Source: Promethearchaeota archaeon
Lineage (GTDB): Archaea > Asgardarchaeota > Lokiarchaeia > Sigyniarchaeales > SOKP01
Assembly: GCA_048941285.1 (NCBI GenBank)
Contig: JBHLNS010000059.1
Span: 1-17,935 of the forward strand
Length of the DNA: 17,935 nucleotides
Reading direction: 5' to 3'
Below the pieces are notes generated by a model. That model was given only the letters and a program-made list of their open reading frames with translations. It was not told the origin of the DNA and did not search any database. Position numbers and translations under genes: made by a program. Below, one piece after another: positions 1 to 17,935 of the stretch; position 1 is the first letter of the stretch; every line of letters starts with the position of its first letter.

Positions 1-264
1 TACTAGAAAAGCTTAATTTATAATTAACTGAAAATCCTAAAATTTTTTATTTTTTTTATTTTCTCATTTAATTAAATTTAAACAATTTTATTATCGAATT
101 TGGGTTGAATTTTTACACTGATGAAAGATTTTTTGCAATTATGGAAACATATATAATTACATTCAGAATATGAAAGGAAAAAAAAAGTAGAATTAAGTAG
201 AAATCTTTTATTTTCTTCTAAATATTTTTATATAATATTCAAAATTCATTCTTATTGAGGTTTT

Positions 265-576
265 ATGTGTGATGAAGAGGAAGATTTTGACGAAGATGCT
301 TGGGATTATTATGATAAAGTAAAAGACGCCCTTTATGGCTTATTTGAAGTTTTAAATATAGCTTTAGATCCAGATAGTATCTATTATAAATGTGGTATCG
401 ATAATTTAGAAGCTTTAAAGAGTAGTTTGATAGATTTACTTATGAAAGATTATGATACTTTAGATCTACAAGATACTCTTCGAAGAATTGAGTTCAATGT
501 AAAAAAAAATTTATTTTTTGAATCTTCTAATAATAAAAAAAAAAAAAACAACCAAGATGAAGAAAAAACTATGTAA
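265..576 (+). CDS. Hypothetical protein (103 aa) with acidic N-terminus, helical core and Lys/Asn-rich tail
   Basis: Open frame with GAGGT SD-like motif at 257-261 just before the ATG; protein-like composition; no family motif recognised. Confidence 0.75.
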   Translation: MCDEEEDFDEDAWDYYDKVKDALYGLFEVLNIALDPDSIYYKCGIDNLEALKSSLIDLLMKDYDTLDLQDTLRRIEFNVKKNLFFESSNNKKKKNNQDEEKTM

Positions 577-713
577 AGATTTTTCTTTTAAACATTCTCG
601 AGATGATCTCAACACTTTTTTCAAATAAATTTCTATTGTATTTTAAATCCCTTAACACTAAGAATATAAGATTTAAATAATAAAGAGTCATTAAGTAATT
701 TGGAATAGTTTAA

Positions 714-1568
714 ATGTATTTATCTAAGGGAACATTTTATAGTATAAAGAGTAAAAATAGTGAGGAGTTAATTATGTTTGATTTAAAACGTGATATACCT
801 TGGTTTTTCCAATATCTTGAATATTATTATCATTTATTTCTTGATGCAAGATTTAATAATGGAACATTAGCAAAAAAAGATATAACATTTTCAATAGAAT
901 TCAATCTCCAGGGATTTGAAGGGTTACTTTTTTATATGTACAAACCTGCTGATAAAAGGGTAAAATTTGATCTTTATAAGCATTCAATTGACCAAACCTA
1001 TAGGATAGATAATTTAAGCTATAAATTATCAAGGCAAGGAACAAATTTTTTAGATTTTGTTATTATTCCTTTTGGTTATTTTAAAGATGAGCATAAATTT
1101 AATTTAGATGTACGAAGTGAAGATGTGGAATCAAGTTTCAACTTATATGCCTGGAGTCCTTCGAATTTATATAAGCATGTAAAATCTGTAATTCGAATCG
1201 CAAATCGATATTCAGAATTGATTCCTATAGATGATTATAGAGGTTATTTCTTTCAATTTAGTAGTACATTTAAAGGAAATGAAACGGGAAGACTATTTGA
1301 TTTAATAAATTTATTAGTCGATATTGATAAAACTCTGGATGATTTAGATAATTCTCCGATATTTGAAGCAATGGATTCAGAAATTAAATCCTTAGTCACA
1401 AAAAGTAATGAATTCTTATTCGAACTATGTCAACGATCAATACCTTTAGATATAAAGAATATTTTAAGAGAATTAGAAAGATTGAAGTTCAATATTGACA
1501 ATCTCTCAAAAGAAGAAATATTCAATTGGTTAGATGATCTCATTTCATATTATAGCCTTAAAAAGTAA
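714..1568 (+). CDS. Hypothetical protein (284 aa as called; true start possibly ATG 774, 264 aa)
   Basis: An 855-nt ORF in very AT-rich DNA is unlikely by chance. GAGGAG at 762-767 precedes the in-frame ATG at 774 (MFDLKRDIPW). No family recognised. Confidence 0.8.
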   Translation: MYLSKGTFYSIKSKNSEELIMFDLKRDIPWFFQYLEYYYHLFLDARFNNGTLAKKDITFSIEFNLQGFEGLLFYMYKPADKRVKFDLYKHSIDQTYRIDNLSYKLSRQGTNFLDFVIIPFGYFKDEHKFNLDVRSEDVESSFNLYAWSPSNLYKHVKSVIRIANRYSELIPIDDYRGYFFQFSSTFKGNETGRLFDLINLLVDIDKTLDDLDNSPIFEAMDSEIKSLVTKSNEFLFELCQRSIPLDIKNILRELERLKFNIDNLSKEEIFNWLDDLISYYSLKK

Positions 1569-1765
1569 AGAGATTAGCTAATTCAGTACGGAATATGTTA
1601 AGTGAGCTAACAAAAACTTTAGTAACTTTCAACTCACTGTAATTTTAATAACTCTTCTTAATTCTTATTATATATAGAAAGAGTCTCTTAATTGAATTAA
1701 TAGATAATTTTATTTATCTGATTATATTATAAGAATTACTGTATATTTTTAAATAGAGAATTTAT

Positions 1766-2008
1766 ATGTGTTTAGCAATACCAGGAAAAATACTAAAAAT
1801 TGATGGAAATTCTGCTTTGGTAGATTTTGATGGGATTAAACAAAATATAATTATTGCTTTAATTCAAAATCCTGAAATTGGGAAATATGTTATCGTCCAT
1901 GCGGGATATGCCATCGAAATGATGAACGAAGAAGAAGCTAAAGAAGCTATAAAACAATGGAATGAAATTGCTAATGATCAAGATTTAGATTTAAGAGATG
2001 TAATTTAA
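1766..2008 (+). CDS. hypC: [NiFe]-hydrogenase maturation chaperone HypC/HupF
   Basis: Diagnostic N-terminal MCLAIPG (Cys2), ALVDFDG and YVIVHAGYAI with the conserved His; about 80 aa. Confidence 0.96.
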   Translation: MCLAIPGKILKIDGNSALVDFDGIKQNIIIALIQNPEIGKYVIVHAGYAIEMMNEEEAKEAIKQWNEIANDQDLDLRDVI

Positions 2009-2017
2009 AAAAAAAAA
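2007..2017 (-). terminator. Oligo-T (T11 on minus strand) terminator candidate
   Basis: A-run at 2007-2017 lies directly after the stop of the minus-strand ORF 2018..2254, between convergent genes. Confidence 0.45.
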
Positions 2018-2254
2018 TTATTTCTTACCTTTCTCTAAAGTGGTTAAAACAAGATATCCCGCATTAGAAAAAATAGCTATTCCTATGAATGCTAGACTCA
2101 ATAGGTTGGCAAATAAAGCACCATTACCTGCCATTTCTAAAACGAATGCTATGATTAAAGAGAACATTCCTAATACTAAAAGGTTTTCCTTTCTTCTCAA
2201 CTTCCTTATTTCGCCTCCCTTTTTATAATTCATATAGTTTTGGATTATCTCCAA
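2018..2254 (-). CDS. Small membrane protein with 2 predicted TM helices (start uncertain)
   Basis: Basic N-terminus followed by two hydrophobic stretches (LLVLGMFSLIIAFVLEM; ALFANLLSLAFIGIAIF); co-directional with cooC; followed by a T-run. Confidence 0.6.
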   Translation of the reverse strand: MEIIQNYMNYKKGGEIRKLRRKENLLVLGMFSLIIAFVLEMAGNGALFANLLSLAFIGIAIFSNAGYLVLTTLEKGKK

Positions 2255-2349
2255 TCACCTAAATAAAAATTGAGTATTTATAAGTAGTCTATATAGAATA
2301 TATAGTTTCATAGGTAATGTATATAGAATGATTTAAAATCGAATAAACA

Positions 2350-3153
2350 TTACAAGTCAAACAATTCAGCCTTTAATTCCTTTAATTTAAAATAAAGGCT
2401 TCTTATTGATTGAATCGCTTCTGAATTAGAATTATAATCAATTGGAGATTTACCCTCTAAATCAGCTTTCCCAATTTCTGCGTCAAAAGGGATAGTGTGA
2501 TAAAGAGGAACGTCCCAATTTTTTATTCTTTGATTAATTATATTTTTTTGTGAATCGTCGGTTACTTTATTCGCAATTAAATAAATATTTATAACTCCTA
2601 ATTTTTTCGAAAGGTCAATTATTTTCGTACAAAGATCCAAAGACTTTTGAGAAGGTTCGGTTATTACTAACATTACATCTATACCTTTTGCAGTACCACG
2701 TCCTAAATGTTCTATCCCTGCTTCAAAATCGACAATTACAATCTCATCTCTTTTGATAAGTAAATTATATAAGAGTGTTCTTATCAAAGCATTTTCTGGG
2801 CATAAACATCCTGTGGCAGGTTCTTCAATTCCACCCAAAACCAGTAATTGTAAGCCATCTTGTCCTGATACCTTAAATTTATCAGGGATATCAGAAACTT
2901 CTGGATTTATATTATAAACTCCAGGACCAGCACCTTTTACAAACGTTCTTTCTTCTATCATTGATTTCATTTCTTTGATGGGAACAATTTTAGCCTTAGT
3001 TTTCTCATCAATGCCTAAAGTATAGCTAAGATTCATAGCAGAATCATTATCAATTGCTAGAACTTTAAAACCGTCTTGTGCAAACATTCGAGCTAAAACT
3101 CCTGCCACTAAAGTCTTTCCAACCCCTCCCTTTCCGCTTACACTTATTTTCAT
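2350..3153 (-). CDS. cooC: CO dehydrogenase nickel-insertion ATPase CooC (MinD/ParA-type)
   Basis: Deviant Walker A SGKGGVGKT, IDND, metal-binding CxC (GCLCPEN), DFEAGIEHLGRG, IANKV; GGTGA SD at 3161-3165. Confidence 0.92.
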   Translation of the reverse strand: MKISVSGKGGVGKTLVAGVLARMFAQDGFKVLAIDNDSAMNLSYTLGIDEKTKAKIVPIKEMKSMIEERTFVKGAGPGVYNINPEVSDIPDKFKVSGQDGLQLLVLGGIEEPATGCLCPENALIRTLLYNLLIKRDEIVIVDFEAGIEHLGRGTAKGIDVMLVITEPSQKSLDLCTKIIDLSKKLGVINIYLIANKVTDDSQKNIINQRIKNWDVPLYHTIPFDAEIGKADLEGKSPIDYNSNSEAIQSIRSLYFKLKELKAELFDL

Positions 3154-3306
3154 AGAAAAATCACCAAACTAATTAAGATTATAAATCTAAATAAAATAAA
3201 CTTTTTATTTATAAATTTAAATGATTTAGAGTAAAGTACTAAAATAGGATAATATCAAACCATCTCAATTTAATATTAAATATAATGATAAAAAAATTAG
3301 TCTAGA

Positions 3307-4047
3307 ATGAGTGTAATTCAAGAATTATTAATAGATGATTATTCCCCTGAACAAGCTGAAGCAATCCAAGTCAAATATCAAAATCTTTTAATGCAAATGT
3401 CAAAAAAAAAATATATTAGGACTATTAAGGTTATAGATTCTATCGTTGGAGTGGATATCTCATATTATAAAAAAGAGCAAATTGATTATGGGATAGCTTG
3501 TGCTGTAGTTTGGAATTTAAATCAAAAAAAAGTAGATTCATTTTATTTTGCTAAAGATCTAATAACATTTCCTTACAAGCCAGGATTTTTAGGATTTCGA
3601 GAATGTAAACTCTTAGCGAAAGTAATATCAAAAATTCCAAATAAGCCCAATCTTATATTGTGTGATGGTCATGGGAAAATTCATCCTAAAAGGTTTGGAG
3701 AAGCAGTTCATCTAGGTTTTGCTTTAAATATTTCAACTATAGGAGTTGCAAAAAATCCCTTTATTGGATATTTTAACTTTCAGAATATTAAATTAGTTAA
3801 GGGTAGTAAATCACCTATATGGGCGCAAAATCCAAGATTCATCACTAAAAATTCTTTCAATGAATTATTAGGATATTTAATATGCCTAAATGAAGGCTCA
3901 AAACCAGTATTTATAAGTACCGGTTACAACATTTCACTTAACATTGCTTTAAAAGTCTGCTTAAAATCAACGATAGAACATCGACAACCAGAACCACTTC
4001 ATTTAGCAGATAAACTCTCAAGGAAAGAAATAAATAGATATATTTAA
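3307..4047 (+). CDS. nfi: Endonuclease V (deoxyinosine 3' endonuclease)
   Basis: GVD catalytic Asp, PYKPGFLGFRE wedge/Glu motif, CDGHGKIHP, IGVAK, KPVFISTG, QPEPLHLAD. Confidence 0.95.
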   Translation: MSVIQELLIDDYSPEQAEAIQVKYQNLLMQMSKKKYIRTIKVIDSIVGVDISYYKKEQIDYGIACAVVWNLNQKKVDSFYFAKDLITFPYKPGFLGFRECKLLAKVISKIPNKPNLILCDGHGKIHPKRFGEAVHLGFALNISTIGVAKNPFIGYFNFQNIKLVKGSKSPIWAQNPRFITKNSFNELLGYLICLNEGSKPVFISTGYNISLNIALKVCLKSTIEHRQPEPLHLADKLSRKEINRYI

Positions 4048-4307
4048 TCGAATTTTCCCATTTCTTGCATTTTTTGTGAAATTAGCATCAATTCATTAAA
4101 GATATTCATATTTTCTTCTGGATCTGTTGCTTTTAGAAGTTTTTCATTCAGATTTTTCATTTTATTTGTTAATTCGATAAACTCTTGTGGTGGATCCACT
4201 TTATATTGATACTTTCTCTTTCCATCTTGAGTTATTTCAACGTATACCCATTTTTCAGCCTTTTGGGACCAATTCCATCTATTGGGTGTAAATAACCTTC
4301 TTCCCAT
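4044..4307 (-). CDS. Hypothetical protein (87 aa) with aromatic N-terminal region and helical C-terminus
   Basis: Clean ORF filling the intergenic space; its stop overlaps the nfi stop in TTAA at 4044-4047. Confidence 0.75.
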   Translation of the reverse strand: MGRRLFTPNRWNWSQKAEKWVYVEITQDGKRKYQYKVDPPQEFIELTNKMKNLNEKLLKATDPEENMNIFNELMLISQKMQEMGKFD

Positions 4308-4405
4308 TATTTAACATCTTATTATGGCAAATCTGTATTTAATTTAAAGAATAATAATTTATGAATACGTCGAAATTCAAATTACAAAACTGTCATTTTT
4401 ATAAT

Positions 4406-5686
4406 TTATTCTGGAAAATTATTTAAAATTCTTACTGCAAGCTCTCTAACGTCTACATCAACATCTTTGGAAAGTTTTTTCAATAGGCCTTTAAATCTTT
4501 CACTTTTATTTTCGAATTGATTGAGAGCTTTGATAAGGTTATATCTAACTAACCAATCTCTATCATCAATCATCTCTAAAAAGGCATCGTAAACTTTATT
4601 ATTATTAATTTGACTCAATATTTTTATAGCGTTTCTTTTTGTCTCGCTATTTTCACTTTTTAAATCTTTAATTAGTAAGGCTATAATTTTATTTCTATTA
4701 TCTTCGTCAAGTAAAAAATACATTCTATTAAAAAGAGTGTGTTTTAATTTTTTTGGCATTTCTTGGAATTTGGATGTGCTATAAACTTTTACACTTTCTA
4801 GGGCTTCGTTTCTTTTTTTAAATTCATTTAAATTTTCTTGAAGCATGGTGTTTTCTTGTTGATATTTATTTAATTCAAATTTCAAGTTATCAAATTCTTC
4901 TCTAAGTTTGGAAAATTCCAAGGCTTCTTCAGTTGAAATAGTTACCAATTCACTAGTATTTTTCAATTGTTCTTGTAAATAATGTATCTGTGATTCATAA
5001 TCTTCTAGTTCTGAAGTCAATTTATCGATAGTTTCATAAGCTAATGTCAAATCTTCAGAGTGTATCTCTTCTATTTTTTCCTGTAATTTTGCTTTTAATG
5101 TTTCTATTTCTACTCGTAATAAACCATTTTCTTGCATTAATTGAAAATTTAATTTTTTAAAATTTACTAATTCTTCATTCTCTTTAACTTTAGTTCCATC
5201 ATCAGAAAAATCATTAATTTTTTCTTCGTGTGATTTAATTTCATCAATTAGATTTTGTAAATGTGCAATCTTTTCTTTATACAGCTCATTCTCATCAGTT
5301 AGTTGTAATATTAATTTTTGAGCTTGAATAAATTCTTCATGAACTTCTATATTTGAATTAAAATCACCATTATTTTTGATTTCTTTATTAAATTCTAAAA
5401 TCTGATCATTTAAGTTATCAATGATGTTGTTTTTTTCTTCCAAATCCTTTCTCTGGGATGTGATAATGTCTTTTAATAGATTAACTTCACTTGGCAGTTC
5501 AATTTGTTCAATTTTCTCATCTTTCATTTGACCCTGTAGATTTTCAATTAATGTTTTTTGTTCTTTAATTGTAAATTCTAACCGATTTAATTCCTCCTTT
5601 AAGGAATGTATAGTTTGCTCTAACTCCGCTTGAGATTTTGTCTCTTCTTCTATTGAGTTAATTAAATCTTTCAGATCTTTACTCAT
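4406..5686 (-). CDS. Long coiled-coil protein with C-terminal HEAT-like repeats
   Basis: About 300 aa of E/K/Q/L/I heptad-like sequence, then repeats SETKRNAIKILSQI, DWLVRYNLIKALNQF and DVDVRELAVRILNNF. Confidence 0.85.
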   Translation of the reverse strand: MSKDLKDLINSIEEETKSQAELEQTIHSLKEELNRLEFTIKEQKTLIENLQGQMKDEKIEQIELPSEVNLLKDIITSQRKDLEEKNNIIDNLNDQILEFNKEIKNNGDFNSNIEVHEEFIQAQKLILQLTDENELYKEKIAHLQNLIDEIKSHEEKINDFSDDGTKVKENEELVNFKKLNFQLMQENGLLRVEIETLKAKLQEKIEEIHSEDLTLAYETIDKLTSELEDYESQIHYLQEQLKNTSELVTISTEEALEFSKLREEFDNLKFELNKYQQENTMLQENLNEFKKRNEALESVKVYSTSKFQEMPKKLKHTLFNRMYFLLDEDNRNKIIALLIKDLKSENSETKRNAIKILSQINNNKVYDAFLEMIDDRDWLVRYNLIKALNQFENKSERFKGLLKKLSKDVDVDVRELAVRILNNFPE

Positions 5687-5834
5687 GATCTATAGCAACT
5701 ATCAAATTTGTTTTTACTAAATTATTTCACAATCCAATTTATTAATAATAGTAATATCTAAAAATTTTTAGTATTATCCATCTTAAAGATATAAGTTACG
5801 TTTTAATAATGAAAAGCGATTCAAACATTAGGTT

Positions 5835-5843
5835 AAAAAAAAA
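5835..5843 (-). terminator. Oligo-T (T9 on minus strand) terminator candidate for the cyclophilin gene
   Basis: A-run about 27 nt downstream of the cyclophilin stop codon. Confidence 0.4.
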
Positions 5844-5869
5844 GTAGTTTAATAGTAAAGATGTTAGAA

Positions 5870-6346
5870 TTAAACAATTTTTATCTCAAGAATTTTATCT
5901 CCTTGAACAATTGAATTGACAACATCTTGGTCAGAAGGACTTGATACTTCTCCAAAAATTGTATGTTTATTAGTTAACCATGGAGTTGGTACATGAGTGA
6001 TGAAGATCTGAGAGCCATTCGTATTTGATCCTGCATTAGCCATTGCTAAAATGCCTGGCTTATCAAATTTTCTTCCACTTTGAAATTCATCTGCAAAAGG
6101 ATAATTAATTTGTCGACCTTGGTAAGGAAAAGAAGTGATACCTTTATCTCTTGGCCCACCTATTCCACGACCTAGAGGACAACCAACTTGAATCATAAAA
6201 TCCTCTATTACTCGATGAAATACAATACCATTATAGAAGTTTTGTTTTATTAAGAAAAGAAAACTTGCAACAGTCATCGGAGCGTCACTATCAAACAGAT
6301 TTAGATTTATCTCGCCTTTATTTGTTACTATAATAACTTTCGTCAT
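5870..6346 (-). CDS. ppiA: Cyclophilin-type peptidyl-prolyl cis-trans isomerase
   Basis: FYNGIVFHRVIEDFMIQ, GILAMANAG, TNGSQIFITH, TPWLTNKHTIFGEV (catalytic Arg and cyclosporin-site Trp present). Confidence 0.95.
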   Translation of the reverse strand: MTKVIIVTNKGEINLNLFDSDAPMTVASFLFLIKQNFYNGIVFHRVIEDFMIQVGCPLGRGIGGPRDKGITSFPYQGRQINYPFADEFQSGRKFDKPGILAMANAGSNTNGSQIFITHVPTPWLTNKHTIFGEVSSPSDQDVVNSIVQGDKILEIKIV

Positions 6347-6492
6347 ACAGAAAGAAAAGTTGAACTATTTTTAACAATTTTGTTTTTGAATTAATTTTTT
6401 AAGATTTATTTTTAATCAATGAAAAATTTAAAAATAATTACAGTAAATGATTTTTATACAAACCTTAGAATATAGTTGATTTGTAAATAAAA

Positions 6493-8643
6493 ATGGTTAA
6501 TAACGATATCTCTTTTTTTTTTGACCCAAAAAGTATTGCTGTGATTGGTGCTAGCGACAAAGAGGGGAAAGTCGGTAACACAGTATTAAAGAATATAATT
6601 AATTCGGGTTATAAAGGTAAAATCTTTCCAATAAACCCAAAAACTAGGGAAATTAATGATTTACCATGTTATAAAAGTGTTTTAGATGTACCAGGAGATA
6701 TAGATATTGCCATTTTTGTTATTCCAGGAAAATTTGTGAATAGCGCTGCAGAAGAATGCGGTAAAAAAAAAATAAAAGGAATAATTATAATTTCTGCAGG
6801 ATTTAAAGAAGTTGGTGGAGAAGGCGTCAAAAGAGAAGAAGAATTAATCTTAATTGGTAAAAAATATAAAATGAGAATTTTAGGGCCAAACTGTCTAGGT
6901 CTAATTAGTTTATCCTATAATGGCTCATTTGCTGCAGAAACGCCTAAAAAAGGTGGTATCGCAATGATATCACAATCAGGGGCTATGCTTACGGCGATGA
7001 TGGATGTGAGTATGAATGAAGCATATGGATTTTCATGTAATATAAGCTTAGGTAATAAAGCAGACTTAGGGGCTGTAGATTTCATAAAATATCTTGCTGA
7101 TGATGAAAATACAAAAGTTATCCTATGTTATTTAGAAAGTATTAAGGATGGTGATAGATTTCTTGAAGTTTTACCAATAGCAACAAGGAAAAAACCGATC
7201 ATAATATTAAAGTCAGGTGTGAGCGAAGCTGGTGCAAGAGCCGCTTCAAGCCACACTGGAGCATTAGCAGGAACTGACATCGCCTATGATTTAGCATTTG
7301 AAAAATGTGGAGTGATCAGAGCAAAAACCATCGAAGATTTATTTGATTATGGTGAAGCTTTCCTTTATCAACCAATTCCTAAAAAAAACTCTTTTGCTAT
7401 TATTACGAATGCAGGAGGTCCGGGAATTATAGCTACAGATGCTTTTGAGCGTGAAAATTTGAAATTTTCAAGTTTTTCAGAACCAATTCTTCATTCTTTG
7501 AGAGAAAATCTACCATTAGAAGCAGCAATTTTTAATCCAATTGATATTGTAGGAGATGCAACCCCAAAAAGATATGAATTTACAATCAAAACTGTTTTTG
7601 GTATAAATTCAGGTCAAAATTTTGGTGATATAACAACAGAAGGCGCTTTAATAATTTTAACTCCCCAAGCTCAAACTAAACCAACAGAAGTTGCGAAATT
7701 AATTTATGATCTATCATCAAAATATTTGAAAACCAAACCAATCGTATGTTCTTTCATTGGAGGAAAAAATATTTTCGAAGGCAGAGAATATTTAAAGCAA
7801 AATCATATTCCATGCTATGATTTTCCAGACAGAGCGGCTCATTCATTAAAAACCTTAACAAAACGAGGCAATTATTTGATGAGTACTGCATTAAATGAAT
7901 TAGAAATTCTTTCATTTAAGGTAAATAAAAAAAGAGTAAAAGAAATCTTTTCTAATGCTAGAAAAGATGGTAGGATAGTATTATTAAGTTATGAAACAAG
8001 TGAGGTTTTTGATTGTTATGGCATTAAATCGCCGAAATCACGATTAGCTCAAACTCCAAGACAAGCAATGGAGCTACAATCTGAAATTGGAAAGTGTGTT
8101 ATGAAAATCGTAAGCCCTAATATCATACATAAAACTGATGTTGGGGGGATTTTATTAAATATTGAAACAGTGCAAGATGCTTTTGAAGCATATATACAAA
8201 TTGTTAATAACGCAAAGAAGTTTGGCCCTCAAAATGCTAAGATTTATGGTGTAGAAGTACAACAAATGATAGATTTTAAATCTGAAGAAAAAGTAAATGA
8301 AATAATTGTAGGGATGTCTCGAGATCCTCAATTTGGTCCATTAATAATGTTTGGAACTGGTGGGATCTATGCCAATTATATTAAAGATGTAGCATTCGCC
8401 TTGTCATATAAATTTACTAGATCTAATGCTAAAGCGCTAATAAGCAGTACAAGACTTCACAGTCTTTTAGAAGGTGTTAGAGGAGAGCCAAGATCTGACA
8501 TTGAAGCAATAATTGATGTTTTATTAAGGCTTTCACAGTTAGTGAATGATTTTCCTGATATTGTAGAGTTAGATATTAATCCCCTTTTAGCTTTTGCAAA
8601 AGGTTATAGTGCTGTAGATATTAAAATTACAATAAATAGATAA
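6493..8643 (+). CDS. acd: Acetate/acyl-CoA ligase (ADP-forming), fused alpha-beta subunits
   Basis: CoA-binding PKSIAVIGAS, ILGPNCLG, SQSGA, SLGNKAD, phospho-His motif ASSHTGALAG, TNAGG, NPIDIVGD; C-terminal ATP-grasp with HKTDVGG, DPQFGP and ELDINPL; no GNAT domain. Confidence 0.94.
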   Translation: MVNNDISFFFDPKSIAVIGASDKEGKVGNTVLKNIINSGYKGKIFPINPKTREINDLPCYKSVLDVPGDIDIAIFVIPGKFVNSAAEECGKKKIKGIIIISAGFKEVGGEGVKREEELILIGKKYKMRILGPNCLGLISLSYNGSFAAETPKKGGIAMISQSGAMLTAMMDVSMNEAYGFSCNISLGNKADLGAVDFIKYLADDENTKVILCYLESIKDGDRFLEVLPIATRKKPIIILKSGVSEAGARAASSHTGALAGTDIAYDLAFEKCGVIRAKTIEDLFDYGEAFLYQPIPKKNSFAIITNAGGPGIIATDAFERENLKFSSFSEPILHSLRENLPLEAAIFNPIDIVGDATPKRYEFTIKTVFGINSGQNFGDITTEGALIILTPQAQTKPTEVAKLIYDLSSKYLKTKPIVCSFIGGKNIFEGREYLKQNHIPCYDFPDRAAHSLKTLTKRGNYLMSTALNELEILSFKVNKKRVKEIFSNARKDGRIVLLSYETSEVFDCYGIKSPKSRLAQTPRQAMELQSEIGKCVMKIVSPNIIHKTDVGGILLNIETVQDAFEAYIQIVNNAKKFGPQNAKIYGVEVQQMIDFKSEEKVNEIIVGMSRDPQFGPLIMFGTGGIYANYIKDVAFALSYKFTRSNAKALISSTRLHSLLEGVRGEPRSDIEAIIDVLLRLSQLVNDFPDIVELDINPLLAFAKGYSAVDIKITINR

Positions 8644-8652
8644 TAAAAAGAT

Positions 8653-9723
8653 ATGAGAAAAATGGTAAAGATATTTTATTTTAGCTCATTGAATGAAAGA
8701 GCCGGAAAGAGTTTTCTATCAATAGGTTTTATTCAAAAGTTAAAAAAAGAAGGCAAAAAATTTGCTTATTTTAAACCTATAGGTGTTCCCAAAAGTGCAT
8801 TTACACATAAAGCAGATCCTGATGTTGGTTTTATCTTAAAAACAATTTATCAAACAGACCATCCTTATGATTTTATTTCACCTATTTCAATTCCAGATGC
8901 ATATTATATTGATCTAATTGATGCCACTAAAAAAGAAGAATCATTACAAAAAATTAAAGATGCTTATGAACAAATCACTAAAGATATGGATTATATTGTT
9001 ATTGAAGGTAATCCAAGTATTAGAAAATTTATTAGGATAGGATTAGACGATGTGAGTATTGCCCAAACCCTAGGAATTAATGAATTAATATATGTTTCGA
9101 CAGAATCCTCTGATCGAGCAATTGATAATATATTTTTCACAAAAAATTATTTTGAATACCGTAAAGTCTCGATCAAAGCTATTTTATTTAATAAAATCGA
9201 TTTTGAGTATATTGCCCGAATTAAAGAACTTACAGAAGACCATATAAACAGATATGATATTCCTGTTTTAGGAATAGTAGAAAAAAGTTTAGAATTATTT
9301 TCACCTCGAGTAAGTGAAATTCAAGAACAAATAGGTGGAGAATTAATAAATGAGCAAGCATCATCAGGGTTAAATAATTTAGTCGAAACATTTCTTATTG
9401 GTGCTATGAATGCACAAGCAGCTTTAAAATATTTACGACAAGTGAAGAGAGCCGCATTCATTACAGGAGGAGATAGAACCGATATGGCTATGGCTGCTTT
9501 AGATCAAGATGTATCTACACTGATTTTAACAGGTTTTATTCAACCTGATATGAGTGTCATCACTTTAGCAAATAAAAAAGGGATACCAATAATAATAAGT
9601 CCTTCTGATACTTATACTACCATGAGAAATCTAGAACGATTAAAACCAGGCATTCAAGAAGATGAAATGGAAAAAGTTCTTGAACTGATTGAAAAAGAAA
9701 TTGATTGGAATTTGATATTATAA
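8653..9723 (+). CDS. Phosphotransacetylase N-terminal-like protein (BioD-like P-loop plus DRTGG domain) without the Pta catalytic domain
   Basis: RAGKS P-loop, YFKPIG, IVIEG, ILFNK, FLIGAM, ITGGDRTD, LILTG; 356 aa; 9 nt downstream of acd. Confidence 0.88.
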   Translation: MRKMVKIFYFSSLNERAGKSFLSIGFIQKLKKEGKKFAYFKPIGVPKSAFTHKADPDVGFILKTIYQTDHPYDFISPISIPDAYYIDLIDATKKEESLQKIKDAYEQITKDMDYIVIEGNPSIRKFIRIGLDDVSIAQTLGINELIYVSTESSDRAIDNIFFTKNYFEYRKVSIKAILFNKIDFEYIARIKELTEDHINRYDIPVLGIVEKSLELFSPRVSEIQEQIGGELINEQASSGLNNLVETFLIGAMNAQAALKYLRQVKRAAFITGGDRTDMAMAALDQDVSTLILTGFIQPDMSVITLANKKGIPIIISPSDTYTTMRNLERLKPGIQEDEMEKVLELIEKEIDWNLIL

Positions 9724-9738
9724 ATCTGATTATTTAAA

Positions 9739-9785
9739 TTTTTTTTTTGATGTTATACTTAATTTAAAGTGGAAATAAAAAAAAA
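9739..9785. terminator. Paired oligo-T terminator candidates between convergent units
   Basis: T10 at 9739-9748 follows the plus-strand acd operon; A9 at 9777-9785 (T9 on minus) follows the minus-strand membrane gene. Confidence 0.5.
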
Positions 9786-9820
9786 TTGAATTTGAAATTA
9801 CATAATATTCAAATAAAGAA

Positions 9821-10090
9821 TTATGGAAATAAACCAGCAAAGAATGCTAATAAGCCAAATAGTGCTAGAATCGGCCAGATAAACCATATAATCAAAGTAA
9901 TAATTCCTAGTATTAATCCGGCAATTCCTAATCCCTTTGAATCGTCCTTAGCAATTCCAATTCCACCAAAAACGATTGCGAGAATCCCAATTAATAAAGC
10001 CCCGAAATAAAAGAAAAAAGTTATAAACCAAACACCTATAATGCCAATAAGGCCAAAAATCAAGCCAAGTAAACCAAATATTTTTCCCAT
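9821..10090 (-). CDS. Small Gly-rich membrane protein with 3-4 TM helices (DUF4190-like)
   Basis: Almost entirely hydrophobic; GILAIVFGGIG and GIAGLILGII patterns resemble DUF4190; GGTG SD upstream. Confidence 0.8.
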   Translation of the reverse strand: MGKIFGLLGLIFGLIGIIGVWFITFFFYFGALLIGILAIVFGGIGIAKDDSKGLGIAGLILGIITLIIWFIWPILALFGLLAFFAGLFP

Positions 10091-10122
10091 CTTTTACACC
10101 ATATAGTTTTTTTGTAGATCCC

Positions 10123-10168
10123 ACACTTTAAAAGTGTATAATACTAATGGGAGAATCATATATTTAAG
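10123..10168 (-). promoter_or_regulatory. TATA-like box (CTTAAATA) plus palindromic operator candidate ACACTTT-A-AAAGTGT
   Basis: TATA-like octamer at 10161-10168 on the minus strand with an A-rich BRE-like stretch upstream; perfect 7-1-7 inverted repeat at 10123-10137, about 25 nt downstream. Confidence 0.45.
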
Positions 10169-10371
10169 TCTATTTTTTTTTCTATTGTTTTATCTTTTTA
10201 ACCAAAATATTTTTTCCGACAAAATTATTAAAGTCTATATAGAATTTGATAATTTTAAGGCAATTGTAATTTTAAAATATAATTAAAATCAGAAAATTAT
10301 TTATGATTAAAACATGATTTTTAGTATATACATAATTCAGCAACTATAAATTAAATTTAGAAAGATAGATT

Positions 10372-11562
10372 ATGCTTACTCAAAGAGTTAAGGAAATTTC
10401 TTATGCAATTCGTGAAATAGCGGCAGTTGCCAATCAAGTTGCTAAGAGTGGAAGAAAGATATATCATTTAAATATAGGAGATCCAGTCATTTTTGATTTT
10501 AATACTCCTGAATATATTTCAAAAGCTCTAGCTGATGCTTCTTTTCGGGGCAAAAATTTTTATGTTGATTCATTAGGTGCTCCAGAATTGAGAGAAGAAA
10601 TAAAAAGGGATTTGTTGGAAAAATATAATATAAAGACTACTATTGATGATATTCTAATTACGGCAGGAGTTACAGAAGCAATATTTTTTCTAATCGCTGC
10701 ACTTATAGAAAAAAAAAATGAATTACTTATACCTGGTCCTAGTTACCCTCTTTACATAAATTATACAAAATTTTTTGAAGGTGTTCCAATCGAATATGAA
10801 TTAGATGAAAAAGATGATTGGGAGCCTAATATTGAAGATTTAAGAAATAAGATAAATGAAAAGACAAAAGCAATTTTAATTTGTTCCCCAAATAATCCTA
10901 CTGGAGTAATGTATAGTGAAAAAAAAATTAAAGAAATTATTAATTTAGCAGGAGAATATAATCTACCTATTTTTTCTGATGAAATTTATGATCAAATTGT
11001 TTATGATAAACCTTTTAATTCACCAGCAAAACTTTCAACAGATGTTCCAGTCATTGGGTTAAACGGTTTTTCTAAATCTCATCTTGCTACTGGCTGGCGT
11101 TTAGGATATTTATATTATTATGATCCAGAAAATAGATTAGATGAATTAAGGAATGGAATAGCTAAATTAGCTAGAGCTAGGCTTTCTGCAAGCTCAGTTG
11201 CTCAATATGCCGCAATAGAAATCTTGAAAAATCCAGGAACACATACCAAAGAAATGGTGAATAAGCTAAAAGAACGGAGAGATTATTCTTATACTAGATT
11301 GAGGAAGATTGAAGGTATGACTTGTGTTAAACCTAATGGAGCTTTTTATCTATTTCCAAAGTTAGATTTAAATGAGTTGAAAAAGTGGAAAGATGATAAA
11401 GAGTTTACTATTGATCTTCTTAAAACTACTGGAATATGCGGTGTTTATGGGTCTGGCTTTGGCAACTATGGAAATGGACATATTAGGTTTACGTTTTTAC
11501 CTAATAAGGATATCTTGGAAACAGTATTTAATCTGTTGGAAAATTTTTTAACTAAGAATTAA
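10372..11562 (+). CDS. PLP-dependent class I/II aminotransferase (alanine aminotransferase-like)
   Basis: ISYAIRE, LNIGDP, PGPSYPLY, SPNNPTG, SDEIYD, NGFSK (PLP Lys), GWRLG, GAFY, HIRF. Confidence 0.92.
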   Translation: MLTQRVKEISYAIREIAAVANQVAKSGRKIYHLNIGDPVIFDFNTPEYISKALADASFRGKNFYVDSLGAPELREEIKRDLLEKYNIKTTIDDILITAGVTEAIFFLIAALIEKKNELLIPGPSYPLYINYTKFFEGVPIEYELDEKDDWEPNIEDLRNKINEKTKAILICSPNNPTGVMYSEKKIKEIINLAGEYNLPIFSDEIYDQIVYDKPFNSPAKLSTDVPVIGLNGFSKSHLATGWRLGYLYYYDPENRLDELRNGIAKLARARLSASSVAQYAAIEILKNPGTHTKEMVNKLKERRDYSYTRLRKIEGMTCVKPNGAFYLFPKLDLNELKKWKDDKEFTIDLLKTTGICGVYGSGFGNYGNGHIRFTFLPNKDILETVFNLLENFLTKN

Positions 11563-11596
11563 TATATCATCTACATTGTTAAAAGAATTTTGAAAA

Positions 11597-11884
11597 TTGA
11601 TAATTATGGCTAAGACAAAACAAGAAAAAAATGAAAGAAGAGCTATTTATTTTGATGTATTTTGTGGTATGACATCATCCAGTATAGCATTAACCGGAAT
11701 TGCTTATGCTATTATTAATCAACGAGTCGCTAGTATAGGGTGGTTTACAATTCATATGACATTCTGGATTGGTTGGTTATTGTTTTCATTATTCATATTA
11801 AGTTTAGGCATTTTTACTTGGTATAAAGAAAAACATTATGATGATTATGAACAAAAAAAAAATTTAAAAGCACCAATAGTTTGA
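11597..11884 (+). CDS. Small membrane protein with 2 TM helices (likely start ATG 11606)
   Basis: Two hydrophobic segments flanked by charged termini; follows the aminotransferase co-directionally. Confidence 0.7.
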   Translation: MIIMAKTKQEKNERRAIYFDVFCGMTSSSIALTGIAYAIINQRVASIGWFTIHMTFWIGWLLFSLFILSLGIFTWYKEKHYDDYEQKKNLKAPIV

Positions 11885-11889
11885 AACAC

Positions 11890-12384
11890 TTATTTATCCG
11901 GTGCTTTTTTTCCTAACCATTTTTCATAGAATGTATCAATATCAGGTAGAAAATTAAAGATTGTTGGATATCCTGGAGGTACTGCTTCAACATCTAATAA
12001 AGTAAAACAACTTGGACAAATATATTCTCGAAGCTCCTCCCAATTAGGATCACATCCCATATCTTTAGGATAAAGTTCTTCAATATCTTTAGCTGTATCT
12101 CTAACTCTCACCCGACATTTAGTTTTCCAATTTTCGCGATAATCTCCAAATTCAAATCCGCAGTCACATTTTACTATTCTCTGTCCTTCTTTTGAAACAA
12201 TATAAAGATGTTCATGTAGAGGTAATATTATTTTTTCATTCCATGGTACCCGTCCTTGTAAAATTTCTATAATCTGATCAAATCTTTTTGCATCCTTTCT
12301 CCCACTAATAATTGGTTTTAATTCTTCCCAAGATAATTTTCCATCAATCATTCTTTCCAAAGTTTTTATATCGTATGATACCAT
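11890..12384 (-). CDS. acxC: Acetone carboxylase gamma subunit
   Basis: LIDG-like MIDGKLSW, KDAKRF, LHEHLYIV, Zn ligands KCDCG and CPSC, ENWK, PDIDTFYEKWLG; 164 aa; third gene of the operon. Confidence 0.93.
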   Translation of the reverse strand: MVSYDIKTLERMIDGKLSWEELKPIISGRKDAKRFDQIIEILQGRVPWNEKIILPLHEHLYIVSKEGQRIVKCDCGFEFGDYRENWKTKCRVRVRDTAKDIEELYPKDMGCDPNWEELREYICPSCFTLLDVEAVPPGYPTIFNFLPDIDTFYEKWLGKKAPDK

Positions 12385-14598
12385 TTATTTCACCTCCATA
12401 TCAAAACTTTCAGGTAATTTCCAGAACATTTTAAATTCTTTTGCCCAATTTTTTGATAATTTAAGACTTTCTGAATACATTAATCTTACAGGATCACTTA
12501 ATCTGTTTTCAATTATTTTCTGTTTTTCATTTTCCCAATATTCCTCAAACATTACTGATTTTTCTCTCCTTTGCTTTTTTAATTCTTCTTTTTGAATCTG
12601 TGTAGCTTTTTCATCTATCTCCCACTCTTTTTTATCATCATTGTATTTAGCAACTATCCCATAAACATTTTTAACAATACCTTCAGTATAAAAACCATCA
12701 TCAAGATCTTGTTTTATTTGTTCAATTTCCCGTTCGAGTGGATCACCGTATCCAGGGCCTCCACACAAGAAATAATAGAAAAGATCATAATTATCAAATG
12801 TAATTGGATAAATACTACAATAAGGCTTTCTTGTTATATTTCCTTTTAAAAGACGTTCAAATTCACCATTACTTGGATCCGGATCACCAAGAGGATATTC
12901 ACTCCGATTTTTAATTATTTCCTGCATATTTGTATTTTTTGCATATAACCGATATCCCGTTGCGTTGGGATAACCGCCATGCATTCCTCCTGCTCCATGG
13001 AATACCAATCCTTCTCTGGCTCCAAAGAAATCTACATCTTTTGAATTAGCTACCATACCTACACCTTCGTAATTTGCTCCTCCTCTATATTTTCCATGTC
13101 CAGACAAATTAGGTTTAACTCTTCGTGATAGATAAGGTACGCCCCCTTGAAATAATTCCCACGTTTCTACATCTCCTAGATCTGATTCAGGATTCCACAT
13201 TGCATATCCCCAATTTAGACCATCTCGGACAGCACTTGCTCCAAAACCTTGACCACTTATTTCAAAAGTTGATAATGACCATCTTTGTCCCATGAGTGGC
13301 CCATCTGAATAAATTCCACCACCTTGGATAGCATCTCCGGTAAAAGGGTATCCTGAAACAACTTCTTCTCTAAAACCTCGAGAAAATAACCCATAAGAAA
13401 TACACTTCATCATCCCAGTGTATGCAGGAATCAAATTACCCCAAGGAGCTTGGTAAGAGAGATAAATATCACCTGGATTACACCATGAACCTTTAGGATA
13501 TTCTTTCTCTACAGCGAAATATGCACCATCATTTACTTTATCTGCATAGATTAAAATTTGAGTCAATAGAACCCATTGACCTCCTTCCATCGCTCCTTTG
13601 TCAGCATTCATGGGATTATGTCCAGGACCACTCGCACCATCAAATGAGATCGACATTTTCCCAGTTTCATTAATAATAATCTCTATCGGCAAGTTAGTTA
13701 TTTTATCAATTTTTGCTCTTGGTTGCCAAGCTTCAGACTTTTGTGGCATATCAAAAAAACCTGCTGCCCTATACTTACCAGGTATTAATCGCTCTTTTAC
13801 TCTTTCTTGAAAAATAATCCTTCCTTCTTCAATCGCTTCTCGAATAAAGCGTTTGTAGTAATTAATTCCTTCTCTTTTAATAAATTCCAAAACAGCATCT
13901 CTGATCATCAAATTTCCTGCTAATCTACATTTCTCATCTAATTCCCAATACATAGGAGTTCTTACAGATCTTTTGGCACCAATCATATGATCTTTCGAAA
14001 TTTTATCATTGGATCCAATTTTTCTGCATGTATAATAGATTCCGTCATCGAAACGTTGTATAGCGGGGACTAGATCATGACCTGGAGTAATGCCTCCCGT
14101 ATCAATTTGATGAGTGACTCCGCCCGCCCAACCGACTAGCTCATCTTCCCAAAATATCGGAATTAATGTTTGAACATCTGTAGTGTGAACATTTCCACAA
14201 GCGGGATCATTATTAAGGAAAATATCTCCTGGGTTGATTCCTGGATCATCTTCATATTCTTCTCTAATCATAAACTTTATAGCTTCGCTCATAGTATGAA
14301 CATGGACTAGTATTCCAGTTGATACAACAATTGAGTCACCCTCAGGAGTATAAAACGCGAAACATAATTCTCCAATTTCTTTAACAATTGGTGACGCAGC
14401 TACATGTAATGCAGTTTCTCTAGCAGAAACAAGTGCACCTCTCAATGAAGCATAATTACGTTCAAATCGAAAAGGATCCTCTTCTTTTAAAGATAATTTA
14501 TCAAGAGCATAATATCGACCGGATTCTACAAATAATTTTTCACTTTCTTGAAGCATTTTTTTTAATGTCTTTCCATTCCACCCTAATGCCTTTTCCAT
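12385..14598 (-). CDS. acxB: Acetone carboxylase alpha subunit (hydantoinase B/oxoprolinase family)
   Basis: LGWNGKTLK N-terminus, AASPIV..GELCF, STGILVHVHTM, GNVHTTD, GGVTHQIDTG, WNPESDLGD, GKYRGG, GGPGYGDPLER; 737 aa. Confidence 0.92.
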   Translation of the reverse strand: MEKALGWNGKTLKKMLQESEKLFVESGRYYALDKLSLKEEDPFRFERNYASLRGALVSARETALHVAASPIVKEIGELCFAFYTPEGDSIVVSTGILVHVHTMSEAIKFMIREEYEDDPGINPGDIFLNNDPACGNVHTTDVQTLIPIFWEDELVGWAGGVTHQIDTGGITPGHDLVPAIQRFDDGIYYTCRKIGSNDKISKDHMIGAKRSVRTPMYWELDEKCRLAGNLMIRDAVLEFIKREGINYYKRFIREAIEEGRIIFQERVKERLIPGKYRAAGFFDMPQKSEAWQPRAKIDKITNLPIEIIINETGKMSISFDGASGPGHNPMNADKGAMEGGQWVLLTQILIYADKVNDGAYFAVEKEYPKGSWCNPGDIYLSYQAPWGNLIPAYTGMMKCISYGLFSRGFREEVVSGYPFTGDAIQGGGIYSDGPLMGQRWSLSTFEISGQGFGASAVRDGLNWGYAMWNPESDLGDVETWELFQGGVPYLSRRVKPNLSGHGKYRGGANYEGVGMVANSKDVDFFGAREGLVFHGAGGMHGGYPNATGYRLYAKNTNMQEIIKNRSEYPLGDPDPSNGEFERLLKGNITRKPYCSIYPITFDNYDLFYYFLCGGPGYGDPLEREIEQIKQDLDDGFYTEGIVKNVYGIVAKYNDDKKEWEIDEKATQIQKEELKKQRREKSVMFEEYWENEKQKIIENRLSDPVRLMYSESLKLSKNWAKEFKMFWKLPESFDMEVK

Positions 14599-16769
14599 TA
14601 TGATTTCACCTCCATATGGAATATTCTATGTTCATCGATTTTAACTTTATAACCTGGAGGAACAACAAGAGTTGTAGCTGGTGCTTCAACAATAGCAGGG
14701 CCTATTATCACATTTCCAGAATTAATTAATGCCATCTCCCATAATGAAGCCTCATGCCATTTACTATCCCAATAAATATCTCTCGATCCTTTTGAAGCAT
14801 TGTCATTCGGCTTTTCTGTGAACGTACTACGTTGCGGTAATTTAGGTTTCGGTACAGGGACAATTCCCGTACCAATGCATTTAGTTATATGGTAACCCAA
14901 TTCTGGACTTTTAGTTCCTCTTTTAAAAATTTGTTCAAAAAGTTCATCATAACGATGCGTGATTTCTTTTAAGTCAGGTGAATCATATCTTTGTAGAGCA
15001 GCAGAATAATCAATAGTTAATTCTTCTACTTGAGATTGTACTTCTAAATCATCTAACATTCCGAAATATTGTAGACGTAGAGAAGGCTTAAAAATCATTT
15101 CACTTGGATCCCTTCCTTCATCCTCAAACTCCTTAATAATATTGTTCTTCAATTCCTTCCAAGTTGAACTTAGAATAGAAGCAACAAATCCAATCATACT
15201 CCCGTCTGGAGGAATAACTAGATCAACTGATTTTTCATGTCTATATGAATGATCAGCACAAGCGCAACCAAAAGCCGAGAATGCAGGAGCCCATTCTGGT
15301 ACCAATATATTCTGAAAGTTCAAGCCTTTTGAATAACCAGCTACATGTAAAGGTCCTCCACCTCCAAATGAGATTAAGGTATAATTTTCCGGTCTAAAGC
15401 CTAATCCTTGGATCATACCATTGAGATGGTTTTTCATATTAATTTCAATTAGATCTAAAGCACCTCGAGCCGTATCATGAGGATCTGCTTTGAATGGCTC
15501 TGCTAATTGTTGTTCAATGTATTTCAAGGCTCGACCTTTATTTAATAAAACCTTACCACCAAGAAAATATTCTGGATTCAGGTAGCCTAAAATTAAACTA
15601 CAATCAGTCATTGTAACTGTTTCTACACCAGATTGTTCATTACAGACACCTATTTTATAACCTGCGCTTTCTGGTCCGAACTCTAATCGCCCTGAAACAT
15701 CGTTATACCTCACATACATACCTGTACCTGCTCCTATTGAATCTAATGCGATCATGGGAATATTTAAAATAAATCTTCCGAGTGAACTTTCCCACTTAGT
15801 AGGAACATATCGTTCCATGACTAATCCGACGTCAAAACTTGTTCCTCCAACGTCACTAGAAACAAGATTCTTTATTCCATATTTCTCAGCGATAAATCGA
15901 GTACCAATCATACCTCCTATTGGCCCTGAGACCATAGTCGGTATTAATGTTTTATGATATGGAGACATTGTACCACCATATGTTGTCAATATTCTTAAAG
16001 GGGCAGAAATCCCTTTCTCTTTCATTGTTTCAGCTATTCTTATCAATTGCTTTCTTGAAGGTTCAGCTGCGTATTGTTCGATAATTATGGCGTTTAATCT
16101 TGGTGTTTCACCTCTCACAGGATTATGTTCGCAAGATAAAATTATAGGGATCTTTTTCCCTTTTTCTTCCATTACCTTTTCAGCAATTGCTTTTACTTGT
16201 AATTCATGACTTGTATTCATATAGGAACATAATAAACATACACAAATACTATCTACATTCATTTCAAGCAAGTCTTCAACAACTCTTTTAGCATCCTCCT
16301 TATAAAGTGGTATTAGCTCATCACCCCAGAAGTTAATTCTTCCACGGACACCCTTAATTTGTTTTCTTGGTATTAAGGGTTGAGGATGTTCATGTTCTCT
16401 TGCGTGTAAACGCCCACCATAATCGAGATAAATCCAACATTGCAATGCACGGCCAAGCCGATGTAAATCTTCAAATCCAGAATTAACAATTACCCCTATA
16501 TTACTATTACCTTGTCTTTCCAGAAGCCTATTGACCATAGCGGTACCAGAATATACTAATGCCTCAATTGAATGACCAGAAGCTTCTAATGAAGTATTCC
16601 ATTGTTCTAATGCGTCTCTAATTGAATTTAAAATACCTTCAGATTCATTTTCTGGAGTTGTTTGTGCTTTTCCTATAACAAAAACACCTTCTTCATCAAT
16701 TATGAAAGTATCTGACATTGTACCCCCAGTATCAAAAGCCATAGCTACTAATTTTTTAGATTTTGACAT
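14598..16769 (-). CDS. acxA: Acetone carboxylase beta subunit (hydantoinase A/oxoprolinase family, ATP-binding)
   Basis: DTGGTMSDTF, GKAQTTP, YSGTAMVNR, SGPIGG, SDVGGTSFD, DSIGAGTG, GPESAG, FGGGGPLH, FSAFG, GPAIVE; 723 aa. Confidence 0.93.
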   Translation of the reverse strand: MSKSKKLVAMAFDTGGTMSDTFIIDEEGVFVIGKAQTTPENESEGILNSIRDALEQWNTSLEASGHSIEALVYSGTAMVNRLLERQGNSNIGVIVNSGFEDLHRLGRALQCWIYLDYGGRLHAREHEHPQPLIPRKQIKGVRGRINFWGDELIPLYKEDAKRVVEDLLEMNVDSICVCLLCSYMNTSHELQVKAIAEKVMEEKGKKIPIILSCEHNPVRGETPRLNAIIIEQYAAEPSRKQLIRIAETMKEKGISAPLRILTTYGGTMSPYHKTLIPTMVSGPIGGMIGTRFIAEKYGIKNLVSSDVGGTSFDVGLVMERYVPTKWESSLGRFILNIPMIALDSIGAGTGMYVRYNDVSGRLEFGPESAGYKIGVCNEQSGVETVTMTDCSLILGYLNPEYFLGGKVLLNKGRALKYIEQQLAEPFKADPHDTARGALDLIEINMKNHLNGMIQGLGFRPENYTLISFGGGGPLHVAGYSKGLNFQNILVPEWAPAFSAFGCACADHSYRHEKSVDLVIPPDGSMIGFVASILSSTWKELKNNIIKEFEDEGRDPSEMIFKPSLRLQYFGMLDDLEVQSQVEELTIDYSAALQRYDSPDLKEITHRYDELFEQIFKRGTKSPELGYHITKCIGTGIVPVPKPKLPQRSTFTEKPNDNASKGSRDIYWDSKWHEASLWEMALINSGNVIIGPAIVEAPATTLVVPPGYKVKIDEHRIFHMEVKS

Positions 16770-16772
16770 AAA

Positions 16773-16781
16773 ATTTCACCT
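16773..16781 (-). promoter_or_regulatory. Shine-Dalgarno site (AGGTGA) of acxA
   Basis: TAGGTGAAATTTTATG on the minus strand; complementary to the archaeal 16S 3' end (AUCACCUCC). Confidence 0.75.
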
Positions 16782-16824
16782 ATTTTTTTGAATAATATAT
16801 AACAAATTTAATTCTCTTTCGAAT

Positions 16825-16856
16825 TATTTAAGTTTTATATTTTTATAAATATAAAA
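16825..16856. promoter_or_regulatory. Back-to-back TATA boxes of the divergent acx and aminopeptidase promoters
   Basis: CTTAAATA (minus, 16825-16832) lies 56 nt before the acxA ATG; TTTATAAA (plus, 16842-16849) lies about 31 nt before ATG 16881; a 10-4-10 inverted repeat spans 16833-16856. Confidence 0.5.
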
Positions 16857-16880
16857 ATGAGATGAATGATTTTATAGAAC

Positions 16881-17935
16881 ATGATAAATACCTTTTATGA
16901 AAGATTAGCAAAATTAGCGATTAATTATTCTACAAAAATAGAAAAGGGAGATAGAGTTTGTATTACAGGACCTGATTTAGCTAAAGAGCTTTTTCAAGCC
17001 ATATATGTTGAAACTATTAAAGCTGGAGGTCATCCTTTTCTACTTGTTCAAATTGAAGGAACTCAAGAATTAAGGTTAAAGTTTGCCTCTGAAGAACAGT
17101 TACTTTACGTGGATCCTTTATTTAAATCAATTATTAAAGAATTTGATTCCTATATTGTAATATCTGGTGACTATAATACTCGAAAAATGAGTTTAATTGA
17201 TCCCAAATTATTAGCAAAAATACAAGGATCACCTGATAATAGAAAGATATGGGACACTTTGATGGAACGAATTGCTTCAAAAGAACTAAAATATCTTATG
17301 ATCCCTTTTCCATGCAATGCAAATGCTCAAGAAGCGAATATGGATCTTTTTTCGTATTTTGAATTTGTTCAGAAAGCCTTATTCCTTGATAAAGAAGACC
17401 CTGTTAAGGAATGGCTAGAGATGGAGAAAAAACAAGATAAGATTTGCGAAAAACTAAAAGATACTGAAAAAATCCAAATTATTGGTGAAGATACTGATTT
17501 AATAATGTCAGTTAAAGGGAGATTATGGATAAATGATTGTGGTCATCTTAACTTACCCGATGGTGAAGTTATGAGTGCTCCCATCGAAAACTCTGTTAAT
17601 GGGCATATTCGGTTTACATATCCAGGTATATTTCAAGGGAAAGAAATTCAGAATATATATTTAGAGTTCAAGGATGGAAGAGTAGTAAAATTTTCTGCAG
17701 AAAAGGGTGAACAATTACTAGAAGAACTATTAAAAATCGAAAATGCAGATATAATTGGAGAAATTGCTATTGGTACTAACTATGGCATAAAAAAATTTAC
17801 TAAAAATATTCTTTTCGATGAAAAATTGGGTGGAACAATTCATTGTGCTCTTGGATCCGGAATTGAAGAAGCTGGTTCAAAAAATAAAAGTGGGTTACAT
17901 TGGGACATAATAAAAGATATGACTATCCCAGGTTC
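16881..17935 (+). CDS. Peptidase M29 family aminopeptidase (AmpS/PepS/aminopeptidase T type), 3'-truncated by the window edge
   Basis: Translated by hand at several positions: MINTFYERLAKLAINYSTKIEKGD, NLPDGEV, GEIAIGTN, LFDEKIGGTIHCALG, GLHWDIIKDM. Absent from the ORF track, most likely because no stop codon falls inside the window. Confidence 0.92.
   Translation, partial: MINTFYERLAKLAINYSTKIEKGDRVCITGPDLAKELFQAIYVETIKAGGHPFLLVQIEGTQELRLKFASEEQLLYVDPLFKSIIKEFDSYIVISGDYNTRKMSLIDPKLLAKIQGSPDNRKIWDTLMERIASKELKYLMIPFPCNANAQEANMDLFSYFEFVQKALFLDKEDPVKEWLEMEKKQDKICEKLKDTEKIQIIGEDTDLIMSVKGRLWINDCGHLNLPDGEVMSAPIENSVNGHIRFTYPGIFQGKEIQNIYLEFKDGRVVKFSAEKGEQLLEELLKIENADIIGEIAIGTNYGIKKFTKNILFDEKLGGTIHCALGSGIEEAGSKNKSGLHWDIIKDMTIPG

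Follow-up and report, generated by a model that had tools for sequence, protein, structure and literature searches.

Bacterial acetone carboxylase spends ATP to join CO2 to acetone, and to our knowledge ATP-dependent ketone carboxylation has been characterised so far in bacteria only. The Asgard archaea are the archaeal lineage closest to eukaryotes. No discussion of acetone carboxylase (Acx) in Asgard archaea was found in the main texts of openly available papers, and excerpts from papers on acetone carboxylase and archaea held no description of an archaeal Acx. In the available portions of the isolation paper of MK-D1, acetoacetate is mentioned solely among the abbreviations of a pathway, and acetone solely as a solvent for microscopy. 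Some public Promethearchaeota records already carry the name acetone carboxylase.

The enzyme of Xanthobacter converts ATP to AMP and 2 Pi (excerpts of PMC5543143 and PMC4103992). Its published Mn(II) ligands are E89, H150, D153 and H175 of the alpha subunit (PMC12250083 and PMC5543143, both in part), and C74, C76, C124 and C127 of the gamma subunit are its published Zn ligands (PMC5543143, in part). According to the accessible part of PMC13677872, gamma subunits of the PF08882 type are specific to Acx and acetophenone carboxylase (Apc), and the substrates within the family differ: Apc uses acetophenone, whereas Acr of Rhodococcus aetherivorans, an Apc-like acetone carboxylase, uses acetone and also longer ketones.

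The operon and its subunits

The window, that is, the whole stretch of 17,935 nucleotides that was analysed, contains the following features.

16770..16880, minus strand: divergent intergenic region of 111 nt, AT-rich, upstream of beta; predicted promoter and ribosome-binding region
14598..16769, minus strand: acxA-type gene for the beta subunit, 723 aa, HyuA/ASKHA-fold, ATP-binding (from Pfam, PDB scores and motifs)
12385..14598, minus strand: acxB-type gene for the alpha subunit, 737 aa, HyuB-type, with a predicted Mn/Fe site for the C-C bond (from Pfam, PDB scores and ligands)
11890..12384, minus strand: acxC-type gene for the gamma subunit, 164 aa, Zn(Cys)4 (from Pfam PF08882, PDB scores and cysteines)
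11853..11862, minus strand: T10 run, 28 nt past the gamma stop; candidate archaeal terminator

The three ORFs were recovered at the same coordinates as in an earlier, sequence-only reading of this DNA, which had described three coupled genes in the order beta-alpha-gamma. The beta stop and the alpha start overlap by 1 nt (TAATG), and the gamma ATG lies directly 3' of the alpha stop codon TAA. Inspection of the intergenic region, which is AT-rich throughout and is probably the promoter region, revealed GGTGA 8 nt upstream of the beta ATG and TATA-like runs farther upstream. The T10 run lies within the 3' end of a convergent 95-aa ORF and is possibly an archaeal terminator. With an ORF caller, 50 of 64 archaeal loci showed the three genes in colinear order. 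Among the 14 others, two have a full-length alpha and gamma behind a beta gene cut by the contig end (tblastn), and in the remaining 12 the operon is cut at a contig end. Relative to the two closest loci compared (L038 and L039), dN/dS was 0.06–0.11 at a dS of 0.8–1.0, which indicates purifying selection on the operon.

Matches to Pfam were found for beta (Hydant_A_N, Hydantoinase_A and Hydant_A_C, E 2.5e-38, 6.2e-64 and 1.5e-56), alpha (Hydantoinase_B, E 1.8e-68) and gamma (PF08882 Acetone_carb_G, E 2.8e-41, 140.7 bits against a cut-off of 21). When compared with chains of solved structures, beta scored 666 bits (E 5e-199) with Xanthobacter Acx 5m45_B and 312 bits with ApcC; the caprolactamase/oxoprolinase chain 6yra_A gave 206 bits, and N-methylhydantoinase and caprolactamase chains gave 196–206 bits. 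The corresponding scores for alpha were 624 bits (E 2.6e-186) with Xanthobacter 5m45_A, 143 with ApcD, 60 with N-methylhydantoinase and 35 with 6yra_B, while gamma scored 164 bits (E 2.5e-47) with Xanthobacter 5svb_C and 35 bits with ApcB. For the large subunits, E values below 1e-180 over the full length to solved structures answer the question of fold. Scores for the NCBIfam Apc equivalogs were far under their cut-offs (341.6 against 1500, 147.7 against 1500 and 32.6 against 250), and those for the caprolactamase equivalogs were also under theirs (292.9 and 58.6, each against 1000).

In the alpha subunit, E77 (in the motif GEL), H138 and D141 (HTTD) and H163 (THQ) aligned to Xanthobacter E89, H150, D153 and H175, and all four are invariant in 12 of 12 Asgard alpha rows. 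The candidate metal ligands noted earlier in GEL, HTTD and THQ match the published Mn(II) ligands. The exception was HVH, also noted as a candidate ligand motif, where only H99 is conserved; its equivalent, Xanthobacter H111, is absent from the ligands listed in the available portions of PMC12250083 and PMC5543143. The four gamma cysteines that had been proposed to bind Zn (C73, C75, C123 and C126) all aligned to the published Zn ligands C74, C76, C124 and C127. The ATP-binding motifs claimed for beta were likewise found, with DTGGT at 13–17, DVGGTSFD at 306–313 and F402 in the place of the adenine-stacking residue F405 of Xanthobacter, though T388 stands where Xanthobacter has S391. A further pair, alpha K73 and beta D573, was considered as a compensating replacement of Xanthobacter E85 and N578 and was dropped, as outside the Proteobacteria-type rows the alpha position commonly has K, R or T.

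The ligands by themselves cannot discriminate Acx, because in a 42-row alignment the H/D/H ligands are present in all four Apc-like rows, and the 12 rows of the outer clades mostly have them too (D141 in 12, H138 and H163 in 10 each). The position of E77 is E in two Apc-like rows and D in the other two. Eight canonical-group alpha subunits have 160 invariant columns in common; the 12 Asgard rows keep 86% of these, the outer clades 70% and the Apc-like rows 48%.

Relationship to acetone carboxylases and predicted reaction

A phylogenetic analysis of 46 alpha rows with IQ-TREE placed the Asgard sequences in one clade (100/100) nested in a 26-row clade (100/100) that includes the anchors Cupriavidus metallidurans CH34, the alpha subunit of which scored 1296 bits against 5svb_A, Paracoccus and Rhodobacter. 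A FastTree analysis of 99 alpha rows was concordant, and the Apc-like rows formed the outgroup in both trees. The nearest named relatives of the Asgard alpha branch were Sulfobacillus and an Actinomycetes MAG. Tree placement refers to alpha; beta and gamma, judged by identity ranking, rank their relatives in the same order, with identities over the subunits of 49–58% to Sulfobacillus, 43–53% to Thermodesulfobacteriota, 40–46% to canonical Acx and 23–32% to Apc-like proteins. The comparison with Acx, Apc and hydantoinase/oxoprolinase references that the sequence-only reading had proposed groups the subunits with Acx, all three by score and alpha also by tree.

We consider that the operon encodes a biotin-independent, ATP-dependent ketone carboxylase of the Acx family, probably (alpha-beta-gamma)2 in type and acting most likely on acetone, and give this reading a probability of roughly 0.7. 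Carboxylation of acetone or another small ketone appears the most parsimonious interpretation; acetone is the most likely substrate, and butanone may perhaps be used too. The activity described below is predicted from sequence, as are the ATP stoichiometry, the metal, the downstream route and the physiological role. By homology with the Xanthobacter enzyme, beta would bind ATP, ketone and bicarbonate, transfer the gamma-phosphate to the enolised ketone and the beta-phosphate to bicarbonate, and release AMP. The two activated intermediates would pass via an internal channel to the alpha metal site, where E77, H138, D141 and H163 would hold Mn(II) or Fe(II), and would be coupled there to a beta-keto acid (acetoacetate if the substrate is acetone) and 2 Pi. 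Gamma would be a structural Zn(Cys)4 subunit. Downstream, acetoacetate would be converted to acetoacetyl-CoA, and thiolase would yield two acetyl-CoA.

The alpha subunit is only 41–43% identical to characterised-type Acx (Cupriavidus, Paracoccus), so the substrate specificity may differ. A less probable though credible alternative is thus that this is a true carboxylase of the Acx family whose physiological substrate is another ketone, such as a methyl ketone that is longer or functionalised. The Asgard clade and its sisters form a separate branch without a characterised member, there is no alcohol dehydrogenase or regulator beside the operon, and substrates differ within the family (PMC13677872, in part). 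However, in composition and order the subunits follow Acx and not Apc with its five subunits, the clade falls within the branch that has all the characterised-type anchors, and 86% of the canonical-invariant alpha positions are retained.

That the operon instead encodes an ATP-dependent lactam hydrolase of the hydantoinase, 5-oxoprolinase or caprolactamase type, and no carboxylase, is very improbable. The Pfam domains of alpha and beta are common to these enzymes, and 'hydantoinase B/oxoprolinase family protein' is the name in most public records of the protein. A lactam hydrolase would be expected as a HyuA-HyuB pair of high similarity with no gamma, but here a PF08882 gamma subunit is encoded and coupled to alpha. 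The similarity to lactam hydrolases amounts to 35–60 bits for alpha and 196–206 bits for beta, against 624 and 666 to Acx, and the alpha subunit falls within Acx in the tree. It had been claimed that gamma sets Acx apart from hydantoinase/oxoprolinase pairs, and this agrees with the reported restriction of such subunits to Acx and Apc (PMC13677872, in part).

Occurrence, genomic context and possible role

In a survey of Asgard genomes, 70 of the 134 other members of the family had the gamma gene, as did 7 of 265 genomes elsewhere in the phylum. Occurrence in the family is wide but patchy, at about half of the genomes. Thus the operon is unique neither to this archaeon nor, among archaea, to Asgard: it is present in these 70 genomes, and haloarchaeal plasmids carry related ones.

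ORF clustering across 78 related loci found no metabolic gene that stays beside acx across genera, and the neighbours vary between genera. Those seen at the genus level (an M29 peptidase, an alanine aminotransferase, a DRTGG protein and an ADP-forming acyl-CoA synthetase) represent ordinary synteny with no functional link, because congeneric genomes that lack Acx keep them as well. No AcxR-type regulator, secondary alcohol dehydrogenase or acetoacetate-activating enzyme was found adjacent to the operon, in the window or in the related loci. Adjacent acetone genes or a regulator are a contextual trait of bacterial operons and do not define the enzyme.

Elsewhere in its own genome, a two-subunit CoA-transferase, nine thiolase-domain matches and an ADP-forming acyl-CoA synthetase were found. 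The CoA-transferase (PF01144) showed no link to Acx, being present in 60 of the 70 Acx-positive and 55 of the 64 Acx-negative family genomes, and one Acx-positive genome (G170, 92% complete) is without it. None of 17 matches to acetoacetyl-CoA synthetase TIGR01217 reached the cut-off (the best at 296 bits against 520.9), and a search of this genome (94% complete) for acetoacetate decarboxylase PF06314 gave no match. BKACE (PF05853) was found in four copies in this genome and in 123 of the 134 family genomes, 69 of 70 that are Acx-positive and 54 of 64 that are Acx-negative. Ten of the 11 BKACE-negative genomes lack Acx, and the 11 sit in few related groups (all four of g6, five of g1, and one each of g5 and g11). 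With BKACE near-universal in the family, the phyletic link between BKACE and Acx is at most a weak hint. The sequencing runs listed with the operon were 20 DNA-type runs from 10 studies and no RNA run, and are mute on expression either way.

Products of BKACE are known to release acetoacetate. It is conceivable, though doubtful, that Acx serves as a carbon-salvage loop in fermentative, energy-limited Lokiarchaeia and is not an entry for external acetone. BKACE-type enzymes would release acetoacetate during the fermentation of amino acids such as lysine, this would decay spontaneously to acetone, and Acx would recapture the acetone and CO2, possibly at a cheaper ATP stoichiometry or using Fe(II) in place of Mn(II). 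If so, a ketone carboxylase would have a physiological role so far undescribed, and Asgard archaea would be assigned an ATP-dependent biotin-free carboxylation for the first time. The abundance of BKACE genes in these archaea also fits a reversed enzyme that decarboxylates acetoacetate in vivo and conserves the energy as ATP, as an aquifer study has speculated for bacterial Acx that was highly expressed (PMC5264521, in part). We regard this as extremely improbable. If the Xanthobacter stoichiometry holds, ATP would have to be made from AMP and 2 Pi by a single decarboxylation, which general bioenergetics suggests is thermodynamically implausible, and the available part of PMC5264521 states that no in vivo case is known.

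The excerpts of PMC4103992 give the cost of Acx as 2 to 4 ATP equivalents, with at least 3 spent up to acetoacetyl-CoA, and report that energy-limited sulfate reducers take another route. It is hard to balance this cost with catabolic use of the enzyme by a fermentative syntroph, and the operon challenges the textbook view that Acx is unaffordable for energy-poor strict anaerobes. These archaea may have more energy than assumed, the role may be one of assimilation or salvage, or the stoichiometry or substrate may be different. If the predicted Acx is active, ATP-dependent ketone carboxylation would extend to the archaeal lineage closest to eukaryotes, and Lokiarchaeial carbon metabolism would gain a CO2-incorporating, acetoacetate-forming step. 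Being intact, conserved and compact, the operon could realistically be put to a direct test by heterologous expression; the enzymes of Xanthobacter and Aromatoleum have already been expressed in E. coli (PMC10865871).

Host assignment and comparison with known systems

The contig is genuinely Asgard, as had seemed apparent from the sequence alone, and the location of the operon is Lokiarchaeial chromosomal. The GC content of the contig is 30.3% against 29.7% for the genome, and with a tetranucleotide correlation of 0.996 it ranks 55th among the 101 contigs. Several contigs from Promethearchaeota MAGs, including one of 473 kb and one of 212 kb, repeat the gene order around acx, and the genes adjoining related loci include Asgard-typical Ras-family GTPase and LRR proteins. 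Two congeneric genomes that are 100% complete also contain the flanking block, without acx. Of the 78 loci, the 64 archaeal ones were 67–92% identical, and the nearest bacterial loci at most 53%. The chance that a bacterial or chimeric contig was misbinned is next to negligible, since, although at 17.9 kb the contig is short and its bin of 101 contigs has an estimated contamination of 3.4% and three other small contigs that appear foreign, its composition fits the bin, its neighbours are shared with the long MAG contigs and complete congeners, and its closest relatives are archaeal.

The hydantoinase, 5-oxoprolinase and caprolactamase pairs (PDB 7HK5, 6YRA) share the Pfam domains of the large subunits, but they lack gamma and catalyse ATP-dependent hydrolysis, not carboxylation. 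Apc of Aromatoleum aromaticum (PDB 5L9W) and Acr of Rhodococcus aetherivorans also perform ATP-dependent ketone carboxylation and have homologous HyuA-, HyuB- and gamma-like subunits with the H/D/H residues. However, the Apc type has five subunits, including two HyuA paralogues and epsilon, a set without a match here, where HyuA is encoded by a single gene and the operon has no further subunit gene. Relative to Acx, scores to Apc were about halved for beta and 4–5 times lower for the other two subunits.

Another archaeal operon, on a plasmid of Natronorubrum aibiense (NZ_CP045489.1), has the same beta-alpha-gamma order, and its gamma is annotated 'acetone carboxylase subunit gamma'. Its alpha subunit is 42% identical and groups with canonical proteobacterial Acx, outside the Asgard clade, and unlike the operon described here it is plasmid-borne and followed by an acyl-CoA ligase gene.

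The operon most resembles AcxABC of Xanthobacter autotrophicus Py2 (PDB 5M45, 5SVB, 5SVC), with three subunits in the order beta-alpha-gamma that align over their full length, the same metal ligands in alpha, the same Zn cysteines in gamma and, in beta, conserved ASKHA phosphate motifs together with the Phe that stacks on adenine. It shares a major clade of the alpha tree with the Acx of Cupriavidus metallidurans CH34, Paracoccus and Rhodobacter, on a separate Asgard branch. The acx genes of Paracoccus and Rhodobacter have a sigma-54 regulator and an alcohol dehydrogenase adjacent, whereas the Asgard loci are without both. The bacterial hosts of Acx are aerobes, denitrifiers or phototrophs, whereas the host here is an anaerobic Asgard archaeon.

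Organisation of the operon and its host genome

Three ORFs on the minus strand of the window matched exactly the coordinates and beta-alpha-gamma order claimed in a sequence-only reading of this DNA for an acetone carboxylase (Acx) operon.

ORFs of the acx operon
14598-16769, minus strand: beta-type ORF, 723 aa; Pfam Hydant_A_N, Hydantoinase_A and Hydant_A_C
12385-14598, minus strand: alpha-type ORF, 737 aa; Pfam Hydantoinase_B
11890-12384, minus strand: gamma-type ORF, 164 aa; Pfam Acetone_carb_G (PF08882), 140.7 bits against a cut-off of 21

The beta stop and alpha start overlap by one base (TAATG), and the gamma ATG lies immediately 3' of the alpha stop. A relative was encoded in 131 stretches of GTDB species genomes, the best 80 of which, representing 78 loci, were used. 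Of these loci, 64 were in archaeal MAGs (67-92% identity, contigs up to 672 kb) and 14 in bacterial MAGs (41-53% identity). Nearly all the archaeal loci were Asgard-labelled, the others including one 4.4-kb contig labelled 'Bathyarchaeota' and several labelled 'uncultured archaeon'. Beta, alpha and gamma were called as colinear ORFs in 50/64 archaeal loci; of the 14 others, 12 were interrupted by a contig end, and two had a beta truncated by the contig end, with alpha and gamma detected at full length behind it by tblastn. Convergent with gamma is a 95-aa ORF (11597-11884, plus strand) that contains two hydrophobic stretches and matched no Pfam family; it directly follows gamma in 14 of the 64 archaeal loci. 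Because it also persists in a congeneric Acx-negative genome, it is not an operon member.

The host was confirmed as an Asgard archaeon, as the sequence-only reading had supposed. The window spans the whole of a 17,935-bp contig (C99), which belongs to a 3.55 Mb bin of 101 contigs (completeness 94%, contamination 3.4%) and fits it in composition, with a GC content of 30.3% (genome 29.7%) and a tetranucleotide correlation with the rest of the genome of 0.996 (rank 55 of 101 contigs). The best 120 alpha homologues in a collection of 5.8 billion proteins were mostly 64-90% identical. Every organism-named one was Asgard-labelled (Promethearchaeota/Promethearchaeia, Candidatus Lokiarchaeia, Thor-, Hod-, Hermod- or Freyarchaeota), and two were already named acetone carboxylase alpha subunit. 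The gene order of the window (M29 peptidase, acx, 95-aa ORF, alanine aminotransferase, DRTGG protein, ADP-forming acyl-CoA synthetase, cyclophilin, HEAT protein, endonuclease V, MinD-type ATPase) recurs on other contigs, among them one of 473 kb from Promethearchaeota. In other genera, the acx neighbours include Ras-family GTPases and LRR proteins, which are typical of Asgard genomes. A bacterial or chimeric contig was ruled out by GC content, tetranucleotides, the Asgard homologues and the recurring gene order.

Three contigs of the bin (C44, C37 and C27; 2.6-3.0 kb), with tetranucleotide correlations with the rest of -0.46, -0.23 and 0.20, are probably foreign; contig GC in the bin reaches 60%. 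The ADP-forming acyl-CoA synthetase gene in the window (6493-8643, plus strand; best NCBIfam match 4-hydroxybutyrate-CoA ligase, 661 bits, below cut-off) is followed 9 nt on by a gene for an AAA_26 and DRTGG protein (8653-9723, plus strand) that resembles the N-terminal part of phosphate acetyltransferase and lacks the catalytic domain. The two genes were paired in all close relatives examined.

Assignment to the acetone carboxylase family

All three subunits were compared against all PDB chains. Alpha scored 624 bits against Xanthobacter Acx (E 2.6e-186, residues 8-734 of 737) versus 143 for acetophenone carboxylase (Apc), 60 for N-methylhydantoinase and 35 for a caprolactamase-type chain. 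The corresponding scores were 666 (Acx), 312 (Apc) and 206 (lactam hydrolases) for beta, and 164 (Acx) and 35 (Apc) for gamma, to which the lactam-hydrolase comparison is not applicable. In NCBIfam, the acetophenone-carboxylase and caprolactamase equivalogs were matched below threshold only.

The Mn(II) ligands described for Xanthobacter are alpha E89, H150, D153 and H175 (PMC12250083, PMC5543143), and identical residues (E77, H138, D141 and H163) align with them. Three of the four candidate metal-ligand motifs proposed earlier (GEL, HTTD and THQ) were thereby upheld. In the fourth, HVH, conservation is confined to the first His, which the ligand descriptions cited do not list. The four proposed gamma Zn cysteines (C73, C75, C123 and C126) align with Xanthobacter C74, C76, C124 and C127, and the predicted ATP-binding motifs of beta were recovered as both ASKHA phosphate motifs, together with the adenine-stacking Phe (F402, Xanthobacter F405); a Thr occupies the position of Xanthobacter S391. 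In a 42-row alignment, the H/D/H residues were mostly kept in Apc-like and outer-clade alpha sequences too, so the ligands indicate an intact active site rather than Acx identity. The Xanthobacter switch pair alpha E85/beta N578 corresponds to alpha K73/beta D573 in the window. As K, R or T is the common state at this alpha position outside Proteobacteria-type rows, the family as a whole does not share the published E85-N578 contact.

Trees were built for alpha only, using FastTree (99 rows) and IQ-TREE with LG+G4 (46 rows), and their topologies agree. The set comprised named GTDB loci, anonymous 50%-identity cluster representatives, plasmid or chromid anchors (Cupriavidus metallidurans CH34, Paracoccus, Rhodobacter, Sinorhizobium pSymB and a Natronorubrum plasmid) and two Apc-like operons from Rhodococcus and Haloterrigena. 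The CH34 alpha scored 1296 bits against the Xanthobacter structure. The Asgard sequences formed one clade (100/100) with two anonymous representatives as sisters (100/98), followed by a Sulfobacillus/Actinomycetes-MAG group (100/100). Together these were sister (100/94) to a canonical group made up of CH34, Paracoccus, Rhodobacter, Natronorubrum and Thermoleophilia alpha-gamma fusions. The 26-row clade (100/100) that unites both groups has a Thermodesulfobacteriota sequence at its base; outside it are a Sinorhizobium-type clade, several large anonymous clades and, as outgroup, the Apc-like rows. For alpha, the tree therefore bears out the proposed grouping with Acx, and by identity ranking the relatives of beta and gamma fall in the same order. 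Eight canonical-group alpha sequences share 160 invariant columns, of which 12 Asgard rows kept 86%, the outer clades 70% and the Apc-like rows 48%. On every sequence-level criterion tested, the operon belongs to the Acx family, and its branch has no characterised representative. Its nesting among bacterial groups suggests a single old acquisition from bacteria, then vertical descent and repeated loss.

Alpha and gamma were fused (928-972 aa) in eight of nine Thermoleophilia/Solirubrobacterales MAG loci (L100-L108, e.g. L107:9950-12751), L105 having them in separate ORFs. The fused form matches cluster representatives P0124 and P0132 (940 and 980 aa).

Distribution and maintenance in the phylum

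The proposed survey of Asgard genomes was made with PF08882 over 400 genomes sampled from the phylum, 78 of which were positive, the window's own included. Excluding the latter, matches were found in 70/134 genomes of the same family (23/53 of the same genus) and in 7/265 elsewhere: five of six genomes of a second family, carrying as many as three copies, and single genomes of two further families. Genomes G119-G122 of family f21 carry two or three gamma genes each, one of them divergent (~100 bits, 189-195 aa); examples are G120:C28:8678-9013, C34:3052-3387 and C103:7492-7827.

Genomes of the genus are polymorphic for the presence or absence of the operon, whose locus is fixed. Acx-negative genome G207, which is 100% complete, retains all the flanking genes in unchanged order and lacks precisely the M29-acxABC block; opposite window positions 11597-17935, the corresponding locus (G207:C26:98001-118000) has a ~550-bp gap between ORFs 8273-8587 and 9139-9426. 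In comparisons with the two closest loci used (dS 0.8-1.0), alpha and beta had dN/dS values of 0.06-0.07 and gamma of 0.10-0.11; pairs at greater distance were saturated. Given these low ratios, the acx genes are maintained by selection. The sequencing runs listed for the operon included no RNA run, a result neutral as to expression.

Possible role and known relatives

By homology, beta would bind ATP, ketone and bicarbonate and form a phosphoenol-ketone and carboxyphosphate with release of AMP (PMC5543143, PMC12250083). An internal channel would then carry both intermediates to the metal site of alpha for conversion to acetoacetate and 2 Pi, gamma serving as a structural zinc holder. The earlier interpretation as ketone carboxylation is supported as far as sequence goes.

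Candidate downstream enzymes in the own genome are a family-I CoA-transferase of two subunits, with weak Pfam scores (59 and 30 bits), an ADP-forming acyl-CoA synthetase and nine matches to thiolase domains, among them a thiolase/DUF35-type pair; none is linked to acx by position or phyletic pattern. PF01144 was present in 60/70 Acx-positive versus 55/64 Acx-negative genomes of the family. Searches of the own genome yielded no acetoacetyl-CoA synthetase match above cut-off and no acetoacetate decarboxylase. Acetoacetate is also the product released by BKACE enzymes (PF05853), which are encoded at four places in the own genome (G000:C11:26333-27148, G000:C1:7119-7976 and two more) and present in 123/134 family genomes. 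Acx is missing from ten of the 11 genomes without BKACE, including all four of genus g6. This association is only a hint, since BKACE is nearly universal and the negatives represent few related groups.

Xanthobacter spends 2 ATP equivalents on the reaction and Aromatoleum 4, and reaching acetoacetyl-CoA takes at least 3; the sulfate reducer Desulfococcus biacutus is described as lacking acx genes and using an alternative route, energetically more favourable for an energy-deprived metabolism (PMC4103992). Cultured Lokiarchaeia are described as slow, amino-acid-fermenting syntrophs (PMC7015854). With this cost and way of life, growth on acetone by way of Acx would give little or no net ATP. The operon may instead serve acetone assimilation, detoxification or salvage, or act on another ketone; alternatively, the stoichiometry may differ or the energy metabolism may be richer than assumed. 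A question worth experiment is what leads roughly half of one Lokiarchaeial family to retain a costly ATP-dependent ketone carboxylase under strong purifying selection.

Public records name the Asgard proteins in part as acetone carboxylase. Full-text searches, which did not extend to supplements or subscription journals, found no discussion of this enzyme in Asgard archaea and no description of a characterised archaeal Acx. The Asgard operon is not the first archaeal acx-like operon, because an annotated one is found on a plasmid of the cultured haloarchaeon Natronorubrum aibiense (NZ_CP045489.1, 36897-51107). It too has the order beta-alpha-gamma, with gamma annotated 'acetone carboxylase subunit gamma'. 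Genes for a long-chain-fatty-acid-CoA ligase and a VOC protein come next, and 4 kb beyond lies another HyuB gene. Unlike the Asgard clade, the Natronorubrum alpha groups with canonical proteobacterial Acx.
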